From the sequence record NC_054913.1: 64,000 nt of DNA; one strand, written 5' to 3'. The notes under the pieces are model-generated. The model did not search any database and was not told where the DNA came from. It was given only the letters and a program-made list of their open reading frames with translations. The translations under genes were made by a program, and so were the position numbers. Origin of the DNA: Escherichia phage F2. Positions 1-64,000 of the stretch are shown here, piece after piece (positions within the stretch are counted from its first letter, which is position 1; every line of letters starts with the position of its first letter).

Positions 1-337
1 ATCATCTGCCGGTATTAATCTTAAAGATAAGAAAGGTCACCATGCGTATGGAATGTTCCAAAATTATCTACCAACAATGAGGGCAAGAATTAACCGGCTT
101 GGTTATAATATGTCTGATGCCCAAATTAAGAAAATGCTATCTAAGCGGTCTAATTCAGCCAGATGGGCTTATATCGAATTTTCTTATTGGTTAAATATAC
201 ATAACGGGGATATAAGAAAAGCTATATCCTCATATAATGCGGGATGGAAGACGAGTGCTGGAAGTAAATATGCTTCTGAAGTCCTAGAAAAGGCTAATTA
301 CCTTAAATCAAACAAACTACTGGAAATAAAAGAATGA
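1..337 (+). CDS. lytic transglycosylase-like protein, 5'-truncated at window edge
   Basis: Reading frame open from base 2; SLT-like motifs (AYGMFQ, SYNAG); track ORF 53..337 is its 3' part. Confidence 0.5.
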   Translation, partial: SSAGINLKDKKGHHAYGMFQNYLPTMRARINRLGYNMSDAQIKKMLSKRSNSARWAYIEFSYWLNIHNGDIRKAISSYNAGWKTSAGSKYASEVLEKANYLKSNKLLEIKE

Positions 338-681
338 CCAAAATGTTGGCTTTAATAGTTGGCTTGGTTTCATTTAACGCTCTTGCTAATACTACATATA
401 CTGATGTAACGGAGTATACAAACAGAACGGCATCTGATTATTGTGGTCAAAGTCAAGAGTGTAAAGTAGATTTTTCACAAAAATTGTTATATGCGTATAA
501 AGACGGAGAAAAAGATGGGGCGTCTAGTAGGTTCAAGGCGTCTACCTTAATTAAAAGATACTATAAAAAATGGCAAATATTAGAATGCTCGGTGGCGGAA
601 CCTAAAGATAAGGCAGCATGCAATTCTATGGTGGACCGTCTAGTTGACTCTTATACTAGAGGACTTGCAGCAAGTGATTAA
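334..681 (+). CDS. hypothetical secreted protein
   Basis: ATG overlapping upstream stop (ATGA); hydrophobic N-terminal signal-peptide-like segment MTKMLALIVGLVSFNALA. Confidence 0.55.
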   Translation: MTKMLALIVGLVSFNALANTTYTDVTEYTNRTASDYCGQSQECKVDFSQKLLYAYKDGEKDGASSRFKASTLIKRYYKKWQILECSVAEPKDKAACNSMVDRLVDSYTRGLAASD

Positions 682-1141
682 AAACTATATCAAGGGCGAT
701 ATTGTCGCCCTGTTTTCTAAAGGTAATAATATTGCTCATGGGTGTAATTGTTTTCATACAATGGGCGCTGGTGTGGCAGGACAATTAGCAAAGGCTTATC
801 CAAAAATTCTAGAAGCCGATAAACTTCAAACCGAATTCGGAGACGAGTCTAAACTCGGGACTTATTCGGTTTATGAAAAATATTTTAAGACCCATAAAGC
901 TTATTGCTTTAATCTTTATACGCAGTTTGAGCCGGGACCTAATTTTGAGTACTATGCTTTAATGAATTGTATAATAGAATTAAATGAATTCGGAAAGAAT
1001 AAGATAACAAAGCCTGTAATTTATATGCCAAGAATTGGTGCAGGTATCGGTGGTGGAAACTGGGATGTCATCGAAGAGATTTTAGATACGTATTCCACTA
1101 AACTAGAAATTGTGATTGTTGATTGGGAACCGTTATTATGA
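644..1141 (+). CDS. macro domain (ADP-ribose binding/processing) protein
   Basis: Motifs HGCNCFHTMGAGVAGQL and IGAGIGGG typical of macro domains; ORF begins at TTG 644, GTG 674 is an alternative start; no ATG in frame. Confidence 0.6.
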   Translation: MTLILEDLQQVIKNYIKGDIVALFSKGNNIAHGCNCFHTMGAGVAGQLAKAYPKILEADKLQTEFGDESKLGTYSVYEKYFKTHKAYCFNLYTQFEPGPNFEYYALMNCIIELNEFGKNKITKPVIYMPRIGAGIGGGNWDVIEEILDTYSTKLEIVIVDWEPLL

Positions 1142-1350
1142 ATATACATTATCCACATCCATATGACCCAAAGAATAAGGCAGTAATTATTCGTCAATGG
1201 GAACGCATTTGTCGTACCAAATGTCCAATTAATAGTCCACATGATGTAGATAAAGACTACATCGGAACATTCGTTGAATATACCTTTATTGATAAGAAAG
1301 GTCGTAAACAACATGTAGAAGAATATTGCTTAAAGGTGACATGGCTATGA
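1138..1350 (+). CDS. hypothetical protein
   Basis: ATG overlapping upstream stop; ORF track 1123..1350. Confidence 0.5.
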   Translation: MNIHYPHPYDPKNKAVIIRQWERICRTKCPINSPHDVDKDYIGTFVEYTFIDKKGRKQHVEEYCLKVTWL

Positions 1351-1553
1351 GTCAAACAAAAATTCTTACAGGTGCTAAATGCGAAAAATGCGAATGGCCT
1401 GTAGTTTTTGCTTTATGCAATGACGAAATGGCTTGTGATTTTGATTATTGGTGTTACTGTTCGAACAAAGGTTGTAGCAATCATAAAGGTGAAGGGTTTT
1501 ACTCAGGATTTTACCCTTACCCGGATTTCGTTAAAGAAGGTGAACCTAAATGA
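1341..1553 (+). CDS. hypothetical Cys-rich protein
   Basis: ORF track 1326..1553; first ATG at 1341; multiple Cys pairs (CEKCEW, CYCSNKGC). Confidence 0.5.
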   Translation: MAMSQTKILTGAKCEKCEWPVVFALCNDEMACDFDYWCYCSNKGCSNHKGEGFYSGFYPYPDFVKEGEPK

Positions 1554-1732
1554 AATTAACTAAAGAAGAGAAAGCTAAACTGTTCGAACTTATCCATGAC
1601 CTATTGGATGAGCAAGCAGCCACCAATGCGTACGATGAATATGCTCCTTTGACGGATGAAGAATATCAAACATTGTTGGAATCATTTGACAGGAAAGAAC
1701 AAGAACTCATTGACTACGTGAATTCACTATAA
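1550..1732 (+). CDS. hypothetical acidic protein
   Basis: ORF with ATG overlapping upstream stop. Confidence 0.5.
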   Translation: MKLTKEEKAKLFELIHDLLDEQAATNAYDEYAPLTDEEYQTLLESFDRKEQELIDYVNSL

Positions 1733-1741
1733 GGGACTCTT

Positions 1742-2323
1742 ATGGCTAGTTTAATTTTTACATATGCCGCTATGAACGCTGGTAAGTCTGCTTCATTACT
1801 TACTGCCGCACATAACTATAAAGAACGTGGCATGGGTGTATTAGTTCTTAAACCGGCTATTGATACTCGCGATTCAAAAGGTGAAATAGTCTCTCGTATT
1901 GGTATTCGTCAGGAAGCCAATATAATTACAAAAGACATGGATATCTTTGAATTCTATAAATGGGCTGCAGCACAAAAGGATATTCATTGTGTATTTGTTG
2001 ACGAAGCTCAGTTCTTAACTACTGAAAAGGTGTATCAACTTAGTCGTATTGTTGACGTATACAATGTGCCGGTAATGGCATATGGACTACGAACAGATTT
2101 TAAAGGTAATCTATTTGAAGGTTCTCAAGCATTAATGGCTATTGCCGATAAGCTTGTTGAACTTAAAGGTGTCTGTCATTGTGGTAAAAAGGCCACAATG
2201 GTAGCTAGAGTCACGGAAGACGGACTTCCAATTACAGATGGCAGTCAAATTGAAATTGGTGATACCGATAGATATGTGTCATTATGCCGGAAGCATTGGA
2301 ATGATTTGACAGGGTTGTTATAA
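1742..2323 (+). CDS. tk: thymidine kinase
   Basis: P-loop NAGKSASLL, C-terminal CxCG zinc motif, 193 aa; strong resemblance to T4 Tk. Confidence 0.95.
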   Translation: MASLIFTYAAMNAGKSASLLTAAHNYKERGMGVLVLKPAIDTRDSKGEIVSRIGIRQEANIITKDMDIFEFYKWAAAQKDIHCVFVDEAQFLTTEKVYQLSRIVDVYNVPVMAYGLRTDFKGNLFEGSQALMAIADKLVELKGVCHCGKKATMVARVTEDGLPITDGSQIEIGDTDRYVSLCRKHWNDLTGLL

Positions 2324-2350
2324 ATACTAATATCTAACCAAGAGGTATAT

Positions 2351-2563
2351 ATGCAGCAATTAAACGAAAGACAACTTCGTAATCTTACTGTAACCCAATT
2401 GGATGAAATCCGAAGAGAATTAGGACATTCTATTTCTCATTTAAACGAGGATATCCGTCAAACTGGTTCTAAAGCTGATTATACACGCAAGCGCAAGCTG
2501 GAAAAATACCTCACAGATGTTAAGGCCGTCCAAAGGCGAAAAATAAATACTGGCCAAAATTAA
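2351..2563 (+). CDS. hypothetical protein
   Basis: ORF with RBS (GAGG) upstream. Confidence 0.5.
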
Positions 2564-2575
2564 CAGGAGGCCTAT

Positions 2576-2878
2576 ATGGCCTTAAGAGCGATAGCTGTCA
2601 TGGCGATGCTGGGGTTTTTTGCAGCAACAACTCCTATCGTTGGTACTGCGTATACCGACCCATATTTTGATAACTTTATGGAATCAGGGATTAAAAACGT
2701 ATATACTTTGTTTGAAATTCAAAATGTCGAGAATTCTGAAAAATTCTATAAGTATATGGCAAAGCATTACAAAAATAGCCCCTGTGATGATGCATTTGAA
2801 TGTCATGAACAAGGCATAAAAACTGCCAGACAATTTGCCGAGTTCATGAAAATAAAATTAGAGCCTACATCTATCTAA
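2576..2878 (+). CDS. hypothetical secreted/membrane-anchored protein
   Basis: N-terminal hydrophobic segment; RBS AGGAGG upstream. Confidence 0.55.
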   Translation: MALRAIAVMAMLGFFAATTPIVGTAYTDPYFDNFMESGIKNVYTLFEIQNVENSEKFYKYMAKHYKNSPCDDAFECHEQGIKTARQFAEFMKIKLEPTSI

Positions 2879-2884
2879 TTTACT

Positions 2885-2913
2885 AGCCCCTTCCTTACGG
2901 TTGGGGCTTTTTG
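2885..2913 (+). terminator. rho-independent terminator hairpin
   Basis: agcccc...ggggct stem followed by T-run. Confidence 0.6.
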
Positions 2914-2923
2914 GCATCTATCA

Positions 2924-2952
2924 GTTTACTTCTCCTCAGGTTGTGTTATAGT
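2924..2952 (+). promoter_or_regulatory. T4-type early promoter (GTTTAC-N17-TATAGT)
   Basis: -35 gtttac 2924-2929, -10 tatagt 2947-2952. Confidence 0.55.
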
Positions 2953-2979
2953 AGTCCTTACTTACTAGAGGAGAACGTT

Positions 2980-3159
2980 ATGTCACGTAAAGAAAAAATT
3001 TCTAAGTTAATGTTTTTGATTGAAGAGTACGCTAATGCGGTATCTGATTGGGAAAATGCTCATGGTTGCGAAGATGGAGACATCGACATTAACAGAGCTA
3101 TGAAAAAGATGGCTGATACGCACACCGAATTGCAAATGTACGTTAACGAGATTATGTGA
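2980..3159 (+). CDS. hypothetical protein
   Basis: ATG preceded by GAGGAG RBS; ORF track 2911..3159. Confidence 0.5.
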   Translation: MSRKEKISKLMFLIEEYANAVSDWENAHGCEDGDIDINRAMKKMADTHTELQMYVNEIM

Positions 3160-3166
3160 GGACATT

Positions 3167-3373
3167 ATGCTTTACGATTATACTGGAAAATCTGAAGACG
3201 GTGTACTTGAACTTTTACCTGAAAGCGCTGAAGATGATGATATGGTGATGATGTTTTGTAAAAATGGTCCTGGGGATAAGGGATGGATTTATCTTCGCCA
3301 AGAAAATGACTTAATTGTTTTAGACCCTAAACAAGTTGAAGAACTTTATCAACATTTAAAACACAATCGGTAG
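3167..3373 (+). CDS. hypothetical protein
   Basis: ORF, RBS GAGGA upstream. Confidence 0.5.
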   Translation: MLYDYTGKSEDGVLELLPESAEDDDMVMMFCKNGPGDKGWIYLRQENDLIVLDPKQVEELYQHLKHNR

Positions 3374-3402
3374 TTTACGTCTTGGTAGGACTATGTTATA
3401 GT
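3373..3402 (+). promoter_or_regulatory. T4-type early promoter
   Basis: gtttac 3373-3378, tatagt 3397-3402; embedded in perfect 12-bp inverted repeat 3382-3413. Confidence 0.55.
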
Positions 3403-3430
3403 AGTCCTACCAAAACAAATGGAGAACAAA

Positions 3431-3541
3431 ATGAAACTTTTGCTTATCGCTTATGTTGTAGTACAATACAATTATCCGATGTTTACTTATAACATGGTAA
3501 ACGGCATAGTGAATCTTATTGAAACGAGTATGGTAAAATGA
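3431..3541 (+). CDS. small hypothetical protein (36 aa)
   Basis: ATG with GGAGAA RBS; below ORF-track size cutoff. Confidence 0.3.
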   Translation: MKLLLIAYVVVQYNYPMFTYNMVNGIVNLIETSMVK

Positions 3542-3717
3542 CCCGTGAACAAGCTAATAAATTGATGGACCTTATCCGTGACTTACGTGAAGCCGATTCA
3601 GATTTGAATGATGTAGCTTATCATGCTGTAAATGATAACGGAGACTTTTATGAAAATCAGGTTGATGCTTGCCAGAATGCTTTGGTGAATTTTGTCGAAA
3701 CTTTAATTGGTGAATAA
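3538..3717 (+). CDS. small hypothetical protein (59 aa)
   Basis: ATG overlapping upstream stop (ATGA); tightly packed between neighbours. Confidence 0.4.
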   Translation: MTREQANKLMDLIRDLREADSDLNDVAYHAVNDNGDFYENQVDACQNALVNFVETLIGE

Positions 3718-3718
3718 T

Positions 3719-4249
3719 ATGAAAACTGTAATTGAAACAACCGAGTTGTTTGGTGATTTATGTATCGAAAAACGTGGTTATGTGTATGTTCTGACACAAG
3801 AAGATGATGCTGCTACTATTCTTCCTATGGAACTAGACAAGATTTTGAAACTCAATCCACCAGGTCATGCATCTGTAATTAACATTAACGAAGACCTTCA
3901 AGTTCGTTTTTATCATGGACTTTATAGTGGGGTTAATATCGAAACCGAAGACGAATGTTTTTCTATTAATAATTGGAAAACATTCGTCACTAAGGTGAAA
4001 GAATTAATGGAATCTGAAACAGCCAAAAAGGCCAAACTTCAATGGGCTAAATGCCGTAATGCTTTTATTACAAATCAGGACCGCCCTGACTATACAACAG
4101 TCCTAGGCGTTAATCCTTCTTATGAAGATGGTGATGTCGTAGTTATTCGTCAAATTGATGACCTTCGTCAACATATCATTACATTGGACAAAGATGAAGC
4201 AGTTGCTCTTAAAGCTTATCTTGATTCTATTATCCCGACTTTGAAATAA
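3719..4249 (+). CDS. hypothetical protein
   Basis: ORF track 3707..4249; ATG at 3719. Confidence 0.55.
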   Translation: MKTVIETTELFGDLCIEKRGYVYVLTQEDDAATILPMELDKILKLNPPGHASVININEDLQVRFYHGLYSGVNIETEDECFSINNWKTFVTKVKELMESETAKKAKLQWAKCRNAFITNQDRPDYTTVLGVNPSYEDGDVVVIRQIDDLRQHIITLDKDEAVALKAYLDSIIPTLK

Positions 4250-4258
4250 GGAATTATT

Positions 4259-4732
4259 ATGATTATCAATGAAAACTCTTGGCACTTTAAAATTTATGCC
4301 GCGTTCAATAATACATGGAATCGCCCTAAAACGTTGTGTGCTTATTTTTGGAAAACGTTAATCCCGGTATTATCTGTTTCAATTATTGGATTTGCGATTT
4401 TAGCAGCAGTAACAATCATTGGCCAGGAAATTTTAACTAGATTCTTTGTTTTTAGCAGTCTATGGACATTAGTTCCAGCCTCAATTGGCGTAGGCATTTT
4501 AATGGTATCAGTCATGGCTTTTATTTCTGCCGGGTTGATAATTGGTCCGTCTTGGTTGTTAGACAAATATAACGACAGAAAATATTATAAAGAAATTGAG
4601 CTCATTGCGCAAAACCAAGAACGAATTAAAAATGGACTTGAACCTATTGAACGTAAGAAATCATTAATAGGTGAATACCTTAAAGCTCGTAAAGAAAAAA
4701 TCTGTCCTACTCTTGAATATAAGGCTAAATGA
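4259..4732 (+). CDS. hypothetical membrane protein
   Basis: Two long hydrophobic segments. Confidence 0.55.
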   Translation: MIINENSWHFKIYAAFNNTWNRPKTLCAYFWKTLIPVLSVSIIGFAILAAVTIIGQEILTRFFVFSSLWTLVPASIGVGILMVSVMAFISAGLIIGPSWLLDKYNDRKYYKEIELIAQNQERIKNGLEPIERKKSLIGEYLKARKEKICPTLEYKAK

Positions 4733-5742
4733 TGAAAACAATTATGAAAGGCTACTTTGGTAGCCACCTTTATGGAACTTCTACTCCAGAATCTGATGTA
4801 GATTTTAAAGAAATCTTTGTTCCTCCTGCTCGCGATATTCTTATCGGAAATGTTAAAGAGCATATGAGTAAAAACACTAACAACACATCATCTAAAAACA
4901 CCAAAGATGATATTGACCATGAACTGTACAGTCTTAAGTATTTCTTTAAATTAGCAGCAGATGGTGAAACTGTAGCATTGGATATGCTTCACACTCCGCC
5001 TGAACTAGTGGTTAAATCTGATTTGCCTGATGTATGGAAATTTATCCAAGACAATCGTTCACGGTTTTATACAACTAACATGAAATCCTATTTAGGATAT
5101 GTCCGCAAGCAAGCTTCTAAATACGGTGTCAAGGGTTCTCGTTTGGCCGCATTACGTGATGTATTGAAAGTAGTTAATCAAATCCCTGACCAGTGGGTCG
5201 ACTATCAAGAAGGAATCCCTGATAGACTTCGTCGTACTAAGGTAGAAGATATCAAACACAGACTCCCTGAAAACGAGTTCTGTGAATGGGTATTCCATAA
5301 CCATGAGAAAACAGGCCCGCAAACGTTCTATACCGTGTTGGGTCGTAAATATCAGACAACACTTTCTCTTATTGAGCTTAAGCAGTCTTTGAATAAACTT
5401 GATGCTGAATATGGCGAACGTGCTCGTAAGGCTGAAGCGAATGAGGGCATTGACTGGAAAGCTCTAAGTCATGCTTGTCGTGGTGGACTCCAACTATTGG
5501 AAATTTACAAAACTGGTGACTTGGTTTATCCACTTCAAGACGCTCCATTTATTCTCGACGTGAAGCTGGGTAAACACCCATTTAAAACTGTTCAAGAGTT
5601 TTTGGAAGGTGTGGTCGATCAAGTAGAAGCAGCATCCATTGAAGCTTCTAAGAACGGTATGCAGCAAAAAGTAGACATGGGTTTTTGGGATGACTTCCTT
5701 GAACAAGTCTATCTCGAAAATCATAATTCTTACTATAAATAA
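4729..5742 (+). CDS. nucleotidyltransferase (Pol-beta superfamily fold)
   Basis: GS-x9-DVDF motif (GSHLYGTSTPESDVDF) at N-terminus; 337 aa. Confidence 0.65.
   Translation: MMKTIMKGYFGSHLYGTSTPESDVDFKEIFVPPARDILIGNVKEHMSKNTNNTSSKNTKDDIDHELYSLKYFFKLAADGETVALDMLHTPPELVVKSDLPDVWKFIQDNRSRFYTTNMKSYLGYVRKQASKYGVKGSRLAALRDVLKVVNQIPDQWVDYQEGIPDRLRRTKVEDIKHRLPENEFCEWVFHNHEKTGPQTFYTVLGRKYQTTLSLIELKQSLNKLDAEYGERARKAEANEGIDWKALSHACRGGLQLLEIYKTGDLVYPLQDAPFILDVKLGKHPFKTVQEFLEGVVDQVEAASIEASKNGMQQKVDMGFWDDFLEQVYLENHNSYYK
5734..5741 (+). promoter_or_regulatory. T4-type late promoter TATAAATA
   Basis: Exact TATAAATA upstream of 5774 ORF. Confidence 0.4.
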
Positions 5743-5773
5743 GTAGATAAATAACCATTAACTTGAGGTAAAT

Positions 5774-6055
5774 ATGAAAAAATTAGTAATTGGTTTATTC
5801 ACAGTAATGATGGCATTCTCTGTTGGTGCTACCACGGGTGCTGCTGGCGGTAGTGCAGGAGCTGGTGGTAACCAGTCTTCTGGGCCTTCTAATGGTTCGG
5901 TAAATGCATCACATTCTCAGGGTATTGAGAACATTAAATCAAGCTATATTAATAGCACGGCCGGACAAGCAACTGAAGCATGGTCAAAGGGACGAGTAGT
6001 TACTCGCTCCGTATTCTGTGATATGCCTAATTATGTTGCTAAGTGCGATAAGTAA
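5774..6055 (+). CDS. hypothetical secreted Gly/Ser-rich protein
   Basis: Signal peptide MKKLVIGLFTVMMAFSVGA followed by Gly-rich low-complexity region. Confidence 0.55.
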   Translation: MKKLVIGLFTVMMAFSVGATTGAAGGSAGAGGNQSSGPSNGSVNASHSQGIENIKSSYINSTAGQATEAWSKGRVVTRSVFCDMPNYVAKCDK

Positions 6056-6058
6056 ATG

Positions 6059-6080
6059 TGGGGACCTTCGGGTCCCTTTA
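6059..6080 (+). terminator. terminator hairpin (UUCG tetraloop)
   Basis: gggaccttcgggtccc followed by T-rich tract. Confidence 0.5.
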
Positions 6081-6107
6081 GGGGGTTAAAATATTTTTAA
6101 AAAAGTA

Positions 6108-6136
6108 GTGTACATGCTTTTAGGATATGTTATTAT
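6108..6136 (+). promoter_or_regulatory. T4-type early promoter
   Basis: gtgtac 6108-6113, tattat 6131-6136. Confidence 0.5.
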
Positions 6137-6174
6137 AGACCTATCGAAACGAAATGAGTAAATTGGAGAATAAA

Positions 6175-7155
6175 ATGTTCAACGTTCAAATCAAAAAAGG
6201 TATCTATCGTAATAACGAAATCTCTGGTTCTTATGTTGCCACAAAGACCTGGTTCCCGGCAAAGCTTAATCCTGAATGTTCCCACTTAGGTGATGGTAAA
6301 ATCTTCGTTATGATTGACGGTTCTGAACGTGGAGTATGGGTCTTCAAATCAGACATCGTAATGGAAGGAGTTGAGACATCACCAGTTGCAGTCGTTGAAA
6401 GCACTGAAGATATGAAAACTCGTATCAACAAACGCTTTAAAGTAATGAACATGATGACGAATGGCATTATCGATGGTAAAATTCGTTCACTCATTATTTC
6501 AGGTGCAGCTGGTATTGGTAAGACGTATTCTCTGGATAAAGCACTTAATAACGCTAATGATAATGGTTTCATCAAATACAAAAGCATTAATGGTAAAATC
6601 TCTGGTATCGGCCTTTACGAACAACTTTGGCTCAACCGTGATGCAGACAGCGTTCTCTTAATCGACGACGTTGACGTATTCTCAGATATGGACATCTTGA
6701 ACCTTCTTAAAGCAGCATTAGATACTGGAGATAAACGCAAAGTTTGTTGGAGCACTGCGTCATCTTATCTCGATGATAAGGGTATTGATAAAGAATTTGA
6801 GTTTGAAGGTACTATCGTTTTCATTACAAACGTTGATATCGATAAAGAGTTAGAACGCGGTTCGAAACTTGCCCCACACCTTCAAGCTTTAGTATCTCGT
6901 TCAGTGTATCTCGACCTTGGAGTACACTCTAATGAAGAGATTATGGTTCGAGTTGAAGATGTAATATTATCTACTGACATGATGCAGAAACGTGGTCTGA
7001 CGGATGCAGAAACGTATAAAGCATTGTCCTGGATGAAGGCTAACGTATCTCGTCTTCGCAATGTATCATTACGTACGGCTCTTTACGTAGCAGATTTTAT
7101 TTCAACTGATAAAGATGGTTGGGAAGAAATCTCGGAAGTTACTTTATTGAAATAA
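6175..7155 (+). CDS. P-loop NTPase (AAA-like ATPase)
   Basis: Walker A GAAGIGKT, Walker B LLIDDVD; ORF track 6154..7155, ATG 6175 has GGAG RBS. Confidence 0.65.
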   Translation: MFNVQIKKGIYRNNEISGSYVATKTWFPAKLNPECSHLGDGKIFVMIDGSERGVWVFKSDIVMEGVETSPVAVVESTEDMKTRINKRFKVMNMMTNGIIDGKIRSLIISGAAGIGKTYSLDKALNNANDNGFIKYKSINGKISGIGLYEQLWLNRDADSVLLIDDVDVFSDMDILNLLKAALDTGDKRKVCWSTASSYLDDKGIDKEFEFEGTIVFITNVDIDKELERGSKLAPHLQALVSRSVYLDLGVHSNEEIMVRVEDVILSTDMMQKRGLTDAETYKALSWMKANVSRLRNVSLRTALYVADFISTDKDGWEEISEVTLLK

Positions 7156-7293
7156 GCTTATAGGAAGTTCTGAGGTAACAAAAGCCATAAAGATGAATAA
7201 TCATATGGCTTACCTCAAAGAAGGACACCAGGAACCTACTGAGGGCATAGAAATATTTAAAAATAATGATGTACAAATCAAAGAGGATATGTT

Positions 7294-7581
7294 ATGGATT
7301 TTATGCAAAAAATTAAAGCCGCAGTAGAACTCTATGCTCATCGTATGGTTAGTTCTACAATGCAATATAGCGAGGAGGTTCGCCAGGACTCTTCCTTGAA
7401 AGGAAAAACTAAAGCCTTAATTACCTTAGATCGTTTGCAAAAGAATGCCATAGAGATGCTCCAGTACGACAAGGCTGTATATAAGAAAGAACAGGAAGAG
7501 AAACTTAAATCTGAAAAATTACAGAAAGTCCCGAAGTCTGTTTGGTTCAGTGGAAAAAATACCGAAAAAAGTTTCTTTTAG
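7294..7581 (+). CDS. hypothetical protein
   Basis: ORF with AGAGGA RBS. Confidence 0.5.
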   Translation: MDFMQKIKAAVELYAHRMVSSTMQYSEEVRQDSSLKGKTKALITLDRLQKNAIEMLQYDKAVYKKEQEEKLKSEKLQKVPKSVWFSGKNTEKSFF

Positions 7582-7583
7582 TT

Positions 7584-7612
7584 GTTTACAAGGTCTATGG
7601 TTATGTTATTAT
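7584..7612 (+). promoter_or_regulatory. T4-type early promoter
   Basis: gtttac 7584-7589, tattat 7607-7612. Confidence 0.6.
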
Positions 7613-7639
7613 AGACCTATCAACTACTGGAGGTAAAAC

Positions 7640-8188
7640 ATGAACGCTAAAGATATTTTCAACCTGGTAAATTATAACGACGGTAAATTTAAATCTGAAG
7701 CACAAAGCAAGTTCTTTAATGACATTGCTTATGGTAACGAGATTACCGTGGACGGAGGTCAGATTTTCAAATCTCGCTGGAATTGGATTGCTATCATCGA
7801 TTCAGTTGGAATTGTGGAAGTCTACAAAAACACTAACAAAAAACGTACATTATTCTGGTCTCGTGAAACTAACGAGCAGTACAAAAAGGATAAAGCATCT
7901 CGTTTATCCAAAGTAACCCAGGAAGATATCGAGTTTATCAAGAAAGATATCGAGTTTATCAAGAAAGATATCGAGATGTACGAAAATTTAATCGCTGAAG
8001 ACCAGGCAGTACTCGATAAGTTTGATGAAATTAAAGCTTCTCGTGAAATCCCTGACTTCATGAAAGAAACAGTAAACGAACGATACGCTCTCACTTCAGA
8101 ACGTATTGCAAACTATACAAAACAGAAAGCAGAACGTATTAGTACTCTTCGGAAATTTGAAGAACGTTTAAAGACGGTTCACGCATAA
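7640..8188 (+). CDS. hypothetical protein with internal tandem repeat
   Basis: ORF with GGAGG RBS; contains in-frame 21-bp tandem repeat. Confidence 0.55.
   Translation: MNAKDIFNLVNYNDGKFKSEAQSKFFNDIAYGNEITVDGGQIFKSRWNWIAIIDSVGIVEVYKNTNKKRTLFWSRETNEQYKKDKASRLSKVTQEDIEFIKKDIEFIKKDIEMYENLIAEDQAVLDKFDEIKASREIPDFMKETVNERYALTSERIANYTKQKAERISTLRKFEERLKTVHA
7925..7975 (+). repeat. 21-bp direct tandem repeat (about 2.4 copies) inside CDS
   Basis: gatatcgagtttatcaagaaa repeated, encoding DIEFIKK. Confidence 0.9.
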
Positions 8189-8190
8189 AC

Positions 8191-8215
8191 GCTTTACCCA
8201 AGGACGGGTTATAAT
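8191..8215 (+). promoter_or_regulatory. T4-type middle promoter (MotA box + -10)
   Basis: cGCTTTA 12-13 bp upstream of TATAAT 8210-8215. Confidence 0.45.
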
Positions 8216-8250
8216 GGTTTTGAGTTCCAATTCAATCTGAGGAAATAGTT

Positions 8251-9246
8251 ATGAGCATTACATCTGATGCGGTAAAACATGAAATTAACGGTTTATGTGC
8301 TTCACAGATTAAAGTGTGGTTTAAAGACCATAATGATCGCAGAGCACTTAATTATGAGCAAATTGCTATCCAAGTTCATCAATTACTGACTAGTAAATTT
8401 GATTTTCATATGCCGTCTGAAATCTATACTAACCTACCACGAGCGCTTATTAAAGCGTGTAAAGGTTACGGAAAATCAATGGCCGATGGAATCTTCAGCG
8501 CGCTGAATAAACTTAACGTTCTGTCGATGATTAACTCTAACAACATCCTGCGTAATCTAGGACGTACTGATTTGTTCGGCCGTGAACAGTGTAAAATGCC
8601 TTTGAAATGGATTGTTGCTCATCTTAACGAGAATCAAACACGTTTTATGGCCGTATCAGCACGCTTACAAATGGGCCTAGATCGTCAGATGAACTTTAAA
8701 ACTCATCCACGTTATTCAGGTTCAACAGACTTTTATAAATGTGAGCTTCAAAAGGTCGCAGGTAAAACTGTCTTAGTAGTTCGTGTAACGTTTGAAGGAC
8801 GACGTCAAGGATATTTTGACGTAATCGGCTCTGGACTTAAACATTGTGGATTTATCGACGAAGTTGATATCAAGCGAGACAGCATTGGATACCGTATTGG
8901 ATATGTTTGTACTCTTAAAGAAGAGATTTCAGGACCAGCACCAGGACTAAAAGACGTTAGATATAAAGACGAGCTCGTTGAAGAAATAAAAGAAGTTGAA
9001 TATGATATCAACCAAGAAGATGCTCTTAAAGACCTTATTGATGAACTAAACCAAGACGTTATTCCAGTTCAGAAATTTGAATCAAAACATGCTGAGCAAA
9101 TCAAATACTTTGAAGCTTTGATTAACGAACTTAATGTAACTATTCAACAGACTGACGATGAAATCTCACGATTAGCAGGCTTAAACGGTAAAAATAAAAC
9201 AGAACGAGCTAATCTTATTCAGGTAGTAAAACTTCTTAAGGAATGA
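8251..9246 (+). CDS. hypothetical protein with C-terminal coiled coil
   Basis: 331-aa ORF, GAGGAA RBS. Confidence 0.55.
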   Translation: MSITSDAVKHEINGLCASQIKVWFKDHNDRRALNYEQIAIQVHQLLTSKFDFHMPSEIYTNLPRALIKACKGYGKSMADGIFSALNKLNVLSMINSNNILRNLGRTDLFGREQCKMPLKWIVAHLNENQTRFMAVSARLQMGLDRQMNFKTHPRYSGSTDFYKCELQKVAGKTVLVVRVTFEGRRQGYFDVIGSGLKHCGFIDEVDIKRDSIGYRIGYVCTLKEEISGPAPGLKDVRYKDELVEEIKEVEYDINQEDALKDLIDELNQDVIPVQKFESKHAEQIKYFEALINELNVTIQQTDDEISRLAGLNGKNKTERANLIQVVKLLKE

Positions 9247-9275
9247 TGTACAACCAAGGATGGTTGGAGTATAAT
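9247..9275 (+). promoter_or_regulatory. T4-type early promoter (repeated cassette)
   Basis: -35-like atgtac, TATAAT 9270-9275; near-identical copy at 53471-53512. Confidence 0.5.
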
Positions 9276-9303
9276 CTTTCTATCTTAACGAGAGGAAAAT
9301 ATT

Positions 9304-10254
9304 ATGACACGTTCACATTATGTTGATTATTTTGCAGGTCTTATCGCTAACGTTCATGCCCAACGTGCTTCTGGTTCATTAGGATTTGATGTTCCACACC
9401 GAGTTGTAGTAAGTGGTATTCTTCGCGATTTTGGTACATACACAGGCCAAGAAAATCATATCTGTAAAGATACTCAGAATGCGTATTCTCATTCATTAGG
9501 GACACTGCTTCAATGGTTCAAACGTTCTCGTTTATTATCTTCTACTGTAGCTCGCGATAACATTAAAAACTTTATGAAGCCGAGCTTTATTAAATCTGTG
9601 ACATCTAAAACTGATTTAGTTGAATTTACTATTATTAACGATGTTAAAAAGACTCATTTGGCTGATTGGTTATCTACCATTCCTGAAACTAAATTTGCTG
9701 ATAAATTTGCTTGTGAATTCAATAACCAAGTGAATATGCTTTTTAAACATTCTCGTAAATTATTCACGGGCGGTGACGCCCGTACAAATAAAGTTCATGT
9801 TAAAGATTGGGTTACTGCAGTATTCAAACCAACTGGTAATGGTAACGCATCATTATCAATTGATATCCAGGTTCCTTATTACTACTCACGTAATCTCGGT
9901 ACCATGAAAGCCGAAGAAATTAAGAAGCACAATAAAACCGTTCGTTCGCTGTCTTATAAACTTCGTATGATGTTACAGACTATGGATGTTGTTGAAATGT
10001 TCAGCGAAACCGAAGATAATGGTTCAATGTTATACAGTTCTCGCATTCAAATTAAGTTGAAGAACCCTAACGAGTATAAGCCTAAGCCTATTAAAGAGCC
10101 TAAAGCAGAAAAAGTTGATAACTTAAGAGAAGAACGCGAATATCTCAAATCTCGTCTGAAAGAAGTCGAAGCCCAGATTGCAGAACAAACTAAATCGTTA
10201 AAAGCTCTGAATGCGAAAGCGGATGGTTTACGAAATGCCATTGAGGTGTTATAA
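9304..10254 (+). CDS. hypothetical protein with C-terminal coiled coil
   Basis: 316-aa ORF, GAGAGGA RBS. Confidence 0.55.
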   Translation: MTRSHYVDYFAGLIANVHAQRASGSLGFDVPHRVVVSGILRDFGTYTGQENHICKDTQNAYSHSLGTLLQWFKRSRLLSSTVARDNIKNFMKPSFIKSVTSKTDLVEFTIINDVKKTHLADWLSTIPETKFADKFACEFNNQVNMLFKHSRKLFTGGDARTNKVHVKDWVTAVFKPTGNGNASLSIDIQVPYYYSRNLGTMKAEEIKKHNKTVRSLSYKLRMMLQTMDVVEMFSETEDNGSMLYSSRIQIKLKNPNEYKPKPIKEPKAEKVDNLREEREYLKSRLKEVEAQIAEQTKSLKALNAKADGLRNAIEVL

Positions 10255-10559
10255 TGAAACTACGTCTTTTAGAGGATATTGATATGAGCACTAATCATGG
10301 CTTGGTTAAGTTTATTGACGATAGTTCAAAGATTGAATTTGTTCAGCGAGATAAAATCCACGGTGAAGAAGAGTTCGTTCCTCCGGCATGGAACGAAATA
10401 ATGAAAATGGTTGAACGACGTGAAAATGCTGCCAAATCGGCAGCAAAACATCCATGCCCGGAATGTGGAACTATCCAAGTCCAACTGGTTAACTGGACCA
10501 GTGATAACTTGAAATTGAAATGCCGTAAATGCTTCCACAAATTTGAGAGAACATTATAA
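10254..10559 (+). CDS. hypothetical zinc-ribbon protein
   Basis: CPECG...CRKC motif pair. Confidence 0.5.
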   Translation: MKLRLLEDIDMSTNHGLVKFIDDSSKIEFVQRDKIHGEEEFVPPAWNEIMKMVERRENAAKSAAKHPCPECGTIQVQLVNWTSDNLKLKCRKCFHKFERTL

Positions 10560-10972
10560 TGAGATATAGCCTTCGTTGTTTTATCGCAGCTTTAGTTTTT
10601 GCTATTATTCCATTCATTTGGAACAGCCAGAATACTTACATGGAAACTAAAGTAATTCCTGTGGAGGTAGTGGAATTAATCTCAGGCCAATCTACAGGAA
10701 AATATTCTAATTTAGAATTTATTGCAGTTTATAAAGATGAACAAGGCCGTGTTTTTGACAGGCATGTATCACCGTCGTTTTATACGCTTCTGAATAAAGG
10801 TGATACGATAGCTATAGAAATTCGTGAGATGGATATCAAACAAACTACTAAAGATAACTTGATTTGGTTCTTTGGTACAGTGTTGTTGGTTTCTATCTGT
10901 ATCACAGGTTTTATTACATGTATTGTATTTGGCGTTGCATATTTAATCGATGAAAGGAAAAATAATGTTTAA
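10559..10972 (+). CDS. hypothetical membrane protein
   Basis: N- and C-terminal hydrophobic segments. Confidence 0.5.
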   Translation: MRYSLRCFIAALVFAIIPFIWNSQNTYMETKVIPVEVVELISGQSTGKYSNLEFIAVYKDEQGRVFDRHVSPSFYTLLNKGDTIAIEIREMDIKQTTKDNLIWFFGTVLLVSICITGFITCIVFGVAYLIDERKNNV

Positions 10973-11228
10973 AGTGTACGGGTATGACTCTACTATTCAT
11001 AAATGCATTTATTGTGATAATGCGAAACGATTGCTGACTGTTAAGAAACAGCCATTCGAATTCATTAATGTTATGCCAGAAAAAGGTGTGTTCGATGATG
11101 AGAAAATTGCTGAGCTTCTGGTTAAGCTTGGACGTGAATCACAAGTCGGATTGACTATGCCTCAAGTGTTTGCTCCTGATGGAACTTCGATCGGTGGCTT
11201 TGACCAACTACGAGAATATTTTAAATGA
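10965..11228 (+). CDS. nrdC: thioredoxin/glutaredoxin NrdC
   Basis: MFKVYGYDSTIHKCIYCDNAK closely matches T4 NrdC; CxxC active site. Confidence 0.9.
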   Translation: MFKVYGYDSTIHKCIYCDNAKRLLTVKKQPFEFINVMPEKGVFDDEKIAELLVKLGRESQVGLTMPQVFAPDGTSIGGFDQLREYFK

Positions 11229-11581
11229 CATATTCATTAAATCTTAAAGATTTCCAAGATGTATACGAAGTTTGTGCCAATGAACTTGGTCCTGATGCTC
11301 CAACTATTATTGAAGTTTTAAATGTGCTCCCTTCATCATTAACTTACGAAGCCAAATCATGGGGTTGGAACGACACTGTCGTTCGTGATGACCTTTACGT
11401 CCTGATGAATGACATGATGATTAAAAAGGCAGAACCGGTTGCACCAATGGTTACCATTACCGTTGAAGAATATAATCGCCTGCAAGCCATTGAAGAGCTT
11501 CTGTGGAACATTGAATGTGACCTGCCGTCAGGGCTAGAATCCTGGATTGATTATGAAGAGCTCAATAAACTCCGGGGTTAA
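11225..11581 (+). CDS. hypothetical protein
   Basis: ORF overlapping nrdC stop. Confidence 0.5.
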   Translation: MTYSLNLKDFQDVYEVCANELGPDAPTIIEVLNVLPSSLTYEAKSWGWNDTVVRDDLYVLMNDMMIKKAEPVAPMVTITVEEYNRLQAIEELLWNIECDLPSGLESWIDYEELNKLRG

Positions 11582-11709
11582 GCCATGGTATTCTGCTCGT
11601 TGGGAGACTGTCGAGCCAGACGTTGAAACAGTTTATAACGACGAAGAAACGTGTTATGATGAACCTACAGTAAACGATATGATTGATTTGGAAATGGGAA
11701 GAGATTATT

Positions 11710-11880
11710 ATGCAAGTTAAATTATTGTACCGTTTATTAAAAAATGGCAAGCATGATTGGTATTTGCTTATTAAAACAGATCCGAATTTTTTCTCTGGAC
11801 AACCATTTACAGTTCGTCCTACTAAACGTCAGCTTCGCAAAGCTAAACGTTCTCATCGTAACTTTTATAGAGAATATTGA
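11710..11880 (+). CDS. small basic hypothetical protein
   Basis: ATG 11710 in ORF track 11683..11880; C-terminal VRPTKRQLRK tail shared with 43143..43355. Confidence 0.4.
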   Translation: MQVKLLYRLLKNGKHDWYLLIKTDPNFFSGQPFTVRPTKRQLRKAKRSHRNFYREY

Positions 11881-11881
11881 T

Positions 11882-12307
11882 ATGAATATTTCTGAAACTC
11901 GCGGTAAATGGTTCAAGATTGTTAAAGAAGATGAAGAACTACAAGTCAAGTTTCCTGAATTAAAGAAAGGAACAATCATCAAGGTAATTGGTACTACTAC
12001 CGAAGATGGTTATGGTGCCCATGGCATTATCGAAGTGATGTTGAACACAGGTGAGAAACTTTGCATCTATGACCGTGATACTTCTCTTTGGTGCTTCTGG
12101 GAATCACATTCAATAGATGAACTCGAAGAAATTGATTCGGCTGATATTGCGGATGTGCTAGGTAGTAAACTTGGCGAATTCGAAGGTGAACGAATTTCTT
12201 ATGCATTAGCTAAATTAGCCGGACAAGAAAATAACGACGGCTATGAAGGTAACCTGATGCAAGCAGCCGCAGAATACATTGAATATTTAGAAAGACGTTT
12301 AAGTTAA
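11882..12307 (+). CDS. hypothetical protein
   Basis: ATG 11882 right after upstream stop; ORF track 11744..12307. Confidence 0.5.
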   Translation: MNISETRGKWFKIVKEDEELQVKFPELKKGTIIKVIGTTTEDGYGAHGIIEVMLNTGEKLCIYDRDTSLWCFWESHSIDELEEIDSADIADVLGSKLGEFEGERISYALAKLAGQENNDGYEGNLMQAAAEYIEYLERRLS

Positions 12308-12342
12308 TAAATACCCTTATCTATTTAAGGTAAGGGTTTATC

Positions 12343-12816
12343 ATGTTATTATCAGGCGCAAAATATAAAGAAGAAAAACAAAAATTTTATGATGCACAGA
12401 ACGGTAAGTGTCCTATTTGCCACCGTGAATTAGACCCTGATGTTCAAGGTAACCATCTTGACCACGACCACGAATTAAACGGGCCAAAAGCAGGTAGAGT
12501 TCGTGGGTTACTCTGTAATCTGTGCAACGCAGCAGAAGGCCAAATGAAGCATAAGTTCAACCGTTCTGGTCTTAAAGGCCGTGATGTCGACTACCTAGAA
12601 TGGCTTGAAGCTCTTCTCGCTTATTTGAAACAAGATTATTCTGATAATAATATCCATCCTAATTTTGTTCCAGACAAAACTAAAGAGTTCTCAAGACTAG
12701 GTAAAGAGGAAATGATGACCGAGATGCTTCAAAGAGGATTTGAATATAATGAATCAGATACTAAAACACAATTAATAGCTTCATTCAAAAAGCAGCTTAG
12801 AAAGAGTTTAAAATGA
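12343..12816 (+). CDS. 49: recombination endonuclease VII (Holliday junction resolvase)
   Basis: 157 aa, near-identical to remembered T4 gp49 (CPICHRELD...HLDHDHELNGPKAG). Confidence 0.95.
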   Translation: MLLSGAKYKEEKQKFYDAQNGKCPICHRELDPDVQGNHLDHDHELNGPKAGRVRGLLCNLCNAAEGQMKHKFNRSGLKGRDVDYLEWLEALLAYLKQDYSDNNIHPNFVPDKTKEFSRLGKEEMMTEMLQRGFEYNESDTKTQLIASFKKQLRKSLK

Positions 12817-13350
12817 AAATTGAAAAAGAAATTGAAGGATTAATTCATAAAACTAATAAAGATCTTTTGAACGAGAATGCTAATAAAGATTCTCGTGTTT
12901 TTCCAACTCAACGGGACCTTATGGCTGGTATTGTGTCTAAGCACATTGCCAAAAATATGGTCCCGTCTTTTATTATGAAAGCACACGAAAGTGGAATTAT
13001 CCACATGCATGATATTGATTATTCTCCTGCTCTTCCATTTACTAATTGCTGTTTAGTCGATTTAAAGGGGATGCTTGAGAATGGATTTAAATTAGGCAAT
13101 GCTCAAATTGAAACGCCTAAATCGATTGGTGTTGCTACTGCAATTATGGCACAAATTACTGCGCAGGTTGCTTCCCATCAATACGGTGGAACTACATTTG
13201 CGAATGTAGATAAAGTCCTTTCTCCTTATGTTAAACGCACCTACGCAAAACATATTGAAGATGCAGAAAAATGGCAAATCGCTGATGCGCTGAATTATGC
13301 CCAATCTAAAACAGAAAAAGACGTATATGATGCATTCCAGGCGTATGAGT
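12813..13350 (+). CDS. nrdD: anaerobic ribonucleoside-triphosphate reductase NrdD, exon 1
   Basis: Matches T4 NrdD N-terminal part; frame enters intron and terminates at 13358. Confidence 0.85.
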
Positions 13351-13561
13351 TAATTTAATTCAGGCTCATGTAAAACCGGTCTAAACGGGGAACCTCTCTA
13401 GTAGACAATCCCGTGCTAAATGTTCTTTTGAACTAAATGCCTAACGACTAACCGTGATGAATGTAGCGGTGTAGAATAGAAGCTAATGCTATTCGAAACG
13501 GCCGGCATCGAAAGATGAAGATATAGTCTAATCTGCATGGCGACATGCAGCAGTCATCTTG

Positions 13562-13569
13562 TATAAATA
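13562..13569 (+). promoter_or_regulatory. T4-type late promoter TATAAATA inside intron
   Basis: Exact TATAAATA about 30 nt upstream of intron ORF. Confidence 0.45.
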
Positions 13570-13598
13570 AGATTATCTTATGAATACGAGGTGAAACA

Positions 13599-14369
13599 AT
13601 GAAATGGATAAAAAGACGTTGTACTAAAATAAAAGATAAAGACGCATTTACATACTTAGTTAAGTTTTCTAATGGTGACATTTATATCGGTTATAAAAAA
13701 TTTAGAACAATTAAAAACAAGCCCACAAACTGGAAAACTTACACAACGTCATCTAAGTATATAAATGAACGCTTAAAAACTGATACACCTACTAAATGGA
13801 TAATTTTAAAAACATTTGATAGTTATAAAGATGCATTAAAACACGAAGAAGAGGTCATACGTAAATATTTTTATAGCAAAAAATGTTTAAATAAATCCAT
13901 AGGCGGTAAAAAGTTTTATAAGCATCCGGATACTGAAGAACATATTCAAAAATTAAGAGATGCTCATAAGGGTAAAGTGTTATCCGAATCTCATAAAAAC
14001 AATATAAAATCTTCTGTAGCTGAATATTATGCTAAAAACGGAAGATCTAAGGAACATGTGCAAAATAATATCAATAGTCGAAAAAGTAAAAAACAAGTAT
14101 CGATAAAGCTTAAAAATAAAACTTTTAGAAGTTTTAAAAAAGCAGCGGAATATTTAAATTGCACTGAAAGTGAAGTCGAAACTCATCCTCTTGTTTTGAG
14201 TATTAAGACTACTATTCATAAAGTTCCTGAATATGTGGTTGTTGACGGTATTAAGTATACGTCTTATATAGAAGCAGCTAAAGCGCTAAATTTTCATCCT
14301 AGCACTATAAAAGAACGTTGCATATCTATGGACTATCCAAATTTTGTTGTTTCATATAAACGGGCATGA
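13599..14369 (+). CDS. GIY-YIG homing endonuclease (I-TevII-like, intron-encoded)
   Basis: GIY-YIG-like motif DIYIGY near N-terminus; Lys-rich DNA-binding C-terminal half; located within nrdD intron as I-TevII is in T4. Confidence 0.75.
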   Translation: MKWIKRRCTKIKDKDAFTYLVKFSNGDIYIGYKKFRTIKNKPTNWKTYTTSSKYINERLKTDTPTKWIILKTFDSYKDALKHEEEVIRKYFYSKKCLNKSIGGKKFYKHPDTEEHIQKLRDAHKGKVLSESHKNNIKSSVAEYYAKNGRSKEHVQNNINSRKSKKQVSIKLKNKTFRSFKKAAEYLNCTESEVETHPLVLSIKTTIHKVPEYVVVDGIKYTSYIEAAKALNFHPSTIKERCISMDYPNFVVSYKRA

Positions 14370-14383
14370 ATTTGCGACTCATG

Positions 14384-15675
14384 CTGAATATAATGATGAA
14401 GTAAATACACTTTTCAGCTCTAATGGACAGACGCCTTTTGTAACAATTACATTTGGTACTGGAACTGACTGGACTGAACGAATGATTCAGAAGGCAATTC
14501 TTAAAAACCGCATTAAAGGTCTTGGTCGCGACGGAATAACTCCTATTTTCCCTAAACTTGTTATGTTCGTTGAAGAAGGTGTTAATCTTTATAAAGACGA
14601 TCCGAATTATGATATTAAGCAGCTTGCTCTAGAGTGTGCAAGCAAAAGAATGTATCCTGATATTATTTCAGTTAAGAATAATAAAGCTATCACTGGTTCA
14701 TCTGTTCCTGTTTCTCCAATGGGCTGTCGTAGTTTCTTGAGCGTATGGAAAGATTCGACTGGTAATGAAATTCTTGATGGACGTAATAATCTTGGTGTTG
14801 TAACACTGAATCTTCCTCGTATTGCGTTAGATTCTTATATTGGAACACAGTTCAATGAACAGAAATTTGTTGAATTATTCAATGAACGAATGGATTTATG
14901 TTTTGAAGCATTGATGTGCAGAATTAGTTCCTTAAAAGGAGTTAAAGCTACTGTTGCTCCTATTCTTTACCAAGAAGGTGCATTCGGGGTTCGTCTTAAA
15001 CCTGATGACGATATAATTGAGTTATTTAAAAACGGCAGAAGTTCAGTGTCCCTAGGATACATTGGTATTCACGAATTGAATATTCTTGTCGGACGTGATA
15101 TTGGACAGGAAATTTTAACTAAAATGAATGCTCGTCTTAAGCAGTGGACTGAAAGAACCGGTTTTGCTTTTAGCCTGTATTCTACTCCTGCTGAAAACCT
15201 GTGCTATCGCTTCTGTAAACTTGATACTGAGAAATATGGAAGTGTAAAAGATGTTACTGATAAAGGCTGGTACACTAATAGTTTCCATGTTTCAGTAGAA
15301 GAAAATATCACTCCGTTTGAAAAGATTTCTCGCGAAGCCACATATCATTTCATTGCGACTGGCGGACATATTTCTTATGTTGAACTTCCTGATATGAAAA
15401 ATAACCTAAAAGGTCTTGAGGCTGTATGGGATTATGCTGCACAACATTTAGATTATTTTGGTGTTAATATGCCAGTAGATAAATGTTTTACATGCGGAAG
15501 TACTCATGAAATGACTCCTACTGAAAACGGATTTGTTTGTTCTATTTGTGGAGAAACTGATCCTAAAAAGATGAACACAATAAGAAGAACATGCGGATAT
15601 CTTGGAACTCCTAGCGTTGTTCCATGGAATTTAGGTAAAATGAAAGAAATGGTAAAACGAGTAAAACATGCATAG
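14384..15675 (+). CDS. nrdD: anaerobic ribonucleoside-triphosphate reductase NrdD, exon 2
   Basis: Glycyl-radical C-terminal region with C-terminal Zn ribbon CFTCG...CSICG. Confidence 0.85.
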
Positions 15676-16498
15676 GTATTATATAATTTATAAAATAACA
15701 AATATAATTAATTCAAAGGAATATATCGGTGCGCATAGCACCGATAACATAAATGACGGTTATATGGGGTCAGGAACATTGATTCGTGCCGCTTTATTAA
15801 AATATGGTAGAAAAAATTTTAATAAAGAAATTTTACATGTTTTTGATAATGAAAAACAAATGTATGATAAAGAAGCTGAACTTGTAACCGAAGAGTATTG
15901 TCTAAAAGAAAATACATATAATATTAAACCTGGTGGAAAAGGTGGAACTGCCTATGAACAGACACTTGAACATCGCCGCAAAAATAGTTTAGCAAATAAA
16001 GGTAAAAAGAGAACAGAAGAAACTAAAATAGCTATTTCACGTGCTTTAAAGAAATATAAACGTACGCCAGAGCATCAAGCAAATTTAAATAAAGCCGTAA
16101 GCATAGCTATGAAGCGAAAAGATGTTAGAAGTAAATTAGCTGGAGAGCGGTCTGAGAAAGATAAATTATCTATATCAAACGGTGTTAAAAAATATTACAA
16201 TTCTTTGAGTGAAGAAGAACGCGAACTTCATCGCAAGCGAATTATTGAAGGTAAAAAGAATTCTCCCATGTCATTGGAATCTAGACAAAAGCTTTCAAAA
16301 GCTTTAAAAGGACTTCAAGTTGGTTCAAAAAATCCAATGTATGGAAAAATTTCTCCAACTAGCAAAACCGTTTCAGTTGACGGTATTAAATATGATTCAA
16401 TTAAAAAGTGCTCAAATGCCATAAAAGTTTCTAGACATCTTATACTAAAACGCTGTAATTCTACTGATGAAGCTTGGAAAAATTGGATATTATTATGA
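15668..16498 (+). CDS. free-standing GIY-YIG homing endonuclease (Seg-like)
   Basis: N-terminal GIY-YIG motif (YYIIYKITN...EYIGAH); basic C-terminal repeats; inserted between nrdD and nrdG. Confidence 0.75.
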   Translation: MHRYYIIYKITNIINSKEYIGAHSTDNINDGYMGSGTLIRAALLKYGRKNFNKEILHVFDNEKQMYDKEAELVTEEYCLKENTYNIKPGGKGGTAYEQTLEHRRKNSLANKGKKRTEETKIAISRALKKYKRTPEHQANLNKAVSIAMKRKDVRSKLAGERSEKDKLSISNGVKKYYNSLSEEERELHRKRIIEGKKNSPMSLESRQKLSKALKGLQVGSKNPMYGKISPTSKTVSVDGIKYDSIKKCSNAIKVSRHLILKRCNSTDEAWKNWILL

Positions 16499-16965
16499 AT
16501 TATGACAGAATATACCCGTGCTGCTTTGTTAATGGCCCTGGTTGCAGGGTCGTTCTTTTCGTTACGGGTTGTTTGCATAAATGCGAAGGGTGTTATAATA
16601 AATCAACATGGAATGCTAGAAATGGTATTCCATTCACTGGTGAAACACTAGAACAATTGATTGAATGTTTGAATAATGATTATATAGAAGGATTAACTAT
16701 AACCGGAGGAGACCCTCTCTATCCTGATAACCGAGATGTTATTCATCGCATTGCTCAAACAGTAAAAAATCTTTATCCCAATAAAAGCATTTGGTTGTGG
16801 ACAGGATATAAGTTTGAAGATATTAAACAACTAGAAATGCTTAAATATGTTGATGTTATTATTGATGGTAAGTATGAGAAAAATCTTCCGACCAAAAAGT
16901 TGTGGCGAGGATCAGATAATCAGCGACTTTGGTCAAATACCAATGGGGTGTGGAAACATGATTAA
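16495..16965 (+). CDS. nrdG: anaerobic ribonucleotide reductase activating protein (radical SAM)
   Basis: Cys cluster CLHKCEGC, TITGGDPL; position after nrdD. Confidence 0.9.
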   Translation: MNYDRIYPCCFVNGPGCRVVLFVTGCLHKCEGCYNKSTWNARNGIPFTGETLEQLIECLNNDYIEGLTITGGDPLYPDNRDVIHRIAQTVKNLYPNKSIWLWTGYKFEDIKQLEMLKYVDVIIDGKYEKNLPTKKLWRGSDNQRLWSNTNGVWKHD

Positions 16966-17079
16966 ATTGAATTATATTATGGATACTATAAATGATATGA
17001 TTTTTCATTTTGGTCCAGAATTTTATTCACAGTGTAGTTTAGTGCTTATCAATGCTTGGTTAACCAATTAAGGGTAAAT

Positions 17080-17295
17080 ATGTATAAATTTCGTAAAGGT
17101 TTAGCTGATTTTCTTACAACTGTAACGTTCTTTTTGTTTATGGCAGTTGGAGCTATTTTTCTTATTCCTTTTACTGGTGTATTTTTCGTGATTGGTTTAA
17201 TTTCTCCAGAAAAGGGTTTATCCTCCAGCGAATTCAATGAACGTTTGGACAAAATTACTAATAAACTGAATTCTGTTCTTGATAAAAAGGCTTAA
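17080..17295 (+). CDS. small hypothetical membrane protein
   Basis: ATG 17080 within track ORF 17056..17295; hydrophobic core. Confidence 0.45.
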   Translation: MYKFRKGLADFLTTVTFFLFMAVGAIFLIPFTGVFFVIGLISPEKGLSSSEFNERLDKITNKLNSVLDKKA

Positions 17296-17297
17296 TT

Positions 17298-17615
17298 ATG
17301 ATTAGTTTTGAGCGGTATGTAGTAGAGAGTTGGAATGGTTTTGATATGTTCGGTAATGACTATTATTTCTATGAATGTAGTCTGAACCCAAGCTTCTGGG
17401 CTGGACGTGAACAAGACCTCGAAGAAATCAACGCTCGTGCCGATTTGTTAGGTGAACTGCCTACGGTTTATTTTACCTTTGATGAATCCGGCTTCGTTAT
17501 CCAGGTTTATTTTCCTGAAGAAAACTCTGGTGAGGATCCTGTTAATCCTCCTTATTGGGCTTACCAAGGAATTATTTCTCGTGGAACAAAACTCGAACTT
17601 AAAGAACAAGATTGA
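17298..17615 (+). CDS. hypothetical protein
   Basis: 105-aa ORF. Confidence 0.5.
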   Translation: MISFERYVVESWNGFDMFGNDYYFYECSLNPSFWAGREQDLEEINARADLLGELPTVYFTFDESGFVIQVYFPEENSGEDPVNPPYWAYQGIISRGTKLELKEQD

Positions 17616-17904
17616 AATCTATGGCATCCCTGAAGAAGTAGGACGTTGTCCAGGATGTTATACTGTTACAAAACTTTTAAAGGAGCTCAATGCTCCTTAT
17701 ACATTTTATAAAGTCCTCACTAATAATGGTAAGATTGAATACGACCGTCCTTTAATCGTATCTCTTGCTAAACGTGCAGGATTCACTTCACTTAATATTC
17801 GTTATCCTGTCATATTTTTAAATGATAAGAAACAAAAGAATATTGCAGAGTTTAAAAAGTCCTTGATTTCATTAGGATACGACTCTGATATCATAGAAGA
17901 TTGA
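17581..17904 (+). CDS. NrdH-like glutaredoxin/thioredoxin-fold protein (start codon uncertain)
   Basis: IEIYGIPEEVGRCPGC redox motif; no in-frame ATG, candidate starts GTG 17581 or ATT 17611. Confidence 0.55.
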   Translation: MEQNSNLKNKIEIYGIPEEVGRCPGCYTVTKLLKELNAPYTFYKVLTNNGKIEYDRPLIVSLAKRAGFTSLNIRYPVIFLNDKKQKNIAEFKKSLISLGYDSDIIED

Positions 17905-17921
17905 CCAGGTGCCGCCTGGTC
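17903..17921 (+). terminator. terminator-like hairpin
   Basis: gaccaggtgccgcctggtc followed by T-rich tract. Confidence 0.45.
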
Positions 17922-18070
17922 TTCTTTATCTCATTTCTAATATAATCCATTGGAATCTTCACTTCACTATCTCCTTGTGCCCCTCTCAAATCAAAAATAT
18001 TTTTCATAAAACAGTTTACATCCTCGATAGATATGTTAAGATTAAACCATCTGCTATAGAGGAAAACAAA

Positions 18071-18253
18071 ATGACAATTGAAGATAAAGAAATTAAGGTT
18101 GACCAGTATTATTCTGTCAATGGTAATGCAGTACGGATAACCAGAATTTCAAGCCTGGATGTTTGGTACCGTTCAATCAAATATCCAGAAATTGGTGAAA
18201 TGCTTTGTGACCGTAGTATCTTCTGTTCAATTGCGAAGGAAATTAAGCCATGA
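18071..18253 (+). CDS. small hypothetical protein
   Basis: ATG 18071 with GAGGAAAA RBS; track ORF 17909..18253. Confidence 0.4.
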   Translation: MTIEDKEIKVDQYYSVNGNAVRITRISSLDVWYRSIKYPEIGEMLCDRSIFCSIAKEIKP

Positions 18254-18498
18254 TTAGTTTAGATTCAAAGAAGGTTGTTCTAACCCTTAAAGTTAATGAC
18301 GAGCATCCGGTATTCATTACCATTTCCGATTTGCATGTTGAAATTGCTAATGGCGTTCGTACTTATCAAGCAAATAAAACTCAATGGGATTATATCCCGA
18401 TGTTGACGCTTACTCAGCGTTTAGAATCAATCGGTCTTAAAGACCTTTCAGTAAGTGAAGTGAATTTTATCAAACGCGTTGTATCGATCAACCTCTGA
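18250..18498 (+). CDS. hypothetical protein
   Basis: ORF overlapping upstream stop. Confidence 0.5.
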   Translation: MISLDSKKVVLTLKVNDEHPVFITISDLHVEIANGVRTYQANKTQWDYIPMLTLTQRLESIGLKDLSVSEVNFIKRVVSINL

Positions 18499-18505
18499 GG
18501 TACTT

Positions 18506-18799
18506 ATGGGTAAAACATATCGTCGTAAAGATTTGAAAGTTCGTGATTATGACTATTTTGGTAAGCGTAAAGCTCCTGATGGTGTTAGCCACAAAGACAT
18601 GGTTGAAAACATCTTCCGCTCAGATAAATGGAAACGTATGAAAGGCGTTGATTCTGAAGTCAAGAATGAAATGAATCGACAACTCCGCAAAGAAGTTCGT
18701 AAGTTGAAAAAAGATGTTTACAGTAAAGAAGATTATGATTATAATACTTCTCATACTGAAGCCAAACGTAAAGCTAACGAATGTTATCGTTACAGTTGA
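18506..18799 (+). CDS. hypothetical basic protein
   Basis: ATG 18506 with GAGG RBS; track ORF 18479..18799. Confidence 0.5.
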   Translation: MGKTYRRKDLKVRDYDYFGKRKAPDGVSHKDMVENIFRSDKWKRMKGVDSEVKNEMNRQLRKEVRKLKKDVYSKEDYDYNTSHTEAKRKANECYRYS

Positions 18800-18806
18800 G
18801 GAAATT

Positions 18807-18941
18807 ATGAATATCAAACGAATGCTTTTTAAGCAGGGATTATATACTTTAAATGTTAATCCAAAGGGTGATACAACTAAATGGTCTGTAAATGACTGGA
18901 TTAAGTTCATCGATGAAAATGGGACGTGGAACACAAAATGA
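18807..18941 (+). CDS. small hypothetical protein (44 aa)
   Basis: ATG 18807 with GAGGAAA RBS. Confidence 0.35.
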   Translation: MNIKRMLFKQGLYTLNVNPKGDTTKWSVNDWIKFIDENGTWNTK

Positions 18942-19138
18942 ATCCTGAAAATATTGTGTCATGGCAACTTCGTGAAGAACGTGCCGAATTCTTTGCCAAT
19001 ATGAAACTCAACGGCGTTGAGGATGAAGACTTTTTACGTTGGTTCTGGATTTACAAATACAAAGAATGTCAACATGCTGTGCTATTGACTTGCGCAACTA
19101 TGTACGAAGGCTGGAAAGGCGCTAAAAAGTTCGGTTAA
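18938..19138 (+). CDS. hypothetical protein
   Basis: ATG 18938 overlapping upstream stop. Confidence 0.5.
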   Translation: MNPENIVSWQLREERAEFFANMKLNGVEDEDFLRWFWIYKYKECQHAVLLTCATMYEGWKGAKKFG

Positions 19139-19150
19139 TAATATACAACG

Positions 19151-19182
19151 ATAGGAAGATAATAACATTCGTCTTCCTATCG
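19151..19182 (+). terminator. terminator-like hairpin
   Basis: gataggaagat...tcttcctatc inverted repeat. Confidence 0.4.
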
Positions 19183-19203
19183 TCTTAAAATGAGGAAAAT
19201 ATC

Positions 19204-19443
19204 ATGGCCCAAGAATTAGATTTTATCAAATTCAAAAAACACCTCGACGTTAAAATTTGGGATTCAATTGTTAGGATTGAGTATGACATTTTAACAGATG
19301 CTATTACTGTTAGTTGTGATGGAAATAGTTTCAGCTTCGATACAACCGAAAACAAATACCCAATCTATAAAGGCATCTTTGATATGGGTGTTGATATTAC
19401 TCCACGTGATACAAATTACTTACTTTTCATGCTTAAAAAATAG
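19204..19443 (+). CDS. hypothetical protein
   Basis: ORF with GAGGAAAA RBS. Confidence 0.5.
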   Translation: MAQELDFIKFKKHLDVKIWDSIVRIEYDILTDAITVSCDGNSFSFDTTENKYPIYKGIFDMGVDITPRDTNYLLFMLKK

Positions 19444-19509
19444 TATACAAACTCTTGAGAGCAGAGTATAATGCTCTCGTTGGATAATAAAATAACCGAG
19501 GAAAATAAT

Positions 19510-19842
19510 ATGTCTACTAAAATCAAAAACGTAGTTAATTCTTTCGCTTTCGATAAAGTTGTTGCTCTTCTGGAATCCGGCAATATTGTTACTCCTCAAG
19601 TTCTTGACGCATGGGAATTCCGTCTTTATGAAATCATGCAAAAACACGACCAGAAAATTGGACGTAATTCTATTCGTGAAATTCTAGTACAATATATTCT
19701 TTCTGAATTTGACGTTGCTGCATTTGGTGTTGAATCTAAAGCTTATCAGAAACATGAAATCTCTGAAAAGACCATCCGTCGTATGAAAAATCAACGTAAG
19801 AAAAAATTCGTTGACCTGAAAATTGTTAAGGCGGTAAAATGA
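19510..19842 (+). CDS. hypothetical protein
   Basis: ATG 19510 with GAGGAAAA RBS; track ORF 19471..19842. Confidence 0.5.
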   Translation: MSTKIKNVVNSFAFDKVVALLESGNIVTPQVLDAWEFRLYEIMQKHDQKIGRNSIREILVQYILSEFDVAAFGVESKAYQKHEISEKTIRRMKNQRKKKFVDLKIVKAVK

Positions 19843-20066
19843 GCGTATTAACAGAAACTTTGATTAATGACCTGCGTCTAGCTGGTTACGAAGTTGGTAC
19901 AAATAGCCTAGGTCTTCCTCAGATTGAAGGTCCTGGATTTATTCTTGAATACGAATTCAAACAATGGTGGTTATATGCTACGGTTGACGATGCGTTGAAT
20001 ATTGATTTCGTTGACCAATTTGATTCGTTGGATGCTGCCTTATTTGCAGCAAAGGAAATAGAATGA
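19839..20066 (+). CDS. hypothetical protein
   Basis: ORF overlapping upstream stop. Confidence 0.5.
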   Translation: MSVLTETLINDLRLAGYEVGTNSLGLPQIEGPGFILEYEFKQWWLYATVDDALNIDFVDQFDSLDAALFAAKEIE

Positions 20067-20156
20067 AACTATCTTGAATCGCTATAACCGAAGAAAAGTT
20101 TGGTGAATTTTAAGTCGACAACTTTATGAAAGTTACGTATCTTTGATAGTATCTCG

Positions 20157-20192
20157 TGCTTTAAGATAGGTCTCTAAATATTATGATATAAT
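20157..20192 (+). promoter_or_regulatory. promoter region upstream of gene 55 (MotA-box-like TGCTTTA and TATAAT elements)
   Basis: tgcttta 20157-20163, tataat 20187-20192; spacing not canonical. Confidence 0.3.
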
Positions 20193-20221
20193 AGACCTAT
20201 GAATTGAGCTAAGAGGTACTT

Positions 20222-20779
20222 ATGACTGAACAAAAACCTAAAAATAACTATGTGAATAATAAAGAGCTTCTCGCCGCTATAATCGAGTGGAAAAAGGAGC
20301 TCTTAAATAATAAAGACCCAAACAAAATTATTCGTCAGAATGATACCATCGGTTTAGCAATTATGCTTATCGCCGAAGGCCTGTCCAAACGTTTCAACTT
20401 TTCAGGATATACCCAGTCTTGGAAGCAGGAGATGATTGCAGATGGGATTGAAGCCTCTATTAAGGGACTTCATAATTTCGACGAAACTAAGTACAATAAC
20501 CCACATGCATACATAACTCGAGCTTGTTTTAATGCTTTTGTCCAACGTATCAAAAAAGAACGTAAGGAAGTTGCAAAGAAATATAGTTACTTCGTTCATA
20601 ATGTCTACGACAGTCATGACGATGATATGGTAGCGTTGGTAGATGAAACGTTTATTCAAGACATCTACGATAAAATGACGCATTATGAAGAATCCGCTTA
20701 TAAAGCTCCTGGGGCTGAAAAGAAGGAAGTTGTTAGCGATTCGCCTAGTTTGGATTTTTTATATGAGGATGACAATTGA
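20222..20779 (+). CDS. 55: late-transcription sigma factor gp55
   Basis: 185 aa, near-identical to remembered T4 gp55 ([10 protein letters not shown]...[28 protein letters not shown]). Confidence 0.95.
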
Positions 20780-20978
20780 CATCTCTAACTACTTAGAAGA
20801 ACCTTTTGACGAAGCAATCCCTTATTTGGTAAAACTGTTGGGTCGTGAATTTAAAATTAATTTTGACATCGACCCTTTGAACCCACATGACGTGTCATTT
20901 TCGATAAATGGGACTCCGGTTGAGTATGAGTTCTGTATTGAAGAGGATGGACGTTTTTATTTTAATTTAATGAGATAA
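20763..20978 (+). CDS. hypothetical protein
   Basis: ATG 20763 overlapping gene 55 end; track ORF 20685..20978. Confidence 0.45.
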
Positions 20979-20979
20979 T

Positions 20980-21303
20980 ATGACTACCGAGATTATTGAA
21001 AATAAAGAAGCAGAAGATGCAGTAGCTAAAATGCTACAAGAAATCCAAAAGAAAAATGAAGCTGAAGCACGTAAAAAATCCGAAAAGATTCTTAAAAAGA
21101 ATCGTTTTGAACTAAACCGTCTTTATGCTCATGCTCAAGAAGCAGCAATTCAAAACAACTTCGAAGCTTACGAATATGCTATTAAGAAATCTCGGGATAT
21201 TCTACGACAACCATACAATGACAAGTTAATTAAAATCCAGTGGGTTACTACTCGTCAGGCTATTGAGGACATCATTAATGGCGCTAGTTCAAACAAAGTT
21301 TAA
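20980..21303 (+). CDS. hypothetical protein
   Basis: 107-aa ORF. Confidence 0.5.
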   Translation: MTTEIIENKEAEDAVAKMLQEIQKKNEAEARKKSEKILKKNRFELNRLYAHAQEAAIQNNFEAYEYAIKKSRDILRQPYNDKLIKIQWVTTRQAIEDIINGASSNKV

Positions 21304-21484
21304 ACGTCTGAAGCTGAACGCAGGGTTCACCCTTAAATTGGGAGGTCCTCTTTGTGTTAAAATCTCTGAAAAGGAATATCACGACGGTTCTATTACAGAA
21401 ATTTGTCCACCTATTGTAAAGGCAGACCCAAAACAACTCGTATGGGTTGATTCATTTCAAGTTAAGAAATGGTGGAAACGATGA
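21278..21484 (+). CDS. hypothetical protein
   Basis: ATG 21278; track ORF 21263..21484. Confidence 0.45.
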   Translation: MALVQTKFKRLKLNAGFTLKLGGPLCVKISEKEYHDGSITEICPPIVKADPKQLVWVDSFQVKKWWKR

Positions 21485-21523
21485 GAGAAATCGATTTAGG
21501 TATTTTCTGAGAGGTGATTATGC

Positions 21524-21697
21524 ATGACGAACATCCCGACTTCTGAAAATTTCGATAAAATCCGTAAAGGCAAAGCAGAAAGAATGAGACGTTTTAAAGA
21601 GTCTTATGATAAAGCTAAAGCCGAAGGAACTATTACGTACAAGCCCATTCGATTTAAAAGTTCAAATGAGCCTCTGTACGGTGTACTATGTGGATAG
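21524..21697 (+). CDS. small hypothetical protein (57 aa)
   Basis: ATG with GAGGTGA RBS; followed by terminator. Confidence 0.4.
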   Translation: MTNIPTSENFDKIRKGKAERMRRFKESYDKAKAEGTITYKPIRFKSSNEPLYGVLCG

Positions 21698-21720
21698 GAA
21701 CTCTTCGGAGTTCCTTTTTT
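21697..21720 (+). terminator. rho-independent terminator (UUCG tetraloop)
   Basis: ggaactcttcggagttcc + tttttt. Confidence 0.7.
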
Positions 21721-21743
21721 GCTTTATAAACGGATGATAGAAT
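21720..21743 (+). promoter_or_regulatory. T4-type middle promoter
   Basis: TGCTTTA 21720-21726, 11-bp spacer, tagaat 21738-21743. Confidence 0.55.
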
Positions 21744-21766
21744 GAATTAACTAATGAGGAAATAAT

Positions 21767-22786
21767 ATGAAAATTTTGCACTTAGGCGACTTCCATATCG
21801 GAGTCAAACAGGACGACCCATGGGTTCAAGATATTCAACGTGATGGTATTCGTCAAGCAATTGAATACTCTAAGAAACACGGTATTAAAACTTGGATTCA
21901 GTACGGTGATTGGTTTGACGTCCGTAAAGCAATAACACATCGTACAATGGAATTCAATCGTGAAATCGTTGATATGATTTCTAAAGCAGGCATTCACGTT
22001 CATGTCACGATAGGAAACCATGACATGGCGTTTAAGAATACAATAACACCTAACACTGTTTCTGAATTGTTAACTCAATTTGAAAACTTTACTATTTACG
22101 AGCATCCAACTACTGTAGATTTTGACGGATGTCTGATTGATATCGTTCCATGGATGTGTGAAGAAAATACAGGTGAAATCTTAGAGCACATCAAGACTTC
22201 TTCTGCTGCGTATTGTGTTGGTCACTGGGAACTGAACGGCTTTTATTTCTATAAAGGAATGAAGTCTCATGGGCTTGAACCTGATTTCTTAAAGACCTAT
22301 AAACAAGTCTGGTCTGGCCACTTCCACACAATCTCTGAAGCTGCTAACGTCAAATATATTGGGACACCGTGGACCCTTACTGCAGGCGATGAGAACGACC
22401 CTCGCGGATTCTGGGTATTTGACACTGATGTTGAACGTATGGAATTTATTCCTAATGAAACAACATGGCATCGACGAATCACTTATCCATTTAAAGGCAA
22501 AATCAATTATTCTGATTATACTAATCTAGCCGTACGTGTTATAGTATCAGAAATTGATTCAGAGTTGACTAAGTTTGAATCTGAACTTGAAAAAGTAGTT
22601 CACTCTCTTCGTATGGTTTCTAAAGTTGATAACAGTGTTGAATCTGATGACGACCAGGAAATCGAGATTAAATCACTTCAAGATATCATTAAAGAATATA
22701 TTGACGCGATTCCAGATATCTCAGACGAAGACAGAGAAGCGCTGGTCAAATATTCCAACGAACTTTATATTGAGGCAACACAATGA
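21767..22786 (+). CDS. 47: recombination nuclease subunit gp47 (Mre11/SbcD-like)
   Basis: Phosphoesterase motifs LGDFHIG, GNHD; 339 aa. Confidence 0.95.
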   Translation: MKILHLGDFHIGVKQDDPWVQDIQRDGIRQAIEYSKKHGIKTWIQYGDWFDVRKAITHRTMEFNREIVDMISKAGIHVHVTIGNHDMAFKNTITPNTVSELLTQFENFTIYEHPTTVDFDGCLIDIVPWMCEENTGEILEHIKTSSAAYCVGHWELNGFYFYKGMKSHGLEPDFLKTYKQVWSGHFHTISEAANVKYIGTPWTLTAGDENDPRGFWVFDTDVERMEFIPNETTWHRRITYPFKGKINYSDYTNLAVRVIVSEIDSELTKFESELEKVVHSLRMVSKVDNSVESDDDQEIEIKSLQDIIKEYIDAIPDISDEDREALVKYSNELYIEATQ

Positions 22787-23040
22787 CTTTAGATGAATTT
22801 AACAATGCTGGGCTTGGGCTTGAAGTTGAAATGGACGTTAAAGATGACGATGGATTCGAGAACACTATCAAGTATTGGATTGAGCCATTATGCGTTGAAG
22901 GTAATGAAGTTAAAGCAGTTCATGTCTGCACCGACTGGGCTATTGAATTTAGCTTTAATATAATGGACAACGATACTCCTGGCTCTATTCTTAAAATGGC
23001 TGAAGCGTGTATTGAGGACGCGTATAATGACGAAGACTGA
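22783..23040 (+). CDS. hypothetical acidic protein
   Basis: ORF overlapping upstream stop. Confidence 0.5.
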   Translation: MTLDEFNNAGLGLEVEMDVKDDDGFENTIKYWIEPLCVEGNEVKAVHVCTDWAIEFSFNIMDNDTPGSILKMAEACIEDAYNDED

Positions 23041-23887
23041 TTATGAAACTCAAATTTATAAAATTCTTAAAACCTCCTTCCCTTCGTGGGAAGGACTTGA
23101 TGAGTATTTAAACTTTATAAAAACTAATTCCACTAATAAAGTAAAAGGACTGACTCAGGTTCACCATATACTACCAAAATCTATTTTTCCAGATTTTAAA
23201 ACATGTAAATGGAACTTGTGTCATTTAAGTCATTATAACCATTTTATTGCACATAGCATTTTGGCAAAAACTGGCAACCACAAGATGATTAACGCGCTTC
23301 AAAGAATGTATACCGGGCGATTTAATTTAAATTGTACAACGCATGAACTAAATAATATAGCCGAGGCGTATTCTTTAGAATTCGAAAATGTTTGTAAAGT
23401 TAATTCTATAAAAATGACATTATACTATTCCAATCAGGATAATAGAATTAAGATTAGTCAAGCTTTAAAAGCATGGTTTAAAAATCCGGAAAATTTAAAG
23501 AAACACAGAATTATGACAAGTTCAAAGGAATTTAAAGAAACCGTCTCTATTATGACCCAAAAGTGGTTTAGTGACCCTATTAATAAACAAAAACATTTGG
23601 ATGCTTGTCGTAAAATATCTAAAACAGCCGAATATAGAGAATCATTATCGGCTGGAGTTTCACGCAGTTGGAAAAATCCTAAAGTTAGAGACACTCAATT
23701 GAAATCTAGAAGAAAAGGATATCATTGGGAAAATTTTGATATGCTTTACGTTGAATGGGTTAAAATGAACAAACCTAAATATGTGACTTTTTCTAAAAAT
23801 TTAGTCAATTTAGGATATCCTATACAAAGTTCTTTACAGGCTTTAGTTTCTGAATTCATGAGGAAAAATTTAAGTGAAAACATTTAA
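23027..23887 (+). CDS. free-standing HNH homing endonuclease (Mob-like)
   Basis: HNH-like motif VHHILPKS...WNLCHLSHYNHFIAH; inserted between genes 47 and 46. Confidence 0.7.
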   Translation: MTKTDYETQIYKILKTSFPSWEGLDEYLNFIKTNSTNKVKGLTQVHHILPKSIFPDFKTCKWNLCHLSHYNHFIAHSILAKTGNHKMINALQRMYTGRFNLNCTTHELNNIAEAYSLEFENVCKVNSIKMTLYYSNQDNRIKISQALKAWFKNPENLKKHRIMTSSKEFKETVSIMTQKWFSDPINKQKHLDACRKISKTAEYRESLSAGVSRSWKNPKVRDTQLKSRRKGYHWENFDMLYVEWVKMNKPKYVTFSKNLVNLGYPIQSSLQALVSEFMRKNLSENI

Positions 23888-25562
23888 ATTAAATCGTGTT
23901 CGTTATAAAAATATAATGTCTGTTGGGCAAAATTTTATCGATATCCAATTAGATAAAGTCCAAAAGACCTTAATCACAGGTAAAAATGGTGGTGGTAAAT
24001 CTACGATGTTAGAAGCCATTACTTTCGGACTTTTCGGTAAACCATTTCGTGATGTTAAGAAAGGGCAAATCATTAATAGCACGAACAAGAAAGAGCTCTT
24101 AGTTGAGCTTTGGATGGAATTCGATGGTAAAAAATACTTCATTAAACGTGGCCAAAAACCCAATATTTTCGAAATCTCCGTTGACGGTGTTCGTCTTGAT
24201 GAATCTGCCAGCAGTCGTGACTTCCAAGAAGAATTTGAACGTAGCATCGGAATGTCATACGCGTCTTTTAAACAGATCGTTGTGCTTGGGACGGCAGGGT
24301 ATACCCCTTTCATGGCTCTTAGCACCCCTGCTCGCAGAAAGCTTGTTGAAGACCTTTTAGAAGTCGGCACACTCGCTGAAATGGATAAAATCAATAAGTC
24401 TCAAGTTCGAGAACTTAATTCCCAGGGACAAGTTCTCGATGCCAAGAAAGATGGTGTTATCCAACAAATTAAGATTTATAACGAGAATATCGAACGTCAA
24501 AAGAAATTATCTGGTGATAATGTAGCGCGTCTACAGAATATGTATGACGACCTAGCCAAAGAAGCTCGTTCATTAAAAGCAGAAATCGAAGAAGCTAATG
24601 AGAGACTACTTAATATAGTTCTTGACGAAGACCCTACTGAGGCATTCAACAAGATCGGACAAGAAGCATTCTTGATTAAATCTAAAATCGACTCATATAA
24701 CAAAGTTATTAAGATGTATCATGACGGTGGTACATGTCCTACTTGTGCATCACAGTTGCACCAGGGTGATCCTATTGTCTCTAAGATTACCGATAAGCTT
24801 CATGAATGTAATCACTCATTCGAGCAACTTACATGTCACAGAGATAATCTGAGTGTCCTAGTGGACGAATATAGAGCTAATGTTAAGACTAAACAGGACC
24901 TTGCATCTGATATTCGTACCAAGAAACAAGCAATGATTGCCACTATTGATAAAGCTAAGAAAGTTAAAGCTGCAATAGAACAAGCCTCGGCGGAATTTAT
25001 CGACCATGCTGATGAGATAGCTTTGCTTCAAAAAGAACTTGATAAAATCATTAAAACAAAATCAGATATCGTTCTTGAAAAATACCATCGTGGTATTATC
25101 ACAGATATGTTAAAAGATTCTGGTATTAAAGGTGCTATCATTAAAAAATATGTGCCTCTGTTCAACAAGCAGATTAACTATTATCTTAAAATCATGGAAG
25201 CTGATTACGTGTTTTCTATTGACGAAGAATTCAATGAATCTATAAAATCACGTGGTCGTGAAGATTTTAGCTATGCTTCATTTAGTCAAGGTGAAAAGGC
25301 ACGTATCGATATCGCATTGTTGTTTACATGGCGAGATATTGCTGAAAAGGTTTCTGGTGTTAGAATCAATACATTAATTATGGACGAAGTCATGGATTCC
25401 GCGACTGATTCTGAAGGTATTAAAGCTATTTCAACAATTCTTAACTCTCTAACCGATGCAAACGTGTTTATAATTAGCCACAGAGACCATGACCCACAAG
25501 CTTATGGACAACATTTGCAAATGAGCAAAGTTGGACGATTTACTGTAATGAAAGCCTCTTAA
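23874..25562 (+). CDS. 46: recombination ATPase subunit gp46 (Rad50/SbcC-like)
   Basis: Walker A GKNGGGKST, coiled coil, signature/Walker B at C-terminus; GTG start as in T4. Confidence 0.95.
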   Translation: MKTFKLNRVRYKNIMSVGQNFIDIQLDKVQKTLITGKNGGGKSTMLEAITFGLFGKPFRDVKKGQIINSTNKKELLVELWMEFDGKKYFIKRGQKPNIFEISVDGVRLDESASSRDFQEEFERSIGMSYASFKQIVVLGTAGYTPFMALSTPARRKLVEDLLEVGTLAEMDKINKSQVRELNSQGQVLDAKKDGVIQQIKIYNENIERQKKLSGDNVARLQNMYDDLAKEARSLKAEIEEANERLLNIVLDEDPTEAFNKIGQEAFLIKSKIDSYNKVIKMYHDGGTCPTCASQLHQGDPIVSKITDKLHECNHSFEQLTCHRDNLSVLVDEYRANVKTKQDLASDIRTKKQAMIATIDKAKKVKAAIEQASAEFIDHADEIALLQKELDKIIKTKSDIVLEKYHRGIITDMLKDSGIKGAIIKKYVPLFNKQINYYLKIMEADYVFSIDEEFNESIKSRGREDFSYASFSQGEKARIDIALLFTWRDIAEKVSGVRINTLIMDEVMDSATDSEGIKAISTILNSLTDANVFIISHRDHDPQAYGQHLQMSKVGRFTVMKAS

Positions 25563-26275
25563 TGAGGCTTATGTTTACAGTTATCAAAATGCCAACGATG
25601 CATATTAGCAGGGATCCCTATTTTATCGCAATGAGGACATTTAATTTTCTTGTCCTCTTTTTTCTTTCTGTTAGGATTTGATTTACAGAATTTTATATGC
25701 GGCTTTAACGCCGATAACTTAGTAGTTAAGCCACAAAACGGGCAAGAATCTTCTTTCCAAATTTTCGTGGCCATGGTTTTAATTATTTTATCCTTTGTTT
25801 CTTGATCAAGTTTTACTATTTTAGGTGTTGGACCTTGTTTACAATTATCGAAATGCCAACGTCGCATGTTTCCTTCAGTTCCAGTTAAACCACAATGTGG
25901 ACAGGTAATCTTTGGTTTATTTTTTGCCGACTCGGACATTTTCTTACGAGTTTCAGCAGTGAATTCTTTGTTCTTTTGAACTTCTTGATTCTTACGTCGA
26001 AGCCATCCAAATAATTTGTTTTTGCTTCTATCTGCTTTAGGAGATGAGATAGTCATCATACGAGCAGCATATATTAAAGAGGCATTATCTGGATGGATTT
26101 TTACCAACAGTTGATGTGCCAAATAATGTTCTTCTGGTGTTAAGTCTACTAAGTTTAAAGCATCATCACTTCCACCTAAACATTGTGGTATAATGTGATG
26201 ACGTTCTGTATAACCATCTAAACTTCTTGATTTAGCATTGGCGATAAGCTTTTCGTATATTGAGTTATAATTCAT
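25559..26275 (-). CDS. HNH homing endonuclease with three C-terminal zinc-finger repeats
   Basis: ERHHIIPQCLGG...LVDLTPEEHYLAH HNH motif; three CPHCG...RRWHFDNCK repeats; only large minus-strand gene in the block. Confidence 0.75.
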   Translation of the reverse strand: MNYNSIYEKLIANAKSRSLDGYTERHHIIPQCLGGSDDALNLVDLTPEEHYLAHQLLVKIHPDNASLIYAARMMTISSPKADRSKNKLFGWLRRKNQEVQKNKEFTAETRKKMSESAKNKPKITCPHCGLTGTEGNMRRWHFDNCKQGPTPKIVKLDQETKDKIIKTMATKIWKEDSCPFCGLTTKLSALKPHIKFCKSNPNRKKKEDKKIKCPHCDKIGIPANMHRWHFDNCKHKPH

Positions 26276-26320
26276 TTACTAAATCCTTATTTGATACAGC
26301 AACAGATAAATTGATAAACC

Positions 26321-26328
26321 TATTTATA
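26321..26328 (-). promoter_or_regulatory. T4-type late promoter TATAAATA (minus strand)
   Basis: TATAAATA on minus strand about 45 nt upstream of HNH gene ATG. Confidence 0.35.
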
Positions 26329-26352
26329 TTGCTTTAAACACGGAGATTTATA

Positions 26353-26544
26353 ATGGCGGAGTATTCAACTGGCCAACATCTTCTCGTTGTCCCTGAAATT
26401 AAAAAATATGTTTTGACCAATACGTTTTCAGGTGAAGAACATATTGTTACTGAACAAATGCTCAAATCTGCTTTTAAAGACGAGTATAATAAAATAATGT
26501 CTAATCGCAATTCCGCATGGACAGTTACCGACTTCTACGAATAA
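26353..26544 (+). CDS. hypothetical protein
   Basis: ORF with GGAG RBS. Confidence 0.5.
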   Translation: MAEYSTGQHLLVVPEIKKYVLTNTFSGEEHIVTEQMLKSAFKDEYNKIMSNRNSAWTVTDFYE

Positions 26545-26556
26545 GAGAGAAATAAT

Positions 26557-26973
26557 ATGTTTACTACTGCTAAAGGTTTCACTGCTGCTGATCTGAAAGT
26601 TACTTCTATCCGTACTGACGCTAACCCACATAACCATAATCGTGTTCGTAAAGCATGGGTCCTGCATTGTGATGACGCAAGTGCTAAAAAACTCCAATCT
26701 TTGCCACAAGAAACTCGTTTTATGATTTATGGTTTTATTGATAACGATGTATCTGATATGTGGATTCATCTGATGCGTAAGCACTATAAAGATTCTATTG
26801 AAGCCGGCGGAAAGATCGTTCTTGATAAAGATGGTTCTGAGCGTCTGGAAGATCTCTACTGTGTTGATGCCGACGAACAACTAATTGCAGCTGGCGAAAT
26901 TGTTGCTTCTAAAATTCCAGAATATATTGAATCACTGCCTGAAGCTATTAAAAAGCAAATGGTTGCTGCATAA
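26557..26973 (+). CDS. hypothetical protein (RpbA position between 46 and 45)
   Basis: Gene order only. Confidence 0.45.
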   Translation: MFTTAKGFTAADLKVTSIRTDANPHNHNRVRKAWVLHCDDASAKKLQSLPQETRFMIYGFIDNDVSDMWIHLMRKHYKDSIEAGGKIVLDKDGSERLEDLYCVDADEQLIAAGEIVASKIPEYIESLPEAIKKQMVAA

Positions 26974-27015
26974 TAAATTTGTTATAAACTTTGAATTGTC
27001 TTGAAAGGAAATAAA

Positions 27016-27702
27016 ATGAAACTGTCTAAAGATACTATCGCTATTCTGAAAAACTTTGCCTCTATTAACTCCGGTATTCTGCTGAGTCAAGGTAAATTTA
27101 TTATGACTCGTGCAGTTAATGGCACCACTTATGCGGAAGCAAATATCTCTGATGAAATTGATTTTGACGTAGCACTTTATGATTTGAATAGCTTCTTAAG
27201 CATTTTGAGTCTAGTGTCTGATGATGCTGAAATTTCAATGCACACCGATGGCAATATTAAAATTGCAGATACACGTTCCACGGTTTATTGGCCTGCCGCT
27301 GACAAGAGCACCATTGTTTTTCCTAATAAGCCAATTCAATTCCCAGTGGCTTCTGTGATTACTGAAATTAAAGCTGAAGACCTTCAACAATTGCTTCGAG
27401 TTTCACGTGGTCTTCAGATTGATACAATTGCTATTACAAATAAAGATGGTAAAATTGTTATCAATGGTTATAATAAAGTTGAAGATTCTGGTCTAACTCG
27501 TCCTAAGTATTCTTTGACTCTTACCGATTATGATGGTTCTAACAACTTTAACTTCGTAATCAATATGGCTAATATGAAAATCCAGCCAGGTAACTATAAA
27601 GTAATGTTGTGGGGAGCTGGTGATAAAGTTGCAGCCAAGTTTGAAAGCTCTCAAGTAAGTTATGTTATTGCGATGGAAGCCGATTCTACTCACGACTTCT
27701 AA
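27016..27702 (+). CDS. 45: sliding clamp gp45
   Basis: 228 aa, matches T4 gp45; ATG 27016 with AAGGAAA RBS. Confidence 0.9.
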   Translation: MKLSKDTIAILKNFASINSGILLSQGKFIMTRAVNGTTYAEANISDEIDFDVALYDLNSFLSILSLVSDDAEISMHTDGNIKIADTRSTVYWPAADKSTIVFPNKPIQFPVASVITEIKAEDLQQLLRVSRGLQIDTIAITNKDGKIVINGYNKVEDSGLTRPKYSLTLTDYDGSNNFNFVINMANMKIQPGNYKVMLWGAGDKVAAKFESSQVSYVIAMEADSTHDF

Positions 27703-27777
27703 GTCAAAGCTTTACGTTTATTGTGATACGATTATGGAGGAGAAATCCTCCAGTTTAATGATAATGAGGAAAATTAC

Positions 27778-28740
27778 ATGATTACTATCAATTCTAAAGA
27801 ACACATTCTAGAACAGAAATATCGTCCTTCTTCCATTGACGAATGTATTCTGCCTGCGTATGACCATGAAACATTCAAGTCTTTAGTATCTAAAGGAAAA
27901 CTTCCTCATATTATTTTGCACTCTCCTTCTCCTGGTACAGGTAAAACAACCGTAGCAAAAGCATTATGTAATGATATCAATGCCGAAATGATGTTCGTCA
28001 ACGGTTCTGATTGTAAGATTGATTTTGTGCGGGGTCCGTTAACCGCATTCGCTCGTTCAGTCTCAATGGAAGGAAAGCCTAAAGTTATTGTTATTGATGA
28101 ATTTGACCGTAGTGGCCTCGCCGAATCACAACGACACCTTCGTACGTTTATGGAAGAATTCTCTAGTAACTGCTCTATTGTTATTACTGCTAACAACATC
28201 GATGGAATTATTGAACCGTTACGTAGTCGTTGTCGAGTTATCGAATTCGGACGTCCAACCGAAGAAGATAAAATCTCTATGATGAAGAAAATGATTCATC
28301 GTATGGTTGAAATCTGTAAGAACGAAAATATCGAAATCGCTGATATGAAAGTTGTTGCAGCTCTGGTTAAAAAGAACTTCCCGGACTTTCGTCGCACAAT
28401 TGGTCAATTAGACCAGTACTCGTCTAAAGGTGTTCTTGATGCGGGTATTTTGTCTATCGTAACTAATGACCGTGGCACAGTCTCTGATGTTATCGAAGCA
28501 ATGAAGAACAAAGATATTAAACAGCTTCGTGCATTAGCTCCAAAATATGCCGCAGATTATTCATGGTTCATCGATAAATTAGTTTCAGAATGTTATGACC
28601 AAGTTGCACCTGGTAAAAGTATTATTTCGCTTTATGAAATTGCAGGCGAAAATAATAAGTTTCATGGATTAGCAAGTAATATTGAATTACATGTTATGTA
28701 TATGCTTCTTCAACTGACCTGCGAACTGACTTGGAAATAA
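27778..28740 (+). CDS. 44: clamp loader large subunit gp44
   Basis: Walker [13 protein letters not shown] box, SRC motif. Confidence 0.95.
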
Positions 28741-28741
28741 T

Positions 28742-29305
28742 ATGAACTTATTCGATGATGACGTCCAGCTTAACGAGCACCAAATTGCATGGAAGTCTAA
28801 TGACGCTGATGCGATTCAAAAATGTGCTGATATGTTTAAAGAAAAACCTGAGAATGAATTCTTTAAAATCATTAATGCTATTAATGAAAAGAAATCTATG
28901 TCAATTGCTCAGGTCGACTACTCAAAATTTATGGTTGAGAACTCATTATCCCAGTTCCCGGAATGTATGCCAGCTGTTTACATGATGAACTTAGTCGGTT
29001 CTGAATTAAGTGATGAAGCGCACTTCAACTATATGATGGCGGCAATTCCGCGTGGTCGTCGATTCTCTAAATGGGCTAAACTAGTCGAAGACACTTCAGA
29101 GTTACTAGTTATCAAACTGTTGATGAAACATTACACAATCAACATGAATGACGCTACCGAGTATAAGCGGCTCCTTGAAAAAAATAACAAGTTGCCAATA
29201 GTCCTTAAAGAACTGAAGGCCATGGTCACTGATGAATTTCTCAAAGAAGTTACCAAAAACGTGAAAGAACAAAAACAATTTAAAAAATTAGCATTGGAAT
29301 GGTAA
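28742..29305 (+). CDS. 62: clamp loader small subunit gp62
   Basis: 187 aa, position after gene 44. Confidence 0.8.
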
Positions 29306-29307
29306 AA

Positions 29308-29676
29308 ATGATTGAAATTAAATTGAAGAACCCTGAAGATTTTCTGAAAGTCAAAGAGACTTTGACCCGTATGGGCATCGCTAATAACAAGGATAAAGTC
29401 CTTTACCAGTCTTGTCATATCCTCCAAAAGCAAGGTAAGTACTATATTGTCCACTTTAAAGAAATGTTGCGTATGGATGGACGTCAGGTTGATATTGATG
29501 GTGAAGACTATCAGCGTCGTGATTCGATTGCTCAGTTGCTTGAAGACTGGGGCTTGATTGTTATTGAAGACTCTGCTCGTGAAGATCTGTTTGGCCTGAC
29601 TAATAACTTCCGTGTTATCTCTTTTAAACAGAAAGATGACTGGACTTTGAAAGCAAAATATACAATTGGTAATTAA
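29308..29676 (+). CDS. regA: translational repressor RegA
   Basis: 122 aa, matches T4 RegA; position before gene 43. Confidence 0.9.
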   Translation: MIEIKLKNPEDFLKVKETLTRMGIANNKDKVLYQSCHILQKQGKYYIVHFKEMLRMDGRQVDIDGEDYQRRDSIAQLLEDWGLIVIEDSAREDLFGLTNNFRVISFKQKDDWTLKAKYTIGN

Positions 29677-29679
29677 AGC

Positions 29680-29703
29680 AATGGGACTTCGGTCCCATTT
29701 GGA
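29680..29703 (+). terminator. terminator hairpin (UUCG tetraloop)
   Basis: atgggacttcggtcccat. Confidence 0.55.
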
Positions 29704-29758
29704 GTATAATAAGTTCCATCAACAAACAAAAGACAATAACTCGTCTAAAGGAAATTAA

Positions 29759-32470
29759 ATGAAAGAATTTTACTTAACGGTTGAACAGATTGGTGATTCA
29801 ATTTTTGAACGTTACATCGATTCTAACGGCCGTGAACGTACTCGTGAAGTAGAATATAAACCATCACTGTTTGCTCATTGTCCGGAAAGTCAGGCTACGA
29901 AATATTTCGATATCTACGGTAAGCCGTGTACTCGTAAGTTGTTCGCTAATATGCGTGATGCCTCACAATGGATTAAACGCATGGAAGATATCGGTCTTGA
30001 AGCACTTGGCATGGACGATTTCAAATTGGCGTATTTGTCTGACACTTATAACTATGAAATCAAATACGACCATACAAAAATTCGTGTGGCTAACTTCGAC
30101 ATCGAAGTAACATCTCCGGATGGGTTCCCTGAGCCATCACAAGCAAAACATCCGATTGATGCTATCACCCATTATGACTCAATTGACGACAGGTTCTACG
30201 TATTTGATCTATTGAATTCTCCATATGGTAATGTAGAAGAATGGTCTATCGAAATTGCGGCTAAGCTTCAAGAACAAGGTGGAGATGAAGTTCCATCTGA
30301 AATTATCGATAAAATCATTTATATGCCGTTCGATAACGAAAAAGAATTGTTGATGGAATATCTCAACTTCTGGCAACAGAAAACTCCTGTCATTTTGACT
30401 GGATGGAACGTTGAGTCATTTGATATTCCATATGTGTATAACCGAATCAAGAATATTTTTGGTGAATCTACTGCGAAACGTTTATCACCACATCGTAAAA
30501 CTCGTGTTAAAGTTATCGAAAACATGTATGGTTCTCGTGAAATCATTACATTGTTCGGTATCTCTGTTCTTGATTACATTGACCTTTACAAAAAATTCTC
30601 TTTTACCAATCAACCGTCATATTCTCTTGATTACATTTCAGAATTTGAATTGAACGTTGGTAAACTGAAATATGACGGCCCTATTTCTAAGCTTCGTGAA
30701 AGCAATCACCAACGATATATTTCTTATAACATTATCGACGTGTATCGTGTATTGCAAATTGATGCTAAGCGTCAGTTCATCAACTTGAGTTTGGACATGG
30801 GTTATTATGCTAAGATACAGATTCAATCTGTTTTTAGCCCAATTAAAACATGGGATGCTATTATTTTTAATAGCCTTAAAGAGCAGAACAAGGTGATTCC
30901 ACAAGGTCGTTCTCACCCGGTTCAACCTTATCCTGGCGCTTTTGTTAAGGAACCTATTCCAAATCGATACAAATATGTAATGAGTTTCGACCTTACATCT
31001 CTGTATCCAAGTATTATTCGCCAAGTGAATATTAGCCCAGAAACAATAGCAGGAACGTTTAAAGTAGCTCCATTGCATGATTATATTAACGCTGTTGCTG
31101 AACGTCCTTCTGATGTGTACAGTTGTTCTCCTAACGGCATGATGTATTATAAAGACCGTGATGGTGTTGTTCCAACTGAAATCACTAAGGTCTTTAATCA
31201 ACGTAAAGAACATAAAGGTTACATGCTTGCAGCTCAACGTAATGGTGAAATAATTAAAGAGGCATTGCATAATCCTAATCTTTCTGTTGACGAACCATTA
31301 GATGTTGATTATCGTTTCGACTTCAGTGATGAGATTAAAGAAAAGATTAAAAAGTTGTCTGCTAAATCTCTTAATGAAATGTTGTTTAGAGCTCAACGTA
31401 CTGAAGTTGCAGGTATGACTGCCCAAATTAACCGTAAATTGCTTATCAACTCACTTTATGGTGCACTTGGCAACGTTTGGTTCCGTTATTATGATTTGCG
31501 TAATGCTACTGCAATCACAACATTTGGTCAAATGGCTTTACAGTGGATTGAACGTAAAGTTAATGAATATCTGAATGAAGTTTGTGGCACAGAAGGTGAA
31601 GCTTTCGTTCTTTATGGTGATACAGACTCTATTTACGTATCTGCTGATAAAATTATCGATAAGGTTGGTGAATCTAAATTCCGTGATACCAACCATTGGG
31701 TAGACTTCTTAGATAAGTTTGCACGTGAACGTATGGAACCAGCTATTGATAGAGGTTTCCGTGAAATGTGTGAATACATGAACAATAAACAACACTTAAT
31801 GTTCATGGACCGAGAAGCTATCGCTGGGCCTCCACTCGGTTCTAAAGGTATTGGTGGATTCTGGACTGGTAAGAAACGTTATGCATTAAACGTGTGGGAT
31901 ATGGAAGGTACTCGTTACGCTGAGCCTAAACTCAAAATCATGGGTCTAGAGACTCAGAAATCTTCGACTCCTAAAGCAGTACAGAAAGCTCTTAAAGAAT
32001 GTATTCGTCGTATGCTTCAAGAAGGTGAAGAATCATTACAAGAATATTTTAAAGAGTTTGAAAAAGAATTCCGTCAATTGAATTATATTAGCATCGCGTC
32101 GGTATCTTCTGCGAATAACATTGCTAAATATGATGTAGGTGGATTCCCTGGTCCCAAATGTCCATTCCATATTCGTGGAATTCTGACGTATAACCGGGCT
32201 ATCAAAGGTAATATCGATGCACCGCAAGTTGTAGAAGGTGAAAAAGTATATGTTCTGCCTTTACGTGAAGGAAACCCATTCGGTGATAAATGTATCGCAT
32301 GGCCTTCTGGTACTGAAATCACAGATTTAATTAAAGACGACGTACTTCATTGGATGGACTACACTGTTCTCCTTGAGAAGACATTTATTAAACCACTTGA
32401 AGGATTCACATCAGCAGCGAAACTCGATTATGAGAAGAAAGCATCTCTGTTCGATATGTTCGATTTTTGA
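29759..32470 (+). CDS. 43: DNA polymerase gp43 (family B)
   Basis: 903 aa; N-terminus MKEFYLTVEQIGDSIFERY and exo/pol motifs (DIE, YGDTDS) match the RB69 polymerase as remembered. Confidence 0.98.
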   Translation: MKEFYLTVEQIGDSIFERYIDSNGRERTREVEYKPSLFAHCPESQATKYFDIYGKPCTRKLFANMRDASQWIKRMEDIGLEALGMDDFKLAYLSDTYNYEIKYDHTKIRVANFDIEVTSPDGFPEPSQAKHPIDAITHYDSIDDRFYVFDLLNSPYGNVEEWSIEIAAKLQEQGGDEVPSEIIDKIIYMPFDNEKELLMEYLNFWQQKTPVILTGWNVESFDIPYVYNRIKNIFGESTAKRLSPHRKTRVKVIENMYGSREIITLFGISVLDYIDLYKKFSFTNQPSYSLDYISEFELNVGKLKYDGPISKLRESNHQRYISYNIIDVYRVLQIDAKRQFINLSLDMGYYAKIQIQSVFSPIKTWDAIIFNSLKEQNKVIPQGRSHPVQPYPGAFVKEPIPNRYKYVMSFDLTSLYPSIIRQVNISPETIAGTFKVAPLHDYINAVAERPSDVYSCSPNGMMYYKDRDGVVPTEITKVFNQRKEHKGYMLAAQRNGEIIKEALHNPNLSVDEPLDVDYRFDFSDEIKEKIKKLSAKSLNEMLFRAQRTEVAGMTAQINRKLLINSLYGALGNVWFRYYDLRNATAITTFGQMALQWIERKVNEYLNEVCGTEGEAFVLYGDTDSIYVSADKIIDKVGESKFRDTNHWVDFLDKFARERMEPAIDRGFREMCEYMNNKQHLMFMDREAIAGPPLGSKGIGGFWTGKKRYALNVWDMEGTRYAEPKLKIMGLETQKSSTPKAVQKALKECIRRMLQEGEESLQEYFKEFEKEFRQLNYISIASVSSANNIAKYDVGGFPGPKCPFHIRGILTYNRAIKGNIDAPQVVEGEKVYVLPLREGNPFGDKCIAWPSGTEITDLIKDDVLHWMDYTVLLEKTFIKPLEGFTSAAKLDYEKKASLFDMFDF

Positions 32471-32510
32471 TATAATGTCATGGACGGTAAACTAATTAAA
32501 TGAGAGAAAT

Positions 32511-33146
32511 ATGAAAACTACTCCTATTACTATCGCTATTGACGCAATCATAAAACAAGCTTCTTCTTTGGCCGCTATGGCCAAAGTAATTAGTCAAAAC
32601 CCTGCTCGTTATAATGCTATTCTAGAAACTCTTCGACGCCCAGGACTTAGTAATTATGAAAGCCGAGTAATTATTACAGGTGTTGGTAAGAATGCTAATA
32701 TTGCAACTAAAGCTTCTGAGACATTTGCTTCACTCGGTATCCCGAGTATGTACTTGAACACTGGACATTATTCTCACGGTGATGCAGGATTCATTGCGCC
32801 TAATGATGTGTTGATTCATATTAGTCGTTCTGGTAAAACTGAAGAAATGATAGGCGTGGCTAAGCATCTTAAAATGATTCGTCCGAACGTCAAACAGATT
32901 CTGTTGCATTGTAACCCGGACATTCCACAAGAATACGAAGCTCTTTTTGATTATACGTTCTGTACAGGCATCGCAGTAGAGGTTGATGAGAATTCTCTGG
33001 CTCCGACCATGTCCACTACATTGTTGTTAGCGCTTATCGATACGTTTGCTATCAACCTTTCGTCTGAACGTGGATTTACCTCTAATGACTTCCTTAAGTT
33101 CCACCCTGGCGGTGCACTAGGTGCCATGTTACGAGGCGAACAATGA
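32511..33146 (+). CDS. SIS-domain sugar-phosphate isomerase (arabinose-5-phosphate isomerase-like)
   Basis: SIS motifs VIITGVGKNANIATKA and HISRSGKTEE. Confidence 0.75.
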   Translation: MKTTPITIAIDAIIKQASSLAAMAKVISQNPARYNAILETLRRPGLSNYESRVIITGVGKNANIATKASETFASLGIPSMYLNTGHYSHGDAGFIAPNDVLIHISRSGKTEEMIGVAKHLKMIRPNVKQILLHCNPDIPQEYEALFDYTFCTGIAVEVDENSLAPTMSTTLLLALIDTFAINLSSERGFTSNDFLKFHPGGALGAMLRGEQ

Positions 33147-33286
33147 AAGCAATAACAATAGGACTTTTACTATTGATGCTTGTCATGACTATCTACTGGA
33201 GCTTAACGGCTCCAGTAATGATTCCGACTCTTATAATCGGATGGATTATGATTGGACTACAAGCAAAGTATGAATGCTTTAACTAG
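33143..33286 (+). CDS. small hydrophobic protein (47 aa)
   Basis: ATG overlapping upstream stop; two predicted TM segments. Confidence 0.35.
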   Translation: MKAITIGLLLLMLVMTIYWSLTAPVMIPTLIIGWIMIGLQAKYECFN

Positions 33287-33299
33287 AATAGTGTACAAT
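33275..33299 (+). promoter_or_regulatory. T4-type middle promoter
   Basis: TGCTTTA 33275-33281, 12-bp spacer, tacaat 33294-33299. Confidence 0.55.
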
Positions 33300-33327
33300 A
33301 CTCCTACTTACCAATGAGGACCACAAC

Positions 33328-35013
33328 ATGAAAAAAGCTGTTATTCTTGGTGCTGGACTGGCAACTCGTTTGTATCCAATAACGCATCATATTCCTAAGG
33401 TGCTTGTTAACTATAAACAAGACACTATTCTGAGCAATTTGTATACAATTTATTCTGACCTTGGCGCAGATGAAATTATTGTAGTAGTTCATTCAAAATT
33501 TGCTGAAACTGTTCGAGCTTATTGTGAGCAAGAAGGGTTCAATGTGACTATTCGTACAGTTGATGAAGCGTATGGTTCTGCTTATGCTCTTGCTAAATTG
33601 CACAAAGATTTAGACGGCCATAATGTAATTGTTAACTGGTGTGATATTATTCCTGATTTTGGTTCATGGTCTTGGAATGTTAACGCAATCTATGTTAAGG
33701 GTGACGAATGTCGATATAATTTCGACGGTGAAAATATCACTAATGTAGGTTCAACAGGTGGTAATGTTGTAGGAATTTATCAGTTCAAAGACTGGGAATT
33801 CTATATGGGTTCTACTGATGAGGAAATTCATGAATACTGCAAAGGACGTGATTTCGTAGAATTCCTTTACGGCAGCGCATTCAATAAATCAGAGCTTATG
33901 AATCTAATTGATTTAGGTGATATGCCTAAACTTGAAAAAGCTCATGAAGTTCGTGAACTTAATCGTAGTTTTAATGCAGTTGAAATTGGTGAAGAAACTG
34001 TAACTAAATTCGCATTAACCGAACAGGGCCGAGCTCTTCAGAAAGATGAGATTTCATGGTATCTTAAAGTGAAATCAGATTCAGTTCCTCAGTTAGTTTC
34101 TGTTAATGAAAATAACTTTGAAATGGAACGCATTAAAGGTAAGCCGGCATTTGAATATATTAAATCCAAATCAAGTCTTGCTCGTCCACAAATTGTTGAT
34201 GCAATTTTAGATGCACTGAAATTCAGCACAGACACTTATTTTGTAAGTCCTGAAACTGTTCGTCGTGATTTCACTAAAGAATTCTATACTAAAGTTATTG
34301 ATCGTTGTGAAAGTATTCAACCATTGATTGATTCATTTGGTAAAATCACACATGTGAACTACACTAAGATCGGACGTCTGAAGCCAATGTTGAAACAAGC
34401 TTTAGAACACCTTATTCGTTATCATAACCGTTCTCAGGGACAGTACTCTGTTATTCATGGTGACCCGAACTTCAGTAATACTATGATTACTGATAACGGC
34501 GAAGTCAAGTTTATCGACCCTCGTGGATATTTTGGTGAAACCAAGATTTACGGGCCAAAATTGTATGATGAAGCTAAAGTGCTTTACGCTGTTTCAGGTT
34601 ATGATGAATTCAACGCTAATCCGACTTGGGGACAGTTTACTATTGATGAAACAACTTGTAATGTGACTATTAACATCAATCCATTAGTTTACAAATATGG
34701 AAAGATGAGTTCGTTTAACGAGTATCATCATTTGGCAGTGGCAATTATCTGGATTGCATTAGGTGGTTATTTCAAGAATAATCCACTTAAAGCGGTAGCC
34801 GCATATTATAAAGGTATGGAACTTCTGACTAAGCAATTACGTAATATGGGCCGTGTACTTCAAGACGGCTCTATTAGTTATGACGTAGCAGAACCTGTAA
34901 CGGCTACTCTGATTACAAAAAATCCTGGTAAATGGGTACTAACTGATAAAGAAACTGGTGTTTCCTATCGTCCAATCGGTGGCGATATCACTCATCAATG
35001 GGAACGAATCTAA
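33328..35013 (+). CDS. bifunctional sugar-1-phosphate nucleotidyltransferase / sugar kinase
   Basis: N-terminal GAGLATRLYPIT (RmlA-type NTP-transferase signature); C-terminal kinase-like HGDPNFSNTMI...KFIDPRG (APH/choline-kinase-like). Confidence 0.8.
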   Translation: MKKAVILGAGLATRLYPITHHIPKVLVNYKQDTILSNLYTIYSDLGADEIIVVVHSKFAETVRAYCEQEGFNVTIRTVDEAYGSAYALAKLHKDLDGHNVIVNWCDIIPDFGSWSWNVNAIYVKGDECRYNFDGENITNVGSTGGNVVGIYQFKDWEFYMGSTDEEIHEYCKGRDFVEFLYGSAFNKSELMNLIDLGDMPKLEKAHEVRELNRSFNAVEIGEETVTKFALTEQGRALQKDEISWYLKVKSDSVPQLVSVNENNFEMERIKGKPAFEYIKSKSSLARPQIVDAILDALKFSTDTYFVSPETVRRDFTKEFYTKVIDRCESIQPLIDSFGKITHVNYTKIGRLKPMLKQALEHLIRYHNRSQGQYSVIHGDPNFSNTMITDNGEVKFIDPRGYFGETKIYGPKLYDEAKVLYAVSGYDEFNANPTWGQFTIDETTCNVTININPLVYKYGKMSSFNEYHHLAVAIIWIALGGYFKNNPLKAVAAYYKGMELLTKQLRNMGRVLQDGSISYDVAEPVTATLITKNPGKWVLTDKETGVSYRPIGGDITHQWERI

Positions 35014-35399
35014 TGCACCGTGTAGAAAACATGCTTAATCTTTGTTTTGATGTCGACGATTGTATAACAGAGTGGAATAACAATCGTGATTACGTGAACT
35101 TCAAGCCAGACGTCGAAATGGTGACTGCCATTAATGCCCTGTATGATGCAGGGCATACCATAACGCTTTACACTGCTCGCGGTATGAAGTCAGTCGGTCC
35201 TGGTCGTATAGCAATTGACATTCTCCCAAGTCTGATTCAGAACTTGGCAAACATTGGATTGAAGTACCATAATTTGCTAACACATAAACCAGTATATGAT
35301 TGGATTATCGACGACAAAGCTATGCGTCCTGACGAATTCAAAGCTCTTATGAATAAAGGCGAATTCGAAACATTTAAATCATATAAACCGAATCTATAA
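35013..35399 (+). CDS. HAD-superfamily phosphatase
   Basis: Motif I FDVDDCIT; motif II TLYTARG; ATG 35013 overlaps upstream stop. Confidence 0.65.
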   Translation: MHRVENMLNLCFDVDDCITEWNNNRDYVNFKPDVEMVTAINALYDAGHTITLYTARGMKSVGPGRIAIDILPSLIQNLANIGLKYHNLLTHKPVYDWIIDDKAMRPDEFKALMNKGEFETFKSYKPNL

Positions 35400-35446
35400 T
35401 AATTTAAGTAAGACCTGCAAAAACCATCGCATCAATTAACGGCGAG

Positions 35447-36616
35447 ATGCAAAAAATGAATACCTTTAAAATCGGAACGAATTTTGATTTAGCTCTTCTT
35501 GATAAAATCGTAGAGCTCAATAAAACTTATCCTAATAGCTTGATAAACGAAGTATACGGCTCTACAAGAGAAATGGCTTTTGTAGCAGCCAGACCTGATT
35601 TTAGGCTTCCTGACGTTGACAAAAAGATGTTAGAAGATTACGTTAAACGTTGTAACGAATTAGGTATTTGCTTTAACTATACACTCAACACGATAAATCC
35701 TGGTTCAAAAAGAGAACTAGTTGAGTGGAAGAAGAAAGCTATTCAGGACTATGTTCAGTATCTTTGGTCAATAGGCGTATGGCGTATTACTATCGCTAAC
35801 CCTGTTGTTATGGAAATTGTTCGTGAAGTCAATAAAGACATTGAGATTGAAGTTTCAACAATTCTACATGTCGATGCTGTAACTCAAATCAAATACTTGC
35901 ATGACCAATATAATATCAAAAAGGTCTGCTGTGGAATTCATAAGAACCGTTCAGTTTCTTTCCTGAAGCGTGCAGCAGAGTTTTGTAATAAGAACAATAT
36001 AATATTTGAAGTTCTTGTAAATGAGTTCTGTTCTAATGCTGGTAAAGGGTATACAACACATTGTAGCTATCGTGACTCTTGCTATATTTTCCATAGCACC
36101 GATGTTACAGTAGATGATGCCAAATCCTTAAATGGATATCCAATGCAGCACTGTATTAAAGCTCGTGATACAGACCCATTTAACTGGTTGAGAACTCGTT
36201 TTGTTCGTCCTCAAGATTTGAAACTTTATAATGATATTGGTATCACTCAATTCAAAGTTTCAGGACGTACAGGTAGCACCGACTACATTTTGAAAGTTCT
36301 TGAAGCTTACGCTTCTGAAAAGTTTGAAGGTAATTTGTTGGAATTGTGGAAGCCTTTAGAGACCATTTTCACTCTTGAAAATGAGACTGAGTTTTCACAT
36401 ACGGTAAATATTGAAACCTCTTTGTTAGATGGCTTTTTAGAAAAAAGGTGGTTCAAACATCCAGATTTCGATTGTGCTAATGAAATCTGCGGGACGACGT
36501 GTACATATTGTGAAAGATATTATAAACGTCAGTTATCTAAAAATGGGTTATCAGAAAACTCTATATCTATTATTGATATAACTAACTCTGATGACGCTTT
36601 GAGGTACCCAGAATGA
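35447..36616 (+). CDS. hypothetical enzyme, Cys-rich (function unassigned)
   Basis: 389-aa ORF with GGCGAG RBS; C-terminal Cys cluster CANEICGTTCTYCERYY. Confidence 0.55.
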   Translation: MQKMNTFKIGTNFDLALLDKIVELNKTYPNSLINEVYGSTREMAFVAARPDFRLPDVDKKMLEDYVKRCNELGICFNYTLNTINPGSKRELVEWKKKAIQDYVQYLWSIGVWRITIANPVVMEIVREVNKDIEIEVSTILHVDAVTQIKYLHDQYNIKKVCCGIHKNRSVSFLKRAAEFCNKNNIIFEVLVNEFCSNAGKGYTTHCSYRDSCYIFHSTDVTVDDAKSLNGYPMQHCIKARDTDPFNWLRTRFVRPQDLKLYNDIGITQFKVSGRTGSTDYILKVLEAYASEKFEGNLLELWKPLETIFTLENETEFSHTVNIETSLLDGFLEKRWFKHPDFDCANEICGTTCTYCERYYKRQLSKNGLSENSISIIDITNSDDALRYPE

Positions 36617-36762
36617 TTTCTAGAAAAACTTTTAACCACCAACTTAACGAAGAGATTTTGACTATTAAAATTAACAGCAACGAACAAATTCTTAAAAAGG
36701 CCCTTATGGGCCTGTTTGAAACTAAAGCGGCTAAAGTGATTAAAGAACCTGTTCAATTGTAA
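36613..36762 (+). CDS. small hypothetical protein (49 aa)
   Basis: ATG overlapping upstream stop. Confidence 0.3.
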   Translation: MISRKTFNHQLNEEILTIKINSNEQILKKALMGLFETKAAKVIKEPVQL

Positions 36763-36850
36763 TACTACGCTGATGCATTTCTTCATAGTGTTCTTGGAAG
36801 TATCGATGCTGAAGCTTTACGTTATATCAACATCGCTAAGAAATTCAAAT

Positions 36851-36875
36851 AAGCTTTATGAATTGAGTATATAAT
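36851..36875 (+). promoter_or_regulatory. T4-type middle promoter
   Basis: aGCTTTA 36851-36857, 12-bp spacer, tataat 36870-36875. Confidence 0.5.
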
Positions 36876-36894
36876 AAATTGTATTGAGGTAAAC

Positions 36895-37611
36895 ATGGGA
36901 AAACATAACACAATGAAATATATTAAAGCCGCAGATTTTCAATCCGCATTTAAAGCTGTCAATCGTGAAATTTTAGAAAACCCGGAATTCGTTACTGATT
37001 CTCGTATTGGACGTTGTAATGAAATTGGGTCTATGACAGTAGTTGTTGATACCCCTTCATCATTCAAAATGACAGACCCACGTATTAATCGCATCTCTTA
37101 TGAATATGCTGAAGATTTCTGGAAATTTATGATTTCTGGTGGTACTGATGCAGAAGAAGCATTTAAGGCATATCCTAACGTTGCTAAATTTATTTCTAAA
37201 CCTAAATCAGATGCTTTGCCTGCAAACTTCAACACTTTCTACGGTCCACGAATTGCGGCCCAGTTACCAACTCTTCTAAAAGAACTTAAAGAAAAACCTA
37301 ACTCTCGAAGAGTTGTGTTCCAAATTCTAGAAAGTTCTGATCAGGCTTTGCTTGATTCAGACGAAACACTTGAATATCCATGTACTGACTCAGTGACTTA
37401 TTATATTCGTGATGGTAAGCTTTATACCCACTGTCATATGCGTTCTCAGAACTGTGCTGTTGTTATGCAGTTGGATTTTTATCTCCAAGGAAAATTACTT
37501 CATTATATCGCTAACGAATGTGGTGTAGAAGTTGGTGATTATACTCATACCATGGTAAGTGCCCATGTGTTTGAACGTGATTTTGATTATGTTAAAGGAT
37601 TCCTTGTCTAA
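36895..37611 (+). CDS. 42: dCMP hydroxymethylase (thymidylate-synthase fold)
   Basis: Position and conserved pattern NSRR...CTDSVTYYIRD...MRSQN...SAHVFERDF resembling T4 gp42. Confidence 0.7.
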   Translation: MGKHNTMKYIKAADFQSAFKAVNREILENPEFVTDSRIGRCNEIGSMTVVVDTPSSFKMTDPRINRISYEYAEDFWKFMISGGTDAEEAFKAYPNVAKFISKPKSDALPANFNTFYGPRIAAQLPTLLKELKEKPNSRRVVFQILESSDQALLDSDETLEYPCTDSVTYYIRDGKLYTHCHMRSQNCAVVMQLDFYLQGKLLHYIANECGVEVGDYTHTMVSAHVFERDFDYVKGFLV

Positions 37612-38510
37612 TGGCTATTTTCCGCGTACCTATCTTGAGTATGCGGTCTTATGAAACTGGACAGTATGCTATCCTTAAGGATGGCAACTTCCAACTTCAT
37701 TTGCACCGTGCTAATCCGGGTGATGTGATTACATATCCACGTAATGCATCTGATATTAAAGAATGCGAACGTCTTTTCCCAGAATTTAAGTTTGTTCCAT
37801 TATGGTATAAAGATAACGCATATAACACTCGTAAATATTTCTGGTCTGAAAATGAATTTGTGGTTGATTCATTAATTGATTATTATGATTGTGATTTTCT
37901 AATCACAGATATCACTGGATATGACGGCAATTTTGACGTAGAATTCAATTTCAATATCACTGCAGACCCTAATAAACCACGTTTTTATATTGACGAATTC
38001 TTAAAAACCGACATGTTGTCTGTTAATCGTTCACTTCAAACTACTGTGTTGAATGAACGTCAAAAAGAAGTGCTGGTTAACGCAGGTGCAGATGGTAATA
38101 AGATTATCGTAACGCAGAAAGTTATACGTCCTTCCATCATGCAGCGTCTTGTAGGTGATTTGGCTCCTATTCATCTAGATGGTATTTTTCATCCATTTCG
38201 AATTAGTGACCCGTGCTATCGTTTTGAACAAGTGGTTGAATGTGCAATTCAATTAGGTCAACCGCTTTATATAACCGATCCAAATAATAGCTTCGACAGA
38301 AATAAGTATCCTGAAGAAGCGCTGATTCGAATTTTTAAACCAACTAAAACTGAGTACTATCAAATTCTTAAAGGACGTCCGAAGATTCAATACTTCGAAA
38401 ATCCTGAAGAAGTATTCCATCCAGGTCTTGGCGAGTTCATCTACTTTAATGCTTTAATTTCTTCGCCGTATAATATACCTAAATATGAAGATGTCGTAAT
38501 CGAGGAATAA
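37611..38510 (+). CDS. hypothetical protein in beta-gt position (candidate DNA sugar transferase)
   Basis: 299-aa ORF replacing T4 beta-gt between 42 and uvsX; no recognisable beta-gt similarity. Confidence 0.5.
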   Translation: MAIFRVPILSMRSYETGQYAILKDGNFQLHLHRANPGDVITYPRNASDIKECERLFPEFKFVPLWYKDNAYNTRKYFWSENEFVVDSLIDYYDCDFLITDITGYDGNFDVEFNFNITADPNKPRFYIDEFLKTDMLSVNRSLQTTVLNERQKEVLVNAGADGNKIIVTQKVIRPSIMQRLVGDLAPIHLDGIFHPFRISDPCYRFEQVVECAIQLGQPLYITDPNNSFDRNKYPEEALIRIFKPTKTEYYQILKGRPKIQYFENPEEVFHPGLGEFIYFNALISSPYNIPKYEDVVIEE

Positions 38511-38511
38511 A

Positions 38512-39060
38512 ATGGCTAAAATTATTTTAGTAGATGGCCCGGATAATGCTGGTAAAACAACTTTCATTAATGACATAATGGAAATTAGTGAAAGATATGT
38601 AAAGATTGATTTCCCTAAACGAACAGTTGATGGACGTTTCGATGTTAAGTCTCGAAATGAAGTTGGCTGTTTCGAAACGATGTTGAATTATTTAGACCCT
38701 ACTAAGATTTATCTGTTAGACCGTGGATATATTAGTAACTGGGTTTATGGACGTATTCGACAAGATGCGGACTCGGTTCTTGACGTTTATGAACAGGATT
38801 ATGTTCGTCTTTGCCAAAACCATGATGTGTTCACAATTATTTTAACACGTAACGAAATGACTGAAAGTTTTGAAGACGACCTTATTACTTTGTCTTCATT
38901 CAGGTTTAATACAGTCATTTCGTATTTTGAAGAGTTTGCAATTCATAACGAAATCCAAACGTATCAATTACTTAATCATGATGGTGCTAACAAAGTTATA
39001 GGATTTAATGCAAGCGAACGTAATAATTTGATTACAGAAATTATCAAATGGGCTCGTTAA
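38512..39060 (+). CDS. P-loop nucleoside/nucleotide kinase-like protein
   Basis: Walker A VDGPDNAGKTT at N-terminus; 182 aa. Confidence 0.6.
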   Translation: MAKIILVDGPDNAGKTTFINDIMEISERYVKIDFPKRTVDGRFDVKSRNEVGCFETMLNYLDPTKIYLLDRGYISNWVYGRIRQDADSVLDVYEQDYVRLCQNHDVFTIILTRNEMTESFEDDLITLSSFRFNTVISYFEEFAIHNEIQTYQLLNHDGANKVIGFNASERNNLITEIIKWAR

Positions 39061-39159
39061 GAGCCTGTTTAAAGTTTTAAATGCTGTATAACCCTTAGTA
39101 TATAATCGTCTTATCTTTTAAACATGAGTAAAATATAATGATGCCTATGGAAAAATACA

Positions 39160-40332
39160 ATGTCTGATTTAAAATCTCGTCTGATTAAAGCTTCTACTTC
39201 TAAAATGACTGCAGACTTGACTAAGTCTAAGCTGTTTAATAATCGTGATGAAGTCCCTACTCGTATTCCGATGTTGAATATTGCATTAGGTGGTGCACTG
39301 AATGCTGGGTTGCAATCAGGCTTAACTATTTTTGCTGCTCCTTCTAAACACTTTAAAACGTTGTTTGGACTGACCATGGTTGCAGCATATATGAAGAAAT
39401 ATAAAGATGCAATTTGTTTGTTCTATGATTCGGAATTTGGTGCTTCAGAATCTTATTTTCGTTCAATGGGTGTTGATTTAGACCGTGTAGTTCATACTCC
39501 GATTCAATCTGTCGAACAACTTAAAGTTGATATGACTAATCAGCTTGACGCGATTGAACGCGGTGATAAAGTTATTATCTTTATCGATTCAATCGGTAAT
39601 ACTGCATCTAAGAAAGAAACTGAAGATGCATTGAACGAGAAAGTTGTAGGTGATATGTCTCGTGCTAAGGCACTTAAATCTCTGTTCCGCATTGTGACTC
39701 CTTATCTGACTATTAAAGATATTCCATGTGTTGCAATCAACCATACAGCAATGGAAATCGGTGGATTGTATCCTAAAGAGATTATGGGTGGTGGTACAGG
39801 TATTCTTTACTCTGCTAACACTGTATTCTTTATCTCTAAACGTCAGGTTAAAGAAGGTACAGAATTGACCGGTTATGACTTCACGTTGAAAGCAGAAAAA
39901 TCTCGCACCGTTAAAGAAAAATCTACTTTCCCAATCACGGTTAATTTCGATGGTGGTATTGACCCATTCAGTGGCTTGTTAGAAATGGCAACTGAAATCG
40001 GTTTTGTAGTTAAGCCTAAAGCCGGGTGGTATGCTCGAGAATTCCTTGACGAAGAAACAGGCGAAATGATTCGTGAAGAGAAATCATGGCGTGCTAAAGC
40101 TACTGATTGTGTAGAATTCTGGGGACCGTTGTTTAAACACAAACCTTTCCGAGATGCAATTGAAACTAAATATAAACTAGGTGCTATCTCTTCTATTAAA
40201 GAAGTTGATGATGCTGTTAACGACCTTATTAATTGCAAAGCAACAACTAAAGTTCCGGTTAAAACTTCTGATGCTCCTTCTGCAGCAGATATAGAAAACG
40301 ACCTTGACGAAATGGAAGATTTCGATGAATAA
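39160..40332 (+). CDS. uvsX: recombinase UvsX (RecA-like)
   Basis: 390 aa; Walker A GAPSKHFKT; matches T4 UvsX. Confidence 0.95.
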   Translation: MSDLKSRLIKASTSKMTADLTKSKLFNNRDEVPTRIPMLNIALGGALNAGLQSGLTIFAAPSKHFKTLFGLTMVAAYMKKYKDAICLFYDSEFGASESYFRSMGVDLDRVVHTPIQSVEQLKVDMTNQLDAIERGDKVIIFIDSIGNTASKKETEDALNEKVVGDMSRAKALKSLFRIVTPYLTIKDIPCVAINHTAMEIGGLYPKEIMGGGTGILYSANTVFFISKRQVKEGTELTGYDFTLKAEKSRTVKEKSTFPITVNFDGGIDPFSGLLEMATEIGFVVKPKAGWYAREFLDEETGEMIREEKSWRAKATDCVEFWGPLFKHKPFRDAIETKYKLGAISSIKEVDDAVNDLINCKATTKVPVKTSDAPSAADIENDLDEMEDFDE

Positions 40333-40666
40333 TCTCGATGATTTAAATCTAGAAATCGTTGATGAATCCCCTTCTTCGGAAGGGGAAGACATTCGCAAAG
40401 AACGAGTGTTTAATGAATCTCTTAAAATTATCCGTTCAGCAATGGAAAATGTCATTCAAGAGATTCTGATTACACTTGAAGATGGTTCTCATCATATAGT
40501 CTATATTACAAAACTAGACTGGGTTGATGGTAAAATCGTAATGGACTTTGCAGTTCTTGACCAAGACAGAAAAGCAGAACTTGCACCACATGTTGAAAAA
40601 TGTGTTACAATGCAAGTACAACAAGCTTTTAATGAACGGACCAAGAAAAAATTTAAATTCTTTTAA
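40325..40666 (+). CDS. 40: gp40-like protein (positional)
   Basis: ATG 40325 overlapping uvsX end; between uvsX and 41 as in T4. Confidence 0.45.
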   Translation: MNNLDDLNLEIVDESPSSEGEDIRKERVFNESLKIIRSAMENVIQEILITLEDGSHHIVYITKLDWVDGKIVMDFAVLDQDRKAELAPHVEKCVTMQVQQAFNERTKKKFKFF

Positions 40667-40675
40667 GGAGTTATC

Positions 40676-42118
40676 GTGGTAGAAATTATTTTGTCTCATC
40701 TAGTATACGACCAGGCTTATTTTTCTAAGGTCTGGCCTTATATGGATTCTGAGTATTTTGAGCGTGGACCGGCAAAAAATGTCTTTAAAATTATAAAGAG
40801 CCACGTTAACGAATATAATGCAATGCCGTCTATCAATGCATTAAAGGTGGCTTTAGATAACAGTTCTTTAACTGAAGCCGAATATAAAGGAACTTCAGAC
40901 CTAATTGAAAAATTGGCTGATACTCCTGAAGACCACGAATGGTTGGTTAAAGAAACTGAGAAATATGTCCAGCAAAAAGCGATGTATAATGCTACATCCA
41001 AAATCATTGAGATTCAGTCTAATGCTGAACTACCTCCAGAACAACGTAACAAGAAAATGCCTGACGTAGGAGCTATTCCTGATATTATGCGTCAAGCACT
41101 TTCAATTTCGTTTGATAGTTATGTTGGACATGACTGGATGGAAGACTATGAAACCCGCTGGCTTTCTTATCTGAACAAAGCACGTAAGGTCCCGTTCAAA
41201 TTAAACATTTTGAATAAAATCACTAAAGGTGGTGCAGAAACAGGTACACTGAATGTTTTAATGGCCGGTGTTAACGTTGGTAAATCTTTAGGCCTTTGTT
41301 CACTTGCTGCAGATTATCTTCAAACAGGTCATAATGTTCTTTATATTTCTATGGAAATGGCTGAAGAAGTTTGTGCTAAGCGTATAGATGCAAACATGCT
41401 TGACGTATCGCTCGATGATATCGATGATGGTAACGTATCTTATGCTGAATATAAAGCCAAGATGGAAAAATGGCGTTCAAAAACAACATTAGGACGTTTA
41501 GTAGTTAAACAGTATCCTACTGGTGGAGCTAATGCTAATACATTCCGTGCATTGCTTAATGAATTGAAACTCAAGAAGAACTTTGTGCCATCTGTAATCA
41601 TGGTTGATTACTTAGGTATTTGTGGGTCTTGTCGTATCAGAGTTTACACTGAAAATAGTTACACATTAGTTAAAGCTATCGCAGAAGAACTTCGTGCATT
41701 AGCAGTAGAATCTGAAACAGTTCTATGGACTGCAGCTCAAGTAGGACGTGCAGCATGGGATGCGTCGGATATGAACATGAGTGATATTGCAGAATCAGCA
41801 GGTTTACCAGCAACGGCAGATTTCATGTTGGCTGTAATTGAAACCGAAGAACTTGCACAAGCTGAACAACAACTTATCAAACAAATCAAATCACGATATG
41901 GTGATAAGAATAAGTGGAATAAATTCCTGATGGGTGTACGTAAAGGCAACCAGAAATGGATTGAGATTGAGCAAGAAGGCATGAACACACCTAACACAGT
42001 AAATGAAAACGCAGGTGCTCAGATGCGTCAGGCAGAGGTGAATCGTACGGAACGCGTAGGTAAAGCCAAAGCAACACGTGCTGACCTAGATAGCTTAGCC
42101 AATGAGTTAAAATTTTAA
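40676..42118 (+). CDS. 41: replicative DNA helicase gp41 (DnaB-like)
   Basis: Walker A GVNVGKS; GTG start with MVEIILSHL N-terminus as in T4. Confidence 0.95.
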   Translation: MVEIILSHLVYDQAYFSKVWPYMDSEYFERGPAKNVFKIIKSHVNEYNAMPSINALKVALDNSSLTEAEYKGTSDLIEKLADTPEDHEWLVKETEKYVQQKAMYNATSKIIEIQSNAELPPEQRNKKMPDVGAIPDIMRQALSISFDSYVGHDWMEDYETRWLSYLNKARKVPFKLNILNKITKGGAETGTLNVLMAGVNVGKSLGLCSLAADYLQTGHNVLYISMEMAEEVCAKRIDANMLDVSLDDIDDGNVSYAEYKAKMEKWRSKTTLGRLVVKQYPTGGANANTFRALLNELKLKKNFVPSVIMVDYLGICGSCRIRVYTENSYTLVKAIAEELRALAVESETVLWTAAQVGRAAWDASDMNMSDIAESAGLPATADFMLAVIETEELAQAEQQLIKQIKSRYGDKNKWNKFLMGVRKGNQKWIEIEQEGMNTPNTVNENAGAQMRQAEVNRTERVGKAKATRADLDSLANELKF

Positions 42119-42123
42119 TAAAA

Positions 42124-42150
42124 GGAGACTTCGGTCTCCTTTCGGGGTTT
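42124..42150 (+). terminator. terminator hairpin (UUCG tetraloop)
   Basis: ggagacttcggtctcc + T-rich. Confidence 0.6.
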
Positions 42151-42205
42151 ACATCTTCCTCTAGGCATGATATGATGTACTTACACAAACCAAGAGGAAA
42201 ACACT

Positions 42206-42580
42206 ATGAATATGTCTCAAGCAATTTTTACTGCAATCACCGAAAACACAACTGTTGAAGTAGCTTCTCCGCTGGCAACCTACGTTATTCTTGCTCCTAA
42301 AACCATTGTATCTCGTATGGAAAACATGGGCAAACGTATCGTACAAATTGTTGGAGCCGGAAATCAAAAACTTGATTATCTGCGAACCATCAAAGCTTAT
42401 GAACATTTCCAACTCGAAAAAGGTTCTCCTATCCAGGTAGAACTCGTAAATGGTGATATCGTTCGAGCAATGTTCCATCATTTCTATGCATTGAATGACC
42501 CATCTAAAGCGGTTCGTTTAATTGCATACGACGCAAACCAAAACGAAATCAACGCAGATGTATCTAAATTACGTTTTTAA
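42206..42580 (+). CDS. hypothetical protein
   Basis: ORF with AGAGGAAAA RBS. Confidence 0.5.
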   Translation: MNMSQAIFTAITENTTVEVASPLATYVILAPKTIVSRMENMGKRIVQIVGAGNQKLDYLRTIKAYEHFQLEKGSPIQVELVNGDIVRAMFHHFYALNDPSKAVRLIAYDANQNEINADVSKLRF

Positions 42581-42609
42581 GTTTACTTCTCCAGCAGTTG
42601 TGTTATTAT
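42581..42609 (+). promoter_or_regulatory. T4-type early promoter
   Basis: gtttac 42581-42586, tattat 42604-42609. Confidence 0.6.
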
Positions 42610-42635
42610 AGACCTATCAACTACTGGAGAACAAA

Positions 42636-42953
42636 ATGAAAACCATTGATTGTAAAGCAGAATTTAAGATTTTTTATCACGGTTCAAGCAGTTCAGCTAA
42701 CATTGAAAACATGCTTTGTCCTCCTGAGGAAACAGGAGTTCTGTCTGAAACTGGACGTAAGAAAAACTTGGACCGTGTATTCTTTACCGAAGATATCGGT
42801 TTAGCAAAGATTTATGCAGGACGAGCAGCACGCTCTTATGGAGGTGAACCACGTCTCTATCGAGTAATTTCTCCGGTAGACGTAGTTCAAATGAATAATA
42901 CTAAAGGTGCTACAGTTTATCACGCTGAATGGGCATTTTGCGAGGAAATATGA
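42636..42953 (+). CDS. hypothetical protein
   Basis: ORF with GGAGAA RBS. Confidence 0.5.
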   Translation: MKTIDCKAEFKIFYHGSSSSANIENMLCPPEETGVLSETGRKKNLDRVFFTEDIGLAKIYAGRAARSYGGEPRLYRVISPVDVVQMNNTKGATVYHAEWAFCEEI

Positions 42954-43141
42954 GCAAATTAACTAAAGTTACTTTTATTGGTTGGTTTAAAAGCGGTGAG
43001 ATGTTCACTAAAGATATCATGTTATCAGGTGATCGCGAAGAAATCGAGTGGGTTGCTGTACAACTTGCTGAAGTGAACAACGCATTAGTTAAAGCATTTG
43101 TTAATGACGAGAAAGTTTTTGAAGCTGATTTCAGAGGATAA
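42950..43141 (+). CDS. hypothetical protein
   Basis: ATG 42950 overlapping upstream stop. Confidence 0.45.
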   Translation: MSKLTKVTFIGWFKSGEMFTKDIMLSGDREEIEWVAVQLAEVNNALVKAFVNDEKVFEADFRG

Positions 43142-43142
43142 T

Positions 43143-43355
43143 ATGTATTCAACTGTGTTTAAACCATCAACATACGAATTTGCATCAACTACACAATGGA
43201 AAGCTCTTATTCTGGAAGGATGGGAACTAATGATGGACTGTGAAGCATCTGAAAAGTTTCCACACGGCAAAGTGGACTTCGTTAAATTTGCTGTACGTCC
43301 GACTAAACGACAGATTCGTCAAGAAAAACGCAAATTTCGCAAAAGTTTAAAATAA
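43143..43355 (+). CDS. small basic hypothetical protein
   Basis: ATG 43143; C-terminal VRPTKRQIRQ tail shared with 11710..11880. Confidence 0.45.
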   Translation: MYSTVFKPSTYEFASTTQWKALILEGWELMMDCEASEKFPHGKVDFVKFAVRPTKRQIRQEKRKFRKSLK

Positions 43356-43415
43356 CTGTTTACAAGCACCACATACTGTGTTACTATCTTTTTATCAACT
43401 ACAGAGGAAATTGAA

Positions 43416-43784
43416 ATGAAAAAATTAATCGCTTTAGCAATGGTATTTGGATTAACCGGATGTGGTGCCCATGGCTTTATCCCTAATAACGTTGGCCAAC
43501 TGATTTACAATCCTAATGTTAAACAGTATGACCAACCTAAAGTTGAAGTGGAAGACCCGGTTACTGTAGGTAATCGAATGATTCAAGCTGATGCCCATGC
43601 TCAACGTTATCGTGACTCTGATACTGTAGCATTGTCAAAAGAACAACGCGTTAAAGAACATTGTCTACAGGCTACTGAAATCGCATTCATTCGCTATGTT
43701 GAAACAACTGGTAAAGAGCCTTCCAAGAAACAAATCGCGAATAACTACGTCCAGTGTATTGAACGTTTAAACAAATTTAATTAA
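43416..43784 (+). CDS. hypothetical lipoprotein
   Basis: Signal peptide with lipobox LTGC. Confidence 0.6.
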   Translation: MKKLIALAMVFGLTGCGAHGFIPNNVGQLIYNPNVKQYDQPKVEVEDPVTVGNRMIQADAHAQRYRDSDTVALSKEQRVKEHCLQATEIAFIRYVETTGKEPSKKQIANNYVQCIERLNKFN

Positions 43785-43844
43785 TTGGTTACACCAAAGT
43801 TAAAATAAGATACTATAAACATAACAAATCAAGAGGAAATTAAC

Positions 43845-44093
43845 ATGGAATTATTCGTAGCTAGTTCAGTAGCAGTTTTAATCGCAGGTATTGGTTCAAT
43901 CATCATTTACATGTTGCCTTGGGTAATCGCACTTATTCGTGGCACAAAAAGCACAACAGCAATCTTCTTTGTATCTTTACTCTTTAACTGGACGATGATT
44001 GGTTGGATTGGAACTTTAATTTGGTCTATCGTTGCCGAAAAGAAATCTGCTCAGCAGCCTCAACAAGTAATTATTATTCGCGAAAAAGAATAA
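43845..44093 (+). CDS. superinfection-immunity-like membrane protein (Imm-family motif)
   Basis: YMLPWVIALIRG...NWTMIGWIGTLIW resembles the Imm superinfection-immunity domain. Confidence 0.55.
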   Translation: MELFVASSVAVLIAGIGSIIIYMLPWVIALIRGTKSTTAIFFVSLLFNWTMIGWIGTLIWSIVAEKKSAQQPQQVIIIREKE

Positions 44094-44097
44094 AGTT

Positions 44098-44127
44098 GTT
44101 TACATTATAGATGGACTATGGTATAGT
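44098..44127 (+). promoter_or_regulatory. T4-type early promoter
   Basis: gtttac 44098-44103, tatagt 44122-44127. Confidence 0.55.
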
Positions 44128-44156
44128 AGTCCTATCAAATCAACTAAGGAGTTAAA

Positions 44157-44450
44157 ATGAAAAAGTTATCATTGGCAGCAATCTTACTTGCGGTATCATG
44201 TGCACCAGCTCCAGTTACAGCAGGTTATGATAAAGACCTCTGTGAGTGGTCAATGACTGCAAATCAAGAAGATGTTGAACAACAAATCTTCTCTGATATC
44301 ATGAACATCACTAAACGAGACCGTCCTAATATGGTTAATAAAGTTGTTGAACAACTTAAGTCTGGTGGTATTATGCAGTACAATTATGTTTTGTATTGTG
44401 ACCCTAATTTCGATAACAAAGATATCGTAACCGAAATCACAGGTGAATAA
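44157..44450 (+). CDS. sp: spackle-like periplasmic protein
   Basis: 97 aa, signal peptide, GYDKDLCEWSMTA...MQYNYVLYCD matches remembered T4 Sp. Confidence 0.7.
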   Translation: MKKLSLAAILLAVSCAPAPVTAGYDKDLCEWSMTANQEDVEQQIFSDIMNITKRDRPNMVNKVVEQLKSGGIMQYNYVLYCDPNFDNKDIVTEITGE

Positions 44451-44451
44451 T

Positions 44452-45102
44452 ATGATTTATTACATGCACAAAAACGCACCATTTAAATATGGTAAATTTC
44501 CTAATGCACAATGTTATAATATAACGCCGAATGAAAATAATAACGGATACCGTATTGGTGTAATTTTTGTAATTGTTAAAGATAACGAAATCGTTGCCTG
44601 GGCAGATTTTAAAGGTACAACATATGATGTTAATCCTGTGCCTTTCACATATTACAATATAATGGATTTGGCATATGATTATAATTGGTTTACTCATGAC
44701 ACGTTGGCTCATATTGAAGGTGTAGGATTTGACATCTCTTATTCTAGCTATTCATTATGTCCTATGAGCCGAGCTCACGGTAAAGATGTATCATATCTTT
44801 CAATTCGGAAACGTGTAAACTTCAAACGTAGTACAGAGTATGTTGGTGGACTCTTTGTTAAAGATAATAAAATAACCCGTATTAGTTATCCTTTAAGTGT
44901 AGGTCAAAAAGATGTTGATGTTGATTTAGACTTAACTGAAAGTAACATTAATCGTATTGCTTCTGTATATTTTGATATCGATGAAAAAATTGTAGTGTGT
45001 GGATACGAATTACCACCTGAAGAAAAGGCTGAAACAATTGAAGTCGAATTAGAAATTTCTGTTGATGACCAAATATTTAACGCATTTATGAATCGAGGTT
45101 AA
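44452..45102 (+). CDS. hypothetical protein
   Basis: ATG 44452; track ORF 44443..45102. Confidence 0.5.
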   Translation: MIYYMHKNAPFKYGKFPNAQCYNITPNENNNGYRIGVIFVIVKDNEIVAWADFKGTTYDVNPVPFTYYNIMDLAYDYNWFTHDTLAHIEGVGFDISYSSYSLCPMSRAHGKDVSYLSIRKRVNFKRSTEYVGGLFVKDNKITRISYPLSVGQKDVDVDLDLTESNINRIASVYFDIDEKIVVCGYELPPEEKAETIEVELEISVDDQIFNAFMNRG

Positions 45103-45103
45103 A

Positions 45104-45301
45104 ATGACTACTGCAATTTGCACTGGTTCTAAAATTAGTGTTTTTACAAGTTTTGAAGATTATGGAGTTGTTTCAAAACACCAATGCCATATTAGCGTAA
45201 AAGCTAATGGTGGTGTAATTTGGAATATTCCGCACTATGAAGACACTACATATGAAGTCACAGATGCGAACGGTGATAAAGCGATCTTTGTGATTGATTA
45301 A
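45104..45301 (+). CDS. hypothetical protein
   Basis: 65-aa ORF. Confidence 0.45.
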   Translation: MTTAICTGSKISVFTSFEDYGVVSKHQCHISVKANGGVIWNIPHYEDTTYEVTDANGDKAIFVID

Positions 45302-45320
45302 ATATACTCAGGAGGTACCT

Positions 45321-45788
45321 ATGGGTATTATTAACACTGCAATAGATTCTGTTTACGCATATAAGTTTATTCGACTAATGCAAAAACCTTTTACCGAATG
45401 GAAAGCATACGAAGCCAAAATCATCGATGAACGTGGAAGTGTTCTTAAACGTCCTTCTACTCCCGAAGAAAAAGCGGCTTATACACCTTTTCATGCTTCA
45501 GTTCGTTCAATGAAGCGAATGATGAGCACTGTTCCAGGTCTTAATGGAATGGCCTCAATGATGTCTGCCTGGAGTGCTGTAGCTTCACGCTATAACATTA
45601 CGGAAGAACAACAGAAAGAAATATTTAAAGAACTCCCTTTATTTGAGGATATGGTTGCTGGTGATTCAGGCGGTAGTCCTCAAGCTATTGCATCAGGAAC
45701 AACTACAGGTGCAGTCGTAAATAAAGGTCCAGAACAAATTCCTTCCAAGAAAAGAAAGCGAATTAAAGTAAATATTAATAAGTTGTGA
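45321..45788 (+). CDS. hypothetical protein
   Basis: ATG 45321 with AGGAGG RBS. Confidence 0.55.
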   Translation: MGIINTAIDSVYAYKFIRLMQKPFTEWKAYEAKIIDERGSVLKRPSTPEEKAAYTPFHASVRSMKRMMSTVPGLNGMASMMSAWSAVASRYNITEEQQKEIFKELPLFEDMVAGDSGGSPQAIASGTTTGAVVNKGPEQIPSKKRKRIKVNINKL

Positions 45789-45827
45789 TATGATGGCCTT
45801 ATTAATTTAAGGCCTCTGGAGAATACT

Positions 45828-46850
45828 ATGGCTGAATGGATAGATAATGAATTTGCTTATCGTGCGTTTTCTCACCTACCTCGTTTTAGACAAATCAATA
45901 ATTCAAGTACATTTAAATTAACATTTCGATGTCCAGTTTGTGGCGACTCCCAGACAGATGCAATGAAAGCTCGTGGATGGTATTATGGCGGTACTCCTGG
46001 TAATGTACATTGCTATAATTGTCAATACCACAATACAATTTCCGGATACTTAAAAGAGTATGATGAAGAGCTTTACCGCGAATATCTAATGGAAGTTCGT
46101 AAAGAAAAAGCTAGAATGGAACCAAAGATTGAAAAGGTTCCTGAACATAAACCAGAACCGGAGAAAAAGACTATAAATTCTTTGCCGTCTTGTTCTCGTC
46201 TGGACAAGCTGCCTGAAGAGCATCCTATTGTGAAATATGTTAAGTCTCGATGCATTCCTAAAGAATCATGGAACAGATTATGGTTCACATTAGAATGGCC
46301 TAAATTGGTCAACAAGATTCAACCAGGCACATATAAGAAAGAGATTCCAGAACCACGTTTAGTGATTCCTATTTTTAATAAAGACGGGAAGGCTGAGTCA
46401 TTCCAAGGACGTGCACTTCGTAAAGATGCTCCTCAGAAATATATCACTATTAAAGCGTTTGAGTCCGCAACAAAAATTTATGGTGTTGAACGTGTTAAGG
46501 AAGGGGACGTCTGGGTAATGGAAGGCCCTATTGATAGTTTATTCATACCCAATGCAATCGCTATTACAGGCGGCTCAATAGATTTAGATGTGGTACCATT
46601 TAAAGAACGTCGGGTATGGGTAATGGATAATGAACCTAGGCATCCAGATACTATAGCTCGCATGAAGCGATTAGTTGATGCAGGCGAACGTGTCATGTTC
46701 TGGGACCGAGCTCCGTGGAGATCAAAGGATGTGAATGATATGGTAATGAAAGAAAATGCAACACCACAAGAAATTTTAGAATATATGAAACAGAATATTT
46801 CAAGTGGGTTGCATGCTAAAATGAGATTATCTCGTTATTCGAAGATTTAA
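45828..46850 (+). CDS. 61: DNA primase gp61
   Basis: N-terminal zinc ribbon CPVCGDS...CYNC, TOPRIM-like C-terminal region; 340 aa. Confidence 0.9.
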   Translation: MAEWIDNEFAYRAFSHLPRFRQINNSSTFKLTFRCPVCGDSQTDAMKARGWYYGGTPGNVHCYNCQYHNTISGYLKEYDEELYREYLMEVRKEKARMEPKIEKVPEHKPEPEKKTINSLPSCSRLDKLPEEHPIVKYVKSRCIPKESWNRLWFTLEWPKLVNKIQPGTYKKEIPEPRLVIPIFNKDGKAESFQGRALRKDAPQKYITIKAFESATKIYGVERVKEGDVWVMEGPIDSLFIPNAIAITGGSIDLDVVPFKERRVWVMDNEPRHPDTIARMKRLVDAGERVMFWDRAPWRSKDVNDMVMKENATPQEILEYMKQNISSGLHAKMRLSRYSKI

Positions 46851-47044
46851 ACAAGCCCTATAATAGCAAAGGCCAAATCAACTACAGTATCCAATGGAAC
46901 AGAAGGAACTATAATACCATGGGCAACTAACAATGGTGCAATCCAGAAGTTCCATGAAATAATGCCACCTACAACTATTGCAGCGATAGCAGTTTTCTTT
47001 TTATTGCCTTTAATAGCGTTGATTAACGATGGAAGTTTAAACAT
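46847..47044 (-). CDS. small hypothetical membrane protein (minus strand)
   Basis: Strong RBS AAGGAG 5 nt upstream on minus strand; hydrophobic. Confidence 0.5.
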   Translation of the reverse strand: MFKLPSLINAIKGNKKKTAIAAIVVGGIISWNFWIAPLLVAHGIIVPSVPLDTVVDLAFAIIGLV

Positions 47045-47075
47045 AATATCTCCTTAGTTACCTTATTATTTATTA

Positions 47076-47100
47076 TGCTTTATAAAATTAATGTTAGAAT
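47076..47100 (+). promoter_or_regulatory. T4-type middle promoter
   Basis: TGCTTTA 47076-47082, 12-bp spacer, tagaat 47095-47100. Confidence 0.55.
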
Positions 47101-47133
47101 TAACTCTCTTATACTGAATTGAAAGGAAAAATA

Positions 47134-47655
47134 ATGGCACACTTTAACGAATGTTCACAACTTATTTCTGGTGTTGATAAAGCAGAAGAAGCTTATTTTA
47201 ATGCCCTGATTCACGAAGATAAAGACCCGCTGCAGGTAATGCTTGATATGCAGAAATCTTTACAGGTTCGTCTGGCAAATGACAAGCCTGAACATAACAA
47301 ACATCCTGATGAATTGGCTACTGCTGGTGATGTTGTTGATTGGCTGCGTAATCAGAAAGATTATATTGATGATGAATTCCGTGAACTGCTGACTTCACTT
47401 GGTGGTATGAGCAATGGTGAAAAGGCCGCTAGCTCTGTATGGAAGCCGTGGAAGGCCCAGCATGCTGAATATCGAAATCGTCGTATCGATGAACTGTCTC
47501 CTGAAGACCAGCTTGAAATTAAATTCGAGATGATTGATATTCTGCATTTCGTTCTAAATATGTTCCAAGGTCTAGGACTTTCTGCTGAAGAAATCTTCAA
47601 ACTGTATTACCTGAAAAACCAACACAACTTTGAACGCCAGGATAATGGTTACTAA
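47134..47655 (+). CDS. 56: dCTP pyrophosphatase gp56
   Basis: MAHFNEC...DPLQVMLDMQ...LEIKFEMIDILHFVLNMF matches T4 gp56. Confidence 0.95.
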   Translation: MAHFNECSQLISGVDKAEEAYFNALIHEDKDPLQVMLDMQKSLQVRLANDKPEHNKHPDELATAGDVVDWLRNQKDYIDDEFRELLTSLGGMSNGEKAASSVWKPWKAQHAEYRNRRIDELSPEDQLEIKFEMIDILHFVLNMFQGLGLSAEEIFKLYYLKNQHNFERQDNGY

Positions 47656-47661
47656 TTAAGT

Positions 47662-47669
47662 TATAAATA
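47662..47669 (+). promoter_or_regulatory. T4-type late promoter TATAAATA
   Basis: Exact TATAAATA upstream of 47701. Confidence 0.3.
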
Positions 47670-47700
47670 CACCTGTAATTAAACAACAAAGGAGTTAATT

Positions 47701-47937
47701 ATGGGTGGTTATGTAAACATCAAAACCTTTACGCATCCTGCAGGTGAAGGCAAAGAAGTTAAAGGTATGGAAGTTTCTGTACCGTTTGAGATTTATTCAA
47801 ACGAACATCGGATTGCAGATTCTCATTATCAGACTTTCCCGTCTGAAAAAGCTGCTTATACAACGGTAGTAACTGATGCTGCTGACTGGAAGACCAAGAA
47901 CGCAGCAATGTTCACGCCTACACCAGTAAGCGGTTAA
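47701..47937 (+). CDS. hypothetical protein
   Basis: ORF with AGGAG RBS. Confidence 0.5.
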   Translation: MGGYVNIKTFTHPAGEGKEVKGMEVSVPFEIYSNEHRIADSHYQTFPSEKAAYTTVVTDAADWKTKNAAMFTPTPVSG

Positions 47938-47946
47938 ATAATTTAA

Positions 47947-47970
47947 GGAATCCTTCGGGATTCCTTTTTT
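47947..47970 (+). terminator. rho-independent terminator (UUCG tetraloop)
   Basis: ggaatccttcgggattcc + tttttt. Confidence 0.7.
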
Positions 47971-48037
47971 GTTTCTACAGTTTACAACCACTAAAAACTG
48001 TGTTAAGATATTCTTACTTACTCAAGAGGAGAACAAT

Positions 48038-48265
48038 ATGTTAAATCGTTGGATTAAACCTAATAACACATTAGGTGCTTTGATTGCTCAAGAAGTTTCG
48101 TTGAAATACGGCCTTGGATATTATGATGATGTAGTCGTACACTCGTTCATGATGGATGGTGAAGACGTCAAATTTAATGCCGAAATCCGTTGGGATGACG
48201 GTGGTGTTCGTTTTGTTCGAGGAACAATTAATGCTTACGATGCTGAAGAAGTTGTTTGCTGTTAA
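48038..48265 (+). CDS. hypothetical protein
   Basis: ATG 48038 with AGAGGAGAA RBS. Confidence 0.5.
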   Translation: MLNRWIKPNNTLGALIAQEVSLKYGLGYYDDVVVHSFMMDGEDVKFNAEIRWDDGGVRFVRGTINAYDAEEVVCC

Positions 48266-48278
48266 ACCAGGCGAAGGT

Positions 48279-48479
48279 ATGATGCCGATTCCTGATACAC
48301 ACGAAAAAAGTTGGGAATATATCGGCGACGGAATGATGGAAGAAGTTGTTCGTCCAAAAACAAAACAGGTTAATGCTTCAAGCTCTTCCGATTATAATCA
48401 TTCATACGTATCGTCTTGGCCTGGTGATTCCGGGTCAAGTTATTCTGATTGTGGTTCAAGCTCAGGGAGCTGCGAATGA
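48279..48479 (+). CDS. hypothetical Ser-rich protein
   Basis: ATG 48279 in track ORF 48156..48479. Confidence 0.4.
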   Translation: MMPIPDTHEKSWEYIGDGMMEEVVRPKTKQVNASSSSDYNHSYVSSWPGDSGSSYSDCGSSSGSCE

Positions 48480-48655
48480 ACAAGATAGTTAAATGGTTTA
48501 AAAGCTGGGACGATGGTGTCGGTCCAGAAGATTGGCTGGATGTTCTTGAAGAGAATATGGCTAAAGAATTCCAGAAACATGAAGAGAAGCTCGTCGAAGA
48601 TGAAGGCGAACGTATTGTAAAACTTTATATGGGTGAACCATCGAGGAAATTATAA
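48476..48655 (+). CDS. hypothetical protein
   Basis: ATG overlapping upstream stop. Confidence 0.45.
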   Translation: MNKIVKWFKSWDDGVGPEDWLDVLEENMAKEFQKHEEKLVEDEGERIVKLYMGEPSRKL

Positions 48656-49119
48656 TGGATGCTATGCTATTTAAAATGTATTTGCTTGAAGCCAAGTCAT
48701 TTAAACATATACCAGTGGAAGATAAGACTCCACTAGAAATAGCTATTCTCATTAACAAAAGTCTAAATAATCCGCAATATATCGTAGAAGAATTCTGCAA
48801 ATTGCAGATTCCTAAAGGTTACAAAATTCGTGTAGAGCGAGTTGGAGCTATTACTCGTTCTAAAAATTCTCCGTTTAGTCTTGAAGAAGGCATAAAGGAC
48901 TTAGGTTATGAATCTACGGAAAATGCCGTTTATGTGAATCCTGAAAAGCGTTTAGACTTGTTTGAAAAGCGAGATCACAAGTATTTTGCCAAAAAATACT
49001 TTATTACATCATTAGCAGATTTAATCCACTTGCAACGGGCTATTTGGAAATTTTTTAAGACAAAAGGCGTAGCACTAGAAACATTCTCTGAACCTGCTAG
49101 TTTTTATCTCGGTGAATAA
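48655..49119 (+). CDS. hypothetical protein
   Basis: 154-aa ORF. Confidence 0.5.
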   Translation: MDAMLFKMYLLEAKSFKHIPVEDKTPLEIAILINKSLNNPQYIVEEFCKLQIPKGYKIRVERVGAITRSKNSPFSLEEGIKDLGYESTENAVYVNPEKRLDLFEKRDHKYFAKKYFITSLADLIHLQRAIWKFFKTKGVALETFSEPASFYLGE

Positions 49120-49120
49120 T

Positions 49121-49300
49121 ATGGACCTGATGAGTATGTTTGATGAGCCCGAAGTTGAGGCTCCTAAAGTGCATCGTAGTGAACTTGTTGATGAACTAGA
49201 TAGTATTATACAACGTCACGGCTTTAGTTTACCTGTCGAAGCCCTGAAAGACCTTGCATCTTATTATGACGACCCTCCACCATGGAGTCCTTGGAAATGA
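49121..49300 (+). CDS. hypothetical protein
   Basis: ATG 49121. Confidence 0.45.
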   Translation: MDLMSMFDEPEVEAPKVHRSELVDELDSIIQRHGFSLPVEALKDLASYYDDPPPWSPWK

Positions 49301-49461
49301 AAGAGAAATTTAAAGAGAAATTCTTACTAGAAATCAAGGAAAAAGACTTTGAGATATGGTATCGAATGGTGAAAGGGTTGACATTGCTTTTTAAAGCATC
49401 CTTATTCATGTTAGAACAACCTGGCCCTGATGGGCCTTTAGTAGGAAAGCTTAAAAAGTAG
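49297..49461 (+). CDS. small hypothetical protein (54 aa)
   Basis: ATG overlapping upstream stop; below track cutoff. Confidence 0.3.
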   Translation: MKEKFKEKFLLEIKEKDFEIWYRMVKGLTLLFKASLFMLEQPGPDGPLVGKLKK

Positions 49462-49647
49462 TTTACATTCCCTCCTCTCGTGTTATGATAGGCTTATCTT
49501 TAAATGGAGGTCTATCATGACATGTCAATCTGAACTTCAAGAACGCGAATACCTAACAAAATCATTCATTTAAAAATGTTGAATTTTTAGTGTACAAACT
49601 CTTCCGATGATGATACTATACCTTTATCAACCACAGGAGAAACCTAA

Positions 49648-50256
49648 ATGTTTATGCCGTATAACGAGTGTGAAATTGAAGAAATGGTTCGTCGTGCTCA
49701 AAACCCAGAATATCAAGATGTATTGCAGTATGAAATTGATAGTCAATTCAGCGACATTGAACAAAGTGTACTGTGGCAGTGTATGGAAAACAAGCCAGAC
49801 TGTATTCAACAGGAGTTAAGTTCAATCGTTCGTAGAAATTGGACGTCTTCTGTTCCTGAGACAATGTATCGTGGAATCTCTAAGAAAACTATGGCCACAC
49901 TCGATGATAAAGGCATTGGTAGTATTATTAAATTTGACAGAGTAATGAGCTTCAGTCCGGTGTTTGGTGTAGCACGTAACTTCGCTTCATATAATTTTTA
50001 TGGAACATTTAATATGTTCTGCATCAAAGATGCACCATTTGCTTTCAACTTCCGTGAACATATGCTTAATATGATTCTGGCTGCACCATCTTGTGAGTTC
50101 AATGGAGCTTTCCCTGAAGCGACAAGACGGTCTAATGCTAGACTTATATCTGACGAATGTGAATTTATGCTCCCTATAGGGACTACACTGCGTGTAGATT
50201 CTATTATTCAAGATGGACGTTATACAATCTGGAATCTGTCTATTGTTGGTTACTGA
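49648..50256 (+). CDS. ADP-ribosyltransferase (ModA/ModB-like)
   Basis: R-S-ExE triad candidates: MYRGIS, SFSPVFGVA, DECEF; about 200 aa as T4 Mod proteins; GGAGAA RBS. Confidence 0.65.
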   Translation: MFMPYNECEIEEMVRRAQNPEYQDVLQYEIDSQFSDIEQSVLWQCMENKPDCIQQELSSIVRRNWTSSVPETMYRGISKKTMATLDDKGIGSIIKFDRVMSFSPVFGVARNFASYNFYGTFNMFCIKDAPFAFNFREHMLNMILAAPSCEFNGAFPEATRRSNARLISDECEFMLPIGTTLRVDSIIQDGRYTIWNLSIVGY

Positions 50257-50407
50257 CTGGATTGGAATAACCGGATGGAACTCAGAACCATTATAACACA
50301 TAAAAAATTAAAGCATTTTATGAAAAAGAGTGTACACTACCTGAGGGCATGATATTATAGACCTATCAGCTAAATGACCTAACGTCCGTAAGACAGAGGA
50401 AAATATT

Positions 50408-51154
50408 ATGTTATCAAATAATAAAATTAACAAAATCAATCGTCGTCTTGACCACACCAGAGCTTCTGCGAAGAGACGCTCTAAGGATTTTAACTTAGAC
50501 TTTAATTACCTTAAAAACATTCTTGATCAAAAGGTCTGCGCTTACTCAGGTGAATCTTTCAATAACTCTGTTGAAGGTGAGAAATTATCCTTAGAACGTT
50601 TTAATAACGATATAGGCTACATTAAAGGTAATGTTATCCCAGTTAAGAAAAAATATAACACGGCTCGTTCTGATTTAACATTAGAAGAACTTATTGAAAA
50701 ACGTGATGCCATTGCAAGACGTATCGCTAATCCTTCTGCCCGTAAAGTAGAGAAACTTAATCTCGACGAGAAGAAATGGGCCCAAATTAAAAAGGTTTAT
50801 GGTACTATTTTAAAAATCCGAGCAAAACGTGAAAATCGTGTTAAGCATATGGCGAACATGATGAAAAATCAACCTTTATCTAACGAATCTAAACTTAGAA
50901 TTGTTGCTTTGAAAGCACGCATTAATGGCTCACATCAAGCAGAAGGCCATGAACTTACTAAACTCAACGTTCTTCTTAAAGGCTCTGACTGGAAAACTAA
51001 AACTAAATTAACTGACGCTGAATCGCTTTTCGATACATATGATAAAGTTATCCAAGGTCTGCAACGTTTTGAAAAGATTGGTTTCATTGGTAAATTAAAA
51101 TTGAAACGTGGCTTACCACTTAGCGCATCATTATTCCAACTGATTAAAGGTTAA
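50408..51154 (+). CDS. hypothetical basic protein (Srd position)
   Basis: Gene order (between mod and dda) only. Confidence 0.5.
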   Translation: MLSNNKINKINRRLDHTRASAKRRSKDFNLDFNYLKNILDQKVCAYSGESFNNSVEGEKLSLERFNNDIGYIKGNVIPVKKKYNTARSDLTLEELIEKRDAIARRIANPSARKVEKLNLDEKKWAQIKKVYGTILKIRAKRENRVKHMANMMKNQPLSNESKLRIVALKARINGSHQAEGHELTKLNVLLKGSDWKTKTKLTDAESLFDTYDKVIQGLQRFEKIGFIGKLKLKRGLPLSASLFQLIKG

Positions 51155-51156
51155 TT

Positions 51157-51468
51157 ATGGTTTATGTATATGCAATAGTTTATCGAGATATGGAAGGATT
51201 TACTGTCCCGGTTCCACTTGATGAGCATCGTCCTGCAGTATTTTTTAGAAAGGATATTGCAGATAAAGTTTTTGATACTTTGAAAACACAGTATAAAACA
51301 GATTTAAAAATGGGAGTTCTAAGAATGGTCGAAACTCCGCGTAAGTTCTGGTTTAATAAGCTTGAAATGAAACACGTTAAACTAGATGCGGAGACGCAAA
51401 AATTGTATCAACGAATCCTGGACACAGGCCGTATTGTTAGTATTCCAATTGCAGGGACTTTACGATGA
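51157..51468 (+). CDS. hypothetical protein (dda.1 position)
   Basis: Gene order only. Confidence 0.45.
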   Translation: MVYVYAIVYRDMEGFTVPVPLDEHRPAVFFRKDIADKVFDTLKTQYKTDLKMGVLRMVETPRKFWFNKLEMKHVKLDAETQKLYQRILDTGRIVSIPIAGTLR

Positions 51469-52778
51469 CATTTGATGATTTGACTGAAGGTCAGAAAAAC
51501 GCCTTCAACGTTGTTATGAACGCTATTAAAGAAAAGAAACATCACGTAACTATTAATGGGCCTGCCGGTACAGGTAAAACAACCCTTACTAGATTCATCG
51601 TTGAAGCCCTTATTTCTTCTGGAGAATCAGGTATTATTTTAGCAGCCCCTACACATGCTGCTAAAAAGGTTCTAAGCAAACTCGCTGGTCAAGAAGCATC
51701 GACTATTCATAGCATTCTTAAAATCAACCCAACTACATACGAAGAAAACGTATTGTTTGAACAGAAAAAGGTCCCAGACTTAGCCTTGTGTCGTGTACTG
51801 TTATTTGATGAAGCGTCAATGTGCGACCGTTCTCTGTTTAAAATAATGTTAGCTAGTATCCCTAAATGGTGTACAGTAATTGGAATCGGCGACCGTTGCC
51901 AGATTCGTCCGGTAGACCCAGGCGAATCAACTGCGTATCTAAGTCCTTTCTTCACTCACAAAGACTTCGTGCAATGCAACCTTACAGAAGTTAAACGTAG
52001 CAATGCACCAATTATTGATGTTGCGACTGATATTCGTAATGGGAAATGGATTTACGATAAAGTAGTTGATGGACATGGTGTTCACGGATATACCGACCTT
52101 AAATCGTATATGATGAACTATTTTAACGTCGTTAAAACTCCTGAAGACCTTTTCGAAAATCGAATGATGGCATTCACAAATAAGTCGGTGGACAAGTTAA
52201 ATTCAATTATTCGCCGAAAACTTCTTGAAACAGAAAAACCATTTATTAAAGACGAAGTCATTGTTCTACAAGAGCCGTTTACTAAGACATATAAGCTAGA
52301 TGGTAAAAATATGACCGAAATGCTTTTCAATAACGGCCAATTCGTTCGTATTCGAGATGCTGTAGAAACGTCTACATTCGTTAAAGCACGTGGTGTTTCA
52401 GGCGAATATATGATACGATACTGGAATCTTACAGTAGAAACATACGGGGATGATGAAGAATACATCCGCGAAGATATAAAGGTTATTTCTTCTGAAGAAG
52501 AGCTTTATAAATTCAATTTGTTTTTGGCTAAGACCGCAGAAACATACAAATTTTGGAATAAAGGTGGTAAAGCTCCATGGAGCGAATTCTGGGATGCTAA
52601 ACGTATGTTCACTAAGGTGAAGGCACTACCAGTATCGACCTTCCATAAGGCCCAGGGTATGTCTGTTGACACGGCCTTTGTTTATACACCGTGTATCCAT
52701 TATGCTGATTCAGAATTAGCTAAACAGTTATTGTATGTTGGCACAACTCGTGGTCGGTTTGACGTCCATTTTATTTGA
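51465..52778 (+). CDS. dda: SF1 DNA helicase Dda
   Basis: Walker A GPAGTGKTT, Walker B LLFDEASM; 437 aa. Confidence 0.9.
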   Translation: MTFDDLTEGQKNAFNVVMNAIKEKKHHVTINGPAGTGKTTLTRFIVEALISSGESGIILAAPTHAAKKVLSKLAGQEASTIHSILKINPTTYEENVLFEQKKVPDLALCRVLLFDEASMCDRSLFKIMLASIPKWCTVIGIGDRCQIRPVDPGESTAYLSPFFTHKDFVQCNLTEVKRSNAPIIDVATDIRNGKWIYDKVVDGHGVHGYTDLKSYMMNYFNVVKTPEDLFENRMMAFTNKSVDKLNSIIRRKLLETEKPFIKDEVIVLQEPFTKTYKLDGKNMTEMLFNNGQFVRIRDAVETSTFVKARGVSGEYMIRYWNLTVETYGDDEEYIREDIKVISSEEELYKFNLFLAKTAETYKFWNKGGKAPWSEFWDAKRMFTKVKALPVSTFHKAQGMSVDTAFVYTPCIHYADSELAKQLLYVGTTRGRFDVHFI

Positions 52779-52787
52779 GAGAAAATT

Positions 52788-53465
52788 ATGAGCACTGATG
52801 TTATTATAGATTTTGAAACATTCGGCAATACATCAAAAGCGGCTGTTATTGACCTTGCGGTTATTGCATATGATTCCGACCCTGAAGTTGTTGAATCATT
52901 TGAAGAACTTGTTCAACGAGGTAAGCGAATTAAATTTAATTTAGCTTCTCAGAAAGGGAAGCGAGTTTTCGCTAAATCCACTATGAAATGGTGGAAAGAA
53001 CAATCGGCCGAAGCACGTAAAAACTTGGCTCCGTCTGAAGACGATGTCACTACGCTTGAAGGCATTAAAATCTTTTTAGATTATTGCCGAGCTAATAAAG
53101 TTGACCAATGGAAATCACAGATGTGGTGCCGTGGTATGAGCTTTGACTTCCCGATCTTGGTCGATTTGATTCGTGACCTCTATCGTGATGAAGGTGTTCT
53201 TGAACCAGATATTGATACTGATAAATTAGAACCGGTTAAATTCTGGGCTCAACGCGATATTCGTACTGCAATCGAAGCTTACTCGTTGACACGAGGATTA
53301 AGTATGTGTCCATTACCGATGGGTACGCTAAAAGGATTCGTTGCCCATGATAGTATTCATGATTGTGCTAAAGATATTTTGATGTTAAAATATGCTCAGC
53401 GTTATGCGCTTGGTCTTGAAGATGTCCCTGAGAATCCTGACCCGTTAAGTGTAAAACAGCGATAA
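52788..53465 (+). CDS. dexA: exonuclease A (DEDD 3'-5' exonuclease)
   Basis: N-terminal IIDFETFG exo motif, 225 aa, position after dda. Confidence 0.85.
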   Translation: MSTDVIIDFETFGNTSKAAVIDLAVIAYDSDPEVVESFEELVQRGKRIKFNLASQKGKRVFAKSTMKWWKEQSAEARKNLAPSEDDVTTLEGIKIFLDYCRANKVDQWKSQMWCRGMSFDFPILVDLIRDLYRDEGVLEPDIDTDKLEPVKFWAQRDIRTAIEAYSLTRGLSMCPLPMGTLKGFVAHDSIHDCAKDILMLKYAQRYALGLEDVPENPDPLSVKQR

Positions 53466-53470
53466 AACCA

Positions 53471-53500
53471 GTTTACAACCAAGGACGGTTGGAGTATAAT
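53471..53500 (+). promoter_or_regulatory. T4-type early promoter (repeated cassette)
   Basis: gtttac 53471-53476, tataat 53495-53500. Confidence 0.55.
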
Positions 53501-53531
53501 CTTTCTATCTTAACCAAACAGGAAAAACATT

Positions 53532-54026
53532 ATGAATATCAATACTACGGCTACTTACATCCTGAAAGACGAAAAACAAATCAACTGGTACGGTGCTTCA
53601 GTGCGAGCTTACGAAAAGTTTTGTGAAATTTTAGGTGCCACTCAAGGTAATAGTTTCACTATTGTTAACTTTATCAAACAAGCTGAAGGCCCTTGGTTAT
53701 TCTTAGAAATTAAAAATTCATACGGTACAATTTCTACTACCGCCATTCCAAGCACCGACTTTGAACTGTTGATTGAAGAAGCACCTGTTAAAGATGGTCT
53801 CCACTTTGATATGGATATCGCTTGTATGTACGGTACTCTGATTAAGCCTATTGAGCCTACTGATTTGTTGTGTAAAGCTGTTTCAATTCGACGACCATTC
53901 GCTGGACCGGTAAGTGGCTGGGTAACTGACCAGTGGATTGAAGATGGGGTTGAACTTCTGAACGTTGTTCATGCCGGTGATTTTAGTGTGGTTCCACGTA
54001 GTGCTGTGGTTAATATCCTTAATTAA
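53532..54026 (+). CDS. hypothetical protein, tandem paralog A
   Basis: C-terminal GWVTDQWIEDGVELLNVVHAGDFSVV shared with two downstream ORFs. Confidence 0.55.
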   Translation: MNINTTATYILKDEKQINWYGASVRAYEKFCEILGATQGNSFTIVNFIKQAEGPWLFLEIKNSYGTISTTAIPSTDFELLIEEAPVKDGLHFDMDIACMYGTLIKPIEPTDLLCKAVSIRRPFAGPVSGWVTDQWIEDGVELLNVVHAGDFSVVPRSAVVNILN

Positions 54027-54028
54027 TG

Positions 54029-54058
54029 TTGTACATCCAAGGATGGATGGAGTATAAT
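54029..54058 (+). promoter_or_regulatory. T4-type early promoter
   Basis: ttgtac -35-like, tataat 54053-54058. Confidence 0.45.
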
Positions 54059-54088
54059 GAATTCAACTTAAACAAAGAGAGAAAAAAT

Positions 54089-54586
54089 ATGATTACTATT
54101 GGTGAAATCCTTCGTGTATCTCCTGCTTCTCGTTCTAAAGCTGCAGGTCGTCTGGTTGAAGTAGCAGGGCTTCGTACTAACGGCATGGGACGTGTTAAAG
54201 AAGTTAAAGTTCGAATCATGCCCAGTTTTGGCGGACAAGATGCCCAGTATGCTTACGTAAGTCCTAAATTCCTGGAAAAACATATACGAGTCCAATTTGC
54301 TTCAAGCGAAGAAGTTGCACCTGCACACTTTGCTTCAAGCGATATCGTTGAGCCTAATGTACAGTTCAAATGGGCCTTGTGTAAAGGCGTTGAATTTATA
54401 ACCGATAAAGAATTCGATTACATCGACGAATACGGTTATCCAAGCACAACCGATACCATGTGTGGCTTCATTAGTGACCAATGGGTAGAAGATGGCGAAA
54501 AGTTATACAATATCGTATTCTTAGGTGACTTCCGAGTTGTTAAAGAATCTGAAATCACTCGCTATGTGTCTCCTCGTAAAGCTTAA
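54089..54586 (+). CDS. hypothetical protein, tandem paralog B
   Basis: ASRSKAAGRLVEV...GFISDQWVEDGEKLYNIVFLGDF shared with paralog C. Confidence 0.55.
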   Translation: MITIGEILRVSPASRSKAAGRLVEVAGLRTNGMGRVKEVKVRIMPSFGGQDAQYAYVSPKFLEKHIRVQFASSEEVAPAHFASSDIVEPNVQFKWALCKGVEFITDKEFDYIDEYGYPSTTDTMCGFISDQWVEDGEKLYNIVFLGDFRVVKESEITRYVSPRKA

Positions 54587-54595
54587 GGAATTATT

Positions 54596-55015
54596 ATGAA
54601 TATTGTAAATCTCTCTACAGGTGATTACGTATATGTATCTGTTGCTTCTCGCTCTAAAGTTGCCGGGAAGTTGGTTGAAGTTCTTTCTGTGAGTGATCCG
54701 GTTTTTGGACGTAACGAAGTTAAAGTTCGTGACGCTGATGGTAACATTGGTTATGTTAAAAGCCAATTCATTGAGCCAGAAGAACGTGTGTTCAAATGGA
54801 AACTGTGCAGGTCTGTTTTAGTTGTAAAAGACCGTGAATTCACTATTGCTGCGGCAACCGATGGAACGCCGTGGAAAACTAAGCAAATCGCCGGATTTAT
54901 TAGCGACCGTTGGGTAGAAGATGGTGTTAAGCTTTATAACATCGTTTTCGCCGGACAGTTCATGGTAGTTCCTGAGTTCCAAATCAAAAAATATTGTCCA
55001 GCATCTTTTGCATAA
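54596..55015 (+). CDS. hypothetical protein, tandem paralog C
   Basis: ASRSKVAGKLVEV...GFISDRWVEDGVKLYNIVFAGQF. Confidence 0.55.
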   Translation: MNIVNLSTGDYVYVSVASRSKVAGKLVEVLSVSDPVFGRNEVKVRDADGNIGYVKSQFIEPEERVFKWKLCRSVLVVKDREFTIAAATDGTPWKTKQIAGFISDRWVEDGVKLYNIVFAGQFMVVPEFQIKKYCPASFA

Positions 55016-55019
55016 AGTA

Positions 55020-55048
55020 GTTTACTTCTCCTCTAGATGTGTTACTAT
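55020..55048 (+). promoter_or_regulatory. T4-type early promoter
   Basis: gtttac 55020-55025, tactat 55043-55048. Confidence 0.55.
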
Positions 55049-55076
55049 AGACCTATCAAAACAAGAGGAGAATATT

Positions 55077-55304
55077 ATGAAACGTCAAATCATTAAAAAC
55101 GTAACTACTGATTCAAACATCGATGAGTTTGAAGATGTTCTGTTTAATCCTGATTTAGTTGTTGTACAGAAAAACTGGACCGAATTTTTATGCTACACCG
55201 AAGTGGTTTACGTTTACGAAAAACTCGGTGATGAAATGCCTATCTATGGCATCTTCCGTGAAATCACTGAAAACGGTACAACTTATTGGAAGGAAACTTA
55301 CTAA
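55077..55304 (+). CDS. hypothetical protein
   Basis: ATG 55077 with AGAGGAGAA RBS. Confidence 0.5.
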
Positions 55305-55714
55305 TGGCTAATAAATTCCGCGTTAACTCATGGTACCAATTTATAGATAAACGTGCCCAAGAAGAGTTTATTAAAGACCACACTGATAATGGGATTTATG
55401 CACGACGTCTTGGCATGGAACCATTTAAAGTATTAGATGTTGACCATCTTGGTCGTCCTACTAAAATTTTAACATCTACTGGCACGGTTGGATACGCAAC
55501 AGGCGGTGATATCCTTGATGAAAACTTTATCTGGCTCTCCACGAATGAAGCAGAGTTCTTTGACGAAGTTGAAAATCCATATCAAGCGTCTGAAGAGCAA
55601 GATTCTGGTGAACTTGGTGAATTGTCTGAATTTCCTGTGATGACGATTACTATCGAAAATAATGACCAGGCATGGTCTTTGTATCAAATGTTGAAAGCAC
55701 ATTTTAAGGAATAA
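55304..55714 (+). CDS. hypothetical protein
   Basis: ATG 55304 overlapping upstream stop. Confidence 0.5.
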
Positions 55715-55716
55715 TA

Positions 55717-55896
55717 ATGCCATTATACGACTATAAATGTCAATCTGAAGATTGTGGCCATGAATATGAAAAAATTAAAAGAATTTCTGAACGAGAAAAC
55801 GATGTTTGCCCTGAATGTCATCGTCTGTCTACTCGTCGGGTTTCTGCTCCTAAACATGTGAACGGTGGTTTTTACGACTTACTTAAGAAGGGTTAA
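55717..55896 (+). CDS. small zinc-ribbon protein (59 aa)
   Basis: CQSEDCG...CPECH two CxxC pairs; below track cutoff. Confidence 0.45.
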   Translation: MPLYDYKCQSEDCGHEYEKIKRISERENDVCPECHRLSTRRVSAPKHVNGGFYDLLKKG

Positions 55897-55898
55897 TT

Positions 55899-56324
55899 AT
55901 GGCTTTTAAAGGTTTTGAAGTTGGTAAGAAATATCGTATTATCAAAGGACAGGAAGATAATTTCTTGAGAATTCTTAATACGACTGGTAAACGTCTTAAT
56001 ACTAATCTGCATACTACTTTATTGTCCAAAGATTTTATTGTAGAAGAGATGATTGGTTACGGTGTTTCGGTTATTGCCGTAGAAGCCGTAGGCGATTATG
56101 GCCGAACTATTCATAGTATGCAAGGTGATATTCTGCTTTATGGTGCAGAATTTAAATTCTTTGAAGAAGTTCCGGAACCAGATACAGCTGTCGATTTCAA
56201 AAAAGGCTCTGTAGAATTTGTTGATGGTTCGGTGATCGTATCAGGTGATGTGGTCATTACAGTTAAAAGTGAACAAGGGCGTTTGGCTGCAATTGATGCA
56301 CTTCAGAAAATTAAATTTAAATAA
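55899..56324 (+). CDS. hypothetical protein
   Basis: 141-aa ORF, followed by terminator. Confidence 0.5.
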   Translation: MAFKGFEVGKKYRIIKGQEDNFLRILNTTGKRLNTNLHTTLLSKDFIVEEMIGYGVSVIAVEAVGDYGRTIHSMQGDILLYGAEFKFFEEVPEPDTAVDFKKGSVEFVDGSVIVSGDVVITVKSEQGRLAAIDALQKIKFK

Positions 56325-56341
56325 GGGCTTCGGCCCTTTTT
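56325..56341 (+). terminator. terminator hairpin (UUCG tetraloop)
   Basis: gggcttcggccc + ttttt. Confidence 0.6.
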
Positions 56342-56365
56342 GCTTTAGATTTCGGATGATAGAAT
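56341..56365 (+). promoter_or_regulatory. T4-type middle promoter
   Basis: TGCTTTA 56341-56347, 12-bp spacer, tagaat 56360-56365. Confidence 0.55.
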
Positions 56366-56387
56366 ACCTTCATAACGAGGAGACAAC

Positions 56388-58205
56388 ATGATTAAAAATG
56401 AAATTAAGGTATTGTCAGATGTAGAACATATTAAGAAACGAAGTGGCATGTATATTGGTTCTTCGGCCAAAGAAGCCCACGAGCGTTTTTTGTTTGGTAA
56501 ATATCAACAAGTTGAATATGTTCCTGGTCTGGTTAAATTAATCGATGAGATTATTGACAACTCGGTTGATGAAGCTATTCGTACATCATTTAAGTTTGCA
56601 AATAAAATTGATGTGCAAATTAAAAATAATCAAGTCTCAGTAGAAGATAACGGACGTGGTATTCCTCAAGGTTTAGTTACCGACCAAACAGGTGAACAAA
56701 TTCCTGGGCCTGTAGCAGCCTGGACTATTCCAAAGGCCGGCGGTAACTTTGGTGATGACTCTGAACGTAAGACCGGTGGTATGAACGGCGTCGGGAGTAG
56801 TTTAACTAATATCTTCTCTACGTTGTTTACAGGCATCACGTCAGATGGCGAAAATGAAATCACTGTTAACTGTTCAAACGGAATGGAAAACAAATCATGG
56901 TCTTCTAAGAAATCTAAAGGTAAAGGCACTAAAGTAATCTTCACTCCCGATTTCTCTTCATTTGAAGAGCATAATTTATCTCAAATTTATTTAGATATTA
57001 CTTTAGACCGACTTCAAACATTGGCAGTCGTTTATCCTGATATCAAGTTCACATTTAATGGTAAAAAGGTTGATGGTAATTTTAAACGATTTGCTAAACA
57101 ATTTGGTGAAGATAACATCATTCAAGAAAATGATAAAGTCTCTATAGCATTCACAACATCACCAGACGGCTTCCGTCATTTAACTTATGTGAATAACATT
57201 CATACTAAAAATGGTGGTCATCATGTTGAATGTGTAATGGATGATATCTGCGAACATCTTTTGCCCGGCATTAAAAAGAAATATAAGGGTATTGAAGTCA
57301 CTAAAGCTCGTGTTAAAGAATGTCTCACAATGTTGATGTTTATTAGAGACATGAGCAACATGCGTTTTGATTCTCAGACTAAAGAACGTTTAACGTCAAC
57401 GTATGGTGATATTCGTAATCATATCCAATTAGATGCTAAGAAAATTGCTCAGGCACTTCTTAAAAATGAAGCTTTGATTATGCCTATTGTTGAAGCAGCA
57501 TTAGCTCGTAAATTGGCAGCAGAAAAGGCTGCAGAAACTAAAGCAGCTAAAAAGGCAACTAAAGCTAAGGTTCATAAGCATATTAAAGCTAACCAATGTG
57601 GTAAAGATGCGGATACGACATTGTTTTTAACAGAAGGTGATTCGGCAATTGGTTATCTCATTGATGTTCGTGACCGTGAACTACACGGCGGATTCCCATT
57701 ACGTGGTAAGGTGATGAATAGCTGGGGTATGTCATATGCTGATATGATGAAGAACAAAGAGCTCTTTGATATCTGTGCTATCACAGGTCTTATTCTTGGT
57801 GAAAAGGCAGAGAATACAAACTATCGTAATATTGCAATTATGACTGATGCCGATCATGATGGTCTTGGAAGTATTTATCCGGCTTTGCTTGCTTTCTTTA
57901 GTAATTGGCCTGAATTGTTTGAACAAGGACGTATTCGCTTTGTTAAAACGCCTGTAATTATTGCACAAATTGGCAAAACACAAAAATGGTTTTATACTGT
58001 AGCTGAGTATGAAGAAGCTAAAGATACACTTCCTAAGCATAGTATTCGATACATCAAGGGATTGGGCTCCCTTGAAAAGTCAGAATATCGTGAAATGATT
58101 CAGAACCCTGTGTACGACGTAGTTAAACTTCCTGAAAATTGGAAAGAACTCTTTGAAATGTTGTTGGGTGATGATTCAGAACTTCGTAAAGAATGGATGT
58201 CCTAA
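56388..58205 (+). CDS. 39: DNA topoisomerase II large subunit (GyrB-like; gp39 and gp60 equivalents in one ORF)
   Basis: GHKL ATPase motifs, TOPRIM region; 605 aa uninterrupted. Confidence 0.9.
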   Translation: MIKNEIKVLSDVEHIKKRSGMYIGSSAKEAHERFLFGKYQQVEYVPGLVKLIDEIIDNSVDEAIRTSFKFANKIDVQIKNNQVSVEDNGRGIPQGLVTDQTGEQIPGPVAAWTIPKAGGNFGDDSERKTGGMNGVGSSLTNIFSTLFTGITSDGENEITVNCSNGMENKSWSSKKSKGKGTKVIFTPDFSSFEEHNLSQIYLDITLDRLQTLAVVYPDIKFTFNGKKVDGNFKRFAKQFGEDNIIQENDKVSIAFTTSPDGFRHLTYVNNIHTKNGGHHVECVMDDICEHLLPGIKKKYKGIEVTKARVKECLTMLMFIRDMSNMRFDSQTKERLTSTYGDIRNHIQLDAKKIAQALLKNEALIMPIVEAALARKLAAEKAAETKAAKKATKAKVHKHIKANQCGKDADTTLFLTEGDSAIGYLIDVRDRELHGGFPLRGKVMNSWGMSYADMMKNKELFDICAITGLILGEKAENTNYRNIAIMTDADHDGLGSIYPALLAFFSNWPELFEQGRIRFVKTPVIIAQIGKTQKWFYTVAEYEEAKDTLPKHSIRYIKGLGSLEKSEYREMIQNPVYDVVKLPENWKELFEMLLGDDSELRKEWMS

Positions 58206-58226
58206 GCTCCTTCGGGAGCTTCATTT
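58206..58226 (+). terminator. terminator hairpin (UUCG tetraloop)
   Basis: agctccttcgggagct + T-rich. Confidence 0.55.
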
Positions 58227-58247
58227 TAATTTTAATAAGGCTTAATT

Positions 58248-59348
58248 ATGAAAGTTATGTTTATCCCATCTCGTGCAGTCCCGTTTAATCCTGACCGTGT
58301 ACAAGGTGGCCTTGAAGCAGTACATTTAAATGTGTTGAAATATCTTGTGTCCATCGGCGCTGATATTGATTATATCGGCTTTGATAATGACACGTTTGGT
58401 GATTGGAAAGTTACACACCATCCTGTTGGTCATCTGACTAAATTCAGTCTAGGTATGAGTTATACTATGGCTCGTAAGATTGTTGAACTAGCCGGCATCC
58501 ATGAATACGATTTTGTTGTTACTATGGAACCGACTAAACTAACCGTTCAGGCAATTAAAGACGCAGGTCTCTCTAAAGTTCATAAGAATTTTATGGCAAC
58601 ACCATTTGAACCGGTATCTCGTGGCATTGTTCAAATTTGGGACCAGACTATTCAAATTCATAAGAATGGTGGTAAGAGTTATGCTCCTACTAAAGCCTTC
58701 CGTGAATTTGAACGCAAATATTGTTATATGACTTCAGGTCTGACTGACAAAATTGATTATGATTATTGGCGAGCAAATCCGTTGTTTGAAGCCGAAGATT
58801 ATCCGGTTATTTGTTTGAATGAGAAACCTGAAGTTCTTCCGGCGACTGATCTGATTATTAGTGCACAACGTTATGACACTAAAATGCGTCGCACTGATGT
58901 TGCTCTTGAAGCAATTAAAGCACTAGGCGAAAATGGTGTAGGATACTGTCCAAGCAAATGGGCACCACCAGCTAAATATCCTGTTATTATTGATGCTCCA
59001 CACAGTGAAATCATGGAACGTCTTAAAACAGCTAAAGCACTTATTAATACTTGTCCTGACACAGGTACAGTAGAGAATAGTTCTATTGAAGCCATCTCTA
59101 AAGGTGTCCCTGTAATCCAGTTAGTTTTTAAGGATTATCCTCATGCGACATTTGAATACGACCCAGATACTGTGCGTGTAGAAATTGATTCCTCTACTCC
59201 TAAGAAAGAAGTAGTTGCGCTTTACACAAAAGCTGTATTAGAATTCACTGATACATACGAAGCTCGAGTTAAACGTGCTGAAGCAGTATGGAAGAAGTAT
59301 AACCGAGATGCAGTTGTTGCGATGTGGGATAAAATCTTCACAGCGTAA
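58248..59348 (+). CDS. putative GT-B-fold glycosyltransferase (candidate hmC sugar transferase)
   Basis: N-terminal GT4-like pattern PDRVQGGLEAVHLNVLKYL; 366 aa; located between 39 and rIIA. Confidence 0.55.
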   Translation: MKVMFIPSRAVPFNPDRVQGGLEAVHLNVLKYLVSIGADIDYIGFDNDTFGDWKVTHHPVGHLTKFSLGMSYTMARKIVELAGIHEYDFVVTMEPTKLTVQAIKDAGLSKVHKNFMATPFEPVSRGIVQIWDQTIQIHKNGGKSYAPTKAFREFERKYCYMTSGLTDKIDYDYWRANPLFEAEDYPVICLNEKPEVLPATDLIISAQRYDTKMRRTDVALEAIKALGENGVGYCPSKWAPPAKYPVIIDAPHSEIMERLKTAKALINTCPDTGTVENSSIEAISKGVPVIQLVFKDYPHATFEYDPDTVRVEIDSSTPKKEVVALYTKAVLEFTDTYEARVKRAEAVWKKYNRDAVVAMWDKIFTA

Positions 59349-59440
59349 ATCCTGAATAGCCTGAGGCACTATTACACATAAGATGATAGATTATATGGTC
59401 TTTAGTAATAGTGCCCTAGGAATCTACTGAAGAGAATATT

Positions 59441-59641
59441 ATGAGAACATATAACGTGGACTTGGAACTTTTTGATAAAGCTGTGCTCCGGGAATTCCGG
59501 CTTATCCAAAGATTTTTTGATATCGAATCAGCTGAAGCCTTTAAAGAACGCTTTAAGGAAATTCGATATAAAATACAAACCGATACAGCTACTAAAGAAG
59601 AACTTCTTGAAGTAGCAGAAATTTTTAAACGTAACTTGTGA
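59441..59641 (+). CDS. hypothetical protein
   Basis: 66-aa ORF with GAAGAGAA RBS. Confidence 0.45.
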   Translation: MRTYNVDLELFDKAVLREFRLIQRFFDIESAEAFKERFKEIRYKIQTDTATKEELLEVAEIFKRNL

Positions 59642-59653
59642 TGAGAGAAAAAT

Positions 59654-61867
59654 ATGATTATTGAAACGGCTAAAGAAACGATTATTGGTTCAGGTGGTAA
59701 GAGCACAGCATTTACTATTCAAGGCAATAGCAAAGTTTATAAGATTTTGTCTAATGACCTTTATACAAACAAAGAATTGGCTTGTGTACGTGAATTAATC
59801 ACAAACTGTATCGATGGTCAAATTCTTAATGGTTGCACTGATAAGTTTATTGTTCAGGCTCCAGGTCGTTTAGACCCACGTTTTGTAGTTCGAGACTTTG
59901 GTCCTGGTATGAGTGATTTCACCATTCGAGGTAATGACGAAGAGCCAGGAATCTATAACTCATATTTCGCTTCAACTAAAACATCGAGTAACGATTTCAT
60001 TGGTGGATTCGGACTCGGCTCTAAAGCTCCACTAGCGTATACCGATACGTTTAACCTTACGTCTTATCACAACGGTGAAGTTCGTGGTTATGTAATTTAT
60101 CAAGATGACAGTGGTCCACAGATTAAGCCGACCTTCGTAGATAAGATGGGCCCTGATGACCGGACCGGCGTTGAAGTAGTTGTGCCTGTTAACCCAGAAG
60201 ATTTTGAAAAGTTCGCATCCGAAATTGCTTATGTTATGCGTCCTCTCGGCGATATTGCAGAAGTTCGTGGTGTTAAAGATATCAAATACTTCCCGGAATT
60301 CGATGATGTATATTTGGCCAAGGAAGCTCCATGGGGTGAACGTGGTAATATCATGGCTGTTTATGGTGGTATTGTATATCCAATCGGAAGTGTTATTAAA
60401 GAACAAACATGGATGATGACGCGATGCACTACAGCTTATATTAAATTCCCTATGGGTGAACTAGATGTAGCCCCGTCTCGTGAAGCATTGTCATTTGATA
60501 AACGTACAGTAGCAAATATCCATAAACGTGTTGCAGAAATCGATGCAAAATTATTTGCTGAAGACTCTAAGAAATGGATTGATTGTGAATATCCACGTCA
60601 TGTATTCCGTGAAATCGATTCTCTTGGTTACTCTGCTCGTAGATACATGGAAAAAGCCGGTTCTAATATTGAATCACTGAAATATTCTAAAGAACAGCTA
60701 ACTTATTCTGAGTTGTACAAACGTTTTAAAATGGGTCCTGAATGGTGCAACCTTGGTGTTGTATACGATATCGTTTCAGATCCACGACTTCGTCGTATTC
60801 GTGAAAGCGGAAGCTCGTCTTCAACTATTTCAATTAATAGCCTGCTAGGTATTAGTCGTAAGCATATTGATATTGTTATTGACGATGTGAAAGGCCGCGT
60901 ACCAATGATGCGTGCTCTGAACGATGCTTTGACTTCCACCGATGCATCAACACTCGTTGATAAGGTTCCTTCCGGATGGGGTAGTAGCGTATTATTCGTT
61001 AATCCGGAAGATGAAGTTGCAATGAAACTTCTAGAACGATTAAAGGTTATTTTCGCTGGTGATAGCCTTAAATTTTATAAGACCTCTGAAATTCTTGCAT
61101 TAGTTAAACCGTGGATTGAAGTTAAAGAACGTTCATCACAGCCTCGTCCTAAATCACCGAGTGCTCATCGGTTCTTTAAGAATGAAAACGATGTTTGGGT
61201 ATCAGAAGATCTCTTTATTCCGGCCGGTAAAGCTGATGAGATTCAAGGTTATGTTGTAATTCGTAATCGTTCTAACGCTGAATGTCTTGACGCAGATAAA
61301 GGTTGGTTGAACTATGATTCTAGTTTCTTGACTCGTATTGCCGATTTATCAGGTATTAAAGAGTTCACTGTAGTCCGTCCACAGATTGCTAAGAAAGTTC
61401 GTAAACTTGGTGAAGTAGAATGCTTGTTCGAAAAATCAATTAATGACTATATTACGCTAATTGATAAAGTGGATTATGATGAGTATGTATCGCCAAGTCG
61501 TAGAGCACAGCCTTATTTGAATCATATTACTCGTAATGAAGAGCTTAACTTCCTTAGTAAGTATTTTAGCTCTAAGAACAAAGAAATCAGTAAAGATTTT
61601 GCAAAACTTTCAACAGTAAATAATCGTTGGGGATGGAATCGATTCGCAGGTGCTGATAATAGAGACCTGAACAGGAAGTTAGAATTGTGTGCTAAAATTT
61701 TCGATAAGCTTAAAGATAATGCTTACGATAATGATGATAAAATGGTTATTGAATTTGAAACCAATTATCATATTGTGTCAGAATACATGGGACGACGTGG
61801 TACTCTTTCTAAAGAACAGGTCGCTCAAATCGTTAAATTCATGAAGGCCGTGGAAGCGGCCAAATAA
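59654..61867 (+). CDS. rIIA: rIIA protein
   Basis: 737 aa; N-terminal region RELITNCID resembles T4 rIIA; gene order 39-rIIA-rIIB. Confidence 0.8.
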   Translation: MIIETAKETIIGSGGKSTAFTIQGNSKVYKILSNDLYTNKELACVRELITNCIDGQILNGCTDKFIVQAPGRLDPRFVVRDFGPGMSDFTIRGNDEEPGIYNSYFASTKTSSNDFIGGFGLGSKAPLAYTDTFNLTSYHNGEVRGYVIYQDDSGPQIKPTFVDKMGPDDRTGVEVVVPVNPEDFEKFASEIAYVMRPLGDIAEVRGVKDIKYFPEFDDVYLAKEAPWGERGNIMAVYGGIVYPIGSVIKEQTWMMTRCTTAYIKFPMGELDVAPSREALSFDKRTVANIHKRVAEIDAKLFAEDSKKWIDCEYPRHVFREIDSLGYSARRYMEKAGSNIESLKYSKEQLTYSELYKRFKMGPEWCNLGVVYDIVSDPRLRRIRESGSSSSTISINSLLGISRKHIDIVIDDVKGRVPMMRALNDALTSTDASTLVDKVPSGWGSSVLFVNPEDEVAMKLLERLKVIFAGDSLKFYKTSEILALVKPWIEVKERSSQPRPKSPSAHRFFKNENDVWVSEDLFIPAGKADEIQGYVVIRNRSNAECLDADKGWLNYDSSFLTRIADLSGIKEFTVVRPQIAKKVRKLGEVECLFEKSINDYITLIDKVDYDEYVSPSRRAQPYLNHITRNEELNFLSKYFSSKNKEISKDFAKLSTVNNRWGWNRFAGADNRDLNRKLELCAKIFDKLKDNAYDNDDKMVIEFETNYHIVSEYMGRRGTLSKEQVAQIVKFMKAVEAAK

Positions 61868-61876
61868 GGAAACATT

Positions 61877-62812
61877 ATGTACAATATCAAATGCTTGTCC
61901 CAAGAAGAACAGTTAGAAGCTTACGACCTGGTCAAATCAGGCAAATGGACCCGTAAAGAAATTGCCGATTACTTTGACATTTCAACAGATACTCTTCGTA
62001 AGATTGTTAAGAATTTTAAAGCTGAAGAGAAAGCAGCTGAATTTGAAGACGAAGAACAGGTCCCAGAAAATAATGAACCTATTATTACAGGTCATCGTCC
62101 AGAAATCGTATGGAACGCGTCATCTAAATTTATTTCAATCATTGAAGGACGCGTAGCATACAATGCGACCCCATCAAGTCATGCAAATTTTGAAGAAATT
62201 AAAGCCAATTTGGTCGCAGGAAACCTTAGTAAAGCTGTCGAACTTATTAACATCAAGAAAGCTATTACTAAGTTTGTTGACGGTAATGTTACTATTGAAG
62301 GTGGTAGTTTATTTTATCAAGGTATAGAGATTCGTTCAGGGCTGGTTAACCGTATTATTGATTCCATGGAAAAAGGCGAAGACTTTAAATTCTATCTGCC
62401 GTTCCTTGAAAACCTGTTAGAAAACCCAAGCGAAAAAGCTGTACAACGTTTATTCGACTTCTTGGTTGCAAACGATATTGAAATCACTGAAGACGGACAT
62501 TTCTATGCGTGGAAAGTAGTTCGTAAAGACTATTTAGATTGCTATAGCGGCACATTTGATAACTCGCCTGGTAAAGTTGTTTCAATGCCTCGTACTCGTG
62601 TTAACGATGATGATACTCAAACCTGCTCTCGTGGTCTACATGTTTGTGCTAAATCATATATTCGTTACTTTGGTTCTAGCTCAGATAAAGTTGTTAAGGT
62701 TAAAGTTCATCCACGTGATGTTGTGTCCATCCCAGTTGACTATGGCGATGCTAAGATGCGTACTTGTCGTTATGAAGTAATTTCAGACGTTACTGAATTA
62801 TTTGCAGAATAA
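61877..62812 (+). CDS. rIIB: rIIB protein
   Basis: 311 aa, MYNIKCL N-terminus, follows rIIA. Confidence 0.8.
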   Translation: MYNIKCLSQEEQLEAYDLVKSGKWTRKEIADYFDISTDTLRKIVKNFKAEEKAAEFEDEEQVPENNEPIITGHRPEIVWNASSKFISIIEGRVAYNATPSSHANFEEIKANLVAGNLSKAVELINIKKAITKFVDGNVTIEGGSLFYQGIEIRSGLVNRIIDSMEKGEDFKFYLPFLENLLENPSEKAVQRLFDFLVANDIEITEDGHFYAWKVVRKDYLDCYSGTFDNSPGKVVSMPRTRVNDDDTQTCSRGLHVCAKSYIRYFGSSSDKVVKVKVHPRDVVSIPVDYGDAKMRTCRYEVISDVTELFAE

Positions 62813-62816
62813 TAAT

Positions 62817-62838
62817 TGGGGACTTCGGTCCCCTTTTT
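62817..62838 (+). terminator. rho-independent terminator (UUCG tetraloop)
   Basis: ggggacttcggtcccc + tttttt. Confidence 0.7.
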
Positions 62839-62853
62839 TCTTTAGGGGTAATT

Positions 62854-63141
62854 ATGATTCATCCATTTGACGTATCAGAATCCAAAATTGCTAATCTTCG
62901 TGGTCATCATAAGTGTAAATCAGTTTATTGTGCTAAATTGGTAAAACATCCTGGCGATGCACACTATGGTTGGTTAGAATGCGACGAAGTTGTTATTGAA
63001 ATCCCACCGGTAGATGCAGAATATCTTGAAGAAGGTGACCGCATTTATTTTGGCGAACTACACATCAGAGGTATCTATGGTAAAGACGAACTTGGGACTG
63101 TTGAGACTGAAGAATCTTCCGACATTTATCCTGTCGAATGA
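62854..63141 (+). CDS. hypothetical protein
   Basis: 95-aa ORF. Confidence 0.5.
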   Translation: MIHPFDVSESKIANLRGHHKCKSVYCAKLVKHPGDAHYGWLECDEVVIEIPPVDAEYLEEGDRIYFGELHIRGIYGKDELGTVETEESSDIYPVE

Positions 63142-63157
63142 GTTTTTGACTAGTGAA

Positions 63158-63634
63158 ATGAAGGTGAAGATTGCTGACACTGCTCGGTACTCGTTGAAAC
63201 AAGATCCAGGCCAAAACAAAGAAGATGTAGTTCGACGTTGTAAGGTTGCGGTCTTTGCAGAGTATGTAGTAGCAAATTGGTTAGACGGATATGTTAATAA
63301 AGGTATTGAAGACGTAGAAGACCCGTACACGTATGCATGGGACGTGTTAGCCCATCCCAAGTATTGTGGAATTCGTGTAGAAGTCAAGACACACCAGATA
63401 GATTCTAAATGGATTTCGGTTACCACAGGATACAGTGGTGATTATCCGGGTGGTAATGGAATCAATATAGGGCCCTTCTTGAACCATCGAGTCGCAGATT
63501 GCATTATTATATTAGATGTCAAAGAAACCTCACCTGACGTCTTCTCCTATTCTATAAAGTTCGTGGGAGACCATGAAGACCTAAAGAAAATCGTCCGCAA
63601 GAGCAACTACAACGGGTGGTATCTTCATCTTTAA
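63158..63634 (+). CDS. hypothetical protein (possible PD-(D/E)xK-like nuclease; start uncertain)
   Basis: D...VEVK pattern; track ORF 63014..63634 begins at an alternative codon and overlaps the upstream gene. Confidence 0.4.
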   Translation: MKVKIADTARYSLKQDPGQNKEDVVRRCKVAVFAEYVVANWLDGYVNKGIEDVEDPYTYAWDVLAHPKYCGIRVEVKTHQIDSKWISVTTGYSGDYPGGNGINIGPFLNHRVADCIIILDVKETSPDVFSYSIKFVGDHEDLKKIVRKSNYNGWYLHL

Positions 63635-63646
63635 TTTCATAAAAGT

Positions 63647-63676
63647 GTTTACAACTAAGTAGGACTATGATATAGT
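63647..63676 (+). promoter_or_regulatory. T4-type early promoter
   Basis: gtttac 63647-63652, tatagt 63671-63676. Confidence 0.55.
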
Positions 63677-63702
63677 AGTCTTATCTAAAAGAGGATAACA
63701 TC

Positions 63703-63966
63703 ATGAAATTTAAATTTTTCTACGCAAAACATAAAGTAACAGGCGAATTTGTTTCAATGTACAACACTGCAGATGACGAAGGGATGATTTATACCCATTT
63801 AGGACTATCTCATTGGGACTCAGACGTGCCTTATATGTCATCTGAAGCAGAAATAACTCGTTTAGTTAATGGACATATGAATGACCATTTTAGTGTTATT
63901 CTTTCTAAAGACCTTAAAGATGTTATCAACAAAGGATATATGGAACTCGCGGAAGTTGAGATATGA
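63703..63966 (+). CDS. hypothetical protein
   Basis: ORF with AGAGGA RBS. Confidence 0.5.
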   Translation: MKFKFFYAKHKVTGEFVSMYNTADDEGMIYTHLGLSHWDSDVPYMSSEAEITRLVNGHMNDHFSVILSKDLKDVINKGYMELAEVEI

Positions 63967-64000
63967 GCTCTAAAATGTGGATCGGAATATGGTTGCTTAG

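What the first reader, a model, noticed from the sequence alone, without database searches (positions are those of the whole stretch)
6175..10254. Early-promoter-driven P-loop ATPase followed by two large coiled-coil proteins
The 6175-7155 ORF has Walker A and B motifs after a roughly 110-aa N-terminal domain. Downstream, each behind its own early or middle promoter, are a repeat-containing 182-aa protein and two roughly 320-aa proteins with C-terminal coiled coils. The functions are unknown and the block is large for an accessory region.
Basis: inference. Interest (0 to 1): 0.45.

Follow-up and report, generated by a model that had tools for sequence, protein, structure and literature searches.

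The report
T4 nrdC.10–nrdC.3 accessory gene cassettes
This stretch is the Mosigvirus (T4-like phage) copy of the uncharacterised, non-essential T4 genes nrdC.10, .9, .8, .6 and .3: a widely conserved AAA+ ATPase followed by unrelated fast-evolving cassettes, one of which is a distant paralogue of the T4 protein that blocks the bacterial Dsr1 defence.

Summary
The window comes from a Mosigvirus, 97-98% identical to sequenced coliphages. The block is the T4 nrdC.10-nrdC.3 segment just upstream of nrdC.

- 6175-7155 is NrdC.10, a complete AAA+ ATPase.
- 7640-8188 is NrdC.8-like, with a private 21-bp in-frame duplication.
- 8251-9246 is NrdC.6-like.
- 9304-10254 is NrdC.3-like.

All T4 orthologues are uncharacterised and non-essential, so the refutation condition (orthology to characterised housekeeping genes) is not met.

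The genes are not one system. The ATPase occurs in more than 575 viral contigs. In distant T4-like phages it sits between uvsY/uvsX and uvsW. The other genes are confined to T-even-like phages.

The 316-aa protein is homologous to the family of NrdC.5, the T4 anti-Dsr1 protein (profile-profile probability 92%, E 6e-7). The 331-aa protein is probably a more distant member. The NrdC.5-like cassette present in most relatives has been lost here, at a promoter sequence that flanks that cassette on both sides in relatives.

Functions are inferred, not shown: anti-defence for the coiled-coil proteins and DNA transactions for the ATPase. Interest is modest, because these are known orphan genes that now have a sharper, testable hypothesis.

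The parts
6061..6079 (+). GC-rich hairpin (GGGACC-UUCG-GGUCCC) followed by TTT. It is terminator-like and lies directly upstream of the early promoter, the arrangement described for PeSLs.
   Evidence: Sequence read. The terminator scan lists a neighbouring, offset stem at 6071-6087, not this hairpin. PeSL definition from PMC4122927.
6104..6145 (+). Early-type promoter element (-35 TGTACA 6109-6114, TG-extended -10 TATTAT 6131-6136) upstream of the ATPase gene.
   Evidence: T4 has a GTTTAC...TACTAT promoter at the same position upstream of nrdC.10.
6175..7155 (+). NrdC.10 orthologue, a 326-aa AAA+ ATPase. N-terminal beta domain 1-64, AAA+ core 77-250, helical lid 253-324. Walker A at nt 6502-6525, Walker B at 6652-6669, sensor-1 N219, Arg finger R242, sensor-2 R300.
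7294..7581 (+).
   Evidence: Pfam PF23833, E 8e-23. 35% identical to T4 NrdC.9.
7580..7621 (+). Early promoter element (-35 TTTACA 7585-7590, -10 TATTAT 7607-7612), 81% identical to the element at 6104-6145.
   Evidence: Same architecture upstream of T4 nrdC.8. The GGAG Shine-Dalgarno resembles the RegB-cleaved site of T4 nrdC.8 (PMC1702504).
7640..8188 (+). NrdC.8 orthologue (182 aa; Pfam PF26901 Phage_T4_Y05D), function unknown. Beta-rich N-terminal half and helical C-terminal half by composition; no structure was predicted.
   Evidence: 80% identical to T4 NrdC.8. PHROG 2274. Pfam name.
7925..7966 (+). Exact 21-bp tandem duplication that adds one heptad (DIEFIKK) to the NrdC.8-like protein. 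It is private to this genome.
   Evidence: No exact match in IMG/VR. All 12 best GenBank phage hits span 150 nt for the 171-nt query.
8190..8215 (+). Middle-type promoter: MotA-box-like GCTTTA (8191-8196), spacer hairpin ACCC-AAGGAC-GGGT (8196-8209), -10 TATAAT (8210-8215).
   Evidence: The same element precedes T4 nrdC.7.
8251..9246 (+). NrdC.6 orthologue (331 aa; Pfam PF26899 Phage_T4_Y05B). Fast-evolving and of very narrow distribution. Probable distant member of the NrdC.3/4/5 superfamily.
   Evidence: 29% identical to T4 NrdC.6. Only 6 clusters among 1.84 billion representatives. hhalign against the NrdC.5 family scores 25.5, against 13.4 +/- 1.9 for column-shuffled targets. Shared C-terminal motif.
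9247..9275 (+). Promoter (TGTACA, 17-nt spacer, TATAAT) with spacer hairpin CAACCA-AGGA-TGGTTG. It is also the junction at which the NrdC.5-like cassette is missing.
9304..10254 (+). NrdC.3 orthologue (316 aa; Pfam PF26897 Phage_T4_Y04OP). Paralogue of NrdC.4 and homologue of the anti-Dsr1 NrdC.5 family. C-terminal coiled coil at about 267-316.
   Evidence: 56% identical to T4 NrdC.3. jackhmmer links NrdC.3 and NrdC.4. hhalign against the NrdC.5 family: probability 92%, E 5.6e-7, score 55 against 12.6 +/- 2.0 for shuffled targets. AF2 helix 275-315.

Best explanation
The block is the Mosigvirus version of the T4 nrdC.10-nrdC.3 part of the nrdC-mobD hyperplastic region. It is a row of separately promoted, dispensable early/middle genes, not a single machine.

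(1) NrdC.10 is a catalytically complete, presumably ring-forming AAA+ ATPase with a small N-terminal beta domain. It is phage-specific but very widely conserved. I infer that it remodels or loads a protein-DNA complex in phage replication or recombination. In distant T4-like phages its gene lies inside a gp32-UvsX-UvsY-[NrdC.10]-UvsW module.

(2) The 316-aa protein, and probably the 331-aa protein, belong to a fast-evolving paralogue superfamily (NrdC.3, .4, .5, .6 and syntenic 340-355-aa proteins of other T4-like phages). Members have a variable globular body and a C-terminal coiled coil that ends in a conserved +LxxA[ILV]xxLK motif. One member, T4 NrdC.5, neutralises the SIR2-type defence protein Dsr1. 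I infer that the two proteins here are oligomeric, stoichiometric binders or inhibitors of other host defence (or host-takeover) targets. On this view the coil provides oligomerisation and the variable body provides specificity.

(3) Cassettes are gained and lost by recombination between near-identical promoter elements that flank them. That is how this phage lost its NrdC.5-like gene.

Shown: orthology, motifs, homology to the NrdC.5 family, distribution, and the deletion junction. Inferred: all biochemical functions.
For: Identity and synteny with T4 nrdC.x.

ATPase:
- Catalytic residues are invariant.
- There are 885 protein homologues and at least 575 viral contigs.
- It is absent from isolate bacterial genomes; the 20 hits are all contigs of metagenome-assembled genomes (MAGs).
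- A UvsW-like helicase lies within 3 kb downstream in 36 of 62 informative loci.
- UvsY-like, UvsX and gp32 genes lie upstream.
- One homologue carries an N-terminal XRE-type helix-turn-helix (HTH) domain.

Coiled-coil proteins:
- hhalign of the NrdC.3/4 family against the NrdC.5 family gives probability 92% and E 5.6e-7, collinear over the full length. The best-aligned 121 columns lie in the globular part, not the coil.
- In the shuffle control the real score is 55 against 12.6 +/- 2.0.
- The NrdC.6 family scores above every shuffle against the NrdC.5 family and against the L008/L009 355-aa proteins.
- The first non-self hits of each family HMM are the syntenic proteins.
- The extreme C-terminal motif is shared.
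- NrdC.5 counters Dsr1 (PMC9391042).
- Neighbouring genes nrdC.1 and 49.2 are anti-Septu and anti-OLD.

Other points:
- All T4 nrdC.x genes are non-essential.
- Identity to T4 is very uneven across the region: 95% for NrdC.11 and 29% for NrdC.6.
- The deletion junction lies at a promoter sequence that is identical over about 30 bp on both sides of the cassette in relatives.
- The copy number of the family varies from 2 to 4 among close relatives.
Against: No experiment exists for NrdC.10, .8, .6 or .3.

In the comparison read from the HIDEN-SEQ supplement, the values seen for the T4 orthologues showed no significant conditional fitness effect.

The AF2 model of the 316-aa protein is poor (pLDDT 58.8), so a shared fold with NrdC.5 is not shown structurally.

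The link between the NrdC.6 family and the NrdC.3/4 family is not significant (E 0.07; within the shuffle range).

Paralogy with an anti-defence protein does not prove anti-defence function.

The NrdC.10-UvsW adjacency could be inherited synteny within one broad clade (ATPases 45-100% identical to one another). It is absent in T-even phages.

Confidence: 0.5

Rival explanations
1. The ATPase and the downstream coiled-coil proteins form one functional system, for example an ATPase motor with coiled-coil adaptors that is co-inherited and co-regulated.
For: The genes are adjacent, on the same strand and of a similar early/middle promoter class. The order NrdC.10-.9-.8-.6 is kept in T4, the JS98-like phage and Mosigvirus.
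Against: The distributions are discordant. NrdC.10 is present in all 83 loci examined, whereas NrdC.8, NrdC.6 and NrdC.3 are each present in only 6. The NrdC.6 family has only 6 clusters among 1.84 billion representatives. Each gene has its own promoter. The number of coiled-coil cassettes varies from 2 to 4 among close relatives while the ATPase is constant.
Confidence: 0.07
2. NrdC.10 is itself a counter-defence or host-takeover remodeller, for example an unfoldase that dismantles a host complex, rather than a replication/recombination factor.
For: It lies in an anti-defence-rich region in T-even phages. It is non-essential in T4. The best structural matches are MoxR-type chaperone ATPases. 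In the closer T4-like loci (NrdC.10 at least 61% identical, L001-L010) it is adjacent to the RlaP nucleotidyltransferase NrdC.11, which is predicted to take part in RNA repair after host anticodon nucleases.
Against: It is far more conserved (31-83% identity across more than 575 contigs, including a roseophage siphovirus) than known anti-defence genes usually are. In distant phages its neighbours are recombination genes, not accessory genes. The RlaP adjacency is lost outside the closer T4-like phages.
Confidence: 0.25
3. The coiled-coil proteins are not anti-defence factors. On this view they are scaffolding, regulatory or nucleoid-associated proteins used in the phage's own early programme, and NrdC.5's anti-Dsr1 effect is a special case.
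For: No direct data exist for NrdC.3.4 or .6. No conditional phenotype appeared in the HIDEN-SEQ comparison that was read. Coiled coils are common in structural and regulatory proteins. There are no hits to PADLOC or to solved structures.
Against: Divergence is rapid (29-56% identity to T4, next to neighbours at 90-95%). The family varies in copy number and cassettes are lost between near-identical phages. Taxonomic range is very narrow. The only characterised relative is an anti-defence protein.
Confidence: 0.2

Closest known systems
T4 NrdC.10 (Y05F, PHROG 1250), an uncharacterised AAA+ ATPase of T4-like phages
   Same: 77.5% identity over the full length, the same position between nrdC.11 and nrdC.9, and the same promoter position.
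   Different: Nothing of substance differs; this is the orthologue. Function is unknown in T4 too. A 2006 survey noted only a weak AAA match (PMC1524935).
T4 NrdC.5 (Y05A, DUF7235), which counters the SIR2-type defence protein Dsr1 (Srikant, Guegler & Laub 2022)
   Same: The 316-aa protein's family aligns collinearly with the NrdC.5 family (hhalign probability 92%). Both have a size of about 310-340 aa, a C-terminal coiled coil ending in +LxxA[ILV]xxLK, and early expression from the same tandem array.
   Different: Identity is only about 15-17%, and the Pfam families differ (PF26897 versus PF23882). The true NrdC.5-like gene (319 aa in relatives) is deleted in this window. Anti-Dsr1 activity cannot be assumed.
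T4 NrdC.3/NrdC.4 (Y04O/Y04P, PF26897) and NrdC.6 (Y05B, PF26899), NrdC.8 (Y05D, PF26901), NrdC.9 (DUF7203)
   Same: They are orthologues by sequence and position.
   Different: This phage has no NrdC.4 copy. The NrdC.6-like protein is 56 aa longer than the T4 reference, whose C-terminus looks truncated. The NrdC.8-like protein carries a private 7-aa duplication.
MoxR/bEBP/MCM and initiator/clamp-loader AAA+ ATPases
   Same: The AAA+ fold with lid; Walker A and B, sensor 1, Arg finger and sensor 2; an SRS motif (SRC in distant homologues) before beta-5; and a beta-hairpin-like insert before sensor 1.
PeSL / PmSL mobile promoter-stem-loop cassettes of T4-type phages (Arbiol 2010; Comeau 2014)
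   Same: A stem-loop plus early promoter lies upstream of the ATPase gene. Near-identical promoter copies flank a cassette that is present in some close relatives and absent in others. The location is a hyperplastic region.
   Different: In two of the promoters here the hairpin sits inside the promoter spacer rather than upstream of the -35 element. I did not find that arrangement in the passages of the two PeSL papers that I read.

Membership tests
AAA+ ATPase superfamily (for 6175-7155) | Walker A GxxxxGK[ST] and Walker B hhhhD[DE] | tested here: met
   GAAGIGKT (residues 110-117) and VLLIDD (160-165). K116, D164 and D165 are invariant in 32 sequences.
AAA+ ATPase superfamily (for 6175-7155) | Sensor-1 polar residue, arginine finger, and a C-terminal helical lid carrying a sensor-2 arginine | tested here: met
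AAA+ ATPase superfamily (for 6175-7155) | ATP hydrolysis and oligomeric ring or spiral assembly | not testable with these tools
   Needs purified protein.
MoxR family | Match to the MoxR Pfam models (AAA_3/AAA_5) and a VWA-domain partner gene | tested here: not met
Clamp-loader (RFC/gp44) family | Full-length match to clamp-loader profiles, including the collar domain | tested here: not met
   PHROG 168 matches only residues 93-183, at E 2.9e-4. The PDB profile search gives only Cdc6 at E 0.06. The SRC-like motif is present.
T4 NrdC.10 orthologous group | Full-length sequence similarity and conserved position | tested here: met
   77.5% identity over 320 aa. PHROG 1250, E 1e-161, covering residues 1-326. 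Flanked by NrdC.11 and NrdC.9 as in T4.
NrdC.5 / DUF7235 anti-Dsr1 family (for 9304-10254) | Sequence membership in DUF7235 | tested here: not met
   The protein belongs to PF26897, not PF23882. jackhmmer does not merge the two families. Only profile-profile comparison links them (probability 92%), so the relation is at superfamily level.
NrdC.5 / DUF7235 anti-Dsr1 family (for 9304-10254) | Neutralises Dsr1 when expressed in trans | not testable with these tools
   This is known only for T4 NrdC.5 (PMC9391042).
NrdC.3/4/5/6 superfamily (for 8251-9246) | Significant profile similarity to the other member families | tested here: inconclusive
   Against the NrdC.5 family E is 0.014, with score 25.5 against a shuffle maximum of 17.8. 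Against the L008/L009 355-aa proteins E is 0.007. Against the NrdC.3/4 family E is 0.07, within the shuffle range. The C-terminal motif is shared.
Coiled-coil C-terminus | Proline-free helix of at least 4 heptads with hydrophobic a/d positions | tested here: met
   For the 316-aa protein: heptad score 0.66 over residues 267-316 and an AF2 helix at 275-315. For the 331-aa protein the result is only partial: an a/d pattern at about 280-308 by eye, below threshold.
PeSL promoter-stem-loop cassettes | Stem-loop adjacent to a T4-type early promoter (TTTACW, 17-nt spacer, TAYWAT), repeated in the genome and associated with indels between close relatives | tested here: met
   Hairpin at 6061-6076 plus promoter at 6109-6136. 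The repeat is significantly over-represented. The indel of the 319-aa gene lies at the repeated promoter. Consensus taken from PMC4122927.

The most novel reading that the evidence does not exclude
NrdC.3, NrdC.4, NrdC.5, NrdC.6 and the syntenic 340-355-aa proteins of other T4-like phages form one previously unrecognised superfamily of tandemly arrayed counter-defence proteins. Each would have a shared C-terminal coiled-coil oligomerisation module and a rapidly diversifying target-binding body, and each paralogue would disarm a different host immune protein. The array would be reshuffled through hairpin-containing promoter repeats. Under this reading the two proteins in this window are new defence inhibitors. 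This phage's lack of the NrdC.5-like cassette then predicts sensitivity to the corresponding defence, Dsr1 if the Mosigvirus NrdC.5-like protein shares T4 NrdC.5's target.
Probability: 0.35. Interest if true: 0.6.

Novelty: already known. Interest (0 to 1): 0.33.

Why it matters
About half of T4's genes still lack a function, and the nrdC.x run is one of the largest orphan blocks. This analysis adds no new genes. It does turn 'unknown' into specific experiments:

- Test NrdC.3, NrdC.4 and NrdC.6 as inhibitors of defence systems, because they are related to the anti-Dsr1 protein NrdC.5.
- Test NrdC.10 with UvsW, UvsX and UvsY.
- Use natural cassette loss, as in this phage, as a host-range marker.

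It also flags widespread mis-annotation of these genes as 'thioredoxin'. That error has already led a paper to treat nrdC.8 as a nucleotide reductase.

Tried and rejected
- Pfam, NCBIfam, PADLOC and PDB sequence searches gave nothing above threshold for the 182-, 331- and 316-aa proteins. The only PDB matches were coiled-coil look-alikes (prefoldin, troponin T, RSV F).
- AF2 on the 316-aa protein failed in the middle domain (pLDDT 58.8). The Foldseek hits to other T4-like 320-370-aa proteins (E 4e-5 to 3e-4) are therefore treated only as weak support.
- A full HMMER scan with the NrdC.6-like profile found only 6 clusters and no link to NrdC.3/4/5.
- A hydrophobic-periodicity test for coiled coils did not discriminate.
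- The generic promoter scan is at chance level, so I relied on repeat enrichment and conservation in T4 instead.
- I tested whether NrdC.10 is functionally linked to the neighbouring RlaP nucleotidyltransferase NrdC.11. The adjacency holds only in the closer T4-like loci, so I rejected it as a strong link.
- I looked for cellular homologues of NrdC.10. Only MAG contigs that look like phage contamination were found.
- There are no tRNA genes and no Rfam matches in the window.

Full report
WHAT THE WINDOW IS

The 5.6-kb stretch 5700-11300 matches 666 phage records. The best are Mosigvirus coliphages (EP02SG, HY126, JS09, S143_2) at 97-98% identity. The annotated regions of S143_2, AV110 and T4 and blastp against the T4 proteins give the following map.

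| Window coordinates | T4 orthologue | Identity | Note |
|---|---|---|---|
| 4729-5742 | NrdC.11 | 95% | RlaP nucleotidyltransferase |
| 6175-7155 | NrdC.10 | 77.5% | AAA+ ATPase |
| 7294-7581 | NrdC.9 | 35% | DUF7203 |
| 7640-8188 | NrdC.8 | 80% | |
| 8251-9246 | NrdC.6 | 29% | |
| 9304-10254 | NrdC.3 | 56% | also weakly similar to NrdC.4 |
| 10254-10559 | NrdC.2 | 50% | |
| 10559-10972 | NrdC.7-like | 41% | membrane protein |
| 10950-11228 | NrdC | 90% | |

CHECK OF THE OBSERVATION

All the ORFs exist. For the ATPase, 6175 is the better start. It has a GGAG Shine-Dalgarno 7 nt upstream, whereas 6154 has none. The 100%-identical database cluster is 326 aa long.

Walker A (residues 110-117) and Walker B (160-165) are present. 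They are invariant in 32 homologues that are 52-83% identical to the query.

The 182-aa protein contains an exact 21-bp tandem duplication at 7925-7966, which adds one heptad, DIEFIKK. All relatives are 175 aa long. The duplicated 42-mer has no exact match in IMG/VR. All 12 best GenBank phage hits lack it.

The 316-aa protein has a heptad-patterned C-terminus at 267-316. AlphaFold models it as one long helix at 275-315. The 331-aa protein is less clear. It has an amphipathic heptad-like stretch at about 280-308, a Gly-rich break and a short terminal helix, and it did not pass my crude scores.

The generic sigma-70 scan is at chance level (27 found against 26.1 expected).
- A 42-nt element is repeated at 6104-6145 and 7580-7621 with 81% identity.
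- Its -10 core, TGTTATTATAGACC, occurs 9 times in the window against 0.7 expected, 8 of them on the + strand.
- T4 has promoter-like sequences of the same architecture at the orthologous positions upstream of nrdC.10, nrdC.8, nrdC.7, nrdC.4 and nrdC.3.
- The consensus matches the T4/PST PeSL promoter, TTTACW-N17-TAYWAT (PMC4122927).
- A GGGACC-UUCG-GGUCCC hairpin followed by TTT precedes the ATPase promoter. This stem-loop-plus-promoter arrangement is the one described for PeSLs.
- The Shine-Dalgarno sequences of the ATPase and NrdC.8-like genes contain GGAG. The equivalent T4 nrdC.8 site is moderately cleaved by RegB (PMC1702504). This is consistent with early expression.

THE ATPASE

The AF2 model is confident (pLDDT 89). 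It shows:
- a five-stranded beta domain at residues 1-64;
- a disordered linker;
- an AAA+ core at 77-250, with a small beta-hairpin-like insert before the sensor-1 strand;
- a helical lid at 253-324.

K116, D164/D165, N219 (sensor 1), R242 (Arg finger, in an SRS motif that reads SRC in distant homologues) and R300 (sensor 2) are invariant. I therefore expect an active oligomeric ATPase.

Sequence identity in these matches is 9-18%. No Pfam, NCBIfam or PADLOC family reaches significance. The PDB profile search gives only Cdc6, at E 0.06. The protein is an AAA+ ATPase but not a member of any named family.

Its distribution is strikingly wide:
- 885 proteins with E of 1e-3 or better, including T4-like phages of Serratia, Yersinia, Acinetobacter, Aeromonas and Vibrio at 52-83% identity;
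- at least 575 viral contigs, down to 31% identity;
- structural relatives in BFVD that include a Roseobacter siphovirus protein;
- in 185,579 species genomes, only 20 hits, all on contigs of metagenome-assembled genomes (MAGs) that are most simply phage contamination.

Gene context was read in the 62 loci that hold at least 3 kb downstream of the ATPase gene. Thirty-six of them have a UvsW-like helicase within 3 kb on the same strand, and in 18 of those the gap is under 500 bp. UvsY-like (21 loci), UvsX (17) and gp32 (10) genes lie upstream. One homologue carries an N-terminal XRE-type helix-turn-helix (HTH) domain.

This context is the basis for my inference that the ATPase has a role in DNA replication or recombination. 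It may instead be inherited synteny. The ATPases in those 36 loci are 45-100% identical to one another.

In T4 the gene is non-essential.

THE COILED-COIL PROTEINS

By plain sequence search there are three families:
- NrdC.3 + NrdC.4 + the 316-aa protein;
- NrdC.5 + the 319-aa protein of Mosigvirus relatives + a 348-aa protein;
- NrdC.6 + the 331-aa protein.

Newer Pfam entries name them separately: PF26897 Y04OP, PF23882 DUF7235 and PF26899 Y05B. All are narrow in distribution. There are 33 clusters for the 316-aa protein. For the 331-aa protein there are 4 by word search and 6 among 1.84 billion representatives by full HMMER.

Profile-profile comparison links NrdC.3/4 to NrdC.5 with probability 92% and E 5.6e-7, collinear over the full length. 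The strongest 121 columns lie in the globular part rather than the coil. In a control with column-shuffled targets, the real score is 55.1 against 12.6 +/- 2.0, with a maximum of 17.5.

Weaker links extend the set to syntenic proteins of other T4-like phages:
- NrdC.5 family against a 355/353-aa pair: 52%, E 1.5e-4;
- NrdC.3/4 family against a 343-aa protein of L010, whose NrdC.10 is 61% identical to the query: 66%, E 5e-5.

The NrdC.6 family scores above every shuffle against the NrdC.5 family (25.5 against a maximum of 17.8) and against the 355-aa pair (27.4 against 19.5). It does not do so against NrdC.3/4. The aligned region is always the same central motif pair. All families except the apparently truncated T4 reference NrdC.6 end in +LxxA[ILV]xxLK.

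I rate the 316-aa protein as a superfamily relative of NrdC.5 with high confidence. I rate the 331-aa protein as one with about 70% confidence.

The AF2 model of the 316-aa protein is good only for the N-terminal helices and the C-terminal helix. The structural test therefore remains open. Its Foldseek hits to adjacent 318- and 348-aa proteins (consecutive UniProt accessions E5EYP0 and E5EYP1) and a 370-aa protein of Serratia phage PS2 count only as weak support.

WHY ANTI-DEFENCE IS THE LEADING READING

- T4 nrdC.5, expressed alone, restores plating of a deletion phage on cells carrying Dsr1 (PMC9391042).
- nrdC.1 inhibits Septu.
- gp49.2 inhibits OLD.
- Pin, a Lon inhibitor, lies nearby.

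The coiled-coil genes evolve much faster than their neighbours: 29-56% identity to T4 against 90-95%. Their number varies: four in T4, three in the JS98-like phage and in most Mosigvirus relatives, and two here and in AV110.

All four contigs that carry the identical 331-aa protein have a DUF7235 gene (319 aa in three, 310 aa in one) between it and the 316-aa gene. In this window the gene is missing. The junction is an element identical over about 30 bp, TACAACCAAGGATGGTTGGAGTATAAT, that flanks the cassette on both sides in relatives. This points to loss by recombination between promoter repeats, as described for PeSLs (PMC2839356, PMC4122927).

None of this shows what the two proteins here do. 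In the HIDEN-SEQ comparison I read, the values seen for the T4 orthologues showed no significant effect.

NOT ONE SYSTEM

The ATPase is found in all 83 loci examined. NrdC.8, NrdC.6 and NrdC.3 homologues are each found in only 6. Each gene has its own promoter. I therefore reject the idea of an ATPase-plus-adaptor machine.

COMPARISON WITH WHAT IS KNOWN, AND NOVELTY

Every gene is a known, named but uncharacterised T4-family ORF, with 97-100%-identical copies in many sequenced phages. The feature itself is already known.

As far as the library searches went, the following appear not to have been stated before:
- the homology of NrdC.3/NrdC.4 with the anti-Dsr1 protein NrdC.5;
- the common C-terminal module;
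- the recombination-module context of NrdC.10 in distant phages;
- the hairpin-in-spacer promoter subclass.

These are hypotheses of moderate interest to people working on phage defence, not surprises.

VERDICT

The feature is ordinary for a T4-type hyperplastic region. Interest is 0.33. The most novel reading that the evidence does not exclude is a diversifying array of counter-defence paralogues, with probability about 0.35.

Noticed in passing
window 9247-9303 (compare L084 6061-7137): The 319-aa NrdC.5-like (DUF7235) gene lies between the 331-aa and 316-aa genes in most Mosigvirus relatives but is absent here and in AV110. The junction is an element, identical over about 30 bp, that flanks the cassette on both sides in relatives. 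Only 1 of the 25 best GenBank hits (AV110) is collinear with the window.
   Followed up: yes
window 8196-8209, 9251-9266, 53476-53491, 54034-54049 (+ strand): A promoter subclass has a 4-6-bp hairpin with loop (A)AGGA(C) inside the spacer between the -35/MotA-box element and TATAAT. There are 4 copies on the + strand and none on the - strand, against 0.18 expected. Across all fetched loci there are 31 on the gene strand against 1 on the opposite strand. Stems differ by compensatory changes (ACCC/GGGT, CAACCA/TGGTTG, CATCCA/TGGATG, CCACA/TGTGG; T4 also has TACCA/TGGTA and AGCCA/TGGCT). Its function is unknown.
   Followed up: partly
window 7925-7966: A 21-bp exact in-frame tandem duplication in the NrdC.8-like gene adds exactly one heptad. 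It was not found in any other phage record examined or in IMG/VR. It could be a strain-specific slippage event or an assembly artefact.
   Followed up: yes
window 6128, 7604, 20184, 42601, 50350, 52799, 55040, 60391 (+ strand) and 49509 (- strand): The early-promoter -10 core TGTTATTATAGACC (up to 2 mismatches) occurs 9 times against 0.7 expected by chance. It marks a family of near-identical early promoters spread through the window.
   Followed up: partly
window 5774-6055: A 93-aa Gly/Ser-rich protein with an N-terminal signal-peptide-like segment (weak YbgS-like Pfam hit, PHROG 2243) ends just before the UUCG hairpin. It was found in the Mosigvirus loci (L001, L002, L004) but had no match among the T4 nrdC.1-nrdC.11/mobD proteins compared.
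   Followed up: no
GenBank records H2, H3, H14, H16, H17, H19, H22, H24; L002 annotation: Many deposited genomes annotate the whole nrdC.x run, including the ATPase and the coiled-coil genes, as 'thioredoxin', evidently carried over from the gene-name prefix. A 2026 paper (PMC13275509) accordingly treats T4 nrdC.8 as a nucleotide reductase. None of these proteins has a thioredoxin or reductase domain.
   Followed up: partly
L003 10067-10894 (T4 nrdC.6); P0161, P0162: The T4 reference NrdC.6 (275 aa) ends in ...FNNMMMKFSDYLD. It lacks the C-terminal coil and the +LxxA..LLK motif present in its close homologues (P0158; 295 aa in L007). The sequence that would encode the missing tail lies just downstream in T4. 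This suggests a frameshift in the reference, or a real truncation.
   Followed up: partly
window 10559-10972, compared with T4 nrdC.7 (L003 10902-11303): The NrdC.7-like membrane-protein gene sits between the NrdC.2-like gene and nrdC here. In T4 it lies between nrdC.8 and nrdC.6. The promoter that precedes nrdC.7 in T4 precedes the 331-aa gene here. This is an example of cassette relocation within the region.
   Followed up: no
L078 9638-10831: A distant NrdC.10 homologue on a 296-kb viral contig carries an N-terminal XRE-type helix-turn-helix extension in place of the beta domain. Many other distant homologues lack the N-terminal domain altogether (matches start at residues 62-83).
   Followed up: no

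What the first reader, a model, noticed from the sequence alone, without database searches (positions are those of the whole stretch)
12813..15675. nrdD interrupted by a 1033-nt group I intron encoding a GIY-YIG endonuclease under a late promoter
The NrdD reading frame stops at 13358 and resumes in another frame at 14384. The intervening sequence contains the conserved group I core also seen in the T4 nrdD intron and an ORF with a GIY-YIG-like motif preceded by TATAAATA. Splice sites at T13350 and G14383 give an intron with length 1 mod 3 that restores the frame.
Basis: partly seen in the sequence, partly recalled or inferred. Interest (0 to 1): 0.5.

Follow-up and report, generated by a model that had tools for sequence, protein, structure and literature searches.

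The report
Second-lineage nrdD group I intron

Summary
The core of the finding holds. nrdD (12813-15675) in this T4-like phage is split by a group I intron at exactly the T4 nrdD/sunY insertion site. The intron carries an I-TevII-like GIY-YIG endonuclease gene (13599-14369) behind a TATAAATA box and an RBS-sequestering hairpin.

Two corrections:
- The 3' splice site is G14395|A14396, not G14383|C14384, so the intron is 1045 nt, not 1033 (T4's figure). Intronless alleles read TATGAAT|ATGAAGT. It also lies inside a conserved, covarying P9.2 hairpin.
- This is not the T4 intron. It is about 65% identical in DNA and 56% in endonuclease protein. The fold is kept: 67 pairs compared, 18 changed on both sides, none broken.

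The window's lineage occurs in 42 phage records, all at least 99.2% identical, although their flanking exons are only 91-96% identical. That is a homing signature. The T4 type occurs in 25 records. A 42-nt P4-P6 segment is identical to the T4 td intron, which suggests exchange between introns.

Verdict: a real but ordinary feature, a new member of a well-known kind.

The parts
12813..13350 (+). nrdD exon 1 (538 nt, ending in the first base of a Tyr codon)
   Evidence: ORF list. Pfam NRDD 2e-40 covering profile positions 1-141. The same 538-nt exon 1 as T4.
13351..14395 (+). Group I intron (subgroup IA2 architecture), 1045 nt. U13350 pairs with G13364 as the U.G wobble at the 5' splice site. 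The terminal G is G14395.
   Evidence: Exactly this stretch is absent from intronless alleles. RF00028 scores 71.8 bits. It is 99.2-99.9% identical in 42 phage records.
13345..13369 (+). P1: exon AUGAGU (13345-13350) pairs with the internal guide GCUCAU (13364-13369). The loop L1 holds the in-frame stop TAA at 13356-13358 and UUCA at 13359-13362, which can form P10 with exon-2 UGAA at 14397-14400.
   Evidence: Direct reading. Identical pairing in T4. All intron-bearing alleles have G at -2, whereas intronless HY01 and APCEc01 have A.
13376..13550 (+). Ribozyme core, listed as helix and its two strands:
- P3: 13376-81 / 13500-05
- P4: 13385-90 / 13409-14
- P5: 13395-97 / 13403-05
- P6: 13415-16 / 13439-40
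- P6a: 13422-25 / 13430-33
- P7: 13446-50 / 13524-28
- P7.1: 13451-55 / 13466-70
- P7.2: 13474-78 / 13490-94
- P8: 13506-09 / 13514-17
- P9: 13533-39 / 13544-50
   Evidence: Helix-by-helix comparison with the T4 nrdD intron. Thermodynamic folding of the natural 345-nt ORF-less derivative recovers every helix except P1 and the pseudoknotted P7, with z = -3.6. CM alignment.
13380..13421 (+). P3'-P4-P5-P6 segment (intron positions 30-71) that is 42/42 identical to the T4 td intron. The T4 nrdD intron matches it at only 33/42.
   Evidence: Megablast hits to td introns at 100% identity. Three-way alignment.
13554..13594 (+). P9.1, the RBS-sequestering hairpin. An 11-bp outer stem (13554-64 / 13584-94) pairs the Shine-Dalgarno GAGG (13588-13591). 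An inner 6-bp stem (13567-72 / 13576-81) is created by an 11-nt insertion relative to T4.
   Evidence: MFE -17.3 kcal/mol for 13550-13610, against -17.4 for the T4 equivalent. [quoted passage not shown]
13562..13569 (+). T4-late-promoter-type box TATAAATA, lying inside the 5' strand and loop of P9.1. The inferred late start is near 13575.
   Evidence: Exact match. It is homologous in position to T4's box. The motif count alone is not significant.
13599..14369 (+). Homing endonuclease gene, 256 aa, an I-TevII homologue. It has an N-terminal GIY-YIG domain and a NUMOD1-type DNA-binding module. Its stop codon UGA (14367-14369) lies in the 5' strand of P9.2.
   Evidence: 56% identity to T4 I-TevII, E=1e-101. 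Pfam hits. PHROG 314 homing endonuclease, 3.6e-29. hhalign against I-TevI gives 94.8% probability. The ORF is intact in 7 of 7 carriers checked.
14363..14385 (+). P9.2 hairpin: GGCAUGA (14363-69) pairs with UCAUGCU (14379-85), with loop AUUUGCGAC.
   Evidence: Fold. Four of seven pairs are changed on both sides relative to T4's GGUAGAG/CUCUACU. The T4 td and nrdB introns have the same hairpin-plus-tail design.
14386..14395 (+). Single-stranded 3' tail GAAUAUAAUG ending in the terminal G (G14395).
   Evidence: It aligns with the T4 nrdD, td and nrdB tails GAACACAUUG, GAACAUAAUG and GAACAUACG. The boundary is fixed by intronless alleles.
14396..15675 (+). nrdD exon 2 (1280 nt including the stop). 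The spliced gene encodes a 605-aa NrdD with the glycyl-radical motif RRTCGYLG.
   Evidence: Pfam NRDD 9.5e-123 and Gly_radical. The spliced translation has a single terminal stop. Match to 1h78.

Best explanation
This is a mobile, self-splicing group I intron of IA2 architecture, with P7.1 and P7.2 and no P2. It is inserted in nrdD at the same nucleotide as the T4 nrdD (sunY) intron, and it is a sister lineage of that intron.

Splicing (inferred from structure):
- The pre-mRNA folds so that exon AUGAGU pairs with the guide GCUCAU (P1), with U13350.G13364 at the cleavage site.
- Exogenous guanosine attacks after U13350.
- The P9.2 hairpin and its 10-nt tail deliver G14395 to the G-binding site in P7.
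- The exons are ligated as ...GAGU|AUGAAG..., giving a 605-aa NrdD co-linear with T4 NrdD.
- Ribosomes translating exon 1 stop at the TAA 6-8 nt inside the intron, before they reach the guide sequence.

Endonuclease expression (inferred by homology with T4):
- The intron carries an I-TevII-like GIY-YIG endonuclease gene downstream of the ribozyme core.
- In early or middle read-through transcripts its Shine-Dalgarno sequence is locked in the P9.1 hairpin.
- Transcripts from the TATAAATA box inside that hairpin lack the 5' strand, so the enzyme is made only late.

Homing (inferred):
- The enzyme cuts intronless nrdD alleles in co-infecting phages.
- Repair copies the intron in, together with a few tens of nucleotides of flanking exon.

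What is shown here: the boundaries, the fold conservation, the homology and the population signature.
What is inferred: splicing chemistry, late transcription, cleavage and homing.
For: Boundaries:
- The top-listed intronless records match the T13350|A14396 junction as single pieces spanning exactly 400 nt; 622 records in all cover at least 80% of that query.
- HY01 and APCEc01 read TATGAAT|ATGAAGT.
- T4's annotated intron aligns to the same two sites.
- With these junctions the product is co-linear with 1h78 and 9d3x.

Ribozyme:
- RF00028 scores 71.8 bits locally.
- Across 13 helices and 67 pairs compared with T4, 46 are unchanged, 3 changed on one side, 18 changed on both sides and none is broken.
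- Folding the natural 345-nt derivative recovers P3, P4, P5, P6, P6a, P7.1, P7.2, P8, P9, P9.1 and P9.2, with z = -3.6 and 0 of 100 shuffles as stable.

Endonuclease:
- 56% identity to I-TevII.
- Pfam and PHROG hits.
- Profile match to I-TevI with the GIY, YIG, Glu and Asn positions aligned.

Regulation:
- The hairpin (-17.3 kcal/mol) sequesters GAGG, with TATAAATA inside it.
- This matches the scheme reviewed in PMC2988022.

Mobility:
- The intron is 99.2-99.9% identical among phages whose adjacent exons are 91-96% identical and whose gp49 is about 80% identical.
- Carriers share only the 16-22 nt upstream and 22-31 nt downstream of the intron.
- It occurs in both Tequatrovirus and Mosigvirus backgrounds.
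- The window's closest backbone relative, APCEc01, lacks it.
Against: - There is no RNA or enzyme data for this lineage, so splicing, late transcription and cleavage rest on homology with T4.
- TATAAATA is not enriched in the window.
- The I-TevI catalytic Arg27 aligns with Asn44. T4 I-TevII has Asn at the same position and is listed as active (PMC2988022).
- The structure model was poor (pLDDT 57) and the fold search was not significant.
- The helix homologies were assigned by me. The P8 register in particular is a judgement.
- An alternative 3' site (G14383) has a longer potential P10 than the true site.
Confidence: 0.9

Rival explanations
1. One reading: 5' after T13350 and 3' after G14383. 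This gives a 1033-nt intron and a 609-aa NrdD with the extra residues SEYN, either as the only product or as a minor alternative product.
For: G14383 is preceded by AU, as the true terminal G is. The following CUGAAU (14384-89) is perfectly complementary over 6 bp to AUUCAG (13358-63), next to the guide sequence, which makes a longer P10 than the true site's 4 bp. The product stays in frame.
Against: - Intronless alleles contain none of the 12 nt CTGAATATAATG.
- The insertion is absent from T4 NrdD (1h78) and bacterial NrdD (9d3x).
- The site lies inside the P9.2 stem, which covaries with T4.
- T4 has A rather than G at the equivalent position.
- Only two of the six P10 pairs go beyond what the true site also forms.
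Confidence: 0.05
2. The intron is a splicing-dead relic, or nrdD is genuinely split into two polypeptides as public records annotate it. On this view NrdD is non-functional, or assembled from two chains as with the mobE-split nrdA of phage Aeh1.
For: All inspected GenBank records annotate two separate nrdD CDSs and no intron. Split but functional phage RNR genes exist (PMC3653736).
Against: - No ribozyme pair is broken among the 67 compared.
- The core scores well above the Rfam gathering score.
- The exons carry no frameshift or stop, and the spliced product is a complete NrdD.
- Exon 2 has no start codon at the homology boundary. The annotated starts are arbitrary, a TTG inside the endonuclease ORF or an internal ATG.
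- T4's homologous intron is an established self-splicing intron.
Confidence: 0.03
3. The element splices, but its endonuclease is no longer an active homing enzyme, so the intron is now inherited only vertically or by general recombination.
For: The I-TevI catalytic Arg aligns with Asn44. ORF-deleted derivatives exist in BYEP01 and 215Ecol030PP. Some carriers have 1-2 nt length differences and ORFs annotated as split.
Against: - The ORF is intact in 7 of 7 carriers checked.
- T4 I-TevII has the same Asn and is active.
- Near-identity of the intron across diverged genomes and two genera, with short shared exon flanks, is what active homing predicts.
Confidence: 0.1

Closest known systems
Phage T4 nrdD (sunY) group I intron with I-TevII
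   Same: - The same host gene and the same insertion nucleotide, with exon 1 of 538 nt in both.
- The same helix set: P1, P3-P9, P7.1, P7.2, P9.1 and P9.2, with no P2.
- An identical P7.1 loop, GAUGAAUGUA.
- The ORF placed after P9.1 rather than in P6a.
- An in-frame TAA at intron positions +6 to +8.
- A TATAAATA box inside an RBS-sequestering hairpin.
- The endonuclease is a full-length homologue.

   Different: - 64-66% DNA identity, with no megablast match outside short core blocks.
- The endonuclease is 56% identical and 256 aa rather than 258 aa.
- The intron is 1045 nt rather than 1033 nt.
- 18 base pairs are changed on both sides.
- P7.2 is longer and P8 is shorter, with a GAAA loop.
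- An 11-nt insertion creates an extra inner hairpin at the promoter.
- The exon-2 haplotype at +8 to +17 differs.
- The two lineages are discrete. Only two 90% clusters were found among 5.8 billion clustered proteins, by a word-seeded search that can miss distant relatives.

Phage T4 td group I intron with I-TevI
   Same: - IA2-type core.
- Intron positions 30-71 (P3'-P4-P5-P6) are 42/42 identical.
- J6/7 and P7 5' (UAAAUGCCUAACGACUA) are also identical.
- A P9.2 hairpin followed by a tail ...CUGAACAUAAUG, which matches the window's tail at 11 of 12 positions.
- A GIY-YIG endonuclease under a late promoter with a sequestered RBS.

   Different: - A different host gene and guide sequence.
- td has P2, and its ORF sits in P6a.
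- P7.1 lacks the 10-nt loop.
- I-TevI is only a remote homologue of the ORF here (hhalign 19% identity).
Free-standing Seg-type GIY-YIG homing endonucleases of T-even phages (Pfam SegE_GIY-YIG)
   Same: The ORF's N-terminal domain passes the SegE_GIY-YIG model, and 20 of 35 of its remote relatives do too. NUMOD-type DNA-binding modules are shared.
   Different: Those genes sit between genes and are not embedded in a ribozyme. One such gene (15668-16498) lies just downstream of nrdD in this window.

Membership tests
Group I intron (Rfam RF00028; IA2 architecture) | Conserved catalytic core (P3-P9, including the P7 G-binding helix) recognised by the covariance model | tested here: met
   71.8 bits against a gathering score of 50, E=5.7e-18, in a local scan. 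The T4 control scores 105.3 bits. Whole-window scans missed it.
Group I intron (Rfam RF00028; IA2 architecture) | P1 with a U.G wobble at the 5' splice site, formed with an internal guide sequence | tested here: met
   AUGAGU (13345-50) pairs with GCUCAU (13364-69), with U13350.G13364. The pairing is identical in T4.
Group I intron (Rfam RF00028; IA2 architecture) | Terminal G at the 3' end of the intron | tested here: met
   G14395 is the last base of the segment missing from intronless alleles.
Group I intron (Rfam RF00028; IA2 architecture) | Helices supported by compensatory change, including the IA2-specific P7.1 and P7.2 | tested here: met
   18 of 67 pairs are changed on both sides and 0 are broken, compared with the T4 nrdD intron. 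P7.1 has 2 and P7.2 has 3 such changes. This is a two-lineage comparison and the helices were assigned by me.
Group I intron (Rfam RF00028; IA2 architecture) | Guanosine-dependent self-splicing | not testable with these tools
   This needs in vitro transcription and splicing, or cDNA.
T4 nrdD/sunY intron (same element as in T4) | Same insertion site in nrdD | tested here: met
   Exon 1 is 538 nt in both, and the junction aligns to T4's annotated join.
T4 nrdD/sunY intron (same element as in T4) | Near-identity to the T4 intron, as all known T4-type copies including U5 show (at least 99.7%) | tested here: not met
   64-66% identity. T4 records match only the 42-nt td block by megablast. The T4-type set of 25 records excludes this lineage.
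GIY-YIG homing endonuclease (I-TevII-like) | N-terminal GIY...YIG motifs | tested here: met
   FTY19...Y29-I-G31 aligns to I-TevI Y6...Y17-V-G19. Pfam SegE_GIY-YIG scores 26.6 bits against a cut-off of 25, which is marginal.
GIY-YIG homing endonuclease (I-TevII-like) | Conserved catalytic Glu and Asn, plus the H/Y position | tested here: met
   E83, N98 and Y48 are invariant in 35 relatives. They align to I-TevI E75, N90 and H31.
GIY-YIG homing endonuclease (I-TevII-like) | Catalytic Arg (I-TevI R27) | tested here: inconclusive
   The aligned residue is N44. T4 I-TevII has the same Asn and is listed as active (PMC2988022). The alignment is remote, at 19% identity.
GIY-YIG homing endonuclease (I-TevII-like) | GIY-YIG alpha/beta fold | tested here: inconclusive
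   The AlphaFold model has mean pLDDT 57. The N-terminal order of strand, strand, helix, strand, helix is compatible. The best Foldseek PDB E-value is 1.2.
GIY-YIG homing endonuclease (I-TevII-like) | Site-specific cleavage of the intronless allele, and homing | not testable with these tools
   The support is indirect: the intron is at least 99.2% identical across diverged genomes, with short shared exon flanks.
T4 late-promoter / sequestered-RBS control of intron endonucleases | TATAAATA upstream of the ORF, positioned so that late transcripts lack the 5' strand of an RBS-pairing hairpin | tested here: met
   The box lies at 13562-69, inside the hairpin 13554-64 / 13584-94 that pairs GAGG. 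The motif frequency alone is not significant.
T4 late-promoter / sequestered-RBS control of intron endonucleases | Late (gp55-dependent) transcription start and late-only translation | not testable with these tools
   This needs primer extension or RNA-seq time courses.

The most novel reading that the evidence does not exclude
The window's intron is a natural inter-intron recombinant. On this reading, an nrdD-type intron (guide sequence, P7.1 loop, ORF position and I-TevII-like gene) had its P4-P6 domain and P7 5' strand replaced by those of the td intron through recombination in a phage carrying both. I recall laboratory domain shuffling between T4 introns being reported by Bryk and Belfort in 1990; this would be its natural counterpart.

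The reading also holds that the two nrdD intron lineages are competing occupants of one site. Their endonucleases, 56% identical, would have diverged in target preference in step with the lineage-specific exon-2 haplotypes at +8 to +17.
Probability: 0.3. Interest if true: 0.45.

Novelty: new member of a known kind. Interest (0 to 1): 0.25.

Why it matters
The practical value lies mainly in annotation:
- The nine distinct carrier records I inspected (of 44 records that carry the intron or an ORF-deleted derivative) list nrdD as two unrelated CDSs.
- A default covariance-model scan of a large window misses the intron.
- Copying T4's 1033-nt figure gives a wrong protein with four extra residues.

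Biologically, two discrete lineages now sit at one insertion site. Each is nearly identical internally, and the window's lineage is found in both Tequatrovirus and Mosigvirus backgrounds. Together with two natural ORF-deleted derivatives, they give a ready-made system for asking:
- how homing-endonuclease specificity diverges;
- whether one intron can displace another;
- how much of a ribozyme can be recoded (18 double compensatory changes) without losing the fold.

None of this overturns current understanding.

Tried and rejected
1. Rfam on the whole 64-kb window, at gathering and at E<=0.001, gave no hit. The intron appears only in a 1.25-kb scan, so this is a filter loss and not evidence of absence.
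2. I considered that this was simply the T4 intron. That is rejected by 64-66% identity and by T4 records matching only a 42-nt td block.
3. I considered that the window was the first Mosigvirus carrier of the intron. That is rejected: PNJ-9 (Mosigvirus), JK45, JM10, TH58, SHSML-52-1 and others have the same gp49 type plus the intron at 96-98% identity.
4. The MAFFT alignment (A1) made for the count of structure pairs put P9.1 and P9.2 out of register. I counted pairs with an explicit script instead.
5. Structure route for the endonuclease:
   - Only two close clusters were available for the alignment.
   - The model had pLDDT 57.
   - Foldseek against the PDB was not significant. Its top hits were GIY-YIG-superfamily proteins and I-TevI/I-HmuI DNA-binding domains, but at E>1.
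   - The PDB sequence search and NCBIfam gave nothing for the ORF.
6. Operator-like similarity between the homing site and the promoter/RBS region is 14 of 20 at 13576-13596. By my rough estimate the best of about 1200 offsets would reach this about a third of the time, so it is only consistent with Loizos et al. (cited in PMC3984707), not independent evidence.
7. The sigma-70 and terminator scans were uninformative.
8. Literature: three searches found no paper describing this second lineage. The library is incomplete, so this does not prove it is unpublished. I could not retrieve Michel et al. 1992 on sunY 3' splice-site selection.
Full report
**What is there**

The window is from a T4-like phage. 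Around the finding the gene order is:
- gp49 endonuclease VII (12343-12816)
- nrdD in two pieces
- a free-standing GIY-YIG gene (15668-16498)
- nrdG (16474-16965)

The first NrdD piece is the ORF 12813-13358. The second lies in another frame and ends at 15675. Between them is a 256-aa ORF at 13599-14369.

**Is it a group I intron?**

A gathering-threshold Rfam scan of the whole window found nothing, and so did an E<=0.001 scan. A scan of 13250-14500 alone gave RF00028 at 13319-13550 with 71.8 bits (gathering 50) and E=5.7e-18. Under identical settings T4's self-splicing nrdD intron scores 105.3 bits. The misses at window scale are therefore losses in the search filters. Only one exact copy of the core motif GATATAGTCT occurs in the window, at 13520-13529.

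**Splice sites**

The 5' site after T13350 is right. Exon 1 is 538 nt, as in T4. AUGAGU (13345-50) pairs with GCUCAU (13364-69), with U13350.G13364.

The 3' site is not G14383.
- T4's annotated intron (NC_000866 44815-45847, 1033 nt) aligns so that its 3' end corresponds to G14395.
- A 400-nt query built by joining T13350 to A14396 is covered at 80% or more in 622 phage records. The top-listed intronless records match as single pieces spanning exactly 400 nt.
- The intronless alleles of HY01 and APCEc01 read TATGAAT|ATGAAGT.
That is a four-residue insertion relative to the T4 NrdD crystal sequence (1h78) and a bacterial NrdD (9d3x), both of which align across AYE(Y)EVN / LEYEIN.
- With G14395 the spliced gene encodes 605 aa with one terminal stop.

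The intron is therefore 13351-14395, or 1045 nt. The 1033 figure is T4's.

G14383 is also preceded by AU. The next six bases, CUGAAU, are complementary to AUUCAG (13358-63) beside the guide sequence. The true exon 2 (AUGAAG) forms only UGAA/UUCA with the same stretch.

Even so, 14383|14384 lies inside the 3' strand of a 7-bp hairpin (14363-69 / 14379-85). That hairpin is conserved with T4 through four double compensatory changes. The T4 td, nrdB and nrdD introns all end with this P9.2 hairpin, a GCGA-type loop, and a tail of about 10 nt ending in G. T4 has A at the position equivalent to G14383.

**It is not the T4 intron**

| Comparison with T4 | Identity |
|---|---|
| Exons | 91-93% near the junctions |
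| Intron | 64-66% |
| Endonuclease protein | 56% |

By megablast, T4 records match the intron only over 42 nt, and that match lies in the td intron.

Record counts in the phage collection (RefSeq/GenBank duplicates included):

| nrdD state | Records |
|---|---|
| T4-type intron (T4 strains, U5, fPS-2 and others; identity at least 99.7%) | 25 |
| Window-type intron (identity at least 99.2%) | 42 |
| ORF-deleted derivatives of the window type (BYEP01 345 nt, 215Ecol030PP 479 nt) | 2 |
| Intronless | about 620 |

In a collection of 5.8 billion clustered proteins, the endonuclease finds only two 90% clusters, one for each lineage. That search is word-seeded and can miss distant relatives. I found no intermediates.

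**Fold conservation**

I compared 13 homologous helices in the two lineages: P1, P3, P4, P5, P6, P6a, P7, P7.1, P7.2, P8, P9, P9.1 and P9.2. They contain 67 pairs. Of these, 46 are unchanged, 3 are changed on one side, 18 are changed on both sides and still pair, and none is broken. I assigned the helix homologies, and the P8 register is the least certain.

As an independent check, thermodynamic folding of the natural 345-nt derivative recovers every helix except P1 and the pseudoknotted P7. The energy is 3.6 sd below shuffled sequences, and 0 of 100 shuffles fold as well. The architecture is IA2-like, with P7.1 and P7.2 present and no P2, and the ORF sits after P9.1.

**Mosaic core**

- Intron positions 30-71 (13380-13421; P3', P4, P5, P6) are 42/42 identical to the td intron, while T4's nrdD intron matches at 33/42.
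- J6/7 and P7 5' (17 nt) are also td-identical.
- The 10-nt P7.1 loop is identical to T4 nrdD and absent from td.
- P7.2 and P8 are unique.

If this segment diverged from td as T4 nrdD's does (79% identity), 42 straight matches would have probability about 5e-5. This is a post hoc estimate. The pattern points to recent exchange between introns, with the direction unknown. It recalls the laboratory domain shuffling between T4 introns reported by Bryk and Belfort in 1990, which I cite from memory and did not retrieve.

**Endonuclease**

- Pfam SegE_GIY-YIG scores 26.6 bits against a cut-off of 25, and NUMOD1 scores 25.3 against 22.8.
- PHROG 314, homing endonuclease, scores 3.6e-29.
- NCBIfam and the PDB sequence search give nothing.
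- An exhaustive profile search finds 944 relatives at E<=1e-3 but only 3 at E<=1e-30.
- Of 35 aligned relatives, 20 hit SegE_GIY-YIG and 20 hit NUMOD3.
- Y29, G31, Y48, S52, E83 and N98 are invariant among those 35.
- hhalign against I-TevI gives 94.8% probability and E=5.5e-8 over nearly the full length. Y19, Y29-I-G31, Y48, E83 and N98 fall on I-TevI Y6, Y17-V-G19, H31, E75 and N90.
- I-TevI R27 aligns with N44. T4 I-TevII has Asn there too and is listed as active (PMC2988022).
- The AlphaFold model was poor (pLDDT 57) and Foldseek was not significant.
- The ORF is intact in 7 of 7 carriers checked.

**Regulation**

- TATAAATA (13562-69) occurs no more often in the window than chance predicts: 5 matches against 7.8 expected.
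- This copy is positionally homologous to T4's box. It sits inside a hairpin whose 11-bp stem (13554-64 / 13584-94) pairs the Shine-Dalgarno GAGG (13588-91). The fold energy is -17.3 kcal/mol, against -17.4 for T4's equivalent.
- RNAs starting at 13576-13578 leave the RBS free.
- An 11-nt insertion relative to T4 adds an inner hairpin.
- The exon-1 frame stops at TAA 13356-58, the same position as in T4, upstream of the guide sequence.
- The ORF's stop codon lies in the P9.2 5' strand, so translating the ORF would compete with 3' splice-site presentation. This last point is my inference.

**Mobility signature and genomic background**

Among carriers the intron is 99.2-99.9% identical. The adjacent 200 nt of exon are 91-96% identical, and gp49 is about 80% identical. 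Carriers share the exon sequence for only 16-22 nt upstream and 22-31 nt downstream of the intron. T4 and the intronless alleles differ at +8 to +20, and all of those changes are synonymous. All intron-bearing alleles have G at exon position -2, which pairs in P1. Both intronless alleles have A there.

The window's flanks are 96-98% identical to the Mosigvirus APCEc01, which has neither the intron nor a gene between nrdD and nrdG. Exon 2 and 15601-16473 are closest to Tequatrovirus carriers, and 15601-16473 is 100% identical to SYGD1. The intron is present in both genera. Its spread is therefore recent and horizontal.

**Comparison with what is known, and verdict**

This works like the T4 nrdD/I-TevII intron and shares its site and architecture. 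It fails the near-identity that defines the T4-type copies, so I file it as a sister lineage: a new member of a known kind.

Database annotators have already labelled its ORF as "I-TevII homing endonuclease" (JK45). Other records use "intron-associated endonuclease 2" or "group I intron endonuclease". In every record I inspected, nrdD is annotated as two CDSs with no intron feature. I found no paper describing this lineage in the available library. Interest is low to moderate.

Noticed in passing
15600-16498: A free-standing GIY-YIG/NUMOD3 endonuclease gene (276 aa; PHROG 314 at 2.4e-60; TIGR01453 at 50 bits, below its cut-off) overlaps the nrdD stop codon and fills the nrdD-nrdG slot. It comes with a recoded NrdD C-terminus: TPSVVPWNLGKMKEMVKRVKHA instead of NPNERGFNLGKNKEIMHRVKHQ, starting just after the glycyl-radical motif RRTCGYLG. 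That tail is seen only in alleles carrying this gene (window, SYGD1, FL23). The slot varies among phages: HNH mobC in T4, a MobC-like gene in SA20RB, 'SegH' in SYGD1 and LH2, and nothing in SP1, PNJ-9, JK45 and APCEc01.
   Followed up: partly
11000-18500: The genome is a mosaic. The backbone is 96-98% identical to the Mosigvirus APCEc01 on both sides. From about 13200 to 16473 (intron, exon 2 and the downstream endonuclease gene) it is closest to Tequatrovirus carriers. This suggests that a patch of about 3 kb, bounded by two homing endonuclease genes, was imported.
   Followed up: partly
13380-13421 and 13434-13450: There is a 42-nt block (P3'-P4-P5-P6) and a 17-nt block (J6/7 and P7 5'), both identical to the td intron. 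T4's nrdD intron has 9 and 1 differences in them. This is a possible natural exchange between introns.
   Followed up: partly
L004:501-845 (BYEP01) and L005:501-979 (215Ecol030PP): Two phages carry natural internal deletions of the endonuclease ORF, leaving introns of 345 and 479 nt. Both keep the whole 5' core, P9.1, P9.2 and the tail. They are useful as minimal ribozymes and as evidence of endonuclease-gene decay.
   Followed up: partly
whole window; 13319-13550: Method point: the Rfam covariance-model scan of the full 64-kb window misses this intron at both gathering and E<=0.001 settings, although it scores 71.8 bits in a 1.25-kb scan.
   Followed up: yes
14384-14389 vs 13358-13363: CUGAAU, immediately after G14383, is perfectly complementary over 6 bp to AUUCAG next to the guide sequence. 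It could act as a cryptic in-frame 3' splice site or as an alternative pairing. It is not conserved in T4 and remains unexplained.
   Followed up: partly
12726-12750: GCTT-N15-TATAAT lies inside the 3' end of gene 49. It is homologous in position to the feature that the SA20RB record annotates as a T4 middle (MotA-type) promoter, and it would drive nrdD.
   Followed up: no
public records L001, L007-L010, L014, L015: Every inspected GenBank or RefSeq record with this intron annotates nrdD as two independent CDSs. The second starts at an arbitrary TTG inside the endonuclease ORF or at an internal ATG. None has an intron or join feature.
   Followed up: yes

What the first reader, a model, noticed from the sequence alone, without database searches (positions are those of the whole stretch)
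15668..16498. Free-standing GIY-YIG endonuclease wedged between nrdD and nrdG
A second GIY-YIG gene overlaps the nrdD stop and the nrdG start by 4 nt each. Together with the intron ORF this makes the anaerobic RNR locus a hot spot for selfish endonucleases.
Basis: partly seen in the sequence, partly recalled or inferred. Interest (0 to 1): 0.4.

Follow-up and report, generated by a model that had tools for sequence, protein, structure and literature searches.

The report
Known phage homing endonuclease SegH
The gene wedged between the two anaerobic ribonucleotide reductase genes is SegH, a selfish DNA-cutting enzyme of T4-like phages that was named and tested in 2005, so the finding is correct but not new.

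Summary
The ORF at 15668-16498 (+, 276 aa) is real. Its protein is 100% identical to SegH of phage RB3 (GenBank AY262138.2, ABI48949.1, "homing endonuclease"), and 71 phage records carry the gene at >=90% DNA identity. It lies between nrdD and nrdG. The overlap with nrdD is 8 nt (ATGCATAG), not 4; the overlap with nrdG is 4 nt (ATGA), as stated.

Related phages show four states at this junction: empty (most of about 900 records), segH (71), T4 mobC (32) and a longer HNH endonuclease (32).

The mobile unit is larger than the ORF. It also carries a recoded nrdD 3' end and a variant nrdG 5' end. In the Moonvirus phage KM16 this cassette is 92-95% identical to the window, while the flanking nrdD and nrdG are only 71-78% identical.

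The "hot spot" reading is right and already published: T4 has I-TevII plus mobC at the same locus.

Verdict: already known, low interest.

The parts
15668..16498 (+). segH coding sequence (276 aa plus TGA), a free-standing GIY-YIG homing endonuclease
   Evidence: ORF. 100% aa identity to RB3 SegH ABI48949.1. 71 phage records at >=90% nt identity. PHROG 314 'homing endonuclease' at 2.4e-60.
15668..15952 (+). N-terminal GIY-YIG catalytic domain (aa 1-95), with IIY at aa 6-8 and YIG at aa 19-21. Y8, Y19, G21, E69 and N85 are invariant in 89 homologues.
15953..16363 (+). Helical linker with NUMOD3-type repeats (aa 96-232)
   Evidence: Pfam NUMOD3 at 33.8 bits, above the cut-off of 20.4, at aa 200-228. 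Series of helices H100-H213 in the model.
16364..16495 (+). C-terminal I-TevI-like helix-turn-helix DNA-binding domain (aa 233-276)
   Evidence: Pfam PF20987 I-TevI_DNA-bd at aa 226-273, 21.1 bits, below the cut-off of 27. Foldseek hit 4 is 1I3J, the I-TevI DNA-binding domain, prob 0.96.
15560..15667 (+). nrdD 3' end that travels with segH. From about 15606 the last 22 codons are recoded (GTPSVVPWNLGKMKEMVKRVKHA* instead of GNPNERGFNLGKNKEIMHRVKHQ*), starting just after the glycyl-radical motif RRTCGYLG.
   Evidence: The variant tail is found in 79 records, against 71 with segH. It is 95% identical in Moonvirus KM16, whose nrdD body is 71-78% identical.
16495..16560 (+). nrdG 5' end variant (PCCF instead of PCDF) that travels with segH. 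The same variant follows the 840-nt HNH endonuclease in phage 235Ecol030PP.
   Evidence: 92.9% identical in KM16, against 74.5% for the rest of nrdG.
12813..15675 (+). nrdD, the anaerobic RNR large subunit. Two exons (about 12813-13349 and 14396-15675) are split by a group I intron of about 1045 nt at the T4 site.
   Evidence: Pfam NRDD on both exon translations. Intronless RB3 nrdD aligns to 12800-13348 and 14396-15700.
13599..14369 (+). Intron ORF, an I-TevII-like GIY-YIG endonuclease (256 aa), with the late-promoter consensus TATAAATA at 13562
   Evidence: 56% aa identity to T4 I-TevII at E 1e-101. PF19835 at 26.6 bits. TATAAATA site.
16495..16965 (+). nrdG, the anaerobic RNR activase (156 aa)
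   Evidence: Fer4_12 at 1.8e-48 and Radical_SAM. N-terminus matches T4 NrdG.

Best explanation
The ORF is segH, the free-standing GIY-YIG homing endonuclease gene first described in phages RB3 and T6. It sits in the nrdD-nrdG junction of a T4-like coliphage (Tequatrovirus). The protein has the I-TevI-type modular build: an N-terminal GIY-YIG nuclease domain, an extended helical NUMOD3 linker, and a C-terminal helix-turn-helix DNA-binding domain.

Inferred mechanism: in a mixed infection SegH makes a double-strand break near the nrdD/nrdG junction of a co-infecting phage genome. Repair by recombination from the segH-carrying genome then copies segH and its flanking sequence into the cut genome (intronless homing with co-conversion).

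The gene has no promoter, hairpin or spacer of its own. It is read from the nrdD transcript and is probably translated by coupling, because its start overlaps the nrdD stop and its stop overlaps the nrdG start. This arrangement also preserves nrdD-to-nrdG expression.

What is shown here: gene identity, fold, site polymorphism and cassette-like transfer. What is taken from the literature or inferred: cleavage and homing.
For: Identity: the protein is 100% identical to RB3 SegH, with the same gene neighbours and overlaps. T6 carries it too.

Mobility signatures: the junction is empty in most of about 900 records, with ATGA joining nrdD and nrdG. It is occupied by segH in 71, by T4 mobC in 32 and by an 840-nt HNH gene in 32. 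The cassette is 98-100% identical between the window and RB3, while the adjacent nrdD is 92-94% identical. In Moonvirus KM16 the cassette is 92-95% identical against 71-78% for the flanks. Homologues at 47-50% identity also sit directly after nrdD in other T4-like contigs.

Expression: no late (TATAAATA) or middle (MotA-box) promoter lies in or just before segH, and there is no start-site hairpin (z +1.6).

[quoted passage not shown] 2005.
Against: Curated HMM thresholds are not reached for the catalytic domain: PF19835 scores 18.6 against 25, TIGR01453 scores 50.2 against 56.05, and PF01541 gives no hit. Sequence-only PDB searches reach I-TevI only at E 0.2. The canonical GIY-YIG arginine has no clearly conserved counterpart: position 40 is K, R or N across the family. 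The primary paper could not be read here. Activity, cleavage site and homing therefore rest on the GenBank annotation, citing reviews and my recollection of the abstract. The cleavage site in this genome is not known from my data.
Confidence: 0.93

Rival explanations
1. An inactive, decaying endonuclease remnant that is merely carried along, like T4's truncated I-TevIII.
For: Several genome records annotate a shorter gene starting at an internal ATG (735 nt in the RB3 genome and in HY03), which would lack the GIY and YIG motifs. There is no promoter of its own.
Against: The full 276-aa frame is open and 100% identical to the RB3 protein deposited as SegH homing endonuclease. All family-invariant residues are present. 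The frame is kept at 91% aa identity in a different genus. The short annotations are start-codon choices, not frameshifts, because the DNA is 99.9% identical.
Confidence: 0.04
2. A domesticated DNA-binding protein whose main role is now regulatory or competitive, for example repression of neighbouring genes or exclusion of rival phage markers, rather than its own spread.
For: I-TevI doubles as an autorepressor, and free-standing endonucleases cause marker exclusion (PMC2988022). The gene is tightly woven into the nrdD-nrdG operon by overlapping codons.
Against: Most relatives do without it: the junction is empty in most of about 900 records. The cassette shows recent horizontal spread rather than vertical conservation. 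No operator-like site was identified here.
Confidence: 0.03
3. An intron- or intein-encoded ORF, part of a second self-splicing element rather than a free-standing gene.
For: NCBIfam's nearest model is 'group I intron endonuclease'. A true intron lies 1.3 kb upstream.
Against: It lies between two complete genes, not inside one. In empty-site phages nrdD and nrdG simply overlap by ATGA. No Rfam intron match was found in 12500-17500. There is no non-coding sequence on either side of the ORF.
Confidence: 0.005

Closest known systems
SegH of phages RB3 and T6 (GenBank AY262138.2 / AY262137.2; Sandegren, Nord & Sjoberg, Nucleic Acids Res 2005, 33:6203)
   Same: Identical protein (RB3). Same position between nrdD and nrdG, same 8-nt and 4-nt overlaps, and same recoded nrdD tail.
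   Different: Nothing in the gene itself. The genomic background differs: this window also carries the nrdD intron, which RB3 lacks. Flanking nrdD is only 92-94% identical to RB3.
T4 MobC and the 840-nt MobC-like HNH endonuclease (e.g. phage 235Ecol030PP, Yersinia phage PST)
   Same: Free-standing homing endonuclease genes occupying the same nrdD|nrdG junction, in the same orientation and overlapping both neighbours.
   Different: They belong to the HNH family, not GIY-YIG. They are inserted a few codons into nrdG, so they begin with a duplicated nrdG N-terminus MNYDR(I/F)Y. They leave the standard nrdD tail intact.
I-TevI (T4 td intron endonuclease; PDB 1MK0/1LN0 and 1I3J)
   Same: Same three-part architecture and fold: GIY-YIG domain, extended linker and C-terminal HTH.
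   Different: I-TevI is intron-encoded. Identity is about 24% in the catalytic domain. I-TevI has an extra helix carrying R27, where SegH has the loop H23-T25-D30-Y32-GSG. The I-TevI linker has a zinc finger; SegH has NUMOD3 repeats.
T4 SegD (the name some RB-phage genome records give this gene)
   Same: Closest T4 paralogue tested here; a free-standing Seg-type GIY-YIG protein. The catalytic domains are clearly alike.
   Different: Only 32% identical overall and 223 aa long. It lies between genes 23 and 24 on the opposite strand. The 'segD' label is a misnomer.
I-TevII (T4 nrdD intron endonuclease) and its 56%-identical counterpart in this window
   Same: A GIY-YIG-type endonuclease in the same RNR locus.
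   Different: Intron-encoded, with its own late promoter. Only 29% identical to SegH over the C-terminal three quarters.

Membership tests
SegH (orthologue of the RB3/T6 gene) | Sequence identity to the deposited SegH protein | tested here: met
   276 of 276 residues identical to RB3 ABI48949.1.
SegH (orthologue of the RB3/T6 gene) | Located between nrdD and nrdG, same strand, replacing T4 mobC | tested here: met
GIY-YIG nuclease superfamily | GIY and YIG motifs about 10 residues apart at the N-terminus | tested here: met
   IIY at aa 6-8 and YIG at aa 19-21. Y8, Y19 and G21 are invariant in 89 homologues.
GIY-YIG nuclease superfamily | Conserved metal-binding Glu and structural Asn downstream | tested here: met
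   E69 and N85 are invariant (89/89). The profile alignment to 1MK0 puts them in register with I-TevI E75 (A in that mutant) and N90.
GIY-YIG nuclease superfamily | Conserved catalytic Arg on the first helix | tested here: inconclusive
   R40 is present in SegH, but the column is K 37, R 27 and N 8 across the family. The HMM alignment pairs it with I-TevI R47, not R27.
GIY-YIG nuclease superfamily | Three-stranded sheet plus helices fold | tested here: met
GIY-YIG nuclease superfamily | Passing a curated HMM threshold for a GIY-YIG family | tested here: not met
   PF19835 scores 18.6 bits against a cut-off of 25. PF01541 gives no hit. TIGR01453 scores 50.2 against 56.05. Many close homologues do carry PF01541 or PF19835.
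I-TevI-like modular homing endonucleases | NUMOD-type linker and C-terminal HTH DNA-binding domain | tested here: met
   NUMOD3 at 33.8 bits, above the cut-off of 20.4. PF20987 is sub-threshold at 21.1 bits. Foldseek hit to 1I3J at prob 0.96.
Free-standing homing endonuclease gene | Not inside an intron or intein; precise presence/absence polymorphism among close relatives | tested here: met
   Empty sites have the ATGA junction. segH is in 71 of about 900 records matching the locus. No intron model matched.
Free-standing homing endonuclease gene | Evidence of horizontal spread with flanking co-conversion | tested here: met
   The cassette is 92-100% identical, while flanks are 71-78% (KM16) or 92-94% (RB3).
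Free-standing homing endonuclease gene | Site-specific double-strand cleavage near the insertion site, and preferential inheritance in mixed infection | not testable with these tools
   Reported for RB3 SegH in Sandegren et al. 2005. The title is verified in reference lists and the content is summarised in PMC2988022. The paper itself is not held.

The most novel reading that the evidence does not exclude
The transferable unit is not the ORF alone. It is a cassette of about 1 kb (window about 15560-16560) that brings its own recoded nrdD C-terminal tail and a variant nrdG 5' end. It has crossed genus boundaries (Tequatrovirus to Moonvirus). The same nrdG 5' variant lies downstream of the rival 840-nt HNH endonuclease. 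This suggests that successive endonucleases of different families have replaced one another at this site, and that the variant flanks are cleavage-resistant 'immunity' alleles. If this is not already documented in the 2005 paper, it would be a modest new detail about competition between homing endonucleases.
Probability: 0.25. Interest if true: 0.25.

Novelty: already known. Interest (0 to 1): 0.08.

Why it matters
It matters little beyond correct annotation. The gene is a textbook example of intronless homing in T-even phages. One practical point is that many GenBank genomes mislabel it as 'segD', 'hypothetical protein' or 'NUMOD3 motif protein', or start it at an internal ATG that removes the catalytic motifs. 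The cassette-level comparison also gives a clean in-silico illustration of co-conversion and of several endonuclease families competing for one intergenic site in an essential operon.

Tried and rejected
1. Single-sequence phmmer against PDB sequences gave only chance hits at E >= 0.14. A profile of 89 homologues found only the I-TevI catalytic domain, at E 0.2-0.4. Sequence alone therefore did not settle the fold; structure comparison did.

2. Rfam at gathering thresholds found nothing in 12500-17500, not even the nrdD group I intron. This is not evidence against the intron. The intron is delimited by alignment to intronless RB3 and to T4.

3. I looked for expression signals specific to segH. 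There is no sigma-70-like site on the + strand in or before the gene. The nearest TATAAATA is the intron one at 13562. No MotA-box middle-promoter pattern lies on the + strand between 12725 and 16838. There is no RNA structure at the start codon. I therefore rejected the hairpin/late-promoter control that the distant homologues have.

4. The primary paper could not be read under three identifiers. Citing papers mention SegH only in their reference lists.

5. I asked whether the recoded nrdD tail came from the distant SegH-carrying phages (L008, L011). It did not: their tails are of a third type.

6. I tested the 'segD' name used in RB-phage genome records. It is rejected, at 32% identity to T4 SegD.

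Full report
**Observation.** The window carries a T4-type gene order: nrdC, gene 49 (endonuclease VII), nrdD, the ORF in question, then nrdG.
- An ATG-initiated ORF of 276 codons occupies 15668-16498 on the + strand, exactly as reported.
- Upstream is nrdD exon 2 (Pfam NRDD, 9.7e-123). Downstream is nrdG (Fer4_12, 1.8e-48).
- Reading the bases directly, the ORF's TGA overlaps the nrdG ATG as ATGA, a 4-nt overlap.
- Its ATG (15668-15670) lies 8 nt before the end of the nrdD TAG (15673-15675). The first overlap is therefore 8 nt, not the 4 nt stated.
- The listed nrdG ORF starts at a TTG at 16474, but comparison with T4 NrdG fixes the real start at ATG 16495.

**Identity.** A megablast of the ORF against 50,697 phage records found 71 records, 69 of them covering at least 80% of the query, all at >=90% identity.
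- One is AY262138.2, "Bacteriophage RB3 NrdD, SegH, NrdG", with the product annotated "SegH, homing endonuclease". It has the same 8-nt and 4-nt overlaps.
- The translated window ORF is identical to that protein at all 276 positions. T6 has its own deposited segH.
[quoted passage not shown] I could verify it only through reference lists. The paper itself is not held.
- The T4 mobile-DNA review lists mobC as the occupant of the nrdG/nrdD junction in T4.
- From my own memory of the abstract, not verified here: segH was found in three of 18 phages screened. The protein cut DNA close to its own gene, in both segH-containing and segH-less genomes. The gene homed in mixed infections.

**Is it a GIY-YIG enzyme?** Curated sequence models are equivocal.
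- NUMOD3 passes its cut-off (33.8 bits against 20.4).
- SegE_GIY-YIG (18.6 against 25), I-TevI_DNA-bd (21.1 against 27) and TIGR01453 "group I intron endonuclease" (50.2 against 56.05) all fall short.
- PHROG 314, "homing endonuclease", matches at 2.4e-60.
- A database search gave 602 homologues, many carrying PF01541 or PF19835.
- In an alignment of 89 of them, Y8 (GIY), Y19 and G21 (YIG), E69 and N85 are invariant. So is a subfamily signature: H23, T25, D30, Y32 and G34-S35-G36.
- The canonical arginine is not clearly conserved. Position 40 is K, R or N.

Structure comparison settles the question.
- Against PDB sequences, the profile finds only the I-TevI catalytic domain, and only weakly (E 0.2).
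- The AlphaFold model has mean pLDDT 86.6, with values above 95 for residues 1-90. Its topology is beta-beta-alpha-beta-alpha.
- Foldseek ranks the I-TevI catalytic domain (1MK0, 1LN0) first, at probability 1.0 and target TM 0.59-0.64. The I-TevI DNA-binding domain (1I3J) comes fourth.

**Comparison with genomes lacking the insert.** A query spanning the nrdD 3' end, segH and nrdG matched 900 records, and 60 of them were listed at even steps down the ranking.
- In most of the listed T4-like coliphage records the two flanks lie about 940 nt apart. In those genomes nrdD and nrdG directly abut, sharing ATGA.
- segH occupies the site in 71 records.
- T4-type mobC (633 nt, HNH) occupies it in 32 records.
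- A longer 840-nt HNH gene occupies it in 32 records.
- Both HNH genes begin with a duplicated nrdG N-terminus, MNYDR(I/F)Y, so they inserted a few codons into nrdG. segH sits at the nrdD stop.

**The mobile unit is larger than the ORF.**
- In segH-carrying genomes the last 22 codons of nrdD are recoded: GTPSVVPWNLGKMKEMVKRVKHA* instead of GNPNERGFNLGKNKEIMHRVKHQ*. The change starts right after the glycyl-radical motif RRTCGYLG.
- The first ~55 nt of nrdG are also a distinct allele, PCCF instead of PCDF.
- The variant nrdD tail occurs in 79 records, close to the 71 with segH.

| Segment (window coordinates) | Identity to RB3 | Identity to Moonvirus KM16 |
|---|---|---|
| nrdD body | 92-94% | 71-78% |
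| nrdD 15441-15667 (KM16: variant tail 15606-15667 only) | 98-99% | 95% |
| segH | 99.9% | 92% |
| nrdG first 55 nt | 94.6% | 93% |
| rest of nrdG | 97.3% | 74.5% |

(All values.)

This pattern is what horizontal spread with co-conversion of flanks predicts.
- RB3 has segH without the nrdD intron, whereas HY03, SP21535 and this window have both. The two elements therefore assort independently.
- More distant SegH homologues (47-50% identity) also sit immediately downstream of nrdD in other T4-like contigs. The family's association with the nrdD 3' end is therefore old.

**Expression.**
- The distant homologues have a ~50-nt spacer that folds into a strong hairpin (-23 to -25 kcal/mol, z -6 to -7.7). 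The hairpin buries the GAGG ribosome-binding site and carries AATAAATA in its loop. This is the classic T-even endonuclease control described in the review.
- The window's segH has none of this. There is no spacer and no structure at the start (z +1.6).
- No TATAAATA lies nearer than the intron's at 13562.
- No MotA-box pattern lies on the + strand between 12725 and 16838, and no sigma-70-like site precedes it.
- I infer a promoterless cassette read from nrdD transcripts and translated by coupling at the overlapping stop and start codons. This is an inference.

**The "hot spot" interpretation.**
- The intron ORF at 13599-14369 is a GIY-YIG-type protein, 56% identical to T4 I-TevII. It sits in an intron at the T4 site and is preceded by TATAAATA.
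- The locus does therefore hold two selfish endonuclease genes.
- T4 does too (I-TevII plus mobC), and the literature already treats RNR genes as preferred targets.

**Verdict.** The element is a known, experimentally characterised gene.
- Some genome records call it "segD". That name is wrong: it is 32% identical to T4 SegD, which lies elsewhere in the genome.
- Records that start the gene at an internal ATG delete the catalytic motifs.
- Novelty: already known. Interest: low.
- The only possibly unreported details are the cassette's recoded flanks, its cross-genus transfer, and the nrdG allele it shares with the rival HNH cassette.

Noticed in passing
window 13599-14369 (intron about 13350-14395): The nrdD intron endonuclease here is only 56% identical in protein to T4 I-TevII, although the intron is at the same site. 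The same intron allele is 99.6-99.8% identical in phages HY03 and SP21535. It is a distinct I-TevII-like allele. Rfam did not detect the intron at gathering threshold.
   Followed up: partly
window 13433-13474: A 42-nt stretch in the 5' part of the nrdD intron is 97.6% identical to sequences in T5-like phages (SBA-1781, allfine, REP12), next to or within annotated HNH homing endonuclease genes. A 130-nt stretch is 81% identical to Campylobacter phage A138. It may be a shared group I intron core.
   Followed up: no
L002 768-1607 (phage 235Ecol030PP); L005 719-1558 (KK4): An 840-nt HNH endonuclease, a longer relative of T4 mobC, occupies the same nrdD|nrdG junction in 32 records, including 10 Klebsiella phage records at 80-90% identity. 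It begins with 13 duplicated nrdG codons of the 'empty-site' type. It is followed by an nrdG whose 5' end is the segH-type allele.
   Followed up: partly
window 15606-15675: The NrdD C-terminal tail after the glycyl-radical motif is recoded in segH-carrying phages: 13 of the last 22 residues differ from the Tequatrovirus consensus. It matches neither the consensus nor the tail of distant SegH-carrying phages. Its origin is unknown, and any effect on NrdD function is untested.
   Followed up: partly
L008 3949-4000; L011 364-416: Distant SegH homologues are preceded by a strong hairpin (z -6 to -7.7) that sequesters the GAGG ribosome-binding site and has AATAAATA in the loop. This is the late-promoter/hairpin switch typical of T-even endonucleases, and it is absent from the window's segH.
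   Followed up: yes
L012 4097-4831 (RB3 genome KM606994.1); L013 4563-5297 (HY03): Public genome records annotate this gene as 'segD', 'hypothetical protein' or 'NUMOD3 motif protein'. Some start it at an internal ATG (735 nt), which cuts off the GIY and YIG motifs.
   Followed up: yes
window 8000-30000: No record in the phage collection matches this stretch better than about 97% over 93% of its length (nearest are vB_EcoM_KAW3E185 and TH58). The individual cassettes (segH, intron) are 99.6-100% identical to other phages. The window comes from a mosaic Tequatrovirus that is not itself in the collection.
   Followed up: partly
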